Shown here in pieces: positions 1 through 64,000 of a DNA stretch of 64,000 nucleotides. The translations under genes were made by a program, and so were the position numbers. This DNA is from Rhodothermales bacterium (GTDB lineage: Bacteria > Bacteroidota > Rhodothermia > Rhodothermales > VXPQ01), in the NCBI GenBank assembly GCA_965223485.1, contig OZ244993.1, positions 1,513,527-1,577,526 of the forward strand. The letters are read 5' to 3'. Within the stretch, counting starts at the first letter, position 1. Each line of letters starts with the position of its first letter. The notes beneath the pieces are model-generated. The model was given only the letters and a program-made list of their open reading frames with translations. It was not told where the DNA came from and ran no database searches.

Positions 1-465
1 GGGCAGCACTTTACGATTATCATGATTGCAGAGGGCGCCCGGGCCAAGGGAGGCGACCTGATCGTTAAACAGATCGTGGAAAACAGCCCGGATCCCGTGC
101 GCCTCGGAGGGGTTGGCAAGGTGCTCGAGCAGGCGTTGAGTACGCAGATAGACAGCGAAGTGCGCACCACGATTCCGGGGCACATGCAGCGCGGCGGTAC
201 GCCGACGGCGTACGATCGCGATCTGGCGACAGTCTTCGGCGTCTACGCTGCCGCCATGGTTGCCGAGGGGCAGTTCGGGCGCATGGTCGCGTTGCAAAAC
301 AACCGGCTCACAAGTGTCCCCTTCGAGGAGATCGCCAACAAGACCCGCATGATACCTCTCGACCATCCGATGCTTGCTACAGCCCATGCTACCGGGACAT
401 CCTTTGGCGCGCGCGATTTCGATTGCCGCATCGAGAGTGTCCATATGCAGGATGTCGTTACCTGA
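1..465 (+). CDS. pfkA: ATP-dependent 6-phosphofructokinase, C-terminal part (5' end outside window)
   Basis: The frame is open from nt 1 (GQHFTII precedes the listed Met at 22). It contains the PFK-A signature TIPGHMQRGGTPTAYDR. Stop at 463-465. Confidence 0.85.
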   Translation, partial: GQHFTIIMIAEGARAKGGDLIVKQIVENSPDPVRLGGVGKVLEQALSTQIDSEVRTTIPGHMQRGGTPTAYDRDLATVFGVYAAAMVAEGQFGRMVALQNNRLTSVPFEEIANKTRMIPLDHPMLATAHATGTSFGARDFDCRIESVHMQDVVT

Positions 466-513
466 TGCAGGCGGCGTACGTCCGGCCCCGAATCATTCTG
501 CACGTATGACGCC

Positions 514-1449
514 ATGACCATCTTCCTTACCGGGGGCACTGGTTTCGTGGGAGGCTATATCCTCCGTGAACTGATCCGGCAGGGGCATACCGTGCGCTGT
601 CTGGTCCGAAACGAGGCCCCGGCGCTTGATGCTATGCCGGCCCGCGTGGAGCAGGTATTCGGCTCCGTGACCGCTCCGGACACGTTGGGCGGCTTGATGG
701 ACGGCTGCGATGCCGTGATCCATCTGGTGGGTATTATCCGGGAAAACCCTGCGCATGGCGTTACCTTCGATGCAGTCCACTTCGGAGGTGCGAAAGCCGT
801 CGTGGACGAAGCCCGCAAGGCCGGCATTCCCGGATTTATCCACATGAGCGCCAATGGCGCCCGCCCCGACGGCGTATCCGCCTATCAGACCTCGAAGTGG
901 CATGCGGAAGAATATGTTCGGCAGGCAGGCTTCGCCCGCTGGACAATTTTCCGTCCCTCGCTCATTTTCGGAAATCCAGGACCGGGCGGCTTCGAATTCG
1001 CATCCGAATTGGCCCGCACGCTGGTGCGGCCATTGCCCGTGCTGCCCGCTTTCGGCGGCGGGCGCTTCGAGATGCAGCCGGTATCCGTCGAGGAAGTCGC
1101 TGCGGCGTTCGTGCAGGCGCTCACGCTCGATGCTGCGCACGGCAAGGTCTATTACGCCGGAGGACGGGAGCGCATCACTTTTCTTGAACTGCTCGACCGC
1201 ATAACGGATGCGATCGGACATGCCAGGAAGCCGAAAATTCCGAACCCTGCCGTTCTTGTGCGCCCGTTTATCCGTTTTCTCGACGGAACCGGCATCCTGC
1301 CTATTTCCCTGGACCAGTTCAATATGCTCATGGAAGGCAACACCTGCGACAGCACGGCTTTTTATCACGATTTCGGGCTCGCATTCAAGCCGTTTTCGCC
1401 GGAAAACCTGTCGTACCTGAACCGGCGCGAAAGGTCGGGGGCGCCATGA
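514..1449 (+). CDS. NAD(P)-binding SDR-family epimerase/dehydratase-like protein (NDUFA9/NmrA-like)
   Basis: 311-aa ORF with an N-terminal Rossmann motif LTGGTGFVGG. Its stop overlaps the next start (ATGA at 1446-1449). Confidence 0.8.
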   Translation: MTIFLTGGTGFVGGYILRELIRQGHTVRCLVRNEAPALDAMPARVEQVFGSVTAPDTLGGLMDGCDAVIHLVGIIRENPAHGVTFDAVHFGGAKAVVDEARKAGIPGFIHMSANGARPDGVSAYQTSKWHAEEYVRQAGFARWTIFRPSLIFGNPGPGGFEFASELARTLVRPLPVLPAFGGGRFEMQPVSVEEVAAAFVQALTLDAAHGKVYYAGGRERITFLELLDRITDAIGHARKPKIPNPAVLVRPFIRFLDGTGILPISLDQFNMLMEGNTCDSTAFYHDFGLAFKPFSPENLSYLNRRERSGAP

Positions 1450-3455
1450 CGGCGCACCTACGGCGTATCGCTTTGGCCGGGTGTCTGTTGTGTCCCGCCG
1501 CAGCCGCACAAGAGCCGGATACCACGGCGCTGGGCATTGAGCCGGCGCCGGCCGCGTTGGATTCCCTCGCCCGGACGCCTCTTGATCTCATTGGATTCGG
1601 TGATGCATTGCATGAGGAGACCGGGGGTATATGGGCGCTTTCCGATTCGATTCCGGCGCTCCGGCCCGATATTCATCTTGCCGAGCTTGTTGCTGGTGCG
1701 CCCGGCAGTTTTACCTATCTGTTCGATCGTCCGGGCTGGCCCGATGGCTGGAGTCCGTTCGGGCTTTCTCCCAACACGCGCCCGCTTGTTCTGACCGGCA
1801 TTCCGTTTACGGACATTTTCACCGGGCGCCCGGCCTGGGACCTGATTCCATTGCCCCTGATTGCGCCTCCCCGTCTTGACCCCGCCGGGGTGGGAGGGCG
1901 TCCTGCCGGCGTACACGCGCAACTGAGGCCATACGGGGGACCGGCGCCGCTTACCGAAGCCACCTACTGGCGCGATGGGGAGGGACTCCAGAGTATAGAT
2001 GTTGTGCACGCCCAGCAACGGCGGCGGTCGCTCAGGGGGCAGCCCGGATTGCTGGGGGTGCTCGGGGCCTACGGCGGGCGCGCCACGGATGTCGCGTATC
2101 CGGGCAGCAACCTGACGCGTGGACGCCGCACCACGTTGCGCGTGCGGTATGCACAGCGTGCCTGGTCGGCAGAGGTGCTGTACCTGAGCCAGCGCCGGCG
2201 TGTCGGCGCTCACGGCGGCGTGCTGATCCGGGCCGGTGATCCAAACGCGATCTACCGGAGCGATATTGCCGAAGTCGCCATGCCGCAAGCCGAACGACGC
2301 ATCGTGCGCAACGATTTAGCGGGCGCCGTGCGCGCACGGCTGCTCTCCGCTGGCGTCACTTCCTCGACCATGTACCATTCTACGGAGACATTCCGGTATC
2401 ATAACGCCCTCGACACGCTCGGTACCCGTTCGATGCGCACCGGGGCGCATGTCCGCCAGCCCCTGCTGCGCACTGCCGGGAGCCGACTTGCGATCCGTGT
2501 GGAGGCGTGGTTGGAGCACATGGCGCCGCGAGGAGCGTTCCGGGAATCCGCAGCGCGTCGCTTCGCCATGTATGTTGAGGCCGGCGATTCGCTGCGTCTT
2601 GGGCGGGCCGGTAAGGATGGGCAGGAGAAAAAATGGATGCTGGAGCCGGCGGCAGGCTGGTTTTTTCACCGGAGCGGCGGCCTTGCCGGCTCTGTCCGGT
2701 TGACGCGCCGCGGAACCCGACCCTCCTGGCGTGTTGGCGCCTCGACCGTCAAACCGCGTACGGCCGTCGCATACGATACCGGTTTCGGCGCCCTGCGCGG
2801 AGAACGCGGCGTGCGGCCAGGACGAACCTTTGCGATTCATACCGAAGGATCCGTACATACAGGGCCCTTTGTCATAGCGCTCGGGGCATTCGGGTACCTG
2901 GCCCGTGATCCGGTCGATGTGTTTGTCGCAGGCGACGAAATCGTTACGGCAACGGCGCCGTCGCCGCTCCGACAGGCGGCCCTGTATGCGGATATTGGCT
3001 GGCGCCGTCATGCCCAACGCGGGTTCTACGCGATGGTGCGCCCCACCTTTATGCACATCGTCGAACGGGGCGCCTCGCCTTTGCACAAGCGCCTTGCCGG
3101 TACGTTGCCCCGCTGGTTCGGGAGAGCACGCTTTGGCGTACGGTATACGCTCTTCCAGGGCGACCTGCGCTTCGATCTCTATGCGGAAGGCGCGGCATGG
3201 TCCGCCTTCCACAGCCGGTCGCTGCACGCGCCCACCGGGCTGCTTGCCGTGCCGGAGGCGTCTTCTCTCCTGCTCGGCGCCTCGAACACAGGCAATCTCG
3301 TGGCGGAAATACGTGTGCGTACGGCCCGTCTTTTTTTCGTTTACGACCATGCACCGGCTGGCGCATCGCTTGTGCCGGGGACCATGCTGGCGCCCGTGTA
3401 CCCGCTTCCTGCCGGTCGTTTTCGTTTCGGCGTACACTGGCCGATATTGGGGTAA
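1446..3455 (+). CDS. secreted / outer-membrane-like protein of unknown function
   Basis: 669-aa ORF translationally coupled to the upstream gene. It has a signal-like N-terminus (RRIALAGCLLCPAAAAQ), is Arg/Tyr/Gly-rich, and ends in an aromatic C-terminus (FGVHWPILG) compatible with a beta-barrel. No family recognised. Confidence 0.55.
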   Translation: MTAHLRRIALAGCLLCPAAAAQEPDTTALGIEPAPAALDSLARTPLDLIGFGDALHEETGGIWALSDSIPALRPDIHLAELVAGAPGSFTYLFDRPGWPDGWSPFGLSPNTRPLVLTGIPFTDIFTGRPAWDLIPLPLIAPPRLDPAGVGGRPAGVHAQLRPYGGPAPLTEATYWRDGEGLQSIDVVHAQQRRRSLRGQPGLLGVLGAYGGRATDVAYPGSNLTRGRRTTLRVRYAQRAWSAEVLYLSQRRRVGAHGGVLIRAGDPNAIYRSDIAEVAMPQAERRIVRNDLAGAVRARLLSAGVTSSTMYHSTETFRYHNALDTLGTRSMRTGAHVRQPLLRTAGSRLAIRVEAWLEHMAPRGAFRESAARRFAMYVEAGDSLRLGRAGKDGQEKKWMLEPAAGWFFHRSGGLAGSVRLTRRGTRPSWRVGASTVKPRTAVAYDTGFGALRGERGVRPGRTFAIHTEGSVHTGPFVIALGAFGYLARDPVDVFVAGDEIVTATAPSPLRQAALYADIGWRRHAQRGFYAMVRPTFMHIVERGASPLHKRLAGTLPRWFGRARFGVRYTLFQGDLRFDLYAEGAAWSAFHSRSLHAPTGLLAVPEASSLLLGASNTGNLVAEIRVRTARLFFVYDHAPAGASLVPGTMLAPVYPLPAGRFRFGVHWPILG

Positions 3456-3510
3456 CAGGCCGTTTACAACTTTGTTACAGCATCGCTGCACAGGATATCT
3501 TACCTTATTT

Positions 3511-3536
3511 GCAATTATGTGCACACACATAATTGC
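3511..3536. promoter_or_regulatory. inverted repeat (11-bp arms, 4-nt spacer) about 105 nt upstream of clpX
   Basis: GCAATTATGTG-CACA-CACATAATTGC read directly from the sequence. It sits in an AT-richer spacer. Confidence 0.3.
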
Positions 3537-3642
3537 GCATACTGTCTAATCAAACGGCGGCGCCAGTAGCGGAAGACAAGCAGCGAGAGCAAGCAGACAG
3601 CAACCCCGCGCTTCCTCATACACGCATCCATTCTCTTCCTGT

Positions 3643-4902
3643 ATGAGTACCAGGCATAACATCATCCAGTGTTCTTTCTGTGGGCAATCGGTGGACAGCG
3701 CCGCGTCCATGGTCCAGGCTCGCGAACCCGGCGTATACATATGCGACCGGTGTATCGGAGAAGCGGCGAGCGTTATCGGCAGCATTCCGGAGACGCAGAC
3801 CGCCTCCCGGGCATCGCCCGTCAAGCCGCGCCTGCTCGCCCCGCGTGAAATCAAGGGAGCGCTCGACGAATACGTAATCGGGCAGGAGTACGCGAAGAAA
3901 GCATTGGCCGTCGCGGTCTACAACCACTACAAGCGGATAGACACGGACCGGTATGTTCACGAGTACGACAATGTGGAACTGGAAAAATCCAACGTGCTGC
4001 TGGTTGGCCCCACCGGCGTCGGCAAAACGCTGCTCGCCCGCTCGCTGGCGCGCATTCTGGATGTGCCTTTTTCCATTTCGGACGCCACGGCGCTGACGGA
4101 AGCCGGCTATGTCGGCGAGGATGTCGAAAGCATTCTGACCCACCTTTTGCATGCCTCCGATTTCAACGTAGAACTGGCCCAACAGGGTATCATCTACATT
4201 GACGAAATCGACAAGATTGCGCGGAAAAGCGATAATGCTTCCATTACTCGCGACGTATCCGGGGAAGGCGTGCAACAGGCCTTGCTTAAAATCCTTGAAG
4301 GCACTGTGGCCGGTGTGCCGCCGAAAGGCGGGCGCAAGCATCCGGAACAGAGTCTGATAAACATCGATACCCGGAACATTCTCTTTATCGTGGGGGGCGC
4401 CTTCGACGGTCTGCAGGAGATTGTCGCTCACAGGATGTCCATCAATACGATCGGATTCATGTCGGAGCGCCGCAAGGTGTTCGATCGCAACGACCCTGTT
4501 CTCCTGCAGAGCGTTGAGCCGGACGACCTCCTGAAATTCGGGCTCATTCCCGAGCTGGTGGGGCGCGTTCCGGTTATTGCCGCCCTGGACCCGCTTACCG
4601 ACGACGCCATGCGGCAGATTCTTCTGGAACCGAAGAATGCTCTGGTGAAACAATACCAGAAGCTCTTGGCCATGGACGGCGTGCAACTCGCCTTCGACGA
4701 TGACACGATCGACCTCATCGTGCAGCGAGCGAAAAAACTCGGCACGGGCGCCCGAGGATTGCGTTCCGTAATGGAGCAAATCATGCTCGAAATCATGTAC
4801 GACCTCCACGCCCATCCGCATGCTGCGAACTGCCGGGTGACGCGGGATACGGTGCTGCACGGCGCCGACCCCGTCTACGAAAAGCGCAAGGCGAGTGCAT
4901 AG
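3643..4902 (+). CDS. clpX: ATP-dependent Clp protease ATP-binding subunit ClpX
   Basis: N-terminal C4 zinc finger (CSFCG...CDRC), Walker [12 protein letters not shown], and full-length colinear ClpX sequence (419 aa). Confidence 0.95.
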
Positions 4903-4932
4903 AATATAGAAGCCGCATTGGCCCCATTCAGG

Positions 4933-6195
4933 ATGCCCGACGAAACGCCGAACAGGAACGTACCCATACCGGACGAACGCCTGACCCCATTCCGGACCGC
5001 GCTTCTCGCGGGGGGCGTTCTCCTGTTTCTGGGCATGATCTACCAGATGGACAGCGATTTTATCGGGCCGCCGGTTGTCGCTTTTGCCGGGGCTGTCCTG
5101 CTGTGGCCCCTGCGAAAAATCCGCGCGGTGCGGGCCTTGCTTGTAGCGGGGGGGCTCATGCTGTTCCTGTGGGCGCTCAACGACCTTGCCGTCATTCTGA
5201 TTCCCTTCGCGGTCGTCTATCTGTTTGCGTATCTCTTCGATCCGCTGGTCACCGCGTTGCATGACCGTTTCGGCATCCGGCGTGCTATCGCCTCCCTTGC
5301 TGCGACGGCTGTCCTGATCGGCATTTTCGCTTCCTTCATCTTTCTGGTCGTTCCGAGTCTGTTAACCCAGTTCGAGGAATTGTTTCGGCGCCTGACGGAC
5401 ACCATGGACGATTTTCGCACCTGGCTGCAATCCGCCTCGTTGCTCGACAATCTCGAAAGGGTGGGTGTCGACCGGGATCAAATCGTACGGGATCTTACCG
5501 GTTTCCTGCAGGAACAGGCTACGAATCTGGCGACGAGCATTCCGAACGTCCTGCAATACGTTCTGAGGAAGATCGGCACGGTACTTGGCGCTGTTGCGCT
5601 CGTCGCCGTGCTACCGGTCGTACACTACTACCTGTTGAAAGATTTTCCGCCCATCAAAAGGCGGATCATCGAATTGTTTCCAACCCTCGGCGGACGCCGC
5701 GACTACCTGCTCCAAACCGGAGAGGTTGTCGGAAACTACCTGCGCGGCCAGCTCATTATTTGCGCCATCGCCGGTTTCAATGTGTCGGTAGTTCTTATCC
5801 TTCTCGACGTTCCGTTCGCCATCGTGATTGGTATCCTGGGGGGTGTCCTCAATCTGATTCCGAACATCGGCATCATCGTCACGAATATCATCGGGATAGG
5901 TATCGGGCTGTTTCTCGGCGATCCCTGGTACATCGATGTCCTCAAAATCGTGGCTGTTCTGATGGGCCAGTCGATTCTCGAACAGACGGTGCTGGTCCCG
6001 AATATCATGAGTCAGCAGATGGGGCTCCATCCTGTTCTGATCATCCTTTCGCTCTTCATTTTCGGGCATTTCATGGGCTGGATCGGACTGGTCATCGCTG
6101 TTCCTGTCACAGCACTGATCATGGCCGCCTACAAGACCTACCGGGATCATATCCGGTTTGAGTTGAAGGGCGAAGATGTGGATGTCATGCCCTGA
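4933..6195 (+). CDS. AI-2E family (PerM/YhhT-like) transporter
   Basis: Polytopic membrane protein with the typical C-terminal GILGGVLNLIPNIG segment. ATG at 4933 is preferred over the TTG at 4918 used by the ORF track. Confidence 0.85.
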   Translation: MPDETPNRNVPIPDERLTPFRTALLAGGVLLFLGMIYQMDSDFIGPPVVAFAGAVLLWPLRKIRAVRALLVAGGLMLFLWALNDLAVILIPFAVVYLFAYLFDPLVTALHDRFGIRRAIASLAATAVLIGIFASFIFLVVPSLLTQFEELFRRLTDTMDDFRTWLQSASLLDNLERVGVDRDQIVRDLTGFLQEQATNLATSIPNVLQYVLRKIGTVLGAVALVAVLPVVHYYLLKDFPPIKRRIIELFPTLGGRRDYLLQTGEVVGNYLRGQLIICAIAGFNVSVVLILLDVPFAIVIGILGGVLNLIPNIGIIVTNIIGIGIGLFLGDPWYIDVLKIVAVLMGQSILEQTVLVPNIMSQQMGLHPVLIILSLFIFGHFMGWIGLVIAVPVTALIMAAYKTYRDHIRFELKGEDVDVMP

Positions 6196-6202
6196 TTCGG
6201 CC

Positions 6203-7333
6203 ATGCGATTTTCCGTATCCGGCAGGGATTCCCGCACGGAGGCGCGGGCCGGGCAGATTGAAACCGACCACGGCCCGATCGAAACCCCGGTATTCATGCC
6301 GGTGGGCACGCTCGGGAGCGTCAAGGCAGTCGATTCGCGTACGTTGCTCGAGGACGTACGGGCACAGATTGTACTGGGGAACGCCTATCATTTGTATCTG
6401 CGCCCCGGTCCGGCGCTGATCGAACAGGCCGGCGGGTTGCACCGCCTCATGGCGTGGCCCGGACCGATTCTGACCGATTCCGGGGGATATCAGGTTTTTT
6501 CACTGGGCGGCCACCGGACGCTGAGCGAGGAGGGCGTAGCATTCCGCAGTCACCTCGACGGCTCCTCCCATTTCCTTACGCCCGAATCGGCGGTGGATAT
6601 CCAGCGCAGTATCGGGGCGGATATCATGATGGTTCTCGACGAGTGCCCGGCGGCGGACGTGTCGCGGGAATATGCCCGGACCTCGCACGAGATGACCCTG
6701 CGCTGGGCGGCCCGCTGCAAAAAACGCTTTGAAGAAACGGAACCACTGTACGAACACCGTCAGGCGCTCTTTTCCATCGTACAGGGTACGGTGTTTCCGG
6801 ATATCCGGCAGGAGTCGGCCCGGCGGCTTGTGGACATGGACTTTCCGGGGTACGCTATCGGCGGTCTCTCGGTCGGCGAACCCGATCATGAGATGTATGC
6901 AATGGTCGAGGTCGTAAACGAGATACTACCTGCTGACAAGCCGCGTTACCTTATGGGCGTGGGCACTCCCGAAAATCTGCTGGAAAACATAGCGCGCGGC
7001 GTGGATATGTTCGATTGCGTCATGCCCACGCGCAATGGACGCAACGGTATGCTGTTCACGACGGAGGGCATCGTCAACATCCGGAACCTGAAGTGGCGCG
7101 ACGACTTCTCGCCGCTCGATCCCGGCCTGGACGGCTATGTTTCCCGCACATTCTCCAAAGCGTATGTGCGCCATCTTTTTATGGTGAACGAAATCCTCGG
7201 TCTGTACATCGCGTCCGTACAGAACCTGTCTCTGTATACTTCGCTGATGCGCAAGGCGCGCGAAGCCATCCTCGACGGTTCGTTTTTGTCCTGGAAGAAG
7301 GAGATACGCCCCCTCATCAGCCGAAGGCTGTGA
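6203..7333 (+). CDS. tgt: tRNA-guanine transglycosylase (queuine tRNA-ribosyltransferase)
   Basis: GPIETPVFMPVGT, LTDSGGYQVFSL and FDCVMPTRNGRNG motifs. ATG 6203 (MRFSVSG) avoids overlap with the upstream gene. The last 6 codons lie in the first unit of the downstream repeat array. Confidence 0.92.
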   Translation: MRFSVSGRDSRTEARAGQIETDHGPIETPVFMPVGTLGSVKAVDSRTLLEDVRAQIVLGNAYHLYLRPGPALIEQAGGLHRLMAWPGPILTDSGGYQVFSLGGHRTLSEEGVAFRSHLDGSSHFLTPESAVDIQRSIGADIMMVLDECPAADVSREYARTSHEMTLRWAARCKKRFEETEPLYEHRQALFSIVQGTVFPDIRQESARRLVDMDFPGYAIGGLSVGEPDHEMYAMVEVVNEILPADKPRYLMGVGTPENLLENIARGVDMFDCVMPTRNGRNGMLFTTEGIVNIRNLKWRDDFSPLDPGLDGYVSRTFSKAYVRHLFMVNEILGLYIASVQNLSLYTSLMRKAREAILDGSFLSWKKEIRPLISRRL

Positions 7334-7493
7334 TTAAAACCAACCTCATCAGCCGCAGGCTGTGATTAAAACAACCAGTCAGCCGAAGGCTGTGATTAAA
7401 ACAACCAGTCAGCCGCAGGCTGTGATCGAAACCAACCTGTCAGCCGCAGGCTGTGATTAAAAACAACCTCATCAGCCGCAGGCTGTGATCGAA
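7318..7493. repeat. tandem array of six about 30-32-bp units, each carrying a small hairpin
   Basis: The unit is CAGCCG(A/C)AGGCTG TGAT(T/C)(A/G)AAAC(C)AAC.... It contains CAGCC-N3-GGCTG (5-bp stem). Copies start at 7318, 7350, 7380, 7410, 7441 and 7473. Units abut directly with no unique spacers. Confidence 0.9.
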
Positions 7494-7567
7494 CTTGAAT
7501 CGTTTCCGGGCGTTAACGATTAACCCCCGGTTCGTTGCCAAAACCGTTACCCAGACCTCGTTGCCCA

Positions 7568-8809
7568 ATGGCCGCCCGCAAGTTCAACGTTCCCGGCGCC
7601 TACGCGAGTTCGATCGTATCGACCGTGAAAACCGCGCGCGGCGCAGCCGATCCGCGTAAAAGGGATCTCACGCCGTCCGTACTGGACTTTGGCCCGCTAC
7701 GCTTCAAAATCGCACGGCATTTCGGGTTTTGCTTCGGTGTCGAGCATGCTATCGACATTGCCTGGCGCGCACTGGAGGAGAATCCCGGACGGCGCATTTT
7801 CCTGCTCTCGGAGATGATCCACAATCCGCGCGTGAATGGCGATTTGCGGGCAGCCGGGGTGCGTTTTTTGCGGACGACCACCGGCAAGCAATTGATTCCG
7901 TTCGAGGAGCTCACCCCCGATGACGTAGTGATCATTCCGGCCTTCGGCGCCTCACTCGACGTCGAGCGCCGGTTGGTCGAATGCGGCGTCGACACCATGA
8001 CCTATGACACGACATGTCCGTTCGTCGAGAAGGTTTGGAACAAGAGTGAGCGGATCGGCCGGGCCGGGTATACCGTGATTATACACGGCAAGCGGTATCA
8101 CGAGGAAATGCGGGCCACATTTTCCCGCGCCAGCCGGGACGCCCCTGCCGTAGTCGTGCGCGATATACGCGAAGCGGAAGATATTGCCCGGATCATCCGG
8201 GGAGAGGCCGGCGGCGATTTTTTCTTCAATCGATTCCGCGACAAATACTCGACCGGTTTCGACCCGCTCCATGACCTGCAACGTATCGGCGTGGTGAATC
8301 AGACCACCATGCTGGCCACCGAAACGCAAGCCATAGCCCGTTTGCTCCGGCAGGCCATCCTCGAGCGGCACGGCGAGGCAGAACTGACCGACCGCTTTGC
8401 AGATACCAGCGACACGCTGTGCTACGCTACCAACGAGAACCAGAATGCCACCTTGCACCTGATTGGGTCCGGGGGCGATTTGGGCATTGTCGTGGGTGGC
8501 TATAACTCATCCAACACCAGCCATCTGGTCGATCTCTGTGCAGAGAAAATGCCTACGTATTTTGTGCTCGACGCCGAAAAAATCGTATCGTCCGACACGA
8601 TCCGGCATTTCGATGTGGGGGCGGGAGAGGAAAAGGTTACCACCGGATGGCTTCCTGCCCGGCGCCCGCTGGATATAGTACTCACGGCAGGCGCTTCCTG
8701 CCCTGATGCGTTGCTGGATGAGGTGATTCGAAAAATGGTCGCATGGACGGAGGATGTCCGCACCCTGGACGAAGCGCTGGCTCCCTTTGCTTCCGGGAAG
8801 GCGGCATAA
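7568..8809 (+). CDS. ispH: 4-hydroxy-3-methylbut-2-enyl diphosphate reductase (long form)
   Basis: FGFCFGVEHAI, TCPFVEKVW and GGYNSSNTSHL motifs of LytB/IspH. ATG 7568 is preferred over TTG 7535. Confidence 0.9.
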   Translation: MAARKFNVPGAYASSIVSTVKTARGAADPRKRDLTPSVLDFGPLRFKIARHFGFCFGVEHAIDIAWRALEENPGRRIFLLSEMIHNPRVNGDLRAAGVRFLRTTTGKQLIPFEELTPDDVVIIPAFGASLDVERRLVECGVDTMTYDTTCPFVEKVWNKSERIGRAGYTVIIHGKRYHEEMRATFSRASRDAPAVVVRDIREAEDIARIIRGEAGGDFFFNRFRDKYSTGFDPLHDLQRIGVVNQTTMLATETQAIARLLRQAILERHGEAELTDRFADTSDTLCYATNENQNATLHLIGSGGDLGIVVGGYNSSNTSHLVDLCAEKMPTYFVLDAEKIVSSDTIRHFDVGAGEEKVTTGWLPARRPLDIVLTAGASCPDALLDEVIRKMVAWTEDVRTLDEALAPFASGKAA

Positions 8810-8823
8810 CCCCGATCGATTCC

Positions 8824-9567
8824 ATGTGGTACGAGGAGTGGTTCGATCATCCCGAGTACGAACTGGTTTATCAGGACCGGGACGAGGACGAAGCGGAACG
8901 TATGGTGGATTTTCTGGACCGCGTCGTCCGGCCTGAATCCGGTGCTTCCATCCTGGATATGGGGTGCGGCCGCGGGCGGCATGCGCGGGCCCTTGCCCGT
9001 CGGGGGTATCACGTAACCGGTGTAGATCTTTCCGAATACGCCATCGAAGAGGCCGCGCGGCGCGCCACGAAAGAGGGGCTTGCTGTCCTCTTCCGACGCG
9101 GCGACATGCGCAACCCGGTATGCGACTGCTGTTTTGACGGCGTCATCAACGTATTTACGGCATTCGGGTATTTTGCGGACGACGACGATCATGTGCGTGC
9201 GTTGCGGGCCATGCACCGGTCACTGTGTCCGGGCGGCTGGTTCGTGCAGGATTTCTTCAATGTCTCCTATGTGCTTGACCACCTTGTTCCGGAAGATCGA
9301 TTCGAGCGGGGCGGGGCGACTATTCACCAGCGGCGCTGGGTAGAAAACGGACGAATCAACAAGCGGATTACGATTCGCACCGGCGAAAACGAACAGTCCT
9401 TCCTCGAATCCGTTCGTCTCTATACGCTGGAGGATTTCCGGGCGATGTACGCCTCGGCAGGCCTGCAACTCCGGCATACGTACGGCGACTACGAAGGACG
9501 TCCTCATTCGAATGCCAGCCCCCGGCTCATTTTGCATGCCGAAAAGCCAGAGACGGACACGTGCTGA
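8824..9567 (+). CDS. class I SAM-dependent methyltransferase
   Basis: Motif I ILDMGCGRGRH and post-I VTGVDLS. ATG 8824 (MWYEEWFDHPEY) lies just after the ispH stop. Confidence 0.8.
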   Translation: MWYEEWFDHPEYELVYQDRDEDEAERMVDFLDRVVRPESGASILDMGCGRGRHARALARRGYHVTGVDLSEYAIEEAARRATKEGLAVLFRRGDMRNPVCDCCFDGVINVFTAFGYFADDDDHVRALRAMHRSLCPGGWFVQDFFNVSYVLDHLVPEDRFERGGATIHQRRWVENGRINKRITIRTGENEQSFLESVRLYTLEDFRAMYASAGLQLRHTYGDYEGRPHSNASPRLILHAEKPETDTC

Positions 9568-9601
9568 TTCCCGCTCGGCCATCCTGACGGGCGTGCCGAT
9601 C

Positions 9602-10138
9602 ATGCTGGTGCTTGCGACGGGGTGTGATCTGTTCGCCACGCGTACGCCGGAACCGCCGGGCACGGAAACCGGCGCCTACCTCCAGCCGGATACGCCCGAT
9701 CAAGTGCTGGAAAACTTGCGCAACGCCATTGCCGAATTGAATGCCCCTAATTACCGGCGTTCTTTTTCGGACGGTTTCCGCTTCCAACCCACTGCCGAAG
9801 CAGAGGCGCAAGATCCTTCCATCTGGAACGGATGGGGCGCCCAGGAAGAAGAAAGTTACTTCCGGGCGCTGGTGGAGGCGGCCCGTCTTACCAGCGGTAA
9901 CGAGTTGCGCTTGACCGACATCGAGCAAACGGCGGGCCCCGTGCGTTACACGGTGGATGCCTCGTATGTTCTGGTGCTCAATCATCGCAGCACCGAATTG
10001 CCGAACACGCTACAGGGTCGTGTCGCCTGGTCGATCGAAAAGGGCGAGGACGGTCTCTGGTACATTGCAACCTGGACGGACAACTCGATCGGGACCGCCG
10101 CTTCCTGGAGCGATCTGAAGGCGGCCTTCATCAAATAA
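9602..10138 (+). CDS. lipoprotein of unknown function
   Basis: Lipobox-like N-terminus MLVLATGCD. The ORF continues to 10138. No family recognised. Confidence 0.55.
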   Translation: MLVLATGCDLFATRTPEPPGTETGAYLQPDTPDQVLENLRNAIAELNAPNYRRSFSDGFRFQPTAEAEAQDPSIWNGWGAQEEESYFRALVEAARLTSGNELRLTDIEQTAGPVRYTVDASYVLVLNHRSTELPNTLQGRVAWSIEKGEDGLWYIATWTDNSIGTAASWSDLKAAFIK

Positions 10139-10149
10139 ACAACGATCCG

Positions 10150-10668
10150 ATGGGGACACGGTGGAGCGCCATGCTTGCGATCCTGACGCCGGTCGTGCTC
10201 GTTGCGGCCTGCAATCCCTTTGCCCCCGCGCTTGAAGAAGGCAGCCCGTTCGGCGATCTGCTGGGCGATCCCGCCACCATCGACGGCTTCTTTACCAATT
10301 TCCGGAACGCCTACGAGCTGCGGGACTTGTCTCTTTATGAGTCGCTGCTGGATTCTTCTTTCATTTTCATCTACTATGACTTCGATGTCCAGGTCGAACG
10401 CGAGTGGGGCTTTGCCCAGGAACTCGAATCCACCCGACGGCTCTTCGAAAATGCGACGCTCGTGAATCTGCGCTGGAACCAGATCCTTTCTCAAACCCTG
10501 TTTGAAGAAGATTTGCGCGCCCGGATAGTGCGTCCCTTCAATTTGACTATTTCGCTCGAAGGCGGCGATGTCTTTCGGGGTGATGGGAATGTGAATTTTC
10601 TTATTATTCGGGAAGATACGTCCGCCGTCTGGAAGCTCCTCCGGTGGCGGGACGAAAGCGAATTATAG
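10150..10668 (+). CDS. lipoprotein of unknown function
   Basis: Signal plus lipobox (LVAACNPF). It is adjacent to, and in the same orientation as, the preceding lipoprotein gene. Confidence 0.55.
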   Translation: MGTRWSAMLAILTPVVLVAACNPFAPALEEGSPFGDLLGDPATIDGFFTNFRNAYELRDLSLYESLLDSSFIFIYYDFDVQVEREWGFAQELESTRRLFENATLVNLRWNQILSQTLFEEDLRARIVRPFNLTISLEGGDVFRGDGNVNFLIIREDTSAVWKLLRWRDESEL

Positions 10669-10720
10669 GTGGCCCGTCGGCCTGTATGGTTGCATATACC
10701 CGGTCTTTTCGCGATTGCCT

Positions 10721-12097
10721 ATGTCTGTTTTCAGTGCGCTTGCCTACGCCGCGCAGCACGAACCCCGGTTCGTCGACGAACTGAAGAGTCTGCTGCGTAT
10801 TCCGTCCGTCAGCACCGACCCGGCCTATGCGGGGGAGGTGCGCCGCGCTGCCGTATGGATTGCCGACCATCTCCGCGAAATCGGTATCGGCGAGGTGCAG
10901 ATTCACGCAACGGGAGGGCACCCCATTGTCACCGCTGCACACATGCACGATGCACAGCGCCCGACTGTTCTGGTGTATGGTCACTACGATGTGCAGCCGC
11001 CGGACCCGCTCGATTTATGGGAGACGCCCCCCTTCGAGCCCGTGGAACGCGGGGGCAAGCTGTTCGCCCGCGGAGCCTGCGACGACAAGGGGCAACTCTT
11101 TATTCACGCCAAGGCCGCGGAATCGTGGCTGCGTACCACCGGCGAACTGCCCGTCAATCTGAAATTCCTGATCGAAGGCGAAGAGGAAAGCGGTTCGGTG
11201 CACTTGCGTCCTTTCCTCGAAACGCATCGGCGCCTTCTCGCAGCCGACGTAGCGCTGATCTCCGACACGGCGCTGTTCGCCGAAGGGGTTCCCTCCATCG
11301 GGTATGGGCTGCGCGGCATGACCTACATAGAGGTGATGCTGGAGGGGCCAAGCCGGGATCTGCATTCCGGGGTGTACGGAGGCGCCGTCGAAAACCCGAT
11401 TCATGTGTTGGCCCGCCTGATCGCCGGGTTACAGGACGAGCAAGGCCGGGTTACGCTTCCGGGATTCTACGACGCGGTCCGGGACCTCGACGAAGAGGAA
11501 CGCGAAGCTTTTCGCAGCCTGCCGTTCGATGAGGCGGCATGGAAGAAGGATATAGGTATCCCCGCTGCGCGCACCGAAGAAGGGTATTCGGTGCTGGAAG
11601 CGACGCGCGGGCGCCCGGCGCTGGACGTAAACGGTATAGGAGGCGGTTACCAGGGTGAGGGCGCGAAAACGGTGCTGCCGTCCCGGGCCGCCGCAAAAAT
11701 CTCGGTACGGCTTGTTCCGGACCAGCGTCCGGACGAGGTGGCATCCATGCTCCGGCGCTATTTCGAAACGGCAACGCCGCCCACCATGAAGATGACCTTC
11801 CGCGATCTGCACGGCGGCATGCCTGTTCTCGTAGATCGCTCCCTGCCCGCCATGCAGGCCGCCTTTCGAGCGCTACGCGATGAATTCGGACGCCCTCCGG
11901 TCTTTATCCGGGAGGGGGGATCCATCCCGGTCGTAGCGGATTTTCAGGAGGCGCTGGGGCTCGACGCCGTGCTGATGGGGTTCGGACTTGACTCGGACGC
12001 CATTCACTCGCCCAACGAGCATTTCGGGATCGACCGTTTCCGTCAGGGAATCGCCTCTTCCATCCGCTTTATGAAGGAATTGGCCGTCACGGGATAA
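10721..12097 (+). CDS. M20-family dipeptidase
   Basis: HYDVQPPDP...WETPPFEP...GKLFARGACDDKG metal- and substrate-site motifs of M20 dipeptidases. ATG 10721 is preferred over TTG 10715. Confidence 0.85.
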   Translation: MSVFSALAYAAQHEPRFVDELKSLLRIPSVSTDPAYAGEVRRAAVWIADHLREIGIGEVQIHATGGHPIVTAAHMHDAQRPTVLVYGHYDVQPPDPLDLWETPPFEPVERGGKLFARGACDDKGQLFIHAKAAESWLRTTGELPVNLKFLIEGEEESGSVHLRPFLETHRRLLAADVALISDTALFAEGVPSIGYGLRGMTYIEVMLEGPSRDLHSGVYGGAVENPIHVLARLIAGLQDEQGRVTLPGFYDAVRDLDEEEREAFRSLPFDEAAWKKDIGIPAARTEEGYSVLEATRGRPALDVNGIGGGYQGEGAKTVLPSRAAAKISVRLVPDQRPDEVASMLRRYFETATPPTMKMTFRDLHGGMPVLVDRSLPAMQAAFRALRDEFGRPPVFIREGGSIPVVADFQEALGLDAVLMGFGLDSDAIHSPNEHFGIDRFRQGIASSIRFMKELAVTG

Positions 12098-12117
12098 TCT
12101 TCGTGCGTAGCCCTGGT

Positions 12118-13317
12118 CTACCATTCCGCAAACGAGCCGTCGCTCAGGCGCCAGACGGGATTTCTCCAACCGTTTTTTCCGTCAGTACGGCCTGCTTCTT
12201 CACGCACGATATCTTCGTCGATATCAACCCCAAGCCCCGGTTTCTCAGGTAAAGAAATTTTCCCTTCCCGGACCGCAAACACTTCCGGGTTGGCTACGTA
12301 ATCCAGCAATTCCACCCCATGCCGGTCGTGATAATGCATGCCGAGGCTGGTTTCCTGAATGAAGGCATTGGCCGACGCAAAATCCACGTGCAGCGAGGCT
12401 GCCAGGGCAAGAGGACCCAGTGGGCAATGCGGCGCCAGCGCCACATCGTATGCCTCGGCCATCGCCGCAATCCGCCGGGTTTCGGAGATGCCCCCGGCAT
12501 GGCTTACGTCAGGCTGCGCCACGTCGATATGCGGTAGTACGTTCTTGAAATCCCACCGGGAATAGAGCCGCTCGCCTGTCGCCAACGGGGTGCGCAACCC
12601 CGCGGCGAGACCGGCCAGCAGATCTTCGTGCCCCGGCGCGAACGGTTCCTCCACGAACATCGGCGCATACGGCTCGAGGGCTTCAATGGCCCGGCGGGCC
12701 AGCCCGCGATGGATACGTCCATGAAAATCCACGCCGATGCCGATATCCGGTCCCACCGCTTCGCGCACCGACCGCATCCGTTCCGCGATCTCTTCGATGC
12801 GCTTCGGGCTGTCGATCCACGCCATCCGGCCCGATGCATTCATCTTGACTGCTCCGAAGCCTTGCTTCACCCGGTGCTGTGCGGCTTCCGCCACCCCGTC
12901 CGGGCTGTCGCCCCCTATCCAGCCGTATGCCGCGATGCCGCCCCGCACCGCTCCGCCAAGCAGTTCATAGACAGGGGCGTCCAGCGCTTTGCCCTTGATG
13001 TCCCACAGTGCTTGATCGATACCTGCTATGGCGCTCATCAGCACCGGCCCGCCTCGATAGAATCCACCCCGGTAGAGGACTTGCCAAATGTCCTCGATGC
13101 GGTTCGCGGGCCGCCCGATCACATATTCGCCCAGTTCCTCGACGGCAGCTCGCACTGCGCCGCTGCGTCCCTCAACGACCGGTTCGCCCCAGCCGACAAG
13201 CCCTCCCTTTGCGGTGACTTTCAGAAAGAGCCAGCGGGGGGGTACGTCGAACAACTCGAAGGATTCAACAACGAGGTCTTTCTCGAAAGACCTGAAAGGG
13301 GCCGGTTCAGCGGGCAT
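12118..13317 (-). CDS. dgoD: D-galactonate dehydratase (enolase superfamily)
   Basis: FLKVTAKGGLVGWGEPVVEGRS...MSAIAGIDQALWDIKGKAL is colinear with DgoD-type mandelate racemase/muconate-lactonizing family proteins. Confidence 0.85.
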   Translation of the reverse strand: MPAEPAPFRSFEKDLVVESFELFDVPPRWLFLKVTAKGGLVGWGEPVVEGRSGAVRAAVEELGEYVIGRPANRIEDIWQVLYRGGFYRGGPVLMSAIAGIDQALWDIKGKALDAPVYELLGGAVRGGIAAYGWIGGDSPDGVAEAAQHRVKQGFGAVKMNASGRMAWIDSPKRIEEIAERMRSVREAVGPDIGIGVDFHGRIHRGLARRAIEALEPYAPMFVEEPFAPGHEDLLAGLAAGLRTPLATGERLYSRWDFKNVLPHIDVAQPDVSHAGGISETRRIAAMAEAYDVALAPHCPLGPLALAASLHVDFASANAFIQETSLGMHYHDRHGVELLDYVANPEVFAVREGKISLPEKPGLGVDIDEDIVREEAGRTDGKNGWRNPVWRLSDGSFAEW

Positions 13318-13392
13318 GGGATGCGTGGAGTGAATGCCTTACGGAACACAGAAAAACGCAGCACCCCTGTACGATGTTCGGACGCCCGCGGC

Positions 13393-13533
13393 TCACTTCA
13401 AGAGCAGCATCGTACGCGCAACGGTTTCGCCTCCAGCCTGCAAGCGATACGCGTATACGCCGCTTGGCAAGTCGCCCGCTCCGAAACGCACCGTATGATT
13501 GCCCGCAGGCTTCGAGCGGTCGACCAGGATCGC
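13393..13533 (-). pseudogene. fossil T9SS C-terminal sorting-domain fragment immediately 3' of the functional stop codon
   Basis: The frame offset by 2 nt from the giant-gene frame reads AILVDRSKPAGNHTVRFGAGDLPSGVYAYRLQAGGETVARTMLLLK-stop. This is a canonical T9SS CTD tail with no start codon of its own. Confidence 0.7.
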
Positions 13534-16500
13534 TACCGGACGAGAACCATTACCCGGGTAATGGCGACCGACCCCGCAGTCAGTACGCAGGCGTACGTTC
13601 CCGTGGGGAGTCCCTCGGCGTCGAACCGCACGGTATGCCTGCCGGCGGTCCGATGGGCGTCCACAAGCACCCGCACCTCGCGTCCGATCATGTCGTAGAC
13701 GGCGAGCCGGACCGGTCCGGGTTCGGGCAGTTCGTAAACGATCCCGGTCGAGGGATTGAACGGGTTGGGATAGTTGCCGATCAACGCCACGCGATCCGGC
13801 GGTTCTTCGGATTCGACGGCGACCGTCGCGACGGGATCGGTCGGCGTTTCGGGCGGTGCGACGGGATCGGTCGGCGTTTCGGGCGGTGCGACGGGATCGG
13901 TCGGCGTTTCGGGCGGTGCGACGGGATCGGTCGGCGTTTCCGGCGGCGCGTCTTCTTCTTCGTCTTCCGGCTCCGGCGCCTCGGTGTCCATGTCGGTCAC
14001 CGTCACCGTGATCGTCTGCGTCGCCGTCTTCACCCGCTCGCCCGCGCCGCTGGTCGCCGTAACCTCGACCACGTAGGTGTTGTCGGCGCCTTGGTCCTTC
14101 GCGTCCTCGAAGTTCGGCGCCGCCTTGAACGTCAGCGCTCCCGACGTCGCCCCGATCGAGAAGAACGTCCGGTCCGCCCCGCCGGTGATCGCGTAGCCGG
14201 CGACGTCGTCGTCCGAATCGCTGTCCGTCGCCCGCACCGTGCCCGCCGCCGTCTGGTTCTCCGCCGCGTCGAACGTCGCCGAAGAGTTGAACGTCGGCGC
14301 CGCGTTGGCGTCCGTCGCGCCGCTGCCCGCGTCCGACCAGTCGCCGGCGCCCTCGTCGTTGGTCGCCCGCACCTGCACGTCGTAGGAGGTGTTCTCCGAG
14401 AGGCCCGTGATGGTCGCCGTGGTGGCCGTGCCGGCGTAGTTGCCGTCCGTCCAGCTCCCACTCGCGCCTTCCCGGTACTGCACGTCGTAGTCGTCGATCG
14501 CAGGACCCGCGTTCGACGGCGCCGACCAGTTCACCGTCAGGCTCGTCGCCGACGCCGCCGACACGTCCGGCGCGGCCGGCCTGCCCGGCGCCTCGCCGCC
14601 GACATCGGTCACCGTCACCGTGATCGCCTGCGTCGCCGTCCTCTCCCGCTCGCCCGTGCCGCTGGTGGCTCGCACCTCGACCGCGTAGATGTTGTCGGCG
14701 CCCTGGTCCCGGGCGTCCTCGAAGTTCGGCCCCGCGTCGAACGTCAGCGTCCCGGAGGTCGCCCCGATCGAGAAGAAACTCCGATCCGCGCCGCCGGTGA
14801 TCGCATAGCCGGTGATGTCGTCCTCCGGGTCGTTGTCCGACGCCCGCACCGTGCCTGCCGCCGTCTGGTTCTCCGCCGCGTCGAACTCCGCATTCGAGGT
14901 GAAAGACGGCGCCGCGTTGGCGTCCGTCGAATCCGTGCCCGAGTCCGACCAGGCGCCGGCGCCCTCGTCGTTGGTCGCCCGCACCTGGACGTCGTAGGAC
15001 GTGCCCTCCGCCAGACCCGCGATCGTCGCCCTGGTGCCCGTGATCGCCGTGTCCGTCACCTCCGTCCAGCTCCCCGCCGGCGACGCCGTCCGGTGGCGGT
15101 GGTCGTAGTCCGTGATCGCCGGGCCCGCGTTGGCCGGCGCCGACCAGCCCACGTTCAGGCTCGTCGCCGACGCCGCCGACACGTTCGGCGCGGCCGGCCT
15201 GCCCGGCGCCTCGCCGCCCACGTCCGTCACCGTCACCGTGATCGCCTGCGTCGCCGTCCTCTCCCGCTCGCCCGTGCCGCTGGTGGCCCGCACCTCGACC
15301 GCGTAGGTGTTGTCGGTACCCTGGTCCTTCGCGTCCTCGTAGTTCGGCGCCGCGTCGAACGTCAGCGCCCCGGACGGCGCCCCGATCGAGAAGAACGCCC
15401 GGTCCGCCCCGCCGGTGATCGCGTAGCCGGTCACGTCGTCGACCGAGTCGCCGTCCGACGCCCGCACCGTGCCCGCCGCCGTCTGGTTCTCGGCGGCGCC
15501 GAAGGCCGCCGAAGAGACGAACGACGGCGCCGCGTTGGCGTTCGTCGAGCCGCTGCCCGAGTCCGACCAGGCGCCGGCGCCCTCGTCGTTGGTCGCCCGC
15601 ACCTGGACGTCGTAGGACGTGCCCTCCGCCAGACCCGCGATCGTCGCCCTGGTGCCCGTGATCGCCGTGTCCGTCACCTCCGTCCAGCTCCCCGCCGGCG
15701 ACGCCGTCCGGTGGCGGTGGTCGTAGTCCGTGATCGCCGGGCCATCGTTGGCCGGCGCAGTCCAGATCACGTCCAGGCTGTCGGTCGTACGCGCCTTCGC
15801 CGACACCATCGGTGCTCCCGGCGCCGCCGGTGGCTCGTCCGTGTCCGTGACGTTGATGGTCAAGGTGGTGCTGTCGTTCAATCCCTGCGGGTCGGTGGCG
15901 GTGACCGTTACCTCGTATGCACGCTTCGCCTCGTAGTCGAACGCCACGTTGGCCTGGATCGCTCCAACGGCGGCATCGGGGATGCTGAAGGACTCGGCCT
16001 CGGGGCCGCTCAGCGTGTACGTGAGCGTGTCGCCGTCCGAGTCAAGCGCCAGCACCTTGGCGACGAAGGTTGAGATGTTGTCGTTCTCGGCCACGTTCCG
16101 GGTTTCGGTATCGGTCAGGAACGCCGGTGCCCGGCTGGCGCTGACCCTGAGTATCTTGTCCTGACCTCTACCGTTCGAGGTGGTCACGTACAGGGCGCCG
16201 TCAGGACCGAGCATGGGAGTCCGCAGCCGGCCGTAGGCCCCAGCGAGTGCGGCGACGGCGACCCGACTCGCAAAGGCGCCGTCCGCGGTGAACTCGAAGA
16301 CATGCAGCAACTGGGCCTTGAGCGCCGCCACCGCCAGTCGCCCGTCCCACTCGCCCCAGTCTTCTCCCTCCAGGAAGATGCCGCCGCTGGTGGCCAACGT
16401 ATGATTTCCCGACGACCATCTGGCCTCGACCGCACCGGGAAACTTCACCAGGTCGGTCATGGGCACGCCCTCGTTGTAGCCTGGCACCGGATCCCAACCG

Positions 16501-19500
16501 TAGTTGCCGCCCGCGCTCAGCAGGTTGATCTCGTCGTCCACCGTCGGACCGTGCTCCACGGACCACATCTGGTTCGTCCCGGGCCGCCGTGCGAGGCCCT
16601 GCACGTTCCGGTGACCGTACGAGTAGACCAACGACCCCGGGAACGGGTTGTCCGCGGGCGCGGCGCCCGTCAAGGGGTCCACCCTCAGTATCTTGCCGCC
16701 GAGCGAGTTCCGATCCTGCGGGACTGTCCCGGCCGACGCGTCGCCGGTGGCGATCCACAGATACCCCTGCGGACCGAAACGTAACCGGCAGCCGCTGTGC
16801 CGGCTGGCGGCGGGGATATTGCCAACGAGGGGGTCTTCGGCGCGGGTGGCCGCGGTGTAGGTGTCATCGTTGAAGGTCCAGGCAATCACCTGCACTACCC
16901 GTCCCGTGTGGGCCTGACAGGTGTAGAACCGCCGGTTGGAGGCGAACGCGGGGTCGACGACGATGGCCATCAATCCGGCCTCTCCCGAGACGAGCAGGTC
17001 GTCGAAGTCGGCGCTGACGGACTGGACCGTCCCGTCGGTCAGCCGACTGCTCAGCCTGTCTCCCCGCTCGGTGAACAGCATCGTCCCGTCGGGCGCGAAG
17101 GCCACCCCCCACGGAACGCTCAGGCCGGAGACGAGCGGGACGACGGTCAGTTCCGGGCCGGACTCCCGCTCGCCGACCACATTGTCCGACACCACTTCGG
17201 CGCGCTTCCCGGCGCCCTGGCCGTCGGTGTAGCTCGCCGTCGCTCGCAGGTATTGCCCCTGGACGATGTCCGTGGGCGCGTAGTCGGCCTGGGTTCCTTC
17301 GGGCGCGGGTACGGGCGTCCACGACACGCCATCCGACGAGGCAGCCCACTGCCAGGACACGGCGTGGAGATCCACACCGTCCGGGTCGCTCAGCGTTGCC
17401 CTCACCACCGTCCACACACGGAGCTGAGCCGGAAGCAGCGACACGGACCCAGGTTCGTCGACGTTGGTGACCTCGATGGTCACCCTGACGGAGTCGTCGA
17501 CCTTGTTGTCGTCGGATACGGCGTTCGTGTCCTTGCCGTCGCTGACCGAGACGTCGACCTCGTACTCGTTGGCCACCTCGTAGTCGAGGGCTGCCCTGGT
17601 CAGCAACTGTCCCGATGACGTGTTGATGCCGAACAGGTTCCCGTCCCTGCCCGACAGTGTGTACCGCAAGGGATCGCCGTCGGTGTCGTCGGCCTCGACC
17701 GGTGAGCCGATGGGCTGGCCCTCTGGAGTGTGTTCGGCCACACGGCGGACCACCGGCGCTGAAGGAAACTCCGGATCGCTGTTGGGCACGGCGCCTACGG
17801 CGTCGGACGTCACGCTCTGCGCCGTCTTGCCCGGACCGTGGGTGTTGGTATAGGTAGCCGTGGCCCGCAGATACTTCCCAATATCGTCCGTGCCGGGCGT
17901 ATACGACGCCGACCGGGCCCCGTCGATGTCCTCCCAGCCGGTGACGCCGTCGTCTGAGCGCTCCCATTGCCAGGTCGCGCCGGTGACGCCACCGTCGGGG
18001 TCGGACAGACTGGCCTGGACCGGGCTGCCGACCCGGGGCTGGGTCAAGGGAAGGCTCACCGTCCCCTCGTGCTCGATGTCGATGACTTCGATCGTCAACG
18101 TGACCGTGTCGCTCGTGTTCTGCGCGTCGGTGGCGGTGACCGTGACTTCGTATTCCCGCCTGGTCTCGAAGTCGAGTTGCGTTGTGGACCGGACTCGCAG
18201 CTCGCCGATGTTCTCGTCCAGGATGTAGAACGACTCCCTGTCGGCGCCGTCCAGCGTGTAGGTGAGTTCGTCGTGGTTGTAGTCGGTCGCCTCGACCGTG
18301 GCGACGACCATGTCGCCGCCGGTGTTCTCGGTCACCTGCCGGGTGTCGGCGTCGTTCGGGAACTCAGGCGGCTGCTGAGGGGTGACCCTCAGGATCTCAT
18401 CCCTCCAACCCCTCGTAGAAGTGGAGAGATACAAGGCATGGTCGGGACCGATCATCGGAGTCCGCAGTCGGTGGTCGCGGTCACCGAAGTGGTCGAGTTC
18501 CTCCGGAACGACGTGGCTCACGAAGGTCCCGTCTTCGGTGAACTCGAAGATGCGTAATGATCGGCCCTTGAGCGTGGCCACGGCCAGCCGGCCCTCCCAG
18601 AGGCCCCACTGCTCGCCTTCGAGGAAGATGCCTCCGCTCGTAGCCAGGGTCGGGTCACCCGACGACCACCTGGCCTCGACCGCACCGGGAAACTTCACCA
18701 GGTCGGTCATGGGGGCGGTGTCGTCGTAGCCGGAGGTCGGGTCACCGTTCTCGTCGGTGGGCACTGGATCCCAACCGTAGTTGGCGCCCGCGCGCAGCAG
18801 GTTGATCTCGTCGTCCACCGTCGGCCCGTGCTCCACGGCCCACATCTGCCTCGTACCGGGCCGCAGGGCCAGGCCCTGCGGGTTGCGGTGACCGTACGAG
18901 TAGACCAACGACCCCGGGAACGGGTTGTCCGCGGGCGCGGCGCCCGTCAAGGGGTCCACCCTCAGTATCTTTCCGCCGAGCGAGTTCAGGTCCTGCGGGA
19001 CGGTCCCGATGGCCTCGGTGTCGCCGGTGGAGATCCACAGATTGCCATCGGGGCCGAAGCGTAGCCGGCAGCCGTTGTGATTGTCCACCCTCGGGATGTT
19101 GCCGACAAGGGGATCATTGGCTCGGCTGGCCGTGGTGTAGGTCGCGTCTATCGTCCAGGCGACCACCTGTATCACGGAGCCGGTATGCTGCTGGCAGATG
19201 TAGATTCGCCGGTTGTCGACGAAGTCGGGATCGACTTCCAGCCCCATCACCCCACCGTTTTCGTCGGTGTCCAGGTCGCTGAAGTCGGCGGACACGGTCT
19301 GGAGCGTGCCATCGGGGCGCAGGCTGCTCAGTCCTTCGGGAGGGTCGGGAAGTGGGTCTTGCTGCGGATGGCCATCCCGTTCGGTGAACAGCATCGTCCC
19401 GTCGGGAGTGAAGGCGATCCCCCAGGGAAATCTCAAGCCGGACACCAGCGTCTTGACCGACAGTTCCGGGCCGGGCTCCCGCGCGCCGACCACGGCGTTC

Positions 19501-21992
19501 GACTCCGTCCGTGAAGTCTTGTTGGAACCTTCGCCGTCCCTGTAGCGTGTTGCCGTGGCCCGCAAGTACTTGCCTCGTCTCGCTTCCGTCGGCAGGTAAT
19601 CGGCCTGGGTCGCCCCGTCGATGTTGGTCCAGGTGGTCTTGTCCGAGGACTCGGCCCACCGCCAGGACACGGCGCTGAGATCGCCATCCGGATCGGTGAG
19701 GGTGGCCCGGACCACCGTCCGCACCCGGAGTTGCGCCGGGAACAGCGACACGGTGCCGTCCTCATCCACGTTCTTGACGGTCACGACCAGATCTTCCGTA
19801 TCCGTGTGGGTGCCGTCGTCGACCTGCACCGTCACTTCATAGACGTTGTCTTCGTTACTGTCGGTCGGGCTCTCATAGTCCGGGGCCGCCGCGAAGGCCA
19901 GGACGCCAGCGTCGCTCAGCGTGAACCGGCCCGCGTCCGCGCCGCCCACTCTTGACCACTCCAGGTCTGCCGCGGCGGTGTCCTGGTCCTCCGCGGTCAA
20001 GGTCTCCACCACTGTCTTCCCCTCATCGACAGTGAAGGTCACCTCACTGGTGAACGACGGCGCCGCGTTGGCGTCCGTCGCGCCGCTGCCCGCGTCCGAC
20101 CAGTCGCCCGTGCCCTCGTCGTTGGTCGCCCGCACCTGCACCTGGTAGGACGTGTTCTCCGACAGGCCCGTGAGCGTCGCCGTGGTGGCCGTGCCGGCGT
20201 AGTTGCCGTCCGTCCAGCTCCCACTCGCGCCTTCCCGGTACTGCACGTCGTAGTCGTCGATCGCAGGACCCGCGTTCGACGGCGCCGACCAGTTCACCGT
20301 CAGGCTCGTCGCCGACGCCGCCGACACGTTCGGCGCGTCCGGCTTGCCCGGCGCCTCGCCGGCGACGTCCGTCACCGTCACCGTGATCGTCCGGGTGGCC
20401 GTCTTGACCCGCTCCCCCGCGCCGCTGGTGGCCTGCACCTCGACCGCGTAGGTGTTGTTGGCGCCATCGTCCTTGGCGTCCTCGAAGTTGGGCGCCGCGT
20501 CGAACGTCAGCGCGCCGTCCGTCGCCCCGATCTCGAACAGCGCCTGGTCCGCGCCGCCGGTGATCGCGTAGCCCGTGACGTCGTCGCCCGCGTCGGAGTC
20601 CGTCGCCAGCACCGTGCCCGCCGTCCTCTGGTTCTCCGCCGCGTCGAACGCGGCGGGCGAGTCGAACGTCGGCGCCGTATTGAGGACCTTCAGGATCGTG
20701 AAGTCGTCCCGGATGTCCCCGCCACCGTCCAGAAACACGGCGTCAAGACGGTTCCCGTTCACGTCGAGCACCACCGACCCCAAAGTCGCCATCGAAACGA
20801 CCATGGCCGGGTGGCCAAACGGCCCTTCCTTGCGTTTGCCCGAGGAGCCGGCTACGACATACACGGCGCCGGCGTGCGGCGCGGCAACCGTTGCGGGTTT
20901 TTGATAGGCCCCGTCGCCTGTTGCGCTGCCGTCGCCGGGACTCTTCTTCATCGCGTCGGTGAAGGTCTCGGACAGCCCATAGTGGCTATCAATGAGATGC
21001 GAACGCTCGTAGGAGTGGCTATGCGCGGCGAGCACCAGATCGACGCCGTACTGCTCGACAAGGGGCACGGCGTTCTGCCGCATCTCAATCGAGCGCTCTT
21101 GGGTGTCGGAGTCGCGCGTTCCCTTGGAATAGGGGGGGTGGTGCCAGAACGCGATGACCCATTCCTTGTCGGTCGCCTGCAGATCCTCTTCCAGCCAGGT
21201 CATCATCGCCCCGTCCGGCGAGCGATCGGTTTCGTAGGAGTCCAGGACAATGAAGTGGATATTCCCGTAGTCGAAGGAGTAGTAGGCTTCCGTCCCTGAG
21301 GGGACTCCGCCGGCTTCGCCGTTGCGAGGGAGCGAAAAAATGTCGTAATAGGGACCACTCTCGGTGATCGAGTCGGCCGTGTGGCCGTCATGGTTTCCGA
21401 GCGTCGGCCAGAGCACGGTCCTGGCCAGCACCTGCGGGTAGATCTCGAAAACCGCGCTCTGGTACTCAGCATCGGTTCCGTCGCCGTAGGCGTTGTCGCC
21501 CAGCATGATCCAGAGGTCCGGGTCGCGCGGCCCGGTGAAATTCAGAAAGGCATCCCGGACGGCTCCGGCATTGGCGGTTGCGGTGCCGGAACATCCGATG
21601 ACCCAGATTCGCGTCGGCTTCGCCGTGCCGGGATCGGGAGCGGTGACGACGAAATGATCGTCGTCGCCGCCGGCCAGCGTGCCCGATGAGGCGCCCACGG
21701 AATAGAAGTACTTGACGTCGGCGGACAAGCCCGTGAGTTGCACTGCGTGCTCGGTTGTGGAGTCGGAGTTCGTTGCCGACAGCGTCAGGCTGTTCGGGGC
21801 GAGGCCGTAACGCACCACGCTATCGGTCGTTTCGTCTGTTCGCCACTTGACGATGACGCCCGATGGCGTGCCGCTTTGCAGATAGGGGCCTCGAACGACC
21901 GTCTGCGCATAGGCCAGAGCCGGCAGGAGCGCCGCGAGCCAGGCCGCGACCGCGAGCGCGCGGCCGGACGGGAGTGATTTTTTCATGCCCAT
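13533..21992 (-). CDS. giant T9SS-secreted multidomain surface protein (2819 aa)
   Basis: Domain order: signal peptide; purple-acid-phosphatase-like metallophosphoesterase (GDNAYG, GNHD, AAHSHSYER); alternating cadherin-like and FN3 modules; two PQQ-dependent sugar dehydrogenase-type propellers (YSYGHRN(P/V)QGLA, GPTVDDEINLL, NYGWDP); PPETPTDPVA x4 linker; T9SS CTD (NYPNPFNPST...VMVLVR). Confidence 0.92.
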   Translation of the reverse strand: MGMKKSLPSGRALAVAAWLAALLPALAYAQTVVRGPYLQSGTPSGVIVKWRTDETTDSVVRYGLAPNSLTLSATNSDSTTEHAVQLTGLSADVKYFYSVGASSGTLAGGDDDHFVVTAPDPGTAKPTRIWVIGCSGTATANAGAVRDAFLNFTGPRDPDLWIMLGDNAYGDGTDAEYQSAVFEIYPQVLARTVLWPTLGNHDGHTADSITESGPYYDIFSLPRNGEAGGVPSGTEAYYSFDYGNIHFIVLDSYETDRSPDGAMMTWLEEDLQATDKEWVIAFWHHPPYSKGTRDSDTQERSIEMRQNAVPLVEQYGVDLVLAAHSHSYERSHLIDSHYGLSETFTDAMKKSPGDGSATGDGAYQKPATVAAPHAGAVYVVAGSSGKRKEGPFGHPAMVVSMATLGSVVLDVNGNRLDAVFLDGGGDIRDDFTILKVLNTAPTFDSPAAFDAAENQRTAGTVLATDSDAGDDVTGYAITGGADQALFEIGATDGALTFDAAPNFEDAKDDGANNTYAVEVQATSGAGERVKTATRTITVTVTDVAGEAPGKPDAPNVSAASATSLTVNWSAPSNAGPAIDDYDVQYREGASGSWTDGNYAGTATTATLTGLSENTSYQVQVRATNDEGTGDWSDAGSGATDANAAPSFTSEVTFTVDEGKTVVETLTAEDQDTAAADLEWSRVGGADAGRFTLSDAGVLAFAAAPDYESPTDSNEDNVYEVTVQVDDGTHTDTEDLVVTVKNVDEDGTVSLFPAQLRVRTVVRATLTDPDGDLSAVSWRWAESSDKTTWTNIDGATQADYLPTEARRGKYLRATATRYRDGEGSNKTSRTESNAVVGAREPGPELSVKTLVSGLRFPWGIAFTPDGTMLFTERDGHPQQDPLPDPPEGLSSLRPDGTLQTVSADFSDLDTDENGGVMGLEVDPDFVDNRRIYICQQHTGSVIQVVAWTIDATYTTASRANDPLVGNIPRVDNHNGCRLRFGPDGNLWISTGDTEAIGTVPQDLNSLGGKILRVDPLTGAAPADNPFPGSLVYSYGHRNPQGLALRPGTRQMWAVEHGPTVDDEINLLRAGANYGWDPVPTDENGDPTSGYDDTAPMTDLVKFPGAVEARWSSGDPTLATSGGIFLEGEQWGLWEGRLAVATLKGRSLRIFEFTEDGTFVSHVVPEELDHFGDRDHRLRTPMIGPDHALYLSTSTRGWRDEILRVTPQQPPEFPNDADTRQVTENTGGDMVVATVEATDYNHDELTYTLDGADRESFYILDENIGELRVRSTTQLDFETRREYEVTVTATDAQNTSDTVTLTIEVIDIEHEGTVSLPLTQPRVGSPVQASLSDPDGGVTGATWQWERSDDGVTGWEDIDGARSASYTPGTDDIGKYLRATATYTNTHGPGKTAQSVTSDAVGAVPNSDPEFPSAPVVRRVAEHTPEGQPIGSPVEADDTDGDPLRYTLSGRDGNLFGINTSSGQLLTRAALDYEVANEYEVDVSVSDGKDTNAVSDDNKVDDSVRVTIEVTNVDEPGSVSLLPAQLRVWTVVRATLSDPDGVDLHAVSWQWAASSDGVSWTPVPAPEGTQADYAPTDIVQGQYLRATASYTDGQGAGKRAEVVSDNVVGERESGPELTVVPLVSGLSVPWGVAFAPDGTMLFTERGDRLSSRLTDGTVQSVSADFDDLLVSGEAGLMAIVVDPAFASNRRFYTCQAHTGRVVQVIAWTFNDDTYTAATRAEDPLVGNIPAASRHSGCRLRFGPQGYLWIATGDASAGTVPQDRNSLGGKILRVDPLTGAAPADNPFPGSLVYSYGHRNVQGLARRPGTNQMWSVEHGPTVDDEINLLSAGGNYGWDPVPGYNEGVPMTDLVKFPGAVEARWSSGNHTLATSGGIFLEGEDWGEWDGRLAVAALKAQLLHVFEFTADGAFASRVAVAALAGAYGRLRTPMLGPDGALYVTTSNGRGQDKILRVSASRAPAFLTDTETRNVAENDNISTFVAKVLALDSDGDTLTYTLSGPEAESFSIPDAAVGAIQANVAFDYEAKRAYEVTVTATDPQGLNDSTTLTINVTDTDEPPAAPGAPMVSAKARTTDSLDVIWTAPANDGPAITDYDHRHRTASPAGSWTEVTDTAITGTRATIAGLAEGTSYDVQVRATNDEGAGAWSDSGSGSTNANAAPSFVSSAAFGAAENQTAAGTVRASDGDSVDDVTGYAITGGADRAFFSIGAPSGALTFDAAPNYEDAKDQGTDNTYAVEVRATSGTGERERTATQAITVTVTDVGGEAPGRPAAPNVSAASATSLNVGWSAPANAGPAITDYDHRHRTASPAGSWTEVTDTAITGTRATIAGLAEGTSYDVQVRATNDEGAGAWSDSGTDSTDANAAPSFTSNAEFDAAENQTAAGTVRASDNDPEDDITGYAITGGADRSFFSIGATSGTLTFDAGPNFEDARDQGADNIYAVEVRATSGTGERERTATQAITVTVTDVGGEAPGRPAAPDVSAASATSLTVNWSAPSNAGPAIDDYDVQYREGASGSWTDGNYAGTATTATITGLSENTSYDVQVRATNDEGAGDWSDAGSGATDANAAPTFNSSATFDAAENQTAAGTVRATDSDSDDDVAGYAITGGADRTFFSIGATSGALTFKAAPNFEDAKDQGADNTYVVEVTATSGAGERVKTATQTITVTVTDMDTEAPEPEDEEEDAPPETPTDPVAPPETPTDPVAPPETPTDPVAPPETPTDPVATVAVESEEPPDRVALIGNYPNPFNPSTGIVYELPEPGPVRLAVYDMIGREVRVLVDAHRTAGRHTVRFDAEGLPTGTYACVLTAGSVAITRVMVLVR
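13828..13947. repeat. 4 x 30-bp tandem repeat encoding a PPETPTDPVA linker
   Basis: GCGACGGGATCGGTCGGCGTTTCGGGCGGT repeats head to tail. The first three copies are identical. Confidence 0.9.
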
Positions 21993-22002
21993 TTATTACT
22001 GT

Positions 22003-22046
22003 AAATATATAAGGGCGCGTTTGCAACAAGCTGTGAAGAACGCCGG
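22003..22046 (-). promoter_or_regulatory. candidate Bacteroidota-type promoter shared by giant genes 1 and 2
   Basis: The minus strand reads CGGCGTTCTTCACAGCTTGTTGCAAACGCGCCCTTATATATTTAC followed by AGTAATAA-ATG. It has a TTG element and a TAnnTTTA element. A near-copy lies at 30286-30333. Confidence 0.35.
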
Positions 22047-22150
22047 CGCAGCCTGCTTCTTCGGCGGGCATGGGATGCGTGGGGAATGAATACCTTACGA
22101 GGCATGGGCCGCGCCGCGCCTCCTGTACGCGACGTTCGCCCGCCTGCGGC

Positions 22151-22265
22151 TCGCTTCAAGAGCAGCATCGTACGCACAACGATCTCGCGTACCGCTTGGC
22201 AAGTCGCCCGCTCCGAAACGCACCGCATGATTGCCCGCAGGCTTCGATCGGTCGACCCGGATCGC
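22151..22265 (-). pseudogene. second, more decayed copy of the fossil CTD fragment
   Basis: Aligns to 13393-13533 but carries an internal deletion of about 25 nt. The former stop TGA has changed to CGA. Confidence 0.55.
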
Positions 22266-25200
22266 TACCGGACGAGAACCATTACCCGGGTAATGGCGAC
22301 CGACCCCGCGGTCAGTACGTAGGCGTACGTTCCCGTGGGGAGTCCCTCGGCGTCGAACCGCACGGTATGCCTGCCGGCGGTCCGATGGGCGTCCACAAGC
22401 ACCCGCACCTCGCGTCCGATCATGTCGTAGACGACGAGCCGGACCGGTCCGGGTTCGGGCAGTTCGTAAACGATCCCGGTCGACGGATTGAACGGGTTGG
22501 GATAGTTAACCATCAACGCCACGCGATCCGGCAGTTCTTCGGATTCGACGGCGACCGTATGGAGATGGTAGACGTTGTCTTCTTCCGGCGGTCCGTCTTC
22601 TTCCGGCGGTCCGTCTTCTTCTTCCGGCGGTCCGTCTTCTTCCGGCGGTCCGTCTTCTTCCGGCGGTCCGTCTTCTTCTTCCGGCGGTCCGTCTTCTTCC
22701 GGCGGTCCGTCTTCTTCTTCCGGCGGTCCGTCGAGCGTCGCGTCCTCGCTGTCGGTCGCCTCCGCATCGGCCACCGACAGCGACCCCGCGTCGTCGTCCT
22801 CCTCGACCACGAGGACATCGGGAAGGATGAGGCCGTTGTACGACGGGTCCCTGCTGTGCACGTGGTTCAGGAAGATGCGCTCGCCGTCCGCCGCGTCGTC
22901 GTCGGGCGCCGCCCGGATTTCCATCCAGATCGGCATCTCCCACTCGTCCGGCGCGATCGGCAGCACCGTGTGGGTCGGCAAGACGCGCAGGTCCTCGTCG
23001 CCGTCGAACTGAATCCCGCGCAGGTGGACCGTGTGCGTCGGCCGGGTGTTCAGCTTGAGCCCGTAGCGCCCCCGGGTGCTCTCGCGAATCACCAGCCGGT
23101 ACCCGGCGAGCGGATTGCCGTCGGTATCGACGATCGTGACCCCGGAGCCCGCCGCCGGTTGCGTCGTCCCGACGTCGACCTTGTGGCCGGACTGCGGACC
23201 GAGCGCCGCATGGGAGAGGTCCGCGTCGACACCCGTCGCGGCGCTCCGGATGCGCGCGCCGCCGAGCCGTATCGCGTCCGAGCGGACCGCCACGCCGTCG
23301 TCGTCGCGGTCGCCGGGCTTCACCGTGTAGCCGAAATGCAGCTTGACCCCTTCCGGCCGGGGCCGAGGCGGCGGAGCGCCCCGGACATAGTCGGTGTCGG
23401 TCAGCCCCCAGTACCGGGCCTCGCGCCCCGTCCCGCCCAGGTCGAACGCCAGCGCCAGCTGGCTCGTCACCCGCACCTTCTCGGACCAAGTCAGCGTGAA
23501 CACGATTATATCGCCAAACCCGTAGACATCCTCATACCCGTCCCGTTGCGGCCAGCTCCTCACCTCCAGCGATGAGATCGTGGGGGCGTCAGCCTCCGGC
23601 GGCGTGTTGGTCCGCACGTTCGCCAACGCCGTCCAGGGGCTCGGCCCCATGGCGCTCAGCGCCCGCACCTGCACCTGGTAGGCGGTGTTCGCCTCAAGCC
23701 CCGTGATCGTCGCCGTGGTGGCGGTGCCGGTGTGGTCCCAGTTGCTCCAGCTCCCGCTGGCGCCTGCCCGGTATTGCACGTCGTAGCCGGTGATGGCCGA
23801 GCCGCCCTCCGGCGCCCTCCAGGTCACCGTCACGCTCGTGGACGAACCCCCCACCGGCTCCGCCTGCAGATCCTGCGGCATCGGCGCCGCGTTGGCGTCC
23901 GTCGCGCCGCTGCCCGCGTCCGACCACGAGCCCGTGTCCTCGGCGTTGGTGGCGCGCACCTGCACCTGATAGGACGTGTTCTCCGACAGGCCCGTCAGCG
24001 TCGCCGTCGTGGCCGTGCCGTTGTAGTTGCCGTTCGTCCAGCTTCCGCTCGTGCCCTCCCGGTACTGCACGTCGTAGTCCGTGATCGCCGGGCCCGCGTT
24101 GTCGGGCGCCGACCAGTTCACGCTCAGGCTCGTCGTCGACGCCGCCGACACCGTCGGCGCCCCCGGCTTGCCCGGCGCCTCCGTGTTCACGTCCGTCACC
24201 GTCACCGTGACCGTCTGGGTCGCCGTCTTCACCCGCGTGCCCGCGCCGCTGGTCGCCGTGACCGTCACCACGTAGTCGTTGTCCGTGTCGGAATCCTTCG
24301 CGTCCTCGAAGTTGGGCGCCTCGTTGAACGTCAGCGCCCCCGAGGTCGCCCCGATCGAGAAGAACGCCTGGTCCTCCCCGCCGGTGATCGCGTAGCCCGT
24401 GACGTCGTCGTCCGCGTCGGAGTCCGTCGCCAGCACCGTGCCCGCCGCCGTCTCGTTCTCGGCCACGCTGATCGTTGCCAAAGAACTGAACACCGGCGCC
24501 GCGTTGGCGTCCGTCGCGCCGCTGCCCGCGTCCGACCACGAGCCCGTGCCCTCGGCGTTGGTGGCGCGCACCTGCACCTGATAGGACGTGTTCTCCGACA
24601 GGCCCGTCAGCGTCGCCGTCGTGGCCGTGCCGTTGTAGTTGCCGTTCGTCCAGCTTCCGCTCGTGCCCTCCCGGTACTGCACGTCGTAGTCCGTGATCGC
24701 CGGGCCCGCGTTGTCGGGCGCCGACCAGTTCACGCTCAGGCTCGTCGCCGACGCCGGCGCCGGCGACACCGCCGGCGCGGCCGGCTTGCCCGGCGCCTCG
24801 CCAGCCACGTCCGTCACCGTCACCGTGATCGTCTGCGCCGCCGTCTTCACCCGCGTGCCCGCGCCGCTGGTCGCCGTGACCGTCACCACGTAGTCGTTGT
24901 CCGTGTCGGAATCCTGCGCGTCCTCGAAGTTCGGCGCCGCGTCGAAGGTCAGCGCCCCGTCCGTCGCCCCGATCGAGAAGAACGTCTGGTCCGCGCCGCC
25001 GGTGATCTCGTAGCCCGTGACGTCGTCGTCCGCGTCGGAGTCCGTCGCCAGCACCGTGCCCGCCGCCGTCTCGTTCTCGGCCACGCTGATCGTTGCCAAA
25101 GAACTGAACACCGGCGCCGCGTTCGCGTCCGTCGCGCCGCTGCCCGCGTCCGACCACGAGCCCGTGCCCTCGTCGTTGGTCGCCCGCACCTGCACGTCGT

Positions 25201-28200
25201 AGGACGTGTTCTCGGCCAGGCTCCCGATCGTCGCCGACAGCGTCGTGATCGTCGTGCCGGTCACCTCCGTCCACGTGCCCTCCGGCGAGGTCGTCCGGTG
25301 GCGGTAGTCGTAGTCGGTGATCGCCGGACCCGCATTGGACGGCGCCGACCAGTTCACCGTCAGGCTGGTCACCGACGCCGCCGCCACCATCGGCGCGTCC
25401 GGCTTGCCCGGCGCCTCGCCGCTCACGTCCGTCACCGTCACCGTGACCGTCTGGGTCGCCGTCTTCACCCGCGTGCCCGCGCCGCTGGTCGCCGTCACTA
25501 CCACCACGTATTGGTTGTTGCCGGCGGCATTGGCCGGATCGACACTCACAATGTCCTTGGCGTCCTCGAAGTTCGGCGCCGACTTGAACGTCAGCGCGCC
25601 TGTGGTCGCGCCGATCTCGAACAGCGCCTGGTCCGCCCCGCCCGTGATCGCGTAACCCGTGACGTCGTCGCCCGCATCAGAATCGGCCGCCAGCACCGTG
25701 CCCGCCACCGTCTGGTTCTCCGCCGCGTCGAACGTCGCCGACGAGCTGAACGTCGGTGCCGCGTTGGCGGCCTCGGCCGTGCTGCCGGTTCCCGAGTCCG
25801 ACCAGTCGCCGGTGCCCTCGGCGTTGGTGGCGCGCACCTGCACGTCGTAGGACGTGTTCTCGGCCAGGCTCCCGATCGTCGCCGACAGCGTCGTGATCGT
25901 CGTGCCGGTCACCTCCGTCCACGTGCCCTCCGGCGAGGTCGTCCGGTGGCGGTAGTCGTAGTCGGTGATCGCCGGACCCGCGTTGGACGGCGCCGTCCAC
26001 GTCACCGTCAGGCTCGTCGCCGACGCCGCCGACACCGCCGGCGCGGCCGGCTTGCCCGGCGCTTCGCCGGCCACGTCGATGACCGTCACCGTGACCGTCT
26101 GCGCCGCCGTCTTCACCCGCGTGCCCGCGCCGCTGGTCGCCGTGACCGTCACCACGTAGGTGTTGTTGCTCTCCTCGTCCTTCGCGTCCTCGTAGTTGGG
26201 CGCCGCGTCGAACGTCAGCGCCCCCGAGATCGCCCCGATGGAGAAGAACGCCTGGTCCGCCCCGCCGGTGATCGCGTAGCCCGTGACGCTGTCGTCCGAA
26301 TCGCTGTCGGTCGCCAGCACCGTGCCGGCCACCGTCTGGTTCTCCTTCGCGTCGAACGTCGCCGACGAGCTGAACGTCGGCGCCGCGTTGGCGGCCTCGG
26401 CCGTGCTGCCGGTTCCCGAGTCCGACCAGTCGCCGGTGCCCTCGTCGTTGGTGGCCCGCACCTGCACGTCGTAGGACGTGTTCTCGGCCAGGCTCCCGAT
26501 CGTCGCCGACAGCGTCGCGATCGTCGTGTTCGTGACCTCCGTCCACGCGCCCTCCGGCGACGCCGTCCGGTGGCGGTAGTCGTAGTCGGTGATCTCCGGG
26601 CCCGCGTTCGACGGCGCCGACCACGTCACCGTCAGCCTCGTCGTCGACACCGACGACAACGTCGGCGCGGCCGGCTTGCCCGGCGCCTCCGTGTTCACGT
26701 CCGTCACCGTCACCGTGATCGTCTGCGCCGCCGTCTTCACCCGCGTGCCCGCGCCGCTCGTCGCCGTCACTACCACCACGTATTGGTTGTTGCCGGCGGC
26801 ATTGGCCGGATCGACACTCACAATGTCCTGGGCGTCCTCGTAGTTGGGCGCCGCGTCGAACGTCAGCGCCCCGTCCGTCGCCCCGATGGAGAAGAACGCC
26901 TCATCCGCCCCGCCCGTGATCTCGTAGCCCGTGACGTCGTCGTCCGCATCGCTGTCCGCCGCCAGCACCGTGCCCGCCACCGTCTGGTTCTCCGCCGCGT
27001 CGAACGCCGCATCCGAGCTGAACGACGGCGCCGCGTTGACGTTCAGCCGCACCGTGACCACGGACCCGCTCGCCGGCGGGTCCTTGTCGTCCGGGGCGTA
27101 CGCATTGTTGAAACGGAAGTGCCCACTCTCACGGTCGGGACTCAATAACAGAATCGTGTCGTCGGCAAACGAAAAGCTGTCGTCGCCGAGCTGCAACGTC
27201 CACGTACCGACGCGATCGTGCACGCTACTCGGGGGCGCCGGATCTAACTCCAGGTGCAGGTTTTGCCTGCCCTGGTAGGGATTGTCCTCGGGAGAGCGAT
27301 TGTTCCCCCAATTCCAACTGATGCCCAGGATCGTGTAGGTCGTTCCGTCGAAGGTGAAGTCCGTATTGATCAATTGACCGAAGGGGCTCGAAAAGACCTC
27401 GGTCGCTGTCCAAGCGGTGGGGCTGGCGTATCCTATCGGGGTTTCATTGTGGAAGAGAGTTGCTTCGTTTCCAACGCTGATAGGTGTCGTTTCGACCCCC
27501 ATGACACTGCACCAGGCGTCGCCCGCGTTCAGCGTGCAGGGCTCTGGCTCGGCACTGGTGCTGACTGCGTCGGAGGGTTCGGACCAGTCGCTGTCTATCT
27601 CATCGGTCTCGACCTGCATCCGCACCTGGTATTCGGTCTCCGCCGCCAGCCCGGTGATGATCAGGCTTCTTTCCTTGCTCCCGGCGTGGCCGAAGGTCGT
27701 CCACTCGCCTGTCGTGCCCTCGCGGTACTGCACCTTGAAGCCAGTCGAGCCCGGGCCGTCGTTCAGATCCGGTGTGGCCCATCTCGCCCGCAGGGTCGTG
27801 GACGAGGCCGGGCTTTGCTCCAGTATCGGCTCGGCCGGCTTGGCCGCTTGCTCCTCCACGTCGGTCACGGTCACAAAGAGCGTCTGTTCCGCGTGCAGCG
27901 GGGCCTCCCCGAACCTGATCAAGCTCGCCCGGACGTCCACGGTATACCAATAAGAGCGCTCAGGGCCAGGTTGCTCGAAGCTCTGCGGATTGACGAAGTT
28001 CACCTCTGCCGACTCGTAGCCGGTCGATACGATCGAGAAGAGATTGTCGGGCGCGTCGAAGGGGCCGTACCTGAGGATCTCGCAGCAGCTCCCGGTCGTC
28101 GTCATCAGCGTGCCCACGAACGTGGTGTTCTCCTCCACCGTGAGCACATTCGGCCCGATGAAGGAGGGCGGCCTGTCTTCATCGTCGGGGGGGGCGGTAC

Positions 28201-29989
28201 CCTGCGCGGCGCCGATGACGCGGATCTGCATCGCATCCTGCTCCGAGATCCACTCTGTAGTACCAATCACCCGGAATCGCCCCCCATCCGGCAAGACCCA
28301 ATCGTCTGCCCCCTCGTTATCCGTGTCGTTCGACACCGTCAAAATTACTTCGAATCTGGGATCGGATACACCGATCTCGGCCGTGCCGGACACGACGACA
28401 AAGTAGCGTGTCGAACCCTGCAGGGTCGTGTTGCCGGGGGCGGCGAAGGTATTGACGGCGTTGGCGGTGATCCCGGAGGTCGGATTCGTGAACGTTAAGA
28501 TGGACGCCCCCGGACGAAAGGGGTTCGATTCGAGGCCCGAATAGAGGTTTACCGTAACCTGAGCCCCCGCGTGGTCGCCTACCTTGAGTTCGAGGCTGTC
28601 GAGGCTGTAGGACGTGTAGCCTCCGGTGGTGAACCAAAGGCTATATTGCTTGCCAATCGCGGCGAACGTGCTCGTGCTATCGGGAAATCTTGGGGGCTGC
28701 CCGATGTTGCTGACCAGGGTGACAGGGATCGGCGTGTCGTCGTCGTCCAGGATCGTGCCCTTGGCCGTCGGGTCCGCCGCCAGCTCCGCGTTCGACGACA
28801 CGTTCGACAGCGTCACCGTGAAGGTCTCGTTCTCCTCGTCCGTCATGTCCGCGGTCGTCGCGACCGTGAACGTCTTCTCCGTCTCGCCGGCGGCGAAGGT
28901 CAGCGTCTCCGTCTTCACCGTGAAGTCCGCGTCCGAGGTCGCCGTGTCGCCGGTCTCCACCGAGGTCGCGACGGTCACCGTCACCTCCGCCGCGGCCGCC
29001 GGCGTCAGCCCCACCGTGAAGCTCACCGAGCTGCCCTCGGTCGCATCAGCGTCGGCGATGCTCAGCGTCGGCGGGGCCGCCGCCCGCGTCACGGTCACGT
29101 TGTAGATCATATCGGTTGTGCCGTCCTCGGAGGTGACGAACACTGCGAGGTAGTTGGCGCCCACGTCCAGCTCCACCTGGAAACCGTCCTCCATCGTGTC
29201 AGCGTCCAACAATACACCTTTGCCATAATATAGTACTAGGCTGACCCCCCAGGGGTTGGTCAACGTCCACGTGAACGTCACCTCATCGACGCTGTTGGCC
29301 ACCGCCGCCGTGTACTCGATCGTGTCAGAGGCGAAACCCGTTATCAGCTCGGTACCGCCGCCGGTGACCGACAGCGCACTCAGCGTCGCGTCCCCGATGA
29401 GGGCGTCCTGCCGTCTCAACCTCACGGTGTAGTCCTGCGACGTCGTGCCGTCCTGGGCCGTCACCCTCACCGTGATCTCGTTGACGCCCTCCAGCAGCAT
29501 CACCTGGAAGTCGGGGTCCATGCTCGAGTCTGTCAGCTGGACGGTCTCTTTGAAGTAATGGACCGTCGCTTCGGCGTGGTTCGTCTCCGGCGCGAACGTC
29601 ACCTCGGTGGTGCTGCGGGACACAGACGGCGGGCTGATGTGGTCCTGCGACGGGTAGCTGTGTTGATCCGGCGTGAAGGACACCAGGGTCCGACCGGCCC
29701 CCATGACCGTCCCCCCACTCAGGGTCGCATCCGTCGAGGGTGTCTGCGCTTGCGCCGTGGCGGGGAGCGCGAAGGCGCCCGTGAGCAGGAGCAGCGCCGC
29801 GGCGGCGAGCGCGCGGGCGGAGCGGACGAGGCCGCGCCGCGCGGCCCGGGGGCGCGCGGGACCCGCCGCCCGGCCGGCGGATGCGGCATACGTATAAGGG
29901 GAGGAACCGCCGCCCCGGCGGAGGGGCAGGGGATCGGACGATGGCGCTCGGGCGCTTCCCCGGAACCGGTGCGCAGTCATGACTTCCAT
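22265..29989 (-). CDS. giant T9SS-secreted adhesin-like protein (2574 aa)
   Basis: Domain order: long N-terminus with signal-like AAALLLLTGAFALPATAQA; two cadherin-like beta-sandwich modules; Calx-beta-like module (ADADATEGSSVSFTV...DFTVKTETLTFAAGETEKTF); six to seven cadherin-like/FN3 pairs; DGPPEE(E) linker; CTD near-identical to that of gene 1. Confidence 0.9.
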   Translation of the reverse strand: MEVMTAHRFRGSARAPSSDPLPLRRGGGSSPYTYAASAGRAAGPARPRAARRGLVRSARALAAAALLLLTGAFALPATAQAQTPSTDATLSGGTVMGAGRTLVSFTPDQHSYPSQDHISPPSVSRSTTEVTFAPETNHAEATVHYFKETVQLTDSSMDPDFQVMLLEGVNEITVRVTAQDGTTSQDYTVRLRRQDALIGDATLSALSVTGGGTELITGFASDTIEYTAAVANSVDEVTFTWTLTNPWGVSLVLYYGKGVLLDADTMEDGFQVELDVGANYLAVFVTSEDGTTDMIYNVTVTRAAAPPTLSIADADATEGSSVSFTVGLTPAAAAEVTVTVATSVETGDTATSDADFTVKTETLTFAAGETEKTFTVATTADMTDEENETFTVTLSNVSSNAELAADPTAKGTILDDDDTPIPVTLVSNIGQPPRFPDSTSTFAAIGKQYSLWFTTGGYTSYSLDSLELKVGDHAGAQVTVNLYSGLESNPFRPGASILTFTNPTSGITANAVNTFAAPGNTTLQGSTRYFVVVSGTAEIGVSDPRFEVILTVSNDTDNEGADDWVLPDGGRFRVIGTTEWISEQDAMQIRVIGAAQGTAPPDDEDRPPSFIGPNVLTVEENTTFVGTLMTTTGSCCEILRYGPFDAPDNLFSIVSTGYESAEVNFVNPQSFEQPGPERSYWYTVDVRASLIRFGEAPLHAEQTLFVTVTDVEEQAAKPAEPILEQSPASSTTLRARWATPDLNDGPGSTGFKVQYREGTTGEWTTFGHAGSKERSLIITGLAAETEYQVRMQVETDEIDSDWSEPSDAVSTSAEPEPCTLNAGDAWCSVMGVETTPISVGNEATLFHNETPIGYASPTAWTATEVFSSPFGQLINTDFTFDGTTYTILGISWNWGNNRSPEDNPYQGRQNLHLELDPAPPSSVHDRVGTWTLQLGDDSFSFADDTILLLSPDRESGHFRFNNAYAPDDKDPPASGSVVTVRLNVNAAPSFSSDAAFDAAENQTVAGTVLAADSDADDDVTGYEITGGADEAFFSIGATDGALTFDAAPNYEDAQDIVSVDPANAAGNNQYVVVVTATSGAGTRVKTAAQTITVTVTDVNTEAPGKPAAPTLSSVSTTRLTVTWSAPSNAGPEITDYDYRHRTASPEGAWTEVTNTTIATLSATIGSLAENTSYDVQVRATNDEGTGDWSDSGTGSTAEAANAAPTFSSSATFDAKENQTVAGTVLATDSDSDDSVTGYAITGGADQAFFSIGAISGALTFDAAPNYEDAKDEESNNTYVVTVTATSGAGTRVKTAAQTVTVTVIDVAGEAPGKPAAPAVSAASATSLTVTWTAPSNAGPAITDYDYRHRTTSPEGTWTEVTGTTITTLSATIGSLAENTSYDVQVRATNAEGTGDWSDSGTGSTAEAANAAPTFSSSATFDAAENQTVAGTVLAADSDAGDDVTGYAITGGADQALFEIGATTGALTFKSAPNFEDAKDIVSVDPANAAGNNQYVVVVTATSGAGTRVKTATQTVTVTVTDVSGEAPGKPDAPMVAAASVTSLTVNWSAPSNAGPAITDYDYRHRTTSPEGTWTEVTGTTITTLSATIGSLAENTSYDVQVRATNDEGTGSWSDAGSGATDANAAPVFSSLATISVAENETAAGTVLATDSDADDDVTGYEITGGADQTFFSIGATDGALTFDAAPNFEDAQDSDTDNDYVVTVTATSGAGTRVKTAAQTITVTVTDVAGEAPGKPAAPAVSPAPASATSLSVNWSAPDNAGPAITDYDVQYREGTSGSWTNGNYNGTATTATLTGLSENTSYQVQVRATNAEGTGSWSDAGSGATDANAAPVFSSLATISVAENETAAGTVLATDSDADDDVTGYAITGGEDQAFFSIGATSGALTFNEAPNFEDAKDSDTDNDYVVTVTATSGAGTRVKTATQTVTVTVTDVNTEAPGKPGAPTVSAASTTSLSVNWSAPDNAGPAITDYDVQYREGTSGSWTNGNYNGTATTATLTGLSENTSYQVQVRATNAEDTGSWSDAGSGATDANAAPMPQDLQAEPVGGSSTSVTVTWRAPEGGSAITGYDVQYRAGASGSWSNWDHTGTATTATITGLEANTAYQVQVRALSAMGPSPWTALANVRTNTPPEADAPTISSLEVRSWPQRDGYEDVYGFGDIIVFTLTWSEKVRVTSQLALAFDLGGTGREARYWGLTDTDYVRGAPPPRPRPEGVKLHFGYTVKPGDRDDDGVAVRSDAIRLGGARIRSAATGVDADLSHAALGPQSGHKVDVGTTQPAAGSGVTIVDTDGNPLAGYRLVIRESTRGRYGLKLNTRPTHTVHLRGIQFDGDEDLRVLPTHTVLPIAPDEWEMPIWMEIRAAPDDDAADGERIFLNHVHSRDPSYNGLILPDVLVVEEDDDAGSLSVADAEATDSEDATLDGPPEEEDGPPEEDGPPEEEDGPPEEDGPPEEDGPPEEEDGPPEEDGPPEEDNVYHLHTVAVESEELPDRVALMVNYPNPFNPSTGIVYELPEPGPVRLVVYDMIGREVRVLVDAHRTAGRHTVRFDAEGLPTGTYAYVLTAGSVAITRVMVLVR
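22577..22730. repeat. 18/21-bp tandem repeats encoding (DGPPEE/DGPPEEE)n linker
   Basis: GTCTTCTTC(TTC)CGGCGGTCC is reiterated about 8 times. Confidence 0.9.
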
Positions 29990-30022
29990 GAACTCGACGC
30001 TCGAATCGGAAGTCGCAGGGCC

Positions 30023-30077
<55 letters not shown>

Positions 30078-30285
30078 GGATTTTATTGTTGGTCATGGCG
30101 CGTCAGCAATCACAGGCTTCAAAGAAACCTTAAATTATTAATCCATCATCGTATGGATCATGAAAAAGCCAAGGAAGGAAAGAACAAGCGAGGTGCTCAA
30201 CCTGTCCAGCTGTCCAGTCAATCAGAATCCGGTTCATATATACGAGTTCTGATCTAAAAAATCAAATGGCTATACAAAAGCGTCT

Positions 30286-30333
30286 AAAAATATAATATAA
30301 AGACAGCGCTTGTAACAAGCCGGAAAGAACGCC
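30286..30333 (-). promoter_or_regulatory. candidate promoter of giant gene 2 (paralogue of 22003-22046)
   Basis: The minus strand reads CGGCGTTCTTTCCGGCTTGTTACAAGCGCTGTCTTTATATTATATTTTTAG. It lies about 300 nt upstream of the ATG, which implies a long AT-rich leader containing the (GA)24 tract. Confidence 0.3.
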
Positions 30334-30485
30334 GTCACGTTCTCCGCGGCCGCTTCCGACAGCGTCACCGTTAAGTTGCGGCCCTGCGGATCCCGTGCAC
30401 CCGATTGTCGTAGTACGGAAGGGCTTGCGGAAACGTCTGGAGGTACGTAAAAACTCCGGCGAAAACGCTGCACGTCCATGGCCCT

Positions 30486-30569
30486 GCCCGGGTGGCGGAA
30501 TTGGTAGACGCGTCGGACTCAAAATCCGATGGCCTTCGGGTCTTGTGGGTTCGAGTCCCACCCCGGGTA
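30486..30569 (+). tRNA. tRNA-Leu (anticodon CAA)
   Basis: Hand-folded cloverleaf. Acceptor GCCCGGG/CCCGGGT, anticodon arm TCGGA-CTCAAAA-TCCGA, long variable arm, T arm GTGGG-TTCGAGT-CCCAC, discriminator A. No encoded CCA. Confidence 0.9.
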
Positions 30570-30790
30570 CGGAACTATTCTTTCGAAGTGCTGATTCGCA
30601 ATGGGTTAGCGCTCCGTTTCTTGATCTTGTCCGTCTTGCCCGGCCTTTTCGGCGCTGAAAACGTGCTGGCTGTCGGCCTGGGAGCCTCTCCGGCGCCAAC
30701 GGCATGGTCGTAGCCGACTACGACTGCGATGGCGGCCTTAATTCGTATTTTGCCTTCCCGCTCACCTGAAAACCTGAACCTCTCTCTACT

Positions 30791-31264
30791 ATGAAAACTC
30801 CACGTCTGTATCCCCTGCCCATGCTTCTCGGTTTGGCCCTGGCCTTTATGGTTGGCGCCATGTTCGCCGGGCAACCGGTCGATCCGATTCCTTCCAGTGT
30901 TATGTCCGAGGAAGAAGCCCTGAAAGAAGAGTTCGAATGGGGCGCGTTCTATACCTATCATCAGGGCGAGACCTACGGCACGAAAGATGTCCTCACCGGC
31001 GTAGCCGTCATCAAATCGGGCTGGGAGATACACCCGCCGCATCGGCATGCCGAAGAAGAATACATGATAGTCACAGAGGGGCAGGGCGTCTGGCGTCTCA
31101 ACGGCGAGGATTTCGAAGCCGGGAAAGGAGACATGCTGTATGCTGCTCCGTGGGATATACACGGGGTCAGGAACACGGGCGACGAGCCGCTGACTTTTTG
31201 GGTGTGGAAGTGGAACAACAAGGGCGTTGCCCTGCCGGAGGCGGCGTCGGACGAGCGGGACTGA
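30791..31264 (+). CDS. secreted cupin-domain protein
   Basis: Signal peptide (LLGLALAFMVGAMFA) and cupin motifs HPPHRHAEEEYMIV...GD and PWDIHGVRNTG. Confidence 0.8.
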   Translation: MKTPRLYPLPMLLGLALAFMVGAMFAGQPVDPIPSSVMSEEEALKEEFEWGAFYTYHQGETYGTKDVLTGVAVIKSGWEIHPPHRHAEEEYMIVTEGQGVWRLNGEDFEAGKGDMLYAAPWDIHGVRNTGDEPLTFWVWKWNNKGVALPEAASDERD

Positions 31265-31395
31265 GGCTTGTCTCATTCTCGGCGCCGACGACCTGCTCGC
31301 AGACTAGAAAACGACAGCAAATTGGCACTAAAATGACACGAGTTTGGCACTAAATGACTGAGATGGAAAACAGTTAGCTTTACAAATGGCCAAGG

Positions 31396-31866
31396 CTATG
31401 CCGTTTTGTCACGCCGGTGCGGCAGATAGTGATCGCCCGGTTTCGGATTGCTCGGATGCGTCGGCCCGAAAATCGCGACCGAGACGCCCGAATAATGATC
31501 CTGCTTCACCAGATCCACGACCGCGTCGGTCAGATCGACCTCGGCGTAGAGCGTCTCGCGCATAGCCACGTTGCATAAGCCGCCCAAGGATGCGGCCGAG
31601 GGTCTGGCGCGGCACATCTGCACCTTATGTTTGCGCGCAAACATAAGGTGCGCTGGCTCGCCACCGCTTATAGGCAACCGCATCCCCTTCCGAATTCCGG
31701 AGCGCGTATTTATCCACGCAGGCATCGACGACTGATTGCACATCCTGCACCGCCCGGTAGAATTGATATTTACGTTTCCGTCGGGTATCATTGAATCACA
31801 AATACCACATAAGGTGTATACCTTCATCGTCGCTGTAGTTCTACCTCCAGGACTCACCAGGTGCAT
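31396..31866 (-). CDS. hypothetical protein (weak call)
   Basis: This is the only long ORF in an AT-richer spacer, and no family was recognised. It is traversed by a perfect 30-bp palindrome, so it may not be a real gene. Confidence 0.25.
   Translation of the reverse strand: MHLVSPGGRTTATMKVYTLCGICDSMIPDGNVNINSTGRCRMCNQSSMPAWINTRSGIRKGMRLPISGGEPAHLMFARKHKVQMCRARPSAASLGGLCNVAMRETLYAEVDLTDAVVDLVKQDHYSGVSVAIFGPTHPSNPKPGDHYLPHRRDKTA
31621..31650. repeat. perfect 30-bp palindrome
   Basis: CACCTTATGTTTGCG|CGCAAACATAAGGTG is exactly self-complementary. Confidence 0.95.
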
Positions 31867-31877
31867 TTCCCCCTCTC

Positions 31878-34800
31878 ATGCACGGCGCTTCTCTTCGGTG
31901 GATTGGAACGCTAAACACGGCGGGAAAATCCGGTATGCGTTCGGGATTTATCTGCCGCTCCGGCGCCATAGCCGGGCGCATGGCGTGCATACTTGCCGCC
32001 GCGTTGCTGGCATGTGCGTCTTCGGCGCACAGTCAGATCATTGAGGAAGGCGGGTTTCCCGTGAAGGGCGGGGGCGTTTCGGGCGAGCCGTTTTCCTTGT
32101 CTTGTCCACCTCGTCTTTATGTTGAAGCAGGGGAATCCGTTCTGTTTTCGTGTTCTGCGACAGCGGTACCCGAGGAGGGCGTTCGCTACGCATGGGAGTC
32201 GCTCTCGGGTGATGGGCTCCGTCTTTTGAGCAATGCGCACGAGCTTTCGCCGCTGTTCACGGCTCCTGTGTCGGAGGCAGGCGCGGAATACGTCTACCGC
32301 CTGACGGCTATGTCTGCGGGCGTGTACGAGACGGCGACGGTGACGGTTGTGGCCCGCGGCGTTTCGGGTGGTTCTGTTCAGGACAGAGGCAAGTCGCCGG
32401 GTTTGCTGGAGGGGTGCGATTCGTTTGGGGGGCTTGAGGGGTTTCGGGAAGGTTGCGCTGCGGAGGATAAGATGCCGCCGTCCTTCGAGCCTTTCGAGGA
32501 CGGCCTTGAAGGGGAAGGCGGTCCAGGATTTCTTTTCCCGGAAGCGCCCGGCCTGCCTGATCGGCCTTCCGGTCCTGTTCGGGGCGGCGGGTTGGGTCGT
32601 CAGACGCCTCCCTATCTGGATTGTCCTGTGGCGGTGTTTCTGGAGGAACTGGAGATAGGTTCGATCGAGTGTCACGTATCGGATGCCCTGGGGGAGGAGT
32701 TTCTGGAGTACATGTGGGAGCCGGTGGGCAGTACGACGCGGGACTATCTGGACAATCCCAGATTGATCCCGGAGGACAGCCCGACTCCATCGGTGATCGC
32801 TCCGGAGGCTCCCCGTTACGATACGCTGGAGTCGTTCCGTTCCGGGGAGACGACGTTTCGTTACCGGTACCGATTGACGGCGACGTCTCGTGCTACGGGT
32901 CTTTCGTCGTTCTCCGAGGTGGAGGTGTATGTGTCGAGCAGCCGTCCGAGTGTGTATTGTCCGTTGGAGGTAGTGGTTGAAGAGGGCGAGACGACTCAGC
33001 TCGATTGCAAGGGGGTAGATCCGCTGTCGGCTCGTATGGACTACGACGAGGACGGCGCGTCGATCGAATGGGAGTGGGAGGGTCTGTGGGGAACGAGCAC
33101 GGGGCTGCTCGATGCGACGGACAGATCGTCTGCGTTGTTTACGGCTCCGCCCGGCAGCGCGGGCGAGGAGTACCATTACATAGCGAGCATGACGTCTTCG
33201 GCTTCGGGGGCGCCCCGCACGGCAAGGCGGAGGGTGACGGTCAGGGTTACCGGGGCAGAAGAAGGGGCGCAGGCCGCTGCGGATGATTCGGCGCTGATGT
33301 TCAAAGGAAGTGCACCGGTCGTCACTTGCAATGATGCCGAGATATACGAAGCCACGGCTGATTTTACGTTGGACTGTTCGGTGACAGATGAGCCGACGGG
33401 CGCTACGTACGCGTGGACGGCTCGGGGCAGTACCGCAAATACGGACGACTTGAGCAGCACGACTATCCTGAAACCGATGTTTTCTGTGCCGACTGACATT
33501 AATGAGTCGGATGATGCAGATAAGGACTACGAATACACGGTGACGCTGTCTGCTTCGGGCATCACTGATGTCACCGAGGATGTAAAAGTAACAGTTCTGG
33601 AGAAGCCGGATATCGACTGTGGCAATGATGGCGTATTCAACTATTGGTACCTATCCAGCACACTTGAAGGTAACAGCGATACGGAAATATTCACTGGTTG
33701 TCTGGAAGAATGGCACGGCGCACCTGCCGGTTCCAACTACACGTTCGCATGGGCGGCTCGGGGCAGTACGCCGAACACGGACCTGCTTAGCGCAACGAAC
33801 ATAGAATCTCCGATATTTTACACACCGGATGCGGTGGACGAGGACGAGATGTACGAGTATACGTTGACAGTGAGCACAGAGAGCACAGAGAACGTGGATG
33901 ACTTTACACTCGATGTCACTGTAACCGTTGAGAATCGGAACAGGCCTTATATCATAGTCACATGCGAAGACAGCCCCTACGAGGTGGACGAGAGTGATGT
34001 CGACATTGATTTTGCTTGCGAGGCGTCCGGTGCGCCAGGGGACGATCCGGACTATACATGGTCATGGTCACCGAATACCAACCTGACGGGTCACGATACC
34101 GACACACCCACGTTCGACGTGCCTGCCGATGTAGATCAGGATACGACCTGGACGTACACGGTAACGGCAACGGCGGACAATGCGGACGATGGCGCCGCAA
34201 CGGTAACAGTGACGGTGCGCGACACGGATTCGACGGACCCTGTTATCACATGCAATGATTCCGAGGTATACGAGGGCACGGCTGATTTTACGCTGGACTG
34301 CGAGGTGACGAACGAGCCGACAGGCGCTACGTACGTGTGGGCGGTACGGGGCAGTACGTCGGATACGGACGATTTAAGCAGCACGACCATCCTGAAACCG
34401 ACGTTCGATGTGCCGGACGATATAGATGAGCTGAACGGGGCGGATAAGGACTACGACTACACCGTTACGATGTCAGCTTCGGGTATCTCTGACATTACCG
34501 CCGATGTTACCGTGACGGTTCTGGAGAAGCCGGATATCGTTTGCTTGGCAGCATCAGAAACGCCAAACCGTTTTCTTGTAAAATGGGGTTTTTATGAAAG
34601 CCGCCCGGATTTTCCATTAAACGCTTGTCCGGGTGGGTGGACAGGTGCGCCTGCCGGTTCCGACTACACATATGCATGGACGGCTCGTGGCGGTACGCCG
34701 GATACGCGCCTGCTTAGCGCGACGAACATAGAAGTTCCGACGTTTGCCTTACCGGATGCGGTGGACAAGGAGGAGACGTACGAATACACGCTGACAGTGA

Positions 34801-37800
34801 GCGCAGAGAACGCGGATGACGCTTTGGCGCGGGTTGAGGTGACAGTGTGGGACAGGCCTGATATAACGGTCACATGTGAAAACAGCCCCTACGAGGTGGA
34901 CGAGAGTGATGTCGACATTGATTTTGCTTGCGAGGCGTCCGGTGCGCCGGGGAGCGATCCGCAGTATACGTGGTCTTGGTCACCGACCGCCAATCTGACG
35001 GGTCACGATACCGACACACCCACGTTCGACGTGCCTGCCGATGTAGATCAGGATACGACCTATACGTACACGGTAACGGCAACGGCGGACAATGCGGACG
35101 ATGGCGCCGCAACGGTAACAGTGACGGTGCGCGATACGGATTCGACGGACCCTGTTATCACATGCAATGATTCCGAGGTATACGAGGGCACGGCTGATTT
35201 TACGCTGGACTGCGAGGTGGAAAATCCGCCGGACAATGCTGTCTATTCATGGACGGCGAATACGTCGGGCGCACCCGCATTGACCGGCGATACGAGCACA
35301 CTTACCCCGACGTTTACGGCGCCCGCTTCGTATGTGCCTTCTTCTCCGCAGGACAGCCGCAAAGCCTACGCGTACGAGGTGACGCTGTCGGCTTCGGGCA
35401 TTGCCGATGTCACCGAGCAGGTTACACTGACGGTGAAAGACAAGGACATTCTTTGTTGGGCGTGGTCGGACAATACGCCCTTTGTTACTTATAGGCGTGC
35501 CCAGGGTTTTTCTGAGGGAGAGGACTCTCGCCAAATCAACCTTTGTCGCGCCGGCGTGTCCGGTCCGGGTCCATATTGGTATGCGTGGAGGGTCCGCAGC
35601 GATTCGTATGCGCCGGAGACAGCCCTTTCGCTTTTGAGTCATACGGACAGCCGAGACCCTTATTTTTCTGCGCCGGATGACATTGTTGAGAATCAAACCT
35701 ACCGATACGATGTCACGATATCCTCTGCGGAAGGGAATCCCTTTGCAATAGGGGTTTATGTGACGGTTTACGATGGTCCGGATGTTGATATCACATGCGA
35801 AGACAGCCCCTACGAGGTGGACGAGAGTGATGCCGACATTGATTTTGCTTGCGAGGCGTCCGGTGCGCCGGGGAGTGATCCGCAGTATACGTGGTCCTGG
35901 TCACCGACCACCAACCTGACGGATCACCATACCGACACGCCCACGTTCGACGTGCCGGGCGATGTAGATCAGGATACGACCTATACGTACACGGTGACGG
36001 CGAGCGCGGCGAATGCGGATGATGGGACCGCCAGTGTTACGGTAACGGTGCGCGACACGGATTCGGCGGGGTCAGAGCCGGTTATCACCTGCAATGATTC
36101 CGAGGTATACGAGGGCACGGCTGATTTCACGCTGGACTGTTCGGCGCAGAACGAGCCGACGGGCGCAACCTACGGTTGGACGGGTACGGACGTTGACGAT
36201 CGGTTGACCGGCACGGGCAGCCTCACGCCAACGTTCGACGTGCCGGACAACGTGGATTCGGACACGGACTACGATTACACGGTGACGATGACGTCCGGGG
36301 GCTCCGAGGTGGCCAGCGCCGATGTCACTGTGACCGTGAAGGAGAAGCCGGATATATATTGTCCTGCACCAACGGTTGCATTCGCCTTGTATGCAGGTGG
36401 CCCGGATGAGCCGTTACTCGTTTGTGAAGATGGATGGAAAGGCGCGCCTGTCGGTTCCGACTACGCGTACGTATGGACGGCGCGCGGCGATACGCCGGAC
36501 ACGGCGCTTCTTAGCGCTGCGGACATCGCTTCTCCGACGTTCTACGTGCCGGACGAGGTGGACGGGACGACGGCGTACGAGTACCTGCTTACGGCCAGCG
36601 CGGAGAATGCGGAGTCCGGTTCGGCAGCGGTAACGGTGACGGTGTTGAATGCGGGAGCGTTGCACGTGGTATGCACGGATCCGCCTTCGGTGTATGAAGG
36701 CTCGGCTCCCTTCGACCTGGACTGCACGGCTTCGGGCGCTCCGGCGGGTTCCGACTACGAATACGCCTGGACGGCGCGGGGCGACACGCCGGACACGGAC
36801 CTGCTTATAGCGGGCACGGACGGTCCCACCCCGACGTTTGCGGTGCCGGATGAGGTGGACGCGACCACCACGTACGAGTACCTTTTGACGGTCAGTGCGG
36901 AGAATGCGGAAGACGGTTCGGCAGAGGTAACGGTGACGGTGCTTAAGCAAGGTGCGCTGTACGCGGTATGCGCGGATCCGCCTCCGGTGTATGAAGGCTC
37001 TGAGGACTTCGACCTGGACTGCTCGGCTTCGGGCGCCCCGGCGGGCTCCGACTACGAATACGCCTGGACGGCGCGGGGCACGACGGCGAACACGGCGCTG
37101 CTTATAGCGGGCACGGACGGTCCCACCCCGACGTTTGCGGTGCCGGATGAGGTGGACGCGACCACCACGTACGAGTACCTTTTGACGGTCAGTGCGGAGA
37201 ATGCGGAAGACGGTTCGGCAGAGGTAACGGTGACGGTGCTTAAGCAAGGTGCGCTGTACGCGGTATGCGCGGATCCGCCTCCGGTGTATGAAGGCTCTGA
37301 GGACTTCGACCTGGACTGCTCGGCTTCGGGCGCCCCGGCGGGCTCCGACTACGAATACGCCTGGACGGCGCGGGGCACGACGGCGAACACGGCGCTGCTT
37401 ATAGCGGGCACGGACGGTCCCACCCCGACGTTTGCGGTGCCGGATGAGGTGGACGCGACCACCACGTACGAGTACCTTTTGACGGTCAGTGCGGAGAATG
37501 CGGAAGACGGTTCGGCAGAGGTAACGGTGACGGTGCTTAAGCAAGGTGCGCTGTACGCGGTATGCGCGGATCCGCCTCCGGTGTATGAAGGCTCTGAGGA
37601 CTTCGACCTGGACTGCTCGGCTTCGGGCGCCCCGGCGGGCTCCGACTACGAATACGCCTGGACGGCGCGGGGCACGACGGCGAACACGGCGCTGCTTATA
37701 GCGGGCACGGACGGTCCCACCCCGACGTTTGCGGTGCCGGATGAGGTGGACGCGACCACCACGTACGAGTACCTTTTGACGGTCAGTGCGGAGAATGCGG

Positions 37801-40157
37801 AAGACGGTTCGGCAGAGGTAACGGTAACAGTTTTGAACAAGGATGCGCTTGCAGTGGCGTGTGCGGATCCCGGTTCGGTGTACGAGGGGTCCGAAGATAT
37901 CACGTTCGATTGTGAGGCGTCGGGCGCTCCGGGAGACAGTCCCCGGTACACGTATGTCTGGACGGCCCGCGGCGATACGCAGGACACGTCGCTCTTGAGC
38001 GCTGCGGACATCGCTTCGCCAACGTTCGCGGTGCCGGACGAGGTGGATGGCGACGAGACGTACGAGTACCTTTTGACGGCCAGTGCGGAGAATGCGGAGG
38101 ACGCTTCGGCACAGGTGACGGTGACGGTGCTCGACAAGCCTGTGCTTGCGGTGGCATGCGCGGGTCCCTATTCGGTGTACGAGGGATCGGAGGACTTTGC
38201 ATTCGACTGCTCGGCGTCGGGCGCTCCGGGAGACAGTCCCCGGTACACGTATGTCTGGACGGCCCGCGGCGATACGCAGGACACGTCGCTCTTGAGCGCA
38301 ACGGATGTTGCCTCGCCGACGTTTCTTGTCCCGGACGATTTGCCCGAGACCACTACGTACGAGTACCTGCTTACGGCGAGCGCGGCGAATGCGGAAGACG
38401 CCAGCGCCGGGGTAAGCGTGACGGTGATGCACCCTGCGCCGCTTGCTTTCGCGGACGATTCGATATCCGATCGGGTCTACGTCTTTACCGTAGGCGAGAC
38501 CATCGCGGATATTGTGCTTCCGGACGCCAAAGGCGGTTTTCCCCCGTATGCCTATACGCTTTCGCCGGCATTGCCCGAAGGACTTGACCTTGACGATCCG
38601 ACGCGAACGATCTCCGGTACGCCTTTGGAGGTAAGCCCCCGGACGGAGTACACCTGGCAGGCCTCCGACGCCAATAACGAGACGGGGCACATTGCATTTT
38701 TCATACAGGTGGTTTCTGCCGTCGATACCACTTCTCCGCCCGTAGCGGAATCTACGCCGCCGGCGGAGTCTTCTTCTGTGGCGTTTGTGGAGCCGACAGC
38801 CCTTGGCGTAACGGTAAGCGCCTCGCCCTTACGTTTCGGGGTGCAGTCGGCGGGGACGCAGGTGTCGCTCGATCCGATGACCGATGGTATATCGACGCAC
38901 GTATCGGGACCGTATCATGCGGGCCGTATGACGCTTTCGCCGGGTGGCGGCGAAGCGCTTGATGAGAACGGGGAGATGGATTTGTCCATCGAGCTGGCGT
39001 CACCGGTCGTGCTCCGGCGTGAGAGGGGCATCAAGGCTACTTCGATCGTTCTTTCGCCACAGTGGTCGCTTGCAGAGTCGTGCGAGCAGCTCTCTTCTCA
39101 GGCGATAGGGGGTCTGTACACGGAGGTGACGCTGTCAGAGGCCGATTGTCGTCTCCTGCGTTTCGGAGGCGAACTGGACCTTACGGACGCAGTCTCGGGG
39201 CGGTATGCGGGAAGTCTGGACATCATTCTTCGTTCGGGTGAGAGCGAGGAGACGCATTCGGTGGATGTGGAGGTGAGGGTTGTCCCCGCACAGCGGGTGA
39301 TCACGATAGGTCCGGGCGGGGTGCGTTTCAGCACGTCGAGGGAGCTTCCTGCCGGATTGACCGAGGAGCAGAACCTGAGCATCTATCCTCATGTTGCGTT
39401 TTTGACCGAGGAGAAGCCTCACGGCGTGTTCGAGTTGTCGAATCCATCGCTTATCCCGTTGGAGATATCCGTGTCGGCCCGTTTTGGCTATACGGAGGCG
39501 ACGGAGAATGGCCGCGAGGTAGTGGTTGAGGATGCTTCGGGATCGCACCTGAGCGATTTGTCCGAGGTGGTGGACATTCATCCGGGTGTTCTGGTCTTGA
39601 TGCCCGGAGAGAAGGGCCTTATTCGTTACGGGGTGAAGGAGGAAGTGCTCGGGGCCATGTCTGAGCGAGGCTACGCAGCGTTTTTCGATGTGGTGTCCGA
39701 GCCTCGTCAGTATGTCCGTTCGGATCAAATGCCGGAGGAGGTTACGGGAGAGAAGACGGCTCGCGTGACGATGCGCGTTCCGGGGGTGTACGTACCTGCC
39801 GAAGGGGCCTCGCAGCTACGCGCTACGCTGTTATCGATATCGTTTATAGGTTCGATGTCGGCGACGTTTTTGCTGGAGACGGCGGATCGTCCTTTTGCGG
39901 GCGAGGTGGTGGCGTACGACGGGGACGGTCGTGAGCTGGGCCGCCGGGAGACGCTGGTGTACACGCGCAGCCGCGTGCGCGTGCCTCTTGATCGTATACC
40001 TGAAGAAGGAGCCGTGTTTTTGCGTTTTTCGCCCCGGGGATCAGGCCGTGTGCCCGAGCCGGCGCCCGTTGAGTGGGATGCGCCGCGCAGGGACATAGGC
40101 GACGCCGAGAATGAAGGCCGCACGACGATCCCGGCAACGCTGGTCCAGAAACCGTGA
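31878..40157 (+). CDS. giant surface protein (2759 aa) built from about 20 Cys-containing about 100-aa beta-sandwich-like modules, with no T9SS CTD
   Basis: Signal-like MACILAAALLACASSAHSQ (the true start is probably internal to the listed ORF). The recurrent module pattern is C..(V/I)YEG...F.LDC...Y.W(T/S)...(T/S)P.F.VP...Y.Y.(V/L)T(A/V)...VTV. One putative Ig (He_PIG-like) module reads PPYAYTLSPALPEGLDLD. The C-terminal about 500 aa are unrelated to the modules. Confidence 0.85.
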   Translation: MHGASLRWIGTLNTAGKSGMRSGFICRSGAIAGRMACILAAALLACASSAHSQIIEEGGFPVKGGGVSGEPFSLSCPPRLYVEAGESVLFSCSATAVPEEGVRYAWESLSGDGLRLLSNAHELSPLFTAPVSEAGAEYVYRLTAMSAGVYETATVTVVARGVSGGSVQDRGKSPGLLEGCDSFGGLEGFREGCAAEDKMPPSFEPFEDGLEGEGGPGFLFPEAPGLPDRPSGPVRGGGLGRQTPPYLDCPVAVFLEELEIGSIECHVSDALGEEFLEYMWEPVGSTTRDYLDNPRLIPEDSPTPSVIAPEAPRYDTLESFRSGETTFRYRYRLTATSRATGLSSFSEVEVYVSSSRPSVYCPLEVVVEEGETTQLDCKGVDPLSARMDYDEDGASIEWEWEGLWGTSTGLLDATDRSSALFTAPPGSAGEEYHYIASMTSSASGAPRTARRRVTVRVTGAEEGAQAAADDSALMFKGSAPVVTCNDAEIYEATADFTLDCSVTDEPTGATYAWTARGSTANTDDLSSTTILKPMFSVPTDINESDDADKDYEYTVTLSASGITDVTEDVKVTVLEKPDIDCGNDGVFNYWYLSSTLEGNSDTEIFTGCLEEWHGAPAGSNYTFAWAARGSTPNTDLLSATNIESPIFYTPDAVDEDEMYEYTLTVSTESTENVDDFTLDVTVTVENRNRPYIIVTCEDSPYEVDESDVDIDFACEASGAPGDDPDYTWSWSPNTNLTGHDTDTPTFDVPADVDQDTTWTYTVTATADNADDGAATVTVTVRDTDSTDPVITCNDSEVYEGTADFTLDCEVTNEPTGATYVWAVRGSTSDTDDLSSTTILKPTFDVPDDIDELNGADKDYDYTVTMSASGISDITADVTVTVLEKPDIVCLAASETPNRFLVKWGFYESRPDFPLNACPGGWTGAPAGSDYTYAWTARGGTPDTRLLSATNIEVPTFALPDAVDKEETYEYTLTVSAENADDALARVEVTVWDRPDITVTCENSPYEVDESDVDIDFACEASGAPGSDPQYTWSWSPTANLTGHDTDTPTFDVPADVDQDTTYTYTVTATADNADDGAATVTVTVRDTDSTDPVITCNDSEVYEGTADFTLDCEVENPPDNAVYSWTANTSGAPALTGDTSTLTPTFTAPASYVPSSPQDSRKAYAYEVTLSASGIADVTEQVTLTVKDKDILCWAWSDNTPFVTYRRAQGFSEGEDSRQINLCRAGVSGPGPYWYAWRVRSDSYAPETALSLLSHTDSRDPYFSAPDDIVENQTYRYDVTISSAEGNPFAIGVYVTVYDGPDVDITCEDSPYEVDESDADIDFACEASGAPGSDPQYTWSWSPTTNLTDHHTDTPTFDVPGDVDQDTTYTYTVTASAANADDGTASVTVTVRDTDSAGSEPVITCNDSEVYEGTADFTLDCSAQNEPTGATYGWTGTDVDDRLTGTGSLTPTFDVPDNVDSDTDYDYTVTMTSGGSEVASADVTVTVKEKPDIYCPAPTVAFALYAGGPDEPLLVCEDGWKGAPVGSDYAYVWTARGDTPDTALLSAADIASPTFYVPDEVDGTTAYEYLLTASAENAESGSAAVTVTVLNAGALHVVCTDPPSVYEGSAPFDLDCTASGAPAGSDYEYAWTARGDTPDTDLLIAGTDGPTPTFAVPDEVDATTTYEYLLTVSAENAEDGSAEVTVTVLKQGALYAVCADPPPVYEGSEDFDLDCSASGAPAGSDYEYAWTARGTTANTALLIAGTDGPTPTFAVPDEVDATTTYEYLLTVSAENAEDGSAEVTVTVLKQGALYAVCADPPPVYEGSEDFDLDCSASGAPAGSDYEYAWTARGTTANTALLIAGTDGPTPTFAVPDEVDATTTYEYLLTVSAENAEDGSAEVTVTVLKQGALYAVCADPPPVYEGSEDFDLDCSASGAPAGSDYEYAWTARGTTANTALLIAGTDGPTPTFAVPDEVDATTTYEYLLTVSAENAEDGSAEVTVTVLNKDALAVACADPGSVYEGSEDITFDCEASGAPGDSPRYTYVWTARGDTQDTSLLSAADIASPTFAVPDEVDGDETYEYLLTASAENAEDASAQVTVTVLDKPVLAVACAGPYSVYEGSEDFAFDCSASGAPGDSPRYTYVWTARGDTQDTSLLSATDVASPTFLVPDDLPETTTYEYLLTASAANAEDASAGVSVTVMHPAPLAFADDSISDRVYVFTVGETIADIVLPDAKGGFPPYAYTLSPALPEGLDLDDPTRTISGTPLEVSPRTEYTWQASDANNETGHIAFFIQVVSAVDTTSPPVAESTPPAESSSVAFVEPTALGVTVSASPLRFGVQSAGTQVSLDPMTDGISTHVSGPYHAGRMTLSPGGGEALDENGEMDLSIELASPVVLRRERGIKATSIVLSPQWSLAESCEQLSSQAIGGLYTEVTLSEADCRLLRFGGELDLTDAVSGRYAGSLDIILRSGESEETHSVDVEVRVVPAQRVITIGPGGVRFSTSRELPAGLTEEQNLSIYPHVAFLTEEKPHGVFELSNPSLIPLEISVSARFGYTEATENGREVVVEDASGSHLSDLSEVVDIHPGVLVLMPGEKGLIRYGVKEEVLGAMSERGYAAFFDVVSEPRQYVRSDQMPEEVTGEKTARVTMRVPGVYVPAEGASQLRATLLSISFIGSMSATFLLETADRPFAGEVVAYDGDGRELGRRETLVYTRSRVRVPLDRIPEEGAVFLRFSPRGSGRVPEPAPVEWDAPRRDIGDAENEGRTTIPATLVQKP
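36939..37829. repeat. three apparently identical 297-bp (99-aa) tandem repeats inside giant gene 3
   Basis: GTGCTTAAGCAAGGTGCGCTGTACGCGGTATGCGCGGATCC... recurs at 36939, 37236 and 37533. I saw no mismatch. Diverged copies flank the block. Confidence 0.9.
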
Positions 40158-40167
40158 TGTGTCGTCC

Positions 40168-40296
40168 ATGCCGTTTTACAAGGGCATTGTCGACTACCTA
40201 CGCTACTTTAACGAAGAGCGTCCTCACCAGGGACTTGACAACCGAACCCCCGACGACCTATTCTGCAAACGAAAACCGCTGCCCAAAGCAGCATGA
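40168..40296 (+). pseudogene. IS3-family transposase (OrfB) C-terminal fragment
   Basis: MPFYKGIVDYLRYFNEERPHQGLDNRTPDDLF matches the conserved extreme C-terminus of IS3/rve integrase-core transposases. There is no upstream catalytic region. Confidence 0.75.
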
Positions 40297-40452
40297 CCCG
40301 ACGCGACAGTACACTTAAATACACGTGAAAACTGTCCAGATTTTACGGACCATTTCTAGGTAAAAAATGCGGAGCTATCATGCCGAGTCACCTCGTCATA
40401 CGTTGTGCCGAACACCGTATGTACACGAGGCGTTGTCGTTTTTTCCGAATCC

Positions 40453-43152
40453 CTACGAACTGAACCACCAGTTCATTTTCAGCACGAACACGTTCTCCAT
40501 GGGCGCTGTCGCCAATTGGTTGAACGACGGGCCGAATTCGAACCAGGGATCGTTCGTGAAGTCGGATCGCTGCTGCGTCCAGACCAGATACAGCGTAGAG
40601 CCCGGTCGGTATTCCCAGCGCGCCACGGCCGTTCCCCGGAGCGAAGCTATATTGAAGTCGCGATTGGGAAGTTGAATGGATTCGGCAAGTCCGCCGGGGC
40701 CGTCCGGGTCCGCCACAAGCGTTTCCGCATCGAACGTCGAACCTTCTTCTCCGTAGCGTACAAAGTCATAGGACCGTGCGCGGGCCAGTTCCTTGTACTC
40801 CGAGTAGTCGCCCACGGAAACGAGCGGCTGTGCATACAACTGAAAACTCAGTTCCGGAGTAAACGTCCAGTTGAGCCGTACAGTGGACAACAGGGTTATC
40901 CGATCGAGTTTGGCGAATACGTACCGCTTTCCGAACGTCCGGGCAGCCAGCGGATCGTCGAAGGCGCCGACCCACTGGGCCTCTGAGGTTTCCCATGAAA
41001 CGGAAGGGCTGAGGGCAAGGGCTACATTGGGCGCCGCCTGCCACTCGACATCCACATTCAGTCCCGTTTCGTTTCCCGAGGCCCCGCGTTCCATATCCAC
41101 TCCCAGTCCGACCACAAACATCTTGCGCCGGTCTGAAGACAGGGTTAAGTCCACGCCCATACCCGGCGGCTCCAGCGTCAATGGACCGCCGCGCGTGCGC
41201 CGCGTATTCACGGTTTCCGGGGTGACGAAAAGGCGGGTAAACATCGTGTAGTAGTTCAGGAATTCGACGCGGGAGAAGGCAAAGGCGCCTGTCGAGAACA
41301 CGTTTCCGGAGTAGTCGATTCCCCTGAACAGGGCAGCAAGTACAAAGGCGTCCCTTGTAAAGCGGGTGGGGTCGCTCCAGCTGTACCCGAATCCGACATG
41401 TGCATTGATGGCGTCCGAGCGGGATTGGAAGCCGGCGTCGTTTACGTCGAAGGAAGGGGACACCGCTTCGATCGCCGTATTGATGGAAAAGCGCCCGCGT
41501 TCCTTACTCAGGCCAAGGCGTCCGGCCCATCCGCTCAGCGACGTCGCACTGCTGTCGATGCGCACATGGTCAATATCCGGGCGCTGGAAGTAATGCACCG
41601 AACTGCGCTGGATATCGAGCAGCCGCTGCTCGGTCCCATTGAGGTGGGACAAACCGGCCCAACCATTCAGCACCCATGTACTTTCCTTGTCGAGGAATGT
41701 CCACCCGTCCACGCCGAAGTTCAACGACCGCTTGTTCATCTGGTCCATGAGGCGCTCGTCCGAGAAAAACCGCTGGTTGACCGTGGACATAAAGCCCAAT
41801 CCATGGCGCCCGTCCGTGAATTCTTTCTGGGCGCGGTAGACGCCGTAGTAGGTCGTCGGCTCTACTTCCGCTTCGGATCGCACACCGGTCCCGCTCTGCA
41901 AGCGGGCATGCTCCCGGGCCGTGAGCGCCTGCAGGGTTCCCACGTTCCAGCTGCCGGCCAATTTGCCCACCACCTTGGCGGCGCCGAGTATGCGCGTGCC
42001 GTCCGGCATATCCGAAAACGCATGACCGGGCAACCTGCCTGCCGGCGAACGCCCGATGCGGCGGCTGTAGAAAAACGATGGACTGTTATGGAACCTCAAG
42101 TTATGTCTGGGTCCGCCCATCCCGAAGTCGCTGAACACGGAAGCCCCTTCGACGAAAAACGGGCGTTTTTCCGAGAAGTATGTCTCGTAATCGCTCAGGT
42201 TGATGACGGCCGGGTCCACTTCCACCTGCCCGAAATCCGGGTTCACCGTGGCGTTCAGCGTCAGGTTGGACGTAAGGGCGTACCGCACATCCACACCGCC
42301 GTCCACGCCGTACACGGAGCCGTCGTTGAACGGGTCGCCCTCGCCGACCGTTTGATCGTAGGAGGCGCGCGACGTGACGTAAGGGATAATCTCCAGTTGG
42401 CGGCTCGGGCTGATATCCCGAATGCCCACCAGTTCCGGGAAGCGGCTCACGAAGCCGCTTTCGTCACTGGGCGTGTAGGCCAGATAGGCGCGTTCCTGTT
42501 TGCGCGAGATACCGCGTATGAAGTTGATGCCCCACACATACCGGTCCTGCTGGTAGAACCGCAGTTGCGAATAGGGAATGCGCATCTCGGCCGTCCATCC
42601 ATCCGGTGTCCGCTGGACGCGCCCCTGCCACACGCCATCCCAGTCGGGATCATCGCTGTTGTCGTTCATGAGCACCCCGTCATGGAGGGTGCCTGCAGCG
42701 TTCAAACCGAAGAAGTATCCGCTGCGACGGTCCAGATAGGGGTCCAGGCAGACAGCGAAAAAATCGGATTCCTGCTGTGCATCGCGGCGGCCCAGACGGG
42801 CGACGATCGAGTCCGGTGCGCTGTCGAACAGGCGGGCTCCGACATAGATGGCCTCGCTGTCGTACAGGACGATGGCTTCGGTGCGTTCGGTCGCCGGCAT
42901 CCCTTCGTCGGGATCCGACTGGAAAAACCGATCGGCGGCTACACCTTGCGCCCATGCCGATTCGTCCAGCCTGCCGTCTATCTGTATGGCCTCAGCCGTG
43001 GCCGTGGCGGTAACGACCTGTATCCCGGCGGGGCCCTCCATGGAGACACCCTGTGCACGGGTTTGCGTCTGGCTCCAGCCTGCGGGCGCCAGGCGCGTCA
43101 TCGCTGCAAAGATCAACATGAAAAAACACAGAATACGTGCTGTCGCAAGCAT
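40453..43152 (-). CDS. CBM9-like / DUF5916-type outer-membrane protein
   Basis: Signal peptide; N-terminal IDGRLDESAWAQGVAADRFFQSDPDEG...AIYVGARLFD (carbohydrate-binding family 9-like); then about 650 aa of beta-barrel-like sequence ending in an aromatic C-terminus. Confidence 0.8.
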   Translation of the reverse strand: MLATARILCFFMLIFAAMTRLAPAGWSQTQTRAQGVSMEGPAGIQVVTATATAEAIQIDGRLDESAWAQGVAADRFFQSDPDEGMPATERTEAIVLYDSEAIYVGARLFDSAPDSIVARLGRRDAQQESDFFAVCLDPYLDRRSGYFFGLNAAGTLHDGVLMNDNSDDPDWDGVWQGRVQRTPDGWTAEMRIPYSQLRFYQQDRYVWGINFIRGISRKQERAYLAYTPSDESGFVSRFPELVGIRDISPSRQLEIIPYVTSRASYDQTVGEGDPFNDGSVYGVDGGVDVRYALTSNLTLNATVNPDFGQVEVDPAVINLSDYETYFSEKRPFFVEGASVFSDFGMGGPRHNLRFHNSPSFFYSRRIGRSPAGRLPGHAFSDMPDGTRILGAAKVVGKLAGSWNVGTLQALTAREHARLQSGTGVRSEAEVEPTTYYGVYRAQKEFTDGRHGLGFMSTVNQRFFSDERLMDQMNKRSLNFGVDGWTFLDKESTWVLNGWAGLSHLNGTEQRLLDIQRSSVHYFQRPDIDHVRIDSSATSLSGWAGRLGLSKERGRFSINTAIEAVSPSFDVNDAGFQSRSDAINAHVGFGYSWSDPTRFTRDAFVLAALFRGIDYSGNVFSTGAFAFSRVEFLNYYTMFTRLFVTPETVNTRRTRGGPLTLEPPGMGVDLTLSSDRRKMFVVGLGVDMERGASGNETGLNVDVEWQAAPNVALALSPSVSWETSEAQWVGAFDDPLAARTFGKRYVFAKLDRITLLSTVRLNWTFTPELSFQLYAQPLVSVGDYSEYKELARARSYDFVRYGEEGSTFDAETLVADPDGPGGLAESIQLPNRDFNIASLRGTAVARWEYRPGSTLYLVWTQQRSDFTNDPWFEFGPSFNQLATAPMENVFVLKMNWWFSS

Positions 43153-43433
43153 GAGAGGGTAAAAATTGGTTATTCGAAACCTTTTTGACGGGCCAAATGG
43201 ATGGATATGACGCCTGCTACTCGACTACAGGCCCATTCGGACCACTATCCTTTTTGCGCGATACGTAAATAAAAGGAGATGGTTGCATGGGGCGCGGTCT
43301 TCGTTGTGCGACGATAGAGATGGTTGCACGGCGCGCGGATCCGGCCGTGTTCCGGAACGCCCGACTCGTCTTGCCTGTCCGCAAGGCGAGTCCTTTCCTT
43401 AATCATTGGCCGCAGGATTCAAGCGAGTCCTGC

Positions 43434-45047
43434 TTATCGGATGGCCGTTACGGGCGCTGTCAGGAGGTGCGTCCGTTTCCCGTCTTCCAGAAACAGGCGC
43501 GAGAAATACATACCCGGGGGTAGTTCGGGGCGTATGGACAACGTGTGCTCTCCCGTCCCGAACGCTTCCGGGGAATGCACATACACGGTGCGACCCAACA
43601 CGTCCACCACTTCGAGGCGGGCTCGTACGGGCCGGTCGGTCCGGAATGCCAGCTTGACTTCTCCGGAAAACGGGTTGGGCCAGGCTCCTTCCAGCCGCAT
43701 ACCCTCCGGTATTTCGTCTGCCTGCTCGGCGGCGGTGACCGTCTTCAGCATAAAGCGCATTCGATTCACGTTGAACCCCCCATTGCGCACGTTCATCCTC
43801 AGGATATGCTCGCCGGCGGGTAGCGTCGCGTCACGCAGCCATACCGATGTCCACGCCTGCCATCCGCCTGTGACGGGCACAATTATATTGCCGCCAAGCC
43901 GCTCATTGTCCAGCCAGAGGCTGAAGATGCCGCCATTATCGGCCGCATCGGCGGCGACGCGGATTTCGACGTCATAGGTACCTGCCGTGTCGATCTGCAC
44001 CGTCCAGGTCAGCCATTCGGTCGTTTGAATCCATCCCACATTATAGGCGAATCCTTCCGGATCCATCGACTTCTCGATGTCCACCCCGTCATTGCGGTAT
44101 TCATATCCCTGGTTGCCGACCCCGTCTTGTCCATCGACTCTCATGAGATCGGTGTCGTGGTAGGTGGCGCCCTCATGTCCGATGTCGTAATCCGCAGCAT
44201 TGACGACGCCGGGAATGGGATGCTCTTTGAAGGGTTTGCGCAGCGTGGCGTAATCCGGATCCAAAAGCGCCGCAAGGACGCCGGGCCGCGTTATGCAGGA
44301 ATCGAGATCCAGCCCCTCGGCCATGGCGAAGAGCGCCTCGCTGGCTGCCCGTGGGGAAGGGCGGGGTTTGGGGTTGTTCGGGGGGGCGTTCAAGTAATCG
44401 ACCACCTCTTTATATCCTGGCGCAAACGGCGCGGAAAGCGGGCTGGTGATCGTCGCTATTTTCTTGTGCGTCCACCAGTTCCAGCCGATCCCGTGTCTTT
44501 CCGCGAGCCGGGTCACTGCAAAAAACCACGGATTCGAGTTTTCCCCCGATTCTCCCAGCCAGAGCGGCACATTGTTTCTCCTCCTCAGATCCAGAAGATA
44601 GTTGATGGCGCCGACGTCCGTGGCGTTCCAGTACTTGTGGAAGGCGTAGACCATATTGTCGTCGGGAAAGTCGTCCAGCTTGTAGAAGTGGGTGGCGAAA
44701 TAATTTCCTTCTATGAAGAGGATATGGTTGATATCGACCTTGCGGATAGCCTCGGCAAGTCGCACGTACAGTGTACGCAGAGCGTCCGCTTGCATCTCTC
44801 CGTTGCCTATTTTGTCGGGCGTAACGGGTTCGTTGATCAGATCGAATCCCCACTCGGCAATGGCCGCAATATCTTTTTCCGCGACGTAGTTGGCCCGGTA
44901 TACCTCGAAGAAACGATCCGTGGCCTGCTCGCCGATCAGGTCCGCTATCTGCGCCCGGATGGTACGCGGAGATCCTCCGTCGATGGCGGTCATATGAAGC
45001 ATGTATCCCTCCGGCACGAGCCAGCCGCCCAGTCCAAGGCCGCGCAT
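43434..45047 (-). CDS. GH5 glycoside hydrolase with CBM6-like module and T9SS CTD
   Basis: RGLGLGGWLVPEGYM; acid/base LINEP; nucleophile region WLGESGEN; CBM6-like VPVTGGWQAWTSVW; CTD WPNPFSGEV...VTAIR. The in-frame signal-peptide coding continues upstream to 45191 without a canonical start (see finding). Confidence 0.85.
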   Translation of the reverse strand: MRGLGLGGWLVPEGYMLHMTAIDGGSPRTIRAQIADLIGEQATDRFFEVYRANYVAEKDIAAIAEWGFDLINEPVTPDKIGNGEMQADALRTLYVRLAEAIRKVDINHILFIEGNYFATHFYKLDDFPDDNMVYAFHKYWNATDVGAINYLLDLRRRNNVPLWLGESGENSNPWFFAVTRLAERHGIGWNWWTHKKIATITSPLSAPFAPGYKEVVDYLNAPPNNPKPRPSPRAASEALFAMAEGLDLDSCITRPGVLAALLDPDYATLRKPFKEHPIPGVVNAADYDIGHEGATYHDTDLMRVDGQDGVGNQGYEYRNDGVDIEKSMDPEGFAYNVGWIQTTEWLTWTVQIDTAGTYDVEIRVAADAADNGGIFSLWLDNERLGGNIIVPVTGGWQAWTSVWLRDATLPAGEHILRMNVRNGGFNVNRMRFMLKTVTAAEQADEIPEGMRLEGAWPNPFSGEVKLAFRTDRPVRARLEVVDVLGRTVYVHSPEAFGTGEHTLSIRPELPPGMYFSRLFLEDGKRTHLLTAPVTAIR

Positions 45048-45319
45048 GACTACGGGATTGCCGTCCCGATCGAGAATCTTTGTGCCTTCGGTCCGGAAAA
45101 AGCCCTGTCCCTGCGCCGGAAGAATCAGGAGAAAAGCCGAAACAGCCCCTGCGACGCACCAGACGGCCGGGGACGTTATCCACTTTCGTATTCATGTGGA
45201 TGCGAGAAACGCATCGAACTGCGAATCGGCCACCAATCTCGCGATCATGTTCGAGGATTTTGACGACGGTGCGTCCAACTATCCCTTCCGTCTGCGCTGG
45301 ACCGTACCGAGCAGCATGT

Positions 45320-46870
45320 GCAATGGAGCATGGCGCCGACGTGACGCTGAAGCTCCCGCCTCCGACCTGGCAGGAACTCGAAGACGGCAAGGCGAACGGC
45401 TCCATCTCGGGGCTGGAGGCGAACTGGGTATACGGCGGCACCTGGTCAATCCGCATCAATGGGGGGCAAGGGGTAGCGCTTGATCTCCAGGGTCCGAATT
45501 CGTCGGAAAATGGCAATCTGTGGAGCGAATTCGAATGGAACAATGTGCGCGCCATCGGCCCCTTCCGGGATTGGGGTAGCGCCGGTAGTGACGGTGGTCG
45601 GGTCTACCTGGACGACGTGTATATCGGCCCGTCCAGTCTTGATCTGGCGGACGCCGCGGGACAGCCTGCGGCCATGTCCGGCGTGGACGTGAGCGCCGAC
45701 GGCCCCGTCAATGTCGTCTCCTGGACCCACAATCCCGATTTAGGGGGATACAATGTGTATGCCGACACAAGTCCGATCACGGACGTGAGCGCCCCGGGTG
45801 TATTGCTCCTGGGGACGGTGTCCTCCTCCAGGGCGGACCAGTTCGTGATGAGCGAGTTCCAAGTGCGGCACCAGGTGGAATTGCCTCACGCGTCCCTTGG
45901 CTCGACTGTCTACTATGCGGTAACGAGCCTGAGCGTATTCGGAACGGAGAACCCGGACGTGTCGAACAGCACCAAAGAAATCACTAATCCGGATATTCCT
46001 GTTTCGGCGTCGGTGATGCCCTTGACGGAAGACGAAGGCGATGCGCTGTTCGACGATGTCAGTGCGGGGAACGTATCGAAAGAAAACTTTCCTTCCGGGG
46101 CTATGCCGTTCGTTATCGACGATACGCATTCGCAGCTCTCCGAAAACGGCGTCACATTGCCCTCAAGCAACACCGACCTTTCCGGATCCGTCTGGATGGC
46201 GTATTCGGAGGCGCACGACGGCGAACTATATATCTATGCCGAGGTCACCGACAATATGCTGAAATTCGCCCCGTCCAGCGAGTCCCCGGCTGTCGCCTGG
46301 GCGTATGATTCCATCGAATTCGGGTGGGGGAACTACGACGTGCGCGACGCCGGGGGGTCGGTGCTGGGCGGTTCTCCGCACAACGACATGGTACGCGGGG
46401 AATATCCTGATTACCAGCTCCGCCTGTCCGCGCACGGGGCCGCGACCAGTGCGAACGCGAGAACGTTTGTGTATCGTGGCGAGGACAAGATCGATCCCGG
46501 CGATGCTGCGTACGCTTCCATGACAGGCGGCTACAAGATACTGGCGCTTTTCCCCTTCCCCGCCATGAGGGCGTCAGGCGATGCGATTCCCGCCTTTCCC
46601 GGATCCGGCGAGGTTCGCTTTTTCCCCCTGACGATTACACTGAACGACCGGGACGGAAGCAACCGCGATCACCAGATCACATGGAGCCTGAACCCCTCGG
46701 TGAATAACAACTGGTGGAATACGCCAAGCCAGTGGCAAACCGTGGCGATGGCCGGCCCGATGTCTCCGACGTCGAGTGAAGGTCCGGCGGAACTGCCGGA
46801 GGTGTATGCCGGAAGGCAGGAGGCGCAGGATATTTACTGCGCCTCCTGCAGCGCCTCGGCAAATCCGTAG
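45320..46870 (+). CDS. CBM9/DOMON-like carbohydrate-binding protein, apparently truncated at both ends
   Basis: DSIEFGWGNYDVRD and ITLNDRDGSNRDHQITWSLNP match the CBM9-like pattern. There is no signal peptide. The protein ends just after a pre-CTD-like AELPEVYA and reads into the antisense of the xylanase 3' end. Confidence 0.5.
   Translation, partial: AMEHGADVTLKLPPPTWQELEDGKANGSISGLEANWVYGGTWSIRINGGQGVALDLQGPNSSENGNLWSEFEWNNVRAIGPFRDWGSAGSDGGRVYLDDVYIGPSSLDLADAAGQPAAMSGVDVSADGPVNVVSWTHNPDLGGYNVYADTSPITDVSAPGVLLLGTVSSSRADQFVMSEFQVRHQVELPHASLGSTVYYAVTSLSVFGTENPDVSNSTKEITNPDIPVSASVMPLTEDEGDALFDDVSAGNVSKENFPSGAMPFVIDDTHSQLSENGVTLPSSNTDLSGSVWMAYSEAHDGELYIYAEVTDNMLKFAPSSESPAVAWAYDSIEFGWGNYDVRDAGGSVLGGSPHNDMVRGEYPDYQLRLSAHGAATSANARTFVYRGEDKIDPGDAAYASMTGGYKILALFPFPAMRASGDAIPAFPGSGEVRFFPLTITLNDRDGSNRDHQITWSLNPSVNNNWWNTPSQWQTVAMAGPMSPTSSEGPAELPEVYAGRQEAQDIYCASCSASANP
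46817..46848. terminator. 12-bp-stem hairpin at the convergent gene junction
   Basis: CAGGAGGCGCAG-GATATTTA-CTGCGCCTCCTG. The xylanase stop codon (46834-46836) sits in the loop. Confidence 0.5.
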
Positions 46871-48036
46871 TAGGCGGGCTTGGGGAGCAATCTCGCATCG
46901 AACAGGAGCGGCCACTCCGGCTGATCGTAAAAATCGATGAGCCAGGTGTCCGGGTCGCGTAGTCCCCACATGGTAATGGCGAAACGCTGCTCCTCGGGAA
47001 TCCGGTTGAAGGCGGCTACGACCTCCTTGACGCGTTCTTTCTGAATGTCTCCCCGCGACGCATCCCAGGATTGCAGGCTGCCGTCGGTGTTGATGCGCAC
47101 ATCCAGTTCGGAGAGGTGCAGCTTCAGGCCGCGCTTCGCTACCTCGTCTATGGTCGCGGTAATCTCTTCGAGGGGCGGGCCGTCGTAGGCCATGTGCATT
47201 TGCAATCCCACGCCGTCTATGGGAATGCCGCGCTCCTGAAAGTCGTCGAGCATTCTCGCCACGGCGCGGCGCTTGGGCAGGCTCCAGGTGAGCCCGTAAT
47301 CGTTGTAGAAAAGCAGCAGATCCGGGTCGGCTTCCCGGGCATACCGGAACAGCCGGGCAATGTAATCGTCGCCCATTCGCCGCCGGAACACGCTGTTGCG
47401 CAATGCTCCCCGTTCGTCATCGAACGCTTCGTTGATCACGTCCCAGCTCACGACGCGTCCCTTGTAGCGCTGTATGACGGTCGTGATGTATTCTTTTACG
47501 GCGGCCTCGAACGCCTCGTCGTCTCCCCCGAAGTTTTCCATCCAGGACGGCGTCGTCTGATGCCACACGAGCGTATGCCCGTGGACCTGCATGCCATTCG
47601 CCTCGGCGAAATCCACCAGCGCATCGGCCCCGGCCCAGTTGTACGATCCCGGACCGGTGGATATCGGGTTCATCTTCATTTCCCACTCGGCCGTGATGCT
47701 GTTGAACACCTTTTTGATCACGGTGGTGCGCTCCGTGTTGGACAAGTGTCCTGCCTGGATGGCTACGCCGACAGGGTGTACGGCGAGGGTTTTGAGCGCC
47801 GGGTAATCGCGGTTTGGTTCCGGCGTAATCTCGTCCATGCCGGAATCGGCGCTGCATCCGGCAGCCGGGAGGGCAAGCAGGCACAGGAGCATACCGGAGG
47901 GGGAGAGAAAGGTGCGCATGGGGTTGGAGAGGAAGGTGCGCATGGGGTTGGAGAGGAAGGTGCGCATGGGGTTGGAGAGGAAGGTGCGCATCGGGTTGGA
48001 GCAGAAATGAACAGACATGAACAGGCCTTTCTTCAT
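46834..48036 (-). CDS. GH10 endo-1,4-beta-xylanase (lipoprotein)
   Basis: VHGHTLVWHQ, WDVINEA, LFYNDYG and LHLSELDV catalytic-region motifs. Lipobox LLALPAAGCS. The maximal ORF is given. The functional start is probably one of the repeated ATGs, for example 47919 (MRTFLSPSGMLLCLL...). Confidence 0.9.
   Translation of the reverse strand: MKKGLFMSVHFCSNPMRTFLSNPMRTFLSNPMRTFLSNPMRTFLSPSGMLLCLLALPAAGCSADSGMDEITPEPNRDYPALKTLAVHPVGVAIQAGHLSNTERTTVIKKVFNSITAEWEMKMNPISTGPGSYNWAGADALVDFAEANGMQVHGHTLVWHQTTPSWMENFGGDDEAFEAAVKEYITTVIQRYKGRVVSWDVINEAFDDERGALRNSVFRRRMGDDYIARLFRYAREADPDLLLFYNDYGLTWSLPKRRAVARMLDDFQERGIPIDGVGLQMHMAYDGPPLEEITATIDEVAKRGLKLHLSELDVRINTDGSLQSWDASRGDIQKERVKEVVAAFNRIPEEQRFAITMWGLRDPDTWLIDFYDQPEWPLLFDARLLPKPAYYGFAEALQEAQ
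47911..48003. repeat. 4 x 24-bp tandem repeat, each unit carrying an in-frame ATG (SNPMRTFL)
   Basis: GGTGCGCATGGGGTTGGAGAGGAA appears three times exactly plus one degenerate copy. The minus strand reads TTCCTCTCCAACCCCATGCGCACC. Confidence 0.9.
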
Positions 48037-48080
48037 ATCGTTTCGGCATTGTTTCCGTTCCGGCGGACTGACGGGAGGCG

Positions 48081-48175
48081 GGCAGTCTGGCGAGAGGTGG
48101 GCAGTCTGACGGGAGGTGGGCAGTCTGACGGGAGGCGGGCAGTCTGGCGGGAGGCGGGCAGTCTGGCGAGAGGTG
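48081..48175. repeat. 5 x 19-bp tandem repeat in the divergent xylanase/VOC promoter region
   Basis: GGCAGTCTG(A/G)CG(G/A)GAGG(T/C)G recurs at 48081, 48100, 48119, 48138 and 48157. There is a partial copy upstream. Confidence 0.9.
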
Positions 48176-48257
48176 GCACAACCGGGCGCGTGGCGTTATT
48201 CAGTGCTTTTCGTGTATATTTTTGACAGGGATAGTGTAATCATAATGGTCATGATCC

Positions 48258-48680
48258 ATGCAGCAGGAAACACCCCGATCCACCGTTATTCCCGGTCTGC
48301 GCTACCGCGATGCGCACGCTGCTATCGAATGGCTGTGCAGCGTACTCGGTTTTGAACGGCGTCTTGTGGCGCCGCATGGCGAGGACGAAATTGCCCATGC
48401 CCAGCTCGCGCTCGGCGGCGGTATGGTCATGCTCGGCTCCATGCGGGACGATGTGCATGGGCATCATGTCATCGCCTCCGAACCCGGCGGGAAGCTCACG
48501 CAGGCAGCCTATATTGTTGTCAGCGACATCGAAGCGCTCTACGAGCATGTGCAGGCGAAGGGGGCGAACATCGTCATGGAACTGGAGGAGCAACCCTATG
48601 GCGGGAGCCTCTTCGCCGTCCGCGATCCGGAAGGGCAACTTTGGAGCATCGGGTCGTACGATCCGTGGGCGGAGGAGTAG
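48258..48680 (+). CDS. VOC (glyoxalase/bleomycin-resistance) family protein
   Basis: 140 aa, with IPGLRYRDAHAAIEWLCSVLGF and YGGSLFAVRDPEGQLWSIGSYDPW, typical of the VOC fold. Confidence 0.85.
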   Translation: MQQETPRSTVIPGLRYRDAHAAIEWLCSVLGFERRLVAPHGEDEIAHAQLALGGGMVMLGSMRDDVHGHHVIASEPGGKLTQAAYIVVSDIEALYEHVQAKGANIVMELEEQPYGGSLFAVRDPEGQLWSIGSYDPWAEE

Positions 48681-48762
48681 AGGGGCAGCTTCACCTTTTT
48701 GTATATCTCCCTGTGCTATCCTCGGGGCATAGCAACCATTCTGATAGAAGCAAGGTTTTTCC

Positions 48763-49656
48763 ATGACCGTCTCCACACAGGAACGCAATGAGTTGGGGCT
48801 TCTGCTGCCGACCACCAATATCCCTATCGAGGTTCGTAATAAGGTCGAAGGGGCTGGCAAGGGGGAGATCATCAGCGCGTCCTACCCGTACAGGACCAAG
48901 CTCGCTCGCGCCGAGTACGAGCGCCAGAAGGCGGAGTTGCAGGTCGATTTGCTGAGGATGCAGCGGTGGGTTAAGGAGACGGGTCAGCGGGTCGCGCTGC
49001 TTTTCGAGGGGCGCGACGCGGCTGGCAAAGGCGGGACGATCAAGCGATTCATGGAGCACCTTAACCCGCGGAGCGCCCTGGTGGTGGCGCTGCCGGTCCC
49101 TTCCGAGAGGGAGCGCGGGCAGTGGTATTTCCAGCGCTATGTGCAGTGTCTGCCGTCCAGGGGTGAGATCGTTTTCTTTGACCGCTCCTGGTACAACCGG
49201 GCAGTGGTCGAGCCGGTAATGGGTTTTTGCACACCGGCCGAGCGCCTCCGTTTCCTGAGAGATGTAGCGGTTTTCGAAGAGCTGCTGGTCAATGACGGAT
49301 TCCACTTGTTCAAGTTCTGGTTCTCGGTAAGTCGCGAGGAGCAGCTACGGCGGTTCATGTCGCGCGCCCGGAACCCGCTCAAGCAGTGGAAAATCAGCGA
49401 CGTGGACGTCCAGTCACTCTCGCTCTGGGACGATTACACAGAGGCGAAGAAAGCGATGTTCGCGTCCACCGACACGAAAACTTCACCCTGGGTGGTAATC
49501 AAGTCGGACGACAAGAAACGGGCGCGCCTTAACTGCATGCGCTACGTGCTCGAGCAACTTCCCTACCAGGAAGATGCCCGGCGGCGTGTGAGGAAGCCCG
49601 ACAAGAAGCTCATCGGACCGGCGCAGAAGCTCTACGCACCGGGCGAGGTGTGGTAG
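48763..49656 (+). CDS. ppk2: polyphosphate kinase 2
   Basis: FEGRDAAGKGGTIKR (Walker A), YFQRY and FDRSWYNRA motifs of PPK2. Confidence 0.9.
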   Translation: MTVSTQERNELGLLLPTTNIPIEVRNKVEGAGKGEIISASYPYRTKLARAEYERQKAELQVDLLRMQRWVKETGQRVALLFEGRDAAGKGGTIKRFMEHLNPRSALVVALPVPSERERGQWYFQRYVQCLPSRGEIVFFDRSWYNRAVVEPVMGFCTPAERLRFLRDVAVFEELLVNDGFHLFKFWFSVSREEQLRRFMSRARNPLKQWKISDVDVQSLSLWDDYTEAKKAMFASTDTKTSPWVVIKSDDKKRARLNCMRYVLEQLPYQEDARRRVRKPDKKLIGPAQKLYAPGEVW

Positions 49657-49895
49657 GGAGGGGAAACCGGGGGGTTCGCGAATGGCTCCCTCCCGCGTTG
49701 GCGGCGCCGTTGCACCGGTGGTCTCCCCAGTGACATTGACGGGTACAGGCCAATTTCCATACCATATCGATGCGGCGCGTTCCGGTGCACGGGCGGCGGT
49801 GCCGGATATCCATACCTGGGTTAGGTTTCCCCGGGTTCACGGGTTCCCTGTGGGGAACCGCCGGAATCGCTATCCTGTACGTTTTTCCGAAAGAC

Positions 49896-51095
49896 ATGGC
49901 GAAAACTGGACACATGTCCCACCCGACTGGACACAACCCCGGCCTGACCCGCGCCGATCCGGTCGCAATGACGCAGCACCTGGTCCGCATACCCTCCGTG
50001 AACCCGCTGCTGGAAGACGGCGGTGACGGCGAGGGCGCCGTTGCGGCACTGGTGGCGGAGTGGCTCGGCGACTGGGGTTATCGGCCAACCGTCGTCGAAG
50101 TTGCGCCCGGCCGCCACAACGTGGTGGCGCGGCGGGGCGCAGGCGCGGGGCCGTCACTCCTTCTCAACGGTCACATGGACACCGTAGGCGTGGCGGGAAT
50201 GGCCGAACCCTTTTCAGGCGCGATCCGGGAAGGCCGAATGTACGGGCGCGGCTCGGCCGACATGAAGTCGGGTGTGGCGTGCGCGCTCGCGGTCGCCGCG
50301 GAGCTTGCAGAAGCGGAGATCCCAGGCGAATTGATCATCGCGCTGACGGCCGACGAGGAGCACGCCTCGGTAGGAATGGCGGCGCTCGTCGCGGACGGCG
50401 TGGGGGCCGATGCAGCGGTAGTCTGCGAACCCACCAGCCTGACGGTCATGCCGGCCCACAAGGGGTTTCTCTGGATCGACGCGCACGTGAAAGGCCGTGC
50501 GGCCCACGGTTCCAGACCCGAGCTCGGCGTCGACGCCATCGCGCACATGGGCCACCTCCTGATTGCCTTCGAGGAGGAAGCGCACCGGCTTGCCCGCGAG
50601 ACGGACCACGCGCTGCTTGGCGCCGCATCCCTGCACGCGGGCACGATCAAGGGTGGGAGCGCGCCGTCGGTCTACCCGGATTGCTGCCGCCTGGTCGTCG
50701 AGCGCCGTACACTGCCGGGGGAAACCGCCGACTCCGTCATGGCCGAGGTGGAGGAGGTGCTGGCGAGAGCGGGTGAGCGCTGTCCCGGGCTGGAGGGCCG
50801 GGTCGACCGGGGGCTTTTCCGCGCCGCGACCGAGGTGCCGGCCTCGTCGCCACTGGTGGCCGGCCTCAGGGAGGCGTGCATGCGATCCGACCTGCCCGGC
50901 GCCCTGAAGGGGATGTCGGCCTGGGTAGACGCCTGCTTCCTGAACGAGCACGGAACCCCGGCTGTGTGCTTCGGCCCCGGCTCAATCGCGCAGGCCCACG
51001 CCGCGGTGGAATGGGTCAGCGTGGCCGAGATCGAGACATGCGCACGGATACTGACCGACTTTGCACGGTGGTTCCTGAGGGCCGGCGAGTCGTGA
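49896..51095 (+). CDS. M20-family deacylase (ArgE/DapE-like)
   Basis: LLLNGHMDTV, GRGSADMKSG and TADEEH metal-ligand motifs. ATG 49896 was chosen because the upstream part of the listed ORF looks non-coding. Confidence 0.8.
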   Translation: MAKTGHMSHPTGHNPGLTRADPVAMTQHLVRIPSVNPLLEDGGDGEGAVAALVAEWLGDWGYRPTVVEVAPGRHNVVARRGAGAGPSLLLNGHMDTVGVAGMAEPFSGAIREGRMYGRGSADMKSGVACALAVAAELAEAEIPGELIIALTADEEHASVGMAALVADGVGADAAVVCEPTSLTVMPAHKGFLWIDAHVKGRAAHGSRPELGVDAIAHMGHLLIAFEEEAHRLARETDHALLGAASLHAGTIKGGSAPSVYPDCCRLVVERRTLPGETADSVMAEVEEVLARAGERCPGLEGRVDRGLFRAATEVPASSPLVAGLREACMRSDLPGALKGMSAWVDACFLNEHGTPAVCFGPGSIAQAHAAVEWVSVAEIETCARILTDFARWFLRAGES

Positions 51096-51206
51096 AGCGC
51101 TGAACTACCTGGACCGGCTTGTAACGACGATTGCCCCGCCGACGAAGTTCGTGCCGAAGCGCATCGTTGCGTCCGCGGCGCTGCCAGGCATACAAAAGCA
51201 AATCGA

Positions 51207-51746
51207 ATGACTACGGACTCCATGGAACGCAGACCTGAACCCGACGAGTACGGCGATTTCTATCGGCCGTACATAGCAGCGGTCCCGGATGGTCCGATTG
51301 CGGCTACGCTCCATGGGCAGCGGGGTGATCTTGCCCGTCTGACGGCGGGCATGTCTCCGGACCGCGAGCGGTACCGCTACGCACCGGGCAAGTGGTCGGT
51401 GCGCGAGATGGTGGGGCACCTGACCGACTGCGAGCGGATGTTCGCGATGCGGGCTATGGCCTTTGCCCGGGGCGACAGGGCGCACTATCCGGGATTCGAT
51501 GAGAACGAATATGCTGCTGCGTCAGGCGCGGACGAGAGAGCCCTTGCGGAATTGGTTGAGGAATGGGATGCGGCGCGGTACGCCACCGTATTACTGTTCA
51601 AGGGACTGCCGGATGACGCATGGGATCGTCGTGGGCACGCCAGTGGTTTCGAGTTCTCCGTCCGGAGCATGGCCTGGATCGCTGCAGGCCACACGCAACA
51701 TCATTTTGGGGTTCTGAGGGAGCGGTATCTGGGATTCGGGGATTGA
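51207..51746 (+). CDS. DinB-family protein
   Basis: KWSVREMVGHLTDCERMFA...AGHTQHH matches the His-triad pattern of the DinB_2 four-helix-bundle family. Confidence 0.8.
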   Translation: MTTDSMERRPEPDEYGDFYRPYIAAVPDGPIAATLHGQRGDLARLTAGMSPDRERYRYAPGKWSVREMVGHLTDCERMFAMRAMAFARGDRAHYPGFDENEYAAASGADERALAELVEEWDAARYATVLLFKGLPDDAWDRRGHASGFEFSVRSMAWIAAGHTQHHFGVLRERYLGFGD

Positions 51747-51773
51747 TGCCTGATGACAGGAGCTCGATTATGA

Positions 51774-52037
51774 AATTCCGACGAATCGCCGATCCTGTCG
51801 TTACGAACCATCGCAGCGGGCGTAATTCAGACCTCCCCGCAGAACATTGGCCAGCATTTAAAGAACATCTTCGCAGAAGGCGAGCTACTCCAAAATTCAG
51901 TTGTAAAGAAATTCTTTATAACTGCCGCTGACGGTAAGCATTACCATACGAACTTCTACAGTCTCGACGCCATCATCTCCGTTGGCTATCGCGTCAAGAG
52001 CGCTGTGGCTACGCGCTTTCGTATATGGGCACAGTAA
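51774..52037 (+). pseudogene. RhuM-family protein fragment (no start codon, truncated)
   Basis: The frame not listed in the ORF track reads ...GVIQTSPQNIGQHLKNIFAEGELLQNSVVKKFFITAADGKHYHTNFYSLDAIISVGYRVKSAVATRFRIWAQ-stop. This is the conserved N-terminal half of RhuM-like proteins. It is preceded by an in-frame TGA at 51771. Confidence 0.7.
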
Positions 52038-52079
52038 GAGGCAACCTGCAAGAAATTCTTGCAGGTTTGACAGGAAGGA

Positions 52080-52361
52080 TACTGAACCGCGTAGCAGCAG
52101 GTCAAGGCACTCTTTTTCCATGGGTGACTGGAATCCGCCGACAATCGTCACGTCGGTTTTTCGCAGTGCCCGTGCGAGGTCGTAGGTTTTGAGAATTATG
52201 TCCTCTGGGCAGCGAGCTGGACAGAAGAAGCCAACGAGAGGCTTGTTGAGTATTTCAAGGTTTCCTTTAGCAGTAACCGGGAGAAGGATTCCTTTATCGG
52301 AACAACGCCGTAATGGCGCCGGGGTGTCCGATGCCCCCGGCTTGTAGCTTCTGATTTCCAA
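52080..52361 (-). pseudogene. DprA/Smf-like (SLOG-fold) protein fragment
   Basis: KPLVGFFCPARCPEDIILKTYDLARALRKTDVTIVGGFQSPMEKECLDLLLRGS resembles Rossmann-like DprA/SLOG proteins. The sequence degenerates where it meets the RhuM fragment. Confidence 0.4.
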
Positions 52362-52393
52362 TCGTTCACGTTCCGGCCTTTTGGACTCCCTGA

Positions 52394-52594
52394 CTAAACT
52401 GTCTCGAATTCAAGGGACGAAAGATTGAGTTCGGTGGAACGTTGCGAGAGATGAAGTATTTCCACACCCACCACTTCGTTCGATTCATTGTAATCAAGCA
52501 CCACACCCGGCGAGACCTCTTCGGACTTGGTGATTGCCGAGGCGTCGAGGCGCAGGTAGAGCGCGTCAGCCTCTTTGTCGACATGCAGTTTCAT
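52394..52594 (-). CDS. DUF2283-family (antitoxin-like) small protein
   Basis: MKLHVDKEADALYLRL...PGVVLDYNESNEVVGVEILHLSQR is the canonical DUF2283 pattern. The start was taken at the MKLH Met. Confidence 0.75.
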   Translation of the reverse strand: MKLHVDKEADALYLRLDASAITKSEEVSPGVVLDYNESNEVVGVEILHLSQRSTELNLSSLEFETV

Positions 52595-52864
52595 AGATTT
52601 TCTCTCATGCTTTGGCCAAAGAATGTGCCGACTATTCCCCAAGGCAACGGGTATTCGTGACTACACGCGATATTGCTGTCGCCCTCAACGGGGTAAGGCT
52701 ACCTTTGCCTTGAGGATTACCACGGGTTTTTCGAAGTATCTTGCCATGGGGTTTGATTCGCCTGATTCTTTGGGAACAAGATCGCAATGCTGCACCTTAA
52801 TTTCTCGGAATTTTGTCCAGCCATCTCGAATCAGCTCAGAGATATTCAATAGAGAATTTGATCC

Positions 52865-55800
52865 ATGAAGCATTTCAACAAGGCCGCCGAGGACTATTTC
52901 ATTGAGTTGGCGAGATTACGGGCATCGGGCGCCGGGACCGGGGAACGATCAAGCTATACGGCGCTTGCGACGTTGCTGAACGCCATCGGCGCGACGCTCA
53001 AGCCCAAGGTGTTCTGCGTACAGGAACCTGCGGATCAGGGTGCGGGGCATCCTGATTTTGCCCTCTTTTCGGCCAGACAGATACAAAAGGGACGGCCTAA
53101 AAAAGGGCAAGTACCCGAGCGAGGAGTGGTCGAAGTGAAAGGCCCCGATAAGAACCCTTGGCTAATAGCCGAGGGTTCGCAAGTTGCCAGTTACTGGGAT
53201 CGCTATCGTCTGGTTCTGGTCACCAATACGTACGAATTCGTATTGGTAGGCGAAGACAGCGCAGGACAACGAAAAACTATTGAGGCTTTTGCGCTGGCTG
53301 GCAGCGAGGACGAGTTCAACCGGTTGCTTGGAACTCCCCGGGCCTTCGCTCGCAAAGCAGGCGTAGGACTCGGAGAATATCTTGCCCGGGCACTATCGCA
53401 CCGGGCGCATATTGTTGAGCCGAAGGATTTGGCATGGTTACTTGCCTCGTATGCTCGCGATGCGTTGAGGCGGGTAGAATCGGCGGGAGATACGTCGGCG
53501 CTTGTATCGATTCGCTCAGCCTTGGAAGAGGCGCTGGGCATACAGTTTGAAGATGAGCGTGGCGAGCACTTTTTCCGATCAACCCTTATCCAAACATTGT
53601 TTTATGGTGTCTTCTCTGCCTGGGTGTTGTGGGCGCGGCAAAAGAAGCGGCCTACCGGAGCATTTAATTGGCACGAAGCGGTCTGGCATTTACGCACACC
53701 TGTACTCGAGGCCTTGTTTCGGCAGTTGTCCAGTCGAACGCATTTGCAATCGCTGAATCTTGTAGAAGTACTTGACTGGACGGCGGCTGCACTGGATCGC
53801 GTAGCACGGGATGAATTCCTGGCTCGCTTTGGGGAGGGCGAGGCCGTCCCGTATTTCTACGAGCCGTTTCTCGAAGCCTTCGATCCCAAGCTGCGCAAAC
53901 AGTTGGGCGTCTGGTACACGCCCACCGATGTAGTGCGCTACATGGTTGCACGGGTAGACAAGGCGCTCAAGGACGATCTCGACATTGCCGAGGGGCTGGC
54001 TGCGGAAAATGTCTATGTGCTGGATCCGTGCTGCGGCACCGGAGCCTATCTGGCGGAAGTGCTGCGTCGCATCGCTACCAATCTGGAAAATCGGGGCTTG
54101 GGTGCGCTTACTGGTGCACGGGTCAAGCAGGCGGCGACCGAGCGCGTATTCGGTTTTGAGATCATGCCCGCACCTTTTGTCGTGGCGCATTTACAGGTAG
54201 GTCTGACCATGCAGGAGTTGGATGCGCCGCTTGCCGATGACGCCAACGAACGTCCTGGTGTATTTCTCACCAACGCGTTAACAGGTTGGGAGCCGCATGC
54301 AACGAAGCCGAAACCCATTGCTTTTCCGGAACTGGAGGAGGAACGTGAACGGGCCGAAAATGTGAAGCGGAAAGCCCCAATACTGGTGATTTTGGGTAAT
54401 CCGCCCTACAACGGTTTCGCGGGCATGGCTGTGGAGGAAGAGCGTACGTTGTCCGATGCCTACCGGATAACCAATCGCGTGCGGCGCCCCGAAGGCCAAG
54501 GATTGAATGATCTCTATGTGCGTTTCTTCTGCATGGCGGAGCGCCGCATTCGTAAAGACCGGGGAGTGGTTTGCTTCATTTCCAACTATTCCTGGCTGGC
54601 TGGATTGTCCTTCACGGGAATGCGGGAGCGTTTTCTGGATGTGTTCGATGCGATACGGATCGATAATCTACATGGCGACCGCCGAATATCAGAATATGCA
54701 CCCGATGGGCGAACCAGCGAAACGATTTTCGCGATTCAAGGACAATCGCCCGGTATCAAGGTCGGAACAAGCATCGCTCTGCTTTCCAGATCGGGAGCTG
54801 CTATTAATACTTCAGTAAGTGGATGCGTCCAGTATCGAGATTTCCATCAGGCGAAAGCTGATGAAAGGCGGCAAGCACTGTTGAAGAGTCTTGACACTTC
54901 CGAGATTGATGCTGGCTATGAGAGATTGGAACCTGATTTGCGACTGGGATTGCCGTTCAAGCCGACACCAGTGAGCGAAGACTGGTTCGACTGGCCGGCG
55001 CTGCCGGATCTGTTTCGGGAGTCGTTTCCGGGCGTCAAGAGTGGCCGGGATCCGTTTGTTGTCGATATTGATTTGAACCGTCTGAAGGGACGGATCGAGG
55101 ACTATTTTGATGCAAATCTGAGCCATGAGGAGATTAGACGCCGCTATCCAACTGCAATGCGCAACCCGCGAGAGTACGATGCTCGCACCGTACGGGACAC
55201 GCTTCTCATGCACAGTGGTCCTACAGACAGTGGTTTTCTCCGCTATGCCTTTCGTCCCTTTGACAACCGTTGGCTTTATTGGGAGGATAGAGCCAAACTG
55301 GTTGATCGCCCACGTCCAGAATACAAGCCGCATGTGTTTGAGGGGAATATGTGGTTGTCAACTGCACAGCACCTTCGGAAGGGCGAGCAAGAACCGCAGA
55401 CGTATTGCACGGGATATATCGCTTCTCTACACCTTATAGAGCGTGGCGCCAACATGTTTTCCGCCTATCTACGAGGCGACGATTTCGGGACCGGCGGCAA
55501 CGGAGGAATAGAGCGCCGTCCCAATCTGTCCTATATCGCGCAACGTTATCTGCAACGTCTCGGTATGGGGGTAGAAGACCTTTTCCATCACGTTCTCGCC
55601 ATCCTTCACGATCCGGCTTACCGGGAAGCCAATGCCGGAGCGCTCAGGATGGAATGGCCGCGTATCCCGCTATTGGACTGGCCCGACGGAAATGCCGCTG
55701 ACGCGGCGAAAATGCTTGTTGCATCGGCGGCACGCGGGCGCGAATTGGCCCGACTGCTTGATACCGACACACCGGTTCGGGGTGTTACCCACGGCGCGTT

Positions 55801-56227
55801 GCGCCCGGAGATCGCTGCCCTCGCTGTGCCCGCCACTACCGGTGGCCATAACATGACCGGAGACGACTTTGCCCTGACAATGGGTTGGGGGCATTTCGGA
55901 CAAGGCAGCGTCGTGATGCCCGGCTCGGGCCGTACTACCGAACGGCCTTATACGCCGGAAGAGCGCGCCGCTCTTGGAGATACTGTCGTAGCGTTCAACG
56001 AATCAACCTTTGATATCTACCTGAACCACCACGCCTATTGGCGCAACGTTCCCGCTTCTGTATGGAACTACAAATTGGGCGGCTACCAAGTACTGAAGAA
56101 ATGGCTTTCCTACCGGGAACAGGATGTCCTTGACCGCCCCTTAAAACCACAAGAGGTTCAGCACTTTACCGATACAGCACGGCGGATCGCGGCCATAATA
56201 CTGCTCACGTCATCTTCCCTTTCGTAA
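52865..56227 (+). CDS. fused PD-(D/E)xK-like nuclease / gamma-class N6-adenine DNA methyltransferase / target-recognition protein (Type IIG / helicase-less Type ISP-like)
   Basis: N-terminal GHPDFALFS...RGVVEVKGP. MTase motif I VLDPCCGTGAYL and motif IV LGNPPYNG. C-terminal VWNYKLGGYQVLKKWLSYRE box as in Type ISP/YeeA-like enzymes. No Walker A or DEAH motifs seen. Confidence 0.75.
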   Translation: MKHFNKAAEDYFIELARLRASGAGTGERSSYTALATLLNAIGATLKPKVFCVQEPADQGAGHPDFALFSARQIQKGRPKKGQVPERGVVEVKGPDKNPWLIAEGSQVASYWDRYRLVLVTNTYEFVLVGEDSAGQRKTIEAFALAGSEDEFNRLLGTPRAFARKAGVGLGEYLARALSHRAHIVEPKDLAWLLASYARDALRRVESAGDTSALVSIRSALEEALGIQFEDERGEHFFRSTLIQTLFYGVFSAWVLWARQKKRPTGAFNWHEAVWHLRTPVLEALFRQLSSRTHLQSLNLVEVLDWTAAALDRVARDEFLARFGEGEAVPYFYEPFLEAFDPKLRKQLGVWYTPTDVVRYMVARVDKALKDDLDIAEGLAAENVYVLDPCCGTGAYLAEVLRRIATNLENRGLGALTGARVKQAATERVFGFEIMPAPFVVAHLQVGLTMQELDAPLADDANERPGVFLTNALTGWEPHATKPKPIAFPELEEERERAENVKRKAPILVILGNPPYNGFAGMAVEEERTLSDAYRITNRVRRPEGQGLNDLYVRFFCMAERRIRKDRGVVCFISNYSWLAGLSFTGMRERFLDVFDAIRIDNLHGDRRISEYAPDGRTSETIFAIQGQSPGIKVGTSIALLSRSGAAINTSVSGCVQYRDFHQAKADERRQALLKSLDTSEIDAGYERLEPDLRLGLPFKPTPVSEDWFDWPALPDLFRESFPGVKSGRDPFVVDIDLNRLKGRIEDYFDANLSHEEIRRRYPTAMRNPREYDARTVRDTLLMHSGPTDSGFLRYAFRPFDNRWLYWEDRAKLVDRPRPEYKPHVFEGNMWLSTAQHLRKGEQEPQTYCTGYIASLHLIERGANMFSAYLRGDDFGTGGNGGIERRPNLSYIAQRYLQRLGMGVEDLFHHVLAILHDPAYREANAGALRMEWPRIPLLDWPDGNAADAAKMLVASAARGRELARLLDTDTPVRGVTHGALRPEIAALAVPATTGGHNMTGDDFALTMGWGHFGQGSVVMPGSGRTTERPYTPEERAALGDTVVAFNESTFDIYLNHHAYWRNVPASVWNYKLGGYQVLKKWLSYREQDVLDRPLKPQEVQHFTDTARRIAAIILLTSSSLS

Positions 56228-56276
56228 GCCACTTGACATTGACCACACTACTGTAAAGCCGTGTGAATTGCAAGGC

Positions 56277-56423
56277 TTACTTCTTTTTAGGCGGAGGAGG
56301 AGGTGGTGGAGGTGGTTTTATCGCAACAGTGGCTTCGGGAGGTGGGGGGCCTGCTCCGAAATCTGTACTTTCTGAAGCATCGGAAGATTTTGGATTCGCA
56401 GGATGTTTTTGTTTATTTGCCAT
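56277..56423 (-). CDS. micro-ORF A (48 aa) ending in K-P9-KKK
   Basis: Hand translation gives MANKQKHPANPKSSDASESTDFGAGPPPPEATVAIKPPPPPPPPPKKK-stop. The ATG lies 3 nt after the stop of the membrane-protein gene. It is a paralogue of micro-ORF B. Confidence 0.5.
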   Translation of the reverse strand: MANKQKHPANPKSSDASESTDFGAGPPPPEATVAIKPPPPPPPPPKKK

Positions 56424-56592
56424 TAGCTACTCCGCAGATTGTTCTTGTTTTACGGGCACTTGGGGAAGGAACTCCACCATTTCGACTTCCGAGACGGAGA
56501 CAAGAATAGCGGTGACCCCCGTTATTGGTTTTCTCTTATTCCCTACTAGCCATTCGCCTTCTTCAATCAGAAAATGACCTTCTTTGGGACGA

Positions 56593-57543
56593 CTAGGTGT
56601 GTAAACCCACCACGTTGTTCAGTGGAATATTGAGGGATTGGATAGGCGTTTGGTATTCCAAGCTGGCGTGTGGTCGATGCCAATTGTATCGGTGCAGCCA
56701 GCGGGGGAGGTACTCGCCGCGCTGTCCGGAGTTGTCGTAGGCGCGTGCATAGGCCCATTCGCGCAGCGCGGTTTGGATGAAGCGTTCGGCTTTGCCGTTG
56801 GTTCGCGGGGTATAGGGCCGCGTTCGGATGTGTTTCATTTTGAGTTGTCGGCACAGTTTTGCGAAGCGTTTCGAGCGGTAGCAGGAGCCGTTGTCGGTCA
56901 TGACGCGGGTGAAGGCGACTCCGAGTGTTCGGAAGTAGCGCAGGGTGTCGACGAGCGCGCTACAGGCGCTTAGAGCGGTCTCGCCGGGCTGGATGCAAGC
57001 GAAGCTCACTCGCGAATGATCGTCGATGGCCACATGCACGTATTCCCATCCGGCTCCTGCGGAGTTCTTTCGTCGGTTACCGGTGACCCGATGGCCCGGA
57101 CGCACGAAACGCCCCAGCCGCTTTACGTCCAGGTGCAGCAGGTCGCCCGGATTCGGGTAGACATAACGGCAAGACGCAACCGGAGGGTCCAGATGGGACA
57201 ATCGGTTCAATCCGGCTTGCTGGGCTATCCGGGCCACTGTGCTGTGCGCCACCGCGGTTCTTCGGCTAATCTCGCGATAGGTGCATCGGGCGCGGCGAAG
57301 GGCCAGGATTGTCTCCCGTTGCGCCTCCGAGGTGCGATGCGGGCAGTTGACAGGACGCGAAGAACCGTCCCGGAGACCTTCTCGTCCCTGCGCGCGATAC
57401 CGGGCCAGCCACTTGTAGGCCGTGCGTACGCTGACCCCTGAGGCCTGCGCGGCTTCCTCGACGCGAAGCCCCTCGTTAACGATGCGGCAAACCAGAATCT
57501 CTCGACCTTTCGGCGTCAATCGGGCATTCTTGTGAATCTTCAT
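56593..57543 (-). CDS. IS481-family transposase
   Basis: MKIHKNARLTPKGREILV... is the HTH N-terminus. The rve integrase core shows the DDE context (LHLDVK, HVAIDDHSR, TDNGSCYRS) and ends YNWHRPHASL. The stop codon lies in the target duplication. Confidence 0.9.
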   Translation of the reverse strand: MKIHKNARLTPKGREILVCRIVNEGLRVEEAAQASGVSVRTAYKWLARYRAQGREGLRDGSSRPVNCPHRTSEAQRETILALRRARCTYREISRRTAVAHSTVARIAQQAGLNRLSHLDPPVASCRYVYPNPGDLLHLDVKRLGRFVRPGHRVTGNRRKNSAGAGWEYVHVAIDDHSRVSFACIQPGETALSACSALVDTLRYFRTLGVAFTRVMTDNGSCYRSKRFAKLCRQLKMKHIRTRPYTPRTNGKAERFIQTALREWAYARAYDNSGQRGEYLPRWLHRYNWHRPHASLEYQTPIQSLNIPLNNVVGLHT

Positions 57544-57628
57544 TCGGCGCTCTCCTTGACTTTCAGTTCGGATATCCCTAATAAATTCGGGCGTCAGGAT
57601 CAAATGAACAACCTATTGAGAGGTCACA
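56598..57628 (-). mobile_element. IS481-family insertion sequence (about 1031 bp) with 6-bp target duplication ACTAGG
   Basis: Imperfect terminal inverted repeats start TGTGTAAACC... (left) and TGTGACCTC... (right, reverse complement). ACTAGG is present at 56592-56597 and 57629-57634, matching the NCTAGN target of IS481. Confidence 0.85.
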
Positions 57629-58196
57629 ACTAGGCCATTCTGTAGGCCAGCCATAAAGACGTCTTCCGCCATTCAGATGTAACACAACGTAGCAATTCGA
57701 AAGCCTGGAGAAGGCAGAATACCATTCCGATGGGTAGGAAGTCTCTTTGGTAAAATTCCAATTTCGAAGACGACAATGGATTGTATCATTATTCATAAGA
57801 TAGACAGTTGACAGACCGAGTATTATGGCAAAAATAAATGATACAGAAAATACCAAAGATGTGTTCCATGAATCTATTTCAGTTATAGTACCAAGGATCC
57901 AATCAATTATAGTACCGATAACCCAAAACATAGTAGATATAATTATAGTAAAAATAGCAGCTTGGATAATTTGTTCGAATTCACTAGGTCGTGGATGTGA
58001 AGTGAATAAATAAAAAACACTAACAGTCACAAATCCCGGTAAAATAAACAACAAGAATTTTATAGATTCTTCGGAAAATAACCAATCCATATTTTTGTCC
58101 AATATTTTATATCATTATAATGCTAACTAATCTGAAATCGACATTGGTGATCAAATACGATGCTGTTTTCTCTATCACTGCGTAGATGACACACCT

Positions 58197-58334
58197 TTAT
58201 TTCTTCGCCGGCGGCGGCGGCGGCGGCGGCGGTGGCGGCTTTGTCGTATTAGCATTGTTATGTGATAAACCTCTGGTCGAAGTGCTTTCTGTAATCGGTT
58301 GACGGCCAGGAGGAGGATTTTGTTCTTTAGCCAT
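58197..58334 (-). CDS. micro-ORF B (45 aa) ending in K-P9-AKK
   Basis: Hand translation gives MAKEQNPPPGRQPITESTSTRGLSQHNNANTTKPPPPPPPPPAKK-stop. It ends about 94 nt upstream of the membrane-protein start. Confidence 0.5.
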   Translation of the reverse strand: MAKEQNPPPGRQPITESTSTRGLSHNNANTTKPPPPPPPPPPAKK

Positions 58335-58603
58335 GATGTCTACTTTTTTGGATTTTGAGAATATGCGCCCGCTTCCTTAGCCATGTTTCCATTGCCAGTC
58401 GCAACGAGTTATAGCTAATGTGCTCCTGAGCTGGTTCCTTTAAAAAAAAATTCTTTTCGGAGCATTTCCTCACCCGGAACCACGCTTGCCCTGCTCCGTC
58501 CCAAGCCTCATCATACCGTTGCCTATCCCATTCTGCCGGCCTGCGGTATGACCGGGGATAGGGCGCCGCAGAGAAAACGTATACGCAATGTAGAGGAAGT
58601 TCG

Positions 58604-59719
58604 ATGCCGCCCGTACACTACCAGCAAGGAGGATTTCCGCCCGAAGATCGGCTGGACTGGCCGAAATTAATCCCGCTGATCGGCCCCGCTGCCGCTGCCG
58701 TTGCGCGTTATGACGGAGTACTTGCAGCTATCCCGAACCCCGATGTGTTGCTGTCGCCGCTGACCACGCAAGAGGCAGTGCTGTCGTCTAAAATCGAAGG
58801 CACGCGGGCCACGATAGGCGAAGTCCTGGAGTTCGAGGCCGGGCAAAAGGTGGATTCGCCGGAACTCCGCAACGACATCGAAGAAATCCTCAACTATCGC
58901 GTGGCTATGCGCGGTGCGGCGAAGATGTTGCAGGAGTTGCTCCTCTCAATGCGGGTTGTTCTTGAGGCGCATCGGGTGTTGCTGGACGGGGTCCGTGGCC
59001 GCAACAAGGGGCCCGGCGAACTGCGGCGCATTCCCAACTGGATCGGAAGACCTGGATCCACGATGGAGAACGCTACCTATGTTCCCATCGGCGCAGATCA
59101 ATTACCCGAGGCTATGTCCCGGTGGGAACGCTATATCCACGAGGATGCGCCGGATCGGCTCATTCAACTCGCCATCCTGCATGCGGAATTCGAGGCGCTG
59201 CATCCGTTTCTGGACGGCAACGGGCGCTTGGGGCGTATGCTGGTACCGCTGTTTCTATGGCAACATAGCCTTATTCGCCAACCTGTGTTCTATATCAGCG
59301 GTTACTTCGAGGCGCGACGGGAAAGTTATTATGAAGGACTGCTTGCGATTTCTCGCGACGACAATTGGACAGGCTGGTGCCAACTGTTCCTTGAGGCGGT
59401 GCGATTTCAGGCGGAAGATAACTTGACGAAGGCGCAGGGAATTCTTGACCTGTATGAGAAAACGACACGGCGACTTAATGTCCTTACCCGTTCTCCGAAC
59501 GCCATGGATGCTTTGCGCTGGTTGTTCGGACGCCCCATTTTCAGGAGTGCGGACTTTGCTGCGACTGCGGGTCTGCCGAGGCGGACGGCACAGCGACTGC
59601 TTGGCGTGTTGCATGAGGAAGGTATCCTGCGGCAAATCACTACGGGCAACGGTAGGCGGGCAACCATTTTTGGTTTTCCGGCCCTTCTGAACCTTGCAGA
59701 AGGGCGAAAGGTGCTCTGA
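58604..59719 (+). CDS. Fic-family protein (DUF4172-type N-terminus, Fic core, C-terminal wHTH)
   Basis: Fic motif HPFLDGNGRLGRM. An inhibitory-helix-like SSKIEGT (S-x-x-x-E-G) lies upstream of the core. Confidence 0.9.
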   Translation: MPPVHYQQGGFPPEDRLDWPKLIPLIGPAAAAVARYDGVLAAIPNPDVLLSPLTTQEAVLSSKIEGTRATIGEVLEFEAGQKVDSPELRNDIEEILNYRVAMRGAAKMLQELLLSMRVVLEAHRVLLDGVRGRNKGPGELRRIPNWIGRPGSTMENATYVPIGADQLPEAMSRWERYIHEDAPDRLIQLAILHAEFEALHPFLDGNGRLGRMLVPLFLWQHSLIRQPVFYISGYFEARRESYYEGLLAISRDDNWTGWCQLFLEAVRFQAEDNLTKAQGILDLYEKTTRRLNVLTRSPNAMDALRWLFGRPIFRSADFAATAGLPRRTAQRLLGVLHEEGILRQITTGNGRRATIFGFPALLNLAEGRKVL

Positions 59720-59722
59720 TGC

Positions 59723-59940
59723 GTGTGCGCGGCATCCACATCTTGCGCCATATCTGCGATGTATTGGCGCTCTCAATATTCTTATGTGCCACACATGGCG
59801 CATAAATTTGCCACTACGCCAAAAAATACATTTTGTGGCGTGCAAAATCATTTGCGCGACACATGTGGCGCATTAATTTCGTTACGTGCCAAATTATATG
59901 ATTTTTGGCGCAAGGGCCCATTTGCCGGACACTTGTGACC
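59723..59940. repeat. AT-rich repeat-laden spacer with reiterated TGGCGC/GCGCCA and GTGCCA motifs
   Basis: Two imperfect about 62-bp units begin GTGCCACACATGGCGCATAAATTT (about 59783) and GCGCGACACATGTGGCGCATTAATTT (about 59845). There are further TTGGCGC copies on both sides. Confidence 0.6.
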
Positions 59941-60000
59941 GTCAAACCGTTTTATCGGTCACCTTCCGCCTGATCTGTCCTGAAACCCTCATCCGTTATT

Positions 60001-60651
60001 ATGAAACTCCAGTCTGCTTCCTACTCCCCGGACGAGGCGATCGAGCGCGCGCAGCGCTTCGCGGAAGATATGGTGCGCCGCCGTACCGTCCGCCATTTCG
60101 ATTCCCGGCCTATCCCGGACGAGGTGCTCGACGCCGCGTTACTCGCTGCGGCCTCCGCACCGAGTGGTGCGAATCGCCAGCCGTGGCGTTTCGTGGTGGT
60201 TCGCGACGCGGGGATCAAGTCCAGAATCCGCGTGGGGGCGGAAGCCGAGGAGCACGAATTCTACAACCGGCGGGCTACCCGCGAATGGCTGGAAGCGCTG
60301 GTCCCGTTCGGGACGGACGAAAACAAACCGTTCCTCGAAGAGGCCCCTGTGCTCATCGCCATCTTTCTCGAACGCTATGGACTGGGCAAGGACGGCAAAC
60401 GCATCAAGAATTACTACACGTCGGAATCTGTGGGCATTGCCACCGGCTTTTTGATCGCGGCCCTGCATCATGCCGGCGTCGCCACCCTTACGCACACGCC
60501 CAGTCCGATGGGTTTCCTGAACGAGATTCTGGACAGGTCTCGCAACGAAACCCCGTTTCTACTGCTGGTAGCGGGATATCCGCGCGAGGACGCCGAGGTG
60601 CCCGACATCGAAAAGCTGCCGTTCGATACGGTGGTCCGTTATATTGGCTGA
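60001..60651 (+). CDS. nitroreductase-family flavoprotein
   Basis: RRTVRHFDSRPIP...APSGANRQPWRFVVV is the N-terminal nitroreductase signature. 216 aa. Confidence 0.85.
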   Translation: MKLQSASYSPDEAIERAQRFAEDMVRRRTVRHFDSRPIPDEVLDAALLAAASAPSGANRQPWRFVVVRDAGIKSRIRVGAEAEEHEFYNRRATREWLEALVPFGTDENKPFLEEAPVLIAIFLERYGLGKDGKRIKNYYTSESVGIATGFLIAALHHAGVATLTHTPSPMGFLNEILDRSRNETPFLLLVAGYPREDAEVPDIEKLPFDTVVRYIG

Positions 60652-60764
60652 CCGCCGCCCAGGCATTGTGTCCTTATCCGTATTTTTTAGGGCGCGTCCT
60701 GCTGCGCAGATTGTTTTTCCGGGAAACCGGGCTCGAACCTCTGTCGAACTTTTCTTTTATCCCG

Positions 60765-61673
60765 ATGCCGCTGGCGCCCCGTTCGCTTTTTGCCTGTATC
60801 CTTCTGGCATTCCTGCTGGCCGCTTGCTCGATGCAAGAAGAGCTTCCGCCCGAGCCAGAAATACAGCAAACGGTGTTTACCATAGGCGGCGACCGCCCCG
60901 CCACCCTGAAACTCCCGATGGGGTACGATACCATGGGTTCCCTTCCCGTCGTGCTCAGCCTGCACGGTTTTCAGGGTACTCCCGCGGGCCATGATGAGTA
61001 CTGGGGCCTTTCCGAGCGGGTCGATGCCGATAACTTTGCCCTGATCCTGCCCGCCGGGACGCGCAATCCCTCCGGCCTGCGTTTCTGGAACGCCACAGAC
61101 TTCTGCTGCAACTTCTTCGAGTCCGAAGTGGATGATGTGGCCTATCTCGCCAGTCTCATCGAAGAAGCGGGCGAGTATATTTCGGTGGGCCGCATCTTTT
61201 CGGTCGGGCACTCCAACGGCGGCTTCATGTCCTACCGCCTTGCCTGCGAAGGTTTTCCGGGTCTGACCGCAATCGCTCCGCTTGCAGGCGCCTCTTTTCT
61301 GGACCCGGCCCGTTGCGAATCGGCGCCGCCGGTTTCCGTGTTGCACATCCACGGCACCGAGGACAAGGTCATTTTCTATCGAGGAAGCACCGACGGCGCC
61401 GGGCACGTCGGCGCCGAGGACGTGGTGGAGCGCTGGGCCGAACGCGCGGGATGCGACCTTTTCAGGGCCGAAGAACTTCCCGCCATCGACATCGACAATG
61501 CGAACGCCGGCGAGGAAACCGACCGCATTCGCTACCGTGAGGGCTGCCAGGACGGCATTACGGTCGAGCTCTGGAGGATCAACGAGGGCTCGCACAGTCC
61601 CTGGTTGACATCAAGCTATGCGGAGCGCCTGATCGACTGGTTACTGAACGAATCCCGGACGGAGGCGTCGTAA
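60765..61673 (+). CDS. PHB-depolymerase-family esterase / alpha-beta hydrolase lipoprotein
   Basis: Lipobox LLAFLLAACS, nucleophile elbow GHSNGG, and LHGFQGT and HIHGTED motifs. The upstream 290 codons of the listed ORF 59886-61673 overlap the nitroreductase gene and are discounted. Confidence 0.8.
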   Translation: MPLAPRSLFACILLAFLLAACSMQEELPPEPEIQQTVFTIGGDRPATLKLPMGYDTMGSLPVVLSLHGFQGTPAGHDEYWGLSERVDADNFALILPAGTRNPSGLRFWNATDFCCNFFESEVDDVAYLASLIEEAGEYISVGRIFSVGHSNGGFMSYRLACEGFPGLTAIAPLAGASFLDPARCESAPPVSVLHIHGTEDKVIFYRGSTDGAGHVGAEDVVERWAERAGCDLFRAEELPAIDIDNANAGEETDRIRYREGCQDGITVELWRINEGSHSPWLTSSYAERLIDWLLNESRTEAS

Positions 61674-61742
61674 GGGAAAGGGTTCCTGGGATTTTTCAAG
61701 CGAAAGCCCCTATTTTCCAACGAAACGGTATAAAAGCACGAC

Positions 61743-61970
61743 ATGCGACCATCGGATATTTTGTCAGAAACTGCAAGAATCCGGGAAATGCTGGAGATTC
61801 TCAAGCGGGTGAAAACGCAAACCGGTTCTCTTTGGTCGGCGTATGTCTGGTTTCGCTCTGAACCGATGCAGGGATTTGGGGGCATGACTCCAAGCCAACT
61901 TGTTCGGGAAGGCAAAGCGAGCCATGTCCATGCGTATCTTGACCGTATCATGGCGGGTGGTTATGCGTAA
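61743..61970 (+). CDS. DUF2384 (Xre/MbcA/ParS-type antitoxin C-terminal domain) protein
   Basis: 75 aa ending W..EPMQGFGGMTPSQLVREGKASHVHAYLDRIMAGGYA, the characteristic DUF2384 pattern. Confidence 0.7.
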   Translation: MRPSDILSETARIREMLEILKRVKTQTGSLWSAYVWFRSEPMQGFGGMTPSQLVREGKASHVHAYLDRIMAGGYA

Positions 61971-63501
61971 GGTAACCCCCCATCGGCTATTACAGGCAGC
62001 TCTCGTTCTTGCAGCGGCGGCCGCACTCGTCGCGCCTACGACCGCACAGGACAGGGCAGTACTGATCTCTCCGAATGTCGTTTGCCGCGCGGCGCCCTCG
62101 TTTACGGCCGATGCACTGGGGGTCTTCCGGCACATGGGCGACGAAGGGGGGACGTTCGTCGAGGTCGCGCGCAGGGATACGAGCGCCGCCGGGGAGGTGT
62201 GGGTGTACTTGTATGAGGCTTATTCCAAATGGGCAGGCGTCGCCAACGGGTGTTGGATCCCGGAATCGGTCATTTCTCCAACGGACGGATACTCCTTGTC
62301 GGAGGCGCACCTCCTGCAAATGGCCGACGGCCTGCTTTCCATGCCCGAGGAGGTACCGGTGAGCGATCTGGTAGCCGTCTACAATCTGTTTGGGCATCCC
62401 TGGCATCGAACGGTTGTCGAAGGGTCGCCGGAGCTTGAGTTGCGTCGGCTCCAATTGCTCGAGCGCGCTCTGTTGGAGGCGAATGACCAGGATTTTGCCG
62501 CGGACGATCTGCTGGTTATAGCCTGGATGGGGTCGCTCGGCGACCAGGTCCATGGCTCCAGGGGGGTCCTTGAGCAGACGGATCTGGCGATCGTCGCGCC
62601 CGCTGTGGCCTGCCGCCCCGCTCCGGCCGAGCCCCCGACAGCGAACGGCCCCACGCTTCAGCTAGACTACCATTTCAATACCGGACATCCGGATACCGTC
62701 GTCGCCGGCGAAGCATGGACTTTCGTGTTCGACGGGTGCTGGGTGAGCAAGTCGCTGACCGCCCCCGGCGACACGGACGAGCACGTCCTGGCGATTGCGG
62801 ATCGGTTCGAGTCGACGGGCGATAAGTGGTCGAGGACGAACCTGTTGCGGGCGTATAACGTCCTGTCGAGCCGCAACCACGGTCACAGAGACATGGTCGA
62901 AGCCTCGGCGATTCTAAGTTTGCGGCGCCTGGAAGTGCTCGGCCGGTGGCTAATGACGTTTTACCGGTTCAACGCGGATCCACTCACCCGTTCCATAGTC
63001 CAGTCCCTTGACACAGAGGTCCAGTCTTTTGAGCCCGGCGGAAGTTGGATTCTGCGCGATGAGGCCTTCCTGGACCTCTACGAACAACACAAAGATAGTC
63101 CCGTTGCCCACGAGATTCTTTGGAAGTTGGCGAATTGGGTGGCTCCCCACGACTGCGAGGGGCAGTTCTCCTGCACCTTCCATGTGCGTGTCATGGAGAG
63201 ATGGGCCAGGTACTGGATCGAGTATCCGCACGGTCCCCGCGTAGCAGAAGCGGTATCCACAGCCCAAGATATAATGGAGTACTTTCTGGAAGGATGCAGG
63301 GCTTCACGGAATGCCGCGCCTGAATCCTGGCAGGCGAGGTGGGGCGAGCACGTAGCATGGGAGTACGGCGGTGCGGAGGTAGCAGCTGACTTGCGAGCGT
63401 CATTGACGGAGGTTGAGGAGGCGATCAAGGCGCCGTTGCTGAACTCTTTGGACGAGCTTGAGGCGTGTGTGGCGGAGGTGGGAGAGCAGGAGCGCCGCTG
63501 A
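61963..63501 (+). CDS. secreted protein of unknown function with an internal duplication
   Basis: The start ATG overlaps the upstream stop (ATGCGTAA). Signal peptide LVLAAAAALVAPTTAQD. Two related about 150-aa halves share V.CR.AP...GCW(I/V)...H(L/V)L..AD...YN(L/V)...LRRL..L. Confidence 0.6.
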   Translation: MRKVTPHRLLQAALVLAAAAALVAPTTAQDRAVLISPNVVCRAAPSFTADALGVFRHMGDEGGTFVEVARRDTSAAGEVWVYLYEAYSKWAGVANGCWIPESVISPTDGYSLSEAHLLQMADGLLSMPEEVPVSDLVAVYNLFGHPWHRTVVEGSPELELRRLQLLERALLEANDQDFAADDLLVIAWMGSLGDQVHGSRGVLEQTDLAIVAPAVACRPAPAEPPTANGPTLQLDYHFNTGHPDTVVAGEAWTFVFDGCWVSKSLTAPGDTDEHVLAIADRFESTGDKWSRTNLLRAYNVLSSRNHGHRDMVEASAILSLRRLEVLGRWLMTFYRFNADPLTRSIVQSLDTEVQSFEPGGSWILRDEAFLDLYEQHKDSPVAHEILWKLANWVAPHDCEGQFSCTFHVRVMERWARYWIEYPHGPRVAEAVSTAQDIMEYFLEGCRASRNAAPESWQARWGEHVAWEYGGAEVAADLRASLTEVEEAIKAPLLNSLDELEACVAEVGEQERR

Positions 63502-63576
63502 TCGAAGCGGTTTTGATCAGAGTATCCTTAACATGGAGCACCGCTTGTCCCGGTTTAACGGTACTGCCCACACTTT

Positions 63577-64000
63577 ATGCGCTCCTTCCAACCTCACCTC
63601 TTTGTCATCCTCGGCGCCAGCGGCGACCTGACGTCACGCAAGCTGGCGCCCGCCCTGTTTCATCTCATGGAGCGGCATGACGAACTGCGCTATTGCCACA
63701 TTCTTGGCGTGGCCCGGTCCGACATGTCCGACACAGCCTTCCGGGACGATGTCCGGGAGGCGCTGCACGAGCAGCATCCTGAGGGCTCCGATCTTTCCTC
63801 CTGGTGCCAAGATCACGTGTTTTATCAGTCGTTGGGGGGCGGAGGCAACGGCTACGATGGACTTGCCCGCCGGATTGCCTCCATCGAGAAGGAATGCGGT
63901 CTGCCCGGAAACCGGGTCTTCTACCTTGCCCTGCCCCCAAAGACGTTCCCCGGAACCATCGAAGCCCTTGGACAGGCCAATCTCCACGAGACAGCAGGCT
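63577..64000 (+). CDS. zwf: glucose-6-phosphate dehydrogenase, N-terminal part (3' end outside window)
   Basis: Hand translation from ATG 63577 gives MRSFQPHLFVILGASGDLTSRKLAPALFHL...FYLALPPKTF, carrying the G6PD NADP-binding motif GASGDLT.RK. The frame is open to the window end and is not in the ORF track. Confidence 0.9.
   Translation, partial: MRSFQPHLFVILGASGDLTSRKLAPALFHLMERHDELRYCHILGVARSDMSDTAFRDDVREALHEQHPEGSDLSSWCQDHVFYQSLGGGGNGYDGLARRIASIEKECGLPGNRVFYLALPPKTFPGTIEALGQANLHETAG

Follow-up and report, generated by a model that had tools for sequence, protein, structure and literature searches.

Proline-rich microproteins encoded beside DUF6338 membrane proteins in many bacterial phyla

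Layout of the locus

The window, i.e. the whole stretch of 64,000 nucleotides of Rhodothermales DNA that was analysed, carries on its minus strand a membrane-protein gene with a very short ORF on either side. ORF A (56423-56277, minus strand) occupies the downstream position that is canonical for the family described below. It encodes a Pro-rich microprotein of 48 aa, which as read from the sequence ends in AIK-P9-KKK immediately before the stop codon. ORF B (58334-58197, minus strand) is an upstream copy that is specific to the Rhodothermales. It encodes a cationic, Pro-rich microprotein of 45 aa, opening with MAKEQNPPPGRQ, ending in TTK-P10-AKK and reading MAKEQNPPPGRQPITESTSTRGLSHNNANTTK-P10-AKK. 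For A, the first-pass annotation matched the DNA exactly, in its letters as well as in its P9 tail. For B it was right about the existence of the ORF, but the tail contains ten Pro and not nine, and the 'SQHNN' of its translation should read 'SHNN'. A was said to use CCA/CCT codons for its Pro run and B to use CCG, which is largely correct, each run having one exception (one CCG in A, one CCA in B). In the window, the pattern AAR-(CCN)9 is found at two places, both in this module, against 0.00 occurrences expected from 100 dinucleotide shuffles. The tails of A and B are also the only Pro runs of at least 5 in the six reading frames of the 64 kb.

The membrane-protein gene starts with an ATG at 58090 and stops at 56429-56427 (minus strand). 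As noted earlier, the start of ORF A follows this stop after 3 nt (TAG-CTA-ATG), and a GGAG lies 7 nt 5' of its ATG. The end of B is separated by 106 nt from the conserved M-D-W start of the gene; the previously given distance of 94 nt is valid only for an upstream TTG. B thereby lies outside the downstream positional rule of the family.

The gene is interrupted by an IS481-family insertion sequence of 1031 bp (56598-57628, minus strand), confirming the inactivation that had been proposed. The element is present as a single copy within the window and is delimited by inverted repeats (TGTGACC.../TGTGTAA...) and by a 6-bp target duplication, CCTAGT, with copies at 57634-57629 and 56597-56592. 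Its transposase starts with an ATG at 57543 and contains the LZ_Tnp_IS481, rve and rve_3 domains. The 5' part of the membrane-protein gene (57629-58090, minus strand; codons 1-154) covers three TM helices together with an amphipathic helix and the first portion of an Sm-like domain, as delineated by a Pfam match and the AF2 model m9d32d70c43bf. The 3' part (56427-56597, minus strand) encodes the remainder of the Sm-like beta-barrel and an acidic C-terminal tail, and ends with the TAG stop. Excision of the element in silico yields a protein of 208 aa, instead of the 212 aa stated before. The module in the window is thus an IS-inactivated copy.

Upstream of B lies a stub of 14 codons, MAKEAGAYSQNPKK-stop (58384-58340, minus strand), which is present as described and had been taken as a sign of local duplication. 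In the Rhodothermales relatives, however, it is in frame with B at one locus (L009), out of frame at another (L001) and deleted at a third (L002), and its TAG in the window was created by a 1-nt deletion. As a non-conserved ORF it does not speak for local duplication, and it probably represents 5' leader sequence or what is left of an alternative start further upstream. Further upstream, the block GGAACCA-N17-CTATAAC (58408-58438, minus strand) consists of invariant columns in a four-way Rhodothermales alignment and may be a promoter. A sigma-70 consensus scan of B's strand found nothing, and scanning for terminator consensus sequences was not informative either.

The DUF6338 membrane protein

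The restored protein of 208 aa matches the Pfam family DUF6338 (PF19865) with 53.5 bits (cut-off 26.5, E=3e-14) over model positions 11-202 of 205, so that the earlier DUF6338-like assignment is confirmed over the full length. Homologues are numerous: 514 were retrieved in one search, and the family comprises 1413 clusters at 50% identity. AF2 predicts three TM helices and an Sm-like beta-barrel with an acidic tail, at moderate confidence (pLDDT 75; 84 for a second model). The C-terminal domain shows the N-terminal helix and the strongly bent five-stranded beta-sheet of the Sm/LSm fold, and its top Foldseek matches are archaeal SmAP and spliceosomal Sm proteins (target TM-score 0.75-0.84, E about 1e-4). 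It contains invariant W, Y and F residues and is followed by a C-terminal tail that is net negative in 53/72 proteins. From the distribution of charges, the barrel is predicted to be cytoplasmic.

The arrangement, with three TM helices ahead of an Sm-like beta domain, is shared with the channels of the MscS family, in which this beta domain belongs to a heptameric assembly. In comparison to MscS, DUF6338 is far smaller and is devoid of the C-terminal alpha-beta domain. A Pfam search of the DUF6338 protein gave no match to the MS_channel domain. Homology to MscS was rejected, as the sole related match, to the N-terminal/outer TM helices of YnaI, was insignificant (E=0.05).

A microprotein family across phyla

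The microprotein family was defined as same-strand ORFs of about 27-60 aa that begin within a few nt of the DUF6338 stop and have a Shine-Dalgarno sequence of their own; ORF A has this position and such a sequence. The co-occurrence of Pro-run ORFs with DUF6338 genes, for which a check had been proposed, was found at 78 of the 80 genomic loci, which come from many phyla, with the Pro-rich micro-ORF on the same strand just 3' of DUF6338. One of the two exceptions is a contig end; in the other the micro-ORF is located upstream instead. From stop to start, 28 loci have a distance of +3 nt, 11 one of -8 nt (an overlap) and 6 one of +4 nt, and in most of the loci listed the ATG is preceded by GGAG, commonly 6-9 nt upstream. 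The pairing is kept on a Paludisphaera plasmid whose DUF6338 shows 38% identity, and also in distant long-form DUF6338 homologues. The unit that is conserved across phyla is hence DUF6338 followed by a downstream microprotein, in the position of A.

The microproteins are about 40 aa long and hydrophilic, with about 35% Pro and a mean net charge of +6.6 (positive in 72/72). They are rich in Lys rather than Arg, have almost no aromatic residues and contain no TM segment. The C-terminus follows the pattern [K/R]-(Pro-rich block, modal length 9)-[K/R][K/R]-stop, which is seen in both A and B. Between the flanking basic residues the block measures exactly 9 residues in 45/72 loci, and this length is held even where the Pro run is interrupted (P5-A-P3, P5-L-P3). 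Since the nine-residue block persists despite such breaks, it behaves as a length ruler and not as a slippery repeat. At the N-terminus, the motifs MAKEPxPPPS and GVSPKP are conserved among the micro-ORFs.

The two ORFs of the window belong to this family to different degrees. ORF B reaches 38.1 bits against the family HMM, a score attained by none of 200 shuffles in which the tail was kept. For ORF A the general HMM gives 21.5 bits, which 11 of 200 tail-kept shuffles also reached, while the type II HMM gives 20.1 bits, reached by none of 300. A is therefore a divergent family member; its C-terminal half is conserved, and its N-terminal half is fast-evolving and poorly constrained. ORF B is found in frame with 8-10 Pro in four relatives (L001, L002, L004 and L009). 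The upstream copy B is specific to the Rhodothermales, yet a better-conserved member of the family than A.

The same K-P9-KK-type tail also adjoins two further families of small membrane proteins that are unrelated to DUF6338, one with two TM helices in Acidobacteriota and one with a single TM helix. A tentative assignment of the 2-TM partner in Acidobacteriota to the SLATT domain was not confirmed, as no Pfam match was obtained.

Ten micro-ORFs were looked up in a collection of 15 billion proteins and were absent from it. Scans of DUF6338, A and B with PADLOC, PHROGs and NCBIfam returned nothing useful, and Pfam, NCBIfam, PHROGs and PADLOC hold no model of the microprotein family. The module had been called undescribed, which holds for curated families and defence models; DUF6338 together with Pro-rich small proteins is, however, known from P. 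stutzeri (PMC10433244). In strain ATCC 14405 the DUF6338 gene Pstu14405_RS12030 is followed by SEP1, SEP5 and SEP2 (PMC10433244). Mass spectrometry identified SEP1 and SEP5 from 44-114 PSMs covering 98-100% of their sequences, and the SEP peptides showed good expression in both culture conditions of that study (PMC10433244). The type II HMM scores SEP1 at 17.8 bits and SEP5 at 24.6 bits, values reached by 0/300 tail-kept shuffles each; SEP2 resembles the family in its tail only. As in the present loci, DUF6338 is followed by Pro-rich proteins of less than 50 aa with the ending P4-5-K-[KR]; different are the presence of three tandem copies and the shorter Pro runs. The authors found these genes only in P. 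stutzeri and considered them possibly de novo genes (PMC10433244), in contrast to the conservation across phyla in the present data. Relatives of the microproteins are thus translated in vivo, the P. stutzeri operon being the sole experimental proof.

Evidence for coding

The micro-ORFs do code for protein and are under purifying selection. Between the window and L001, ORF B differs by 17 synonymous and 3 non-synonymous substitutions (pS 0.53, pN 0.03; pN/pS about 0.06). At least three different Pro codons are used in the tail at 64/78 loci, and the third codon positions vary freely. These free third positions, the low pN/pS and the fixed block length bear out the earlier view that the peptide, and not a microsatellite, is the conserved object.

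It could be argued that the locus is no gene at all, and that what is maintained is a C-rich stretch acting as RNA or DNA, for example as a Rho-loading site or a slippery repeat, or that the antisense poly-Gly ORF is the real one. (CCN)9 is indeed C-rich, and the run length ranges from 8 to 10 in close relatives. Against this, every length change is in frame, the start codon, the Shine-Dalgarno sequence and the KK-stop are conserved, the Pro third codon positions are free to vary, and relatives have been detected by mass spectrometry. A conserved antisense frame had been named as an observation that would speak against the micro-ORFs; it is the sense frame that is under purifying selection, whereas the antisense poly-Gly frame is not conserved, with no start codon in 41/78 loci, and was rejected as a real gene. 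A non-coding reading is already contradicted by these data and is scarcely credible. Stop-codon read-through, fusing DUF6338 to the tail, was likewise rejected as a general mechanism, because only 41/77 loci are in frame and spacings of -8 and +4 nt are common.

Mobility and genomic neighbourhood

Conservation of any other gene around DUF6338 is limited to at most 8/80 loci. The GC content of DUF6338 lies about 10 points under that of its flanks in 66/77 loci and never more than 5 points over it, and one module, that of Paludisphaera, is carried on a plasmid. The module is widespread, accessory and horizontally mobile.

In the window, PADLOC places the module between a Type IIG/ISP RM enzyme and SoFic. 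The defence-island setting that had been described stands for the window and its close relatives (Type ISP RM, SoFic), but not in general: the immediate neighbours at 77 loci (144 proteins) are mainly metabolic, with amidohydrolases, enolase-superfamily enzymes and epimerases, and few are of the RM or AAA_15/OLD type, an estimated 8% or so being defence-related. A general association with defence islands was accordingly dismissed. DUF6338, A and B gave no match at E<=1 in PADLOC-DB 2.0. Neither DUF6338 nor K-P9-KK-stop was found in phage records and viral contigs, and a BFVD search gave one full-length match, to an uncharacterised siphovirus.

The architecture resembles that of two-gene Type II toxin-antitoxin and abortive-infection modules with a membrane effector. 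Two small, co-directional genes are tightly spaced, and the distribution is patchy and mobile, with a low GC content, variable neighbourhoods, a plasmid copy and an occasional inactivation of the larger gene. Different from these systems, the microprotein has no DNA-binding domain, PADLOC holds no model for the module, and most of the loci examined lie outside defence islands.

Possible functions of the microprotein

Nine to ten consecutive Pro form a very strong EF-P-dependent stall motif. The micro-ORF could accordingly be a sensor that acts in cis, whereby EF-P- or proline-dependent stalling controls the operon mRNA or DUF6338 and the peptide itself has no function. Such a role in sensing, as leader or trailer peptide, had been proposed before, and the tight coupling of the ORF to DUF6338 and the upstream location of the Rhodothermales copy B would suit it. 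Known precedents are MgtP (mgtCBR), the RAPP-type ApdA/ApdP, SecM and MifM, whose translation depends on EF-P or on the state of the ribosome (PMC5299641, PMC10987492, PMC12992588). Like the micro-ORFs they are very short and have consecutive Pro or an arrest motif near the C-terminus. They are, however, situated upstream of the regulated gene and act in cis, whereas the micro-ORF is downstream in 78/80 loci without a conserved gene behind it, so that neither its position nor its neighbours are those of a leader peptide. The constraint on the N-terminus (MAKEPxPPPS, GVSPKP and the low pN/pS of B) would also not be expected of a functionless peptide, nor would the retention of the nine-residue block despite Ala, Leu or Ser breaks that might weaken stalling. 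Finally, a natural protein fusion with DUF6338 exists (see below), and full-length peptides accumulate abundantly in P. stutzeri (PMC10433244). A purely cis-acting role is consequently disfavoured and regarded as unlikely.

The microproteins could also be effectors that hit the ribosome or chaperones in the manner of oncocin, Bac7 and apidaecin, with DUF6338 as exporter, immunity protein or executor. Their Pro content and net positive charge fit this idea, as does the placement of the window's module between a Type ISP RM enzyme and SoFic. The type II tail RPSPPPAPPPKR bears what we take to be a loose resemblance to the C-terminus of apidaecin. The hallmarks of proline-rich antimicrobial peptides, i.e. 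PRP/PxP-Arg repeats and secretion, are nonetheless missing: a signal peptide was not noticed when the micro-ORFs were read, and PRP repeats and aromatic anchors are lacking. The 3-TM protein with its Sm-like domain has no transporter features, and its fusion to a microprotein is better suited to a partner than to a cargo. The peptides are, moreover, well expressed in healthy P. stutzeri cells under both conditions (PMC10433244). The earlier suggestion of a ribosome-targeting toxin with its exporter is on these grounds disfavoured as improbable.

An even weaker case can be made for precursors of ribosomally synthesised and post-translationally modified peptides (RiPPs), the third of the earlier proposals. 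The peptides are short, their N- and C-terminal layout is conserved, and DUF6338 also occurs in biosynthetic gene clusters (PMC10433244). The neighbourhood, however, has no conserved modifying enzyme, protease or transporter, and 98-100% of the SEP peptide sequence was covered by mass spectrometry (PMC10433244). We regard this proposal as disfavoured and very improbable.

The explanation we favour, at slightly better than even chances, is that the translated microprotein is a trans-acting physical partner of DUF6338. The microprotein probably binds the membrane protein, as suggested by a natural fusion and by complementary charges, the cationic microproteins (mean +6.6) facing the predominantly negative C-terminal tail of DUF6338. 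In the fusion, P0274, DUF6338 is joined to ...EEPNPSPPSQ...TRP8AKKIV; it was found on 12 contigs. In its AF2 model the linker has a pLDDT of 48-54 and the poly-Pro tail one of 77-82, in an alignment where almost no other row spans that tail; in a stretch as rigid as poly-Pro, high values of this kind might stem from the local geometry alone.

As the trans-acting partner of DUF6338, the microprotein would dock a rigid, lysine-bracketed polyproline-II tail of about 28 Å on the aromatic-rich Sm-like domain or on the acidic tail. The Sm fold is, to our knowledge, not a known polyproline binder, although it is akin to the SH3 fold, both being small beta-barrels. The recognition by SH3, WW, GYF and EVH1 domains and profilin likewise involves a polyproline-II ligand flanked by basic residues, and these receptors are small, aromatic-rich beta-barrels, as is the proposed DUF6338 receptor with its invariant Trp, Tyr and Phe. 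In distinction to SH3, the DUF6338 domain matches Sm/LSm proteins, and it is a putative polyproline binder. A second group of precedents consists of AcrZ, MgtS, KdpF and CcoM, small subunits and regulators of membrane proteins, which are also shorter than 50 aa, encoded together with or close to their membrane-protein partner and overlooked by annotation. These are hydrophobic single-TM peptides, whereas the present microproteins are hydrophilic, polycationic and of polyproline-II type, without a TM segment, and would therefore have to bind a cytoplasmic domain.

Two further layers of this model are speculative. The microprotein might be an antitoxin-like, neutralising or gating subunit of a ring-forming membrane protein, whose toxicity it would neutralise by direct binding; the disruption by the IS, the natural fusion and the confident AF2 tail are indirect hints in this direction. 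The supply of microprotein could also report translation capacity, because nine consecutive Pro need EF-P. The missing PADLOC match, the lack of copies in the phage records and viral contigs, and the mostly metabolic neighbours count against both layers. A bolder and rather doubtful generalisation would regard the K-P9-KK microproteins as EF-P-dependent 'translation-capacity fuses', labile peptides that plug or restrain small membrane effectors (DUF6338, the Acidobacteriota 2-TM family and the 1-TM family). If polyproline translation failed, through loss of EF-P, proline starvation or phage takeover, the peptide would vanish, the membrane protein would be released, and dormancy or abortive infection would follow.

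Significance

The microproteins reveal an annotation gap, i.e. a family that extends over many phyla, is tightly tied to a family numbering about 1400 clusters and sits in a clear blind spot of gene callers. With it, the 'de novo genes' of P. stutzeri become members of an old and widespread family. A run of about nine Pro is among the hardest sequences for the ribosome, and its conservation at a fixed length suggests a structural role, that of a polyproline-II ruler. DUF6338 gains a testable partner, and the microprotein may link this membrane protein to EF-P or to translation status. The occurrence of the same tail beside two further small membrane proteins, which are unrelated, gives a hint that the design principle may be a general one.

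The poly-proline module in the window

In the window, the gene of a DUF6338 membrane protein lies between two minus-strand micro-ORFs. ORF A (56423-56277, 48 aa) matches the first-pass annotation residue for residue and ends in AIK-P9-KKK-stop. ORF B (58334-58197, 45 aa) is likewise present, but re-reading of the DNA gave ten prolines and revealed one mis-transcribed residue, the sequence being MAKEQNPPPGRQPITESTSTRGLSHNNANTTK-P10-AKK-stop. The pattern AAR-(CCN)9 occurs twice in the window (0.00 expected from shuffles), and apart from these two runs none of its frames has five or more consecutive prolines.

The DUF6338 gene has a GC content of about 31-39%, against 61% for the window. It is split by a 1031-bp IS481-family element (57628-56598, minus strand), which has inverted repeats and is bounded by a 6-bp target duplication, CCTAGT. 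After excision of the element in silico, the restored 208-aa protein gave a full-length Pfam match (53.5 bits), which bears out the DUF6338 identity first suggested. Within 56593-57634, the transposase ORF reads through the right inverted repeat and ends at a TAG supplied by the duplicated CCTAGT target site. No second copy of the element was found in the window. A Type ISP/IIG restriction-modification enzyme (52865-56227) and a SoFic protein (58604-59719) neighbor the module. Upstream of ORF B, a block GGAACCA-N17-CTATAAC (58408-58438), conserved in four Rhodothermales loci, looks promoter-like, possibly of the ECF type.

Conservation in Rhodothermales

Intact DUF6338 genes, 63-84% identical, are found in Rhodothermales MAGs (L001-L009), where both micro-ORFs are in frame with eight, nine or ten prolines. 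The gene order Fic - B - DUF6338 - A - Type ISP is retained in four loci. In L001 the trio B-DUF6338-A is located at a different site, showing that the three travel together. Between the window and L001, ORF B differs by 17 synonymous and 3 non-synonymous changes (pS 0.53, pN 0.03); it is under strong purifying selection. For ORF A, the constraint lies chiefly in the C-terminal half, PPPPEATVAIK-P9-KKK; in L006 and L007 a frameshift removed the N-terminal half, while the tail was retained. The 14-codon stub upstream of ORF B (58384-58340, minus strand), earlier read as a sign of local duplication, is not conserved as an ORF in this comparison. A 368-aa HTH + M78 gene is present near the modules of L001-L004.

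Pairing across phyla

A cross-phylum scan with one genome per species yielded 80 loci encoding this DUF6338 subfamily, from Acidobacteriota, Chloroflexota/Dehalococcoidia, Nitrospirota, Nitrospinota, Binatia, Alpha- and Gammaproteobacteria, Thermodesulfobacteriota, Planctomycetota, Leptospira and Bacteroidota. The proposed co-occurrence was borne out: a same-strand micro-ORF directly follows DUF6338 in 78 of the 80. The exceptions are L011, where the sequence ends 77 nt past the DUF6338 gene, and the Rhodothermales locus L062, where the micro-ORF is upstream. Relative to the DUF6338 stop, the micro-ORF starts at +3 nt in 28 loci, with an 8-nt overlap in 11 and at +4 nt in 6. A GGAG precedes its ATG in most loci as listed, commonly by 6-9 nt. 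Read-through of the DUF6338 stop was considered and rejected as a general mechanism, since only 41 of 77 micro-ORFs are in frame with DUF6338.

The pairing is kept on a Paludisphaera plasmid whose DUF6338 is 38% identical and whose micro-ORF lacks RefSeq annotation, and in distant long-form homologues, where the micro-ORF overlaps an annotated C-terminal extension out of frame. In two such loci (L126, 179-973; L127, 1501-2403) the homologues are 264-300 aa long, and the overlapping micro-ORF is a typical Pro-rich one, ending in ...SPPPPPKK...; these extensions may be over-called ORFs. In L128, two tandem degenerate micro-ORFs lie just beyond the DUF6338 gene end at 2352, the second starting MAKEAGN..., like the stub of the window, MAKEAGAYSQNPKK. 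The Terriglobia locus L018 (3001-3600) may be a further example of an inactivated membrane gene: its DUF6338 reading frame ends prematurely (at 3153 in the matched frame), with an intact micro-ORF downstream.

The microprotein family and its translation

The consensus of the family HMM reads MAKEPNPPPSRR...GVSPKP...VK-P9-KK. A second type, MSKKxSNPPPP...G(I/V)NxGxNxNPPPPxN(V/I)RPxPPPxPPPK(R/K), is found chiefly in Gammaproteobacteria, Thermodesulfobacteriota and related lineages. In 45 of 72 loci the basic residues on either side of the block are exactly nine residues apart, and interrupted blocks such as P5-A-P3 and P5-L-P3 are among these. Third positions of the proline codons vary freely, with at least three of the Pro codons used in the tail of 64 of 78 loci. 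A conserved poly-Gly frame on the opposite strand, which would have spoken against a peptide, was not seen: its start codon is absent in 41 of 78 loci and its length is otherwise erratic.

The micro-ORFs had no match in Pfam, NCBIfam, PHROG or PADLOC, ten exact sequences were absent from a collection of 15 billion proteins, and gene callers left the position empty in metagenome loci. In P. stutzeri, digest-free proteomics (98-100% coverage, 44-114 PSMs) detected three small Pro-rich proteins encoded downstream of a DUF6338 gene; the authors concluded that they are confined to P. stutzeri and possibly de novo genes (PMC10433244). This was the only paper mentioning DUF6338 in the literature searched. 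Against the type II HMM, SEP5 scored 24.6 bits and SEP1 17.8 bits, values reached by none of 300 tail-kept shuffles. Both are thus family members, and translation of the family has been demonstrated experimentally. The likeness of the third protein, SEP2, is confined to the tail.

The tail beside other membrane proteins

The exact DNA pattern for K-P9-K-K-stop returned 19 metagenome loci. DUF6338 is directly upstream in 6, an unrelated ~160-aa protein (2-TM by reading of the sequence) in 8 and a 191-aa protein (1-TM plus a beta-rich domain, likewise by reading) in 2; the remaining 3 were uninformative. The tail is thus not confined to DUF6338 loci, and recurs beside small membrane proteins. 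The ~160-aa protein has 309 homologues and no Pfam domain, and comes from Acidobacteriota wherever its source is named; a guess that it belongs to SLATT was not confirmed. Its micro-ORF in the pattern loci reads ...WPPMPKPxPPPPKP9KK. This second module was seen in L097, L102, L105-L108, L110, L113 and L116-L122 (for example L105, oriented coordinates 6607-7193), the micro-ORF following or overlapping the 2-TM gene and reading ...(S/G)WPP(M/I)PKPxPPPP-K-P9-KK or a degenerate version. In L098 and L103, the 191-aa protein (N-terminal TM helix; only family match EACC1, weak, 0.043) is followed by MTDPGQRQGTPKPPPMPPKPAPSPPLPKREYREQGPPRK-P9-KK-stop.

Genomic context

No other gene recurs near the module in more than 8 of 80 loci. 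Immediate neighbors are mostly metabolic, with an estimated 8% or so defence-like, and the module is not demonstrably a defence system. In 66 of 77 loci the GC content of DUF6338 is about 10 points lower than that of its flanks, and in none is it higher by more than 5 points. The module behaves as a mobile accessory unit. In its plasmid copy (L096, Paludisphaera borealis PALBO2, 2466-6835), DUF6338 and the unannotated micro-ORF are immediately preceded by an ATP-binding protein (ATPase) and an S8 peptidase, with a tyrosine recombinase and a ParDE pair nearby. In the metagenome loci L089 and L091-L094, a 120-aa Peptidase_M78 (ImmA/IrrE-like) gene lies immediately upstream and shares 4 nt with the start of DUF6338. 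No copies were found in phage records or viral contigs; the only hint of a viral relative is an uncharacterised 197-aa siphovirus protein (BFVD A0A8S5PTE5) matching the full DUF6338 model (E=1e-7).

DUF6338 structure and a possible physical link

DUF6338 comprises 1413 clusters at 50% identity. Two AF2 models (pLDDT 75 and 84) show three long TM helices, an interfacial helix, and a helix followed by a five- or six-stranded barrel of the Sm/LSm fold (Foldseek, target TM-score about 0.8). By the positive-inside rule and the charge distribution of the restored sequence, the barrel is probably cytoplasmic. Trp, Tyr and Phe are frequent among the invariant residues (e.g. in the motif YGWPxEWP), and 53 of 72 proteins have an acidic extreme C-terminus. 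The microprotein has a mean net charge of +6.6, 35% Pro and almost no hydrophobic residues.

On 12 contigs DUF6338 is naturally fused to a complete microprotein sequence (P0274), with an internal GGAG-N9-GTG start retained. In the AF2 model of this fusion the linker has pLDDT 48-54 and the poly-Pro tail 77-82, with the tail covered by almost no other alignment row; this confident tail is a suggestive, though not decisive, sign of a physical link.

The microprotein would act in trans, its fixed-length polyproline-II helix binding the cytoplasmic Sm-like domain or the acidic tail of DUF6338. More speculatively, it might work as an antitoxin-like or gating factor, its dependence on EF-P serving as a sensor. 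The roles first proposed, a leader/trailer sensor controlling the membrane protein, a toxin resembling antimicrobial peptides and a RiPP precursor, are each disfavoured by position, neighborhood, composition and mass spectrometry data.

The initial finding stands and grows: the micro-ORFs are a real, translated and conserved microprotein family, near-obligately paired with DUF6338. This family, previously unrecognised, spans many phyla, and its conserved polyproline tail is extraordinary; the family had been seen once in experiment, but was misjudged as species-specific.
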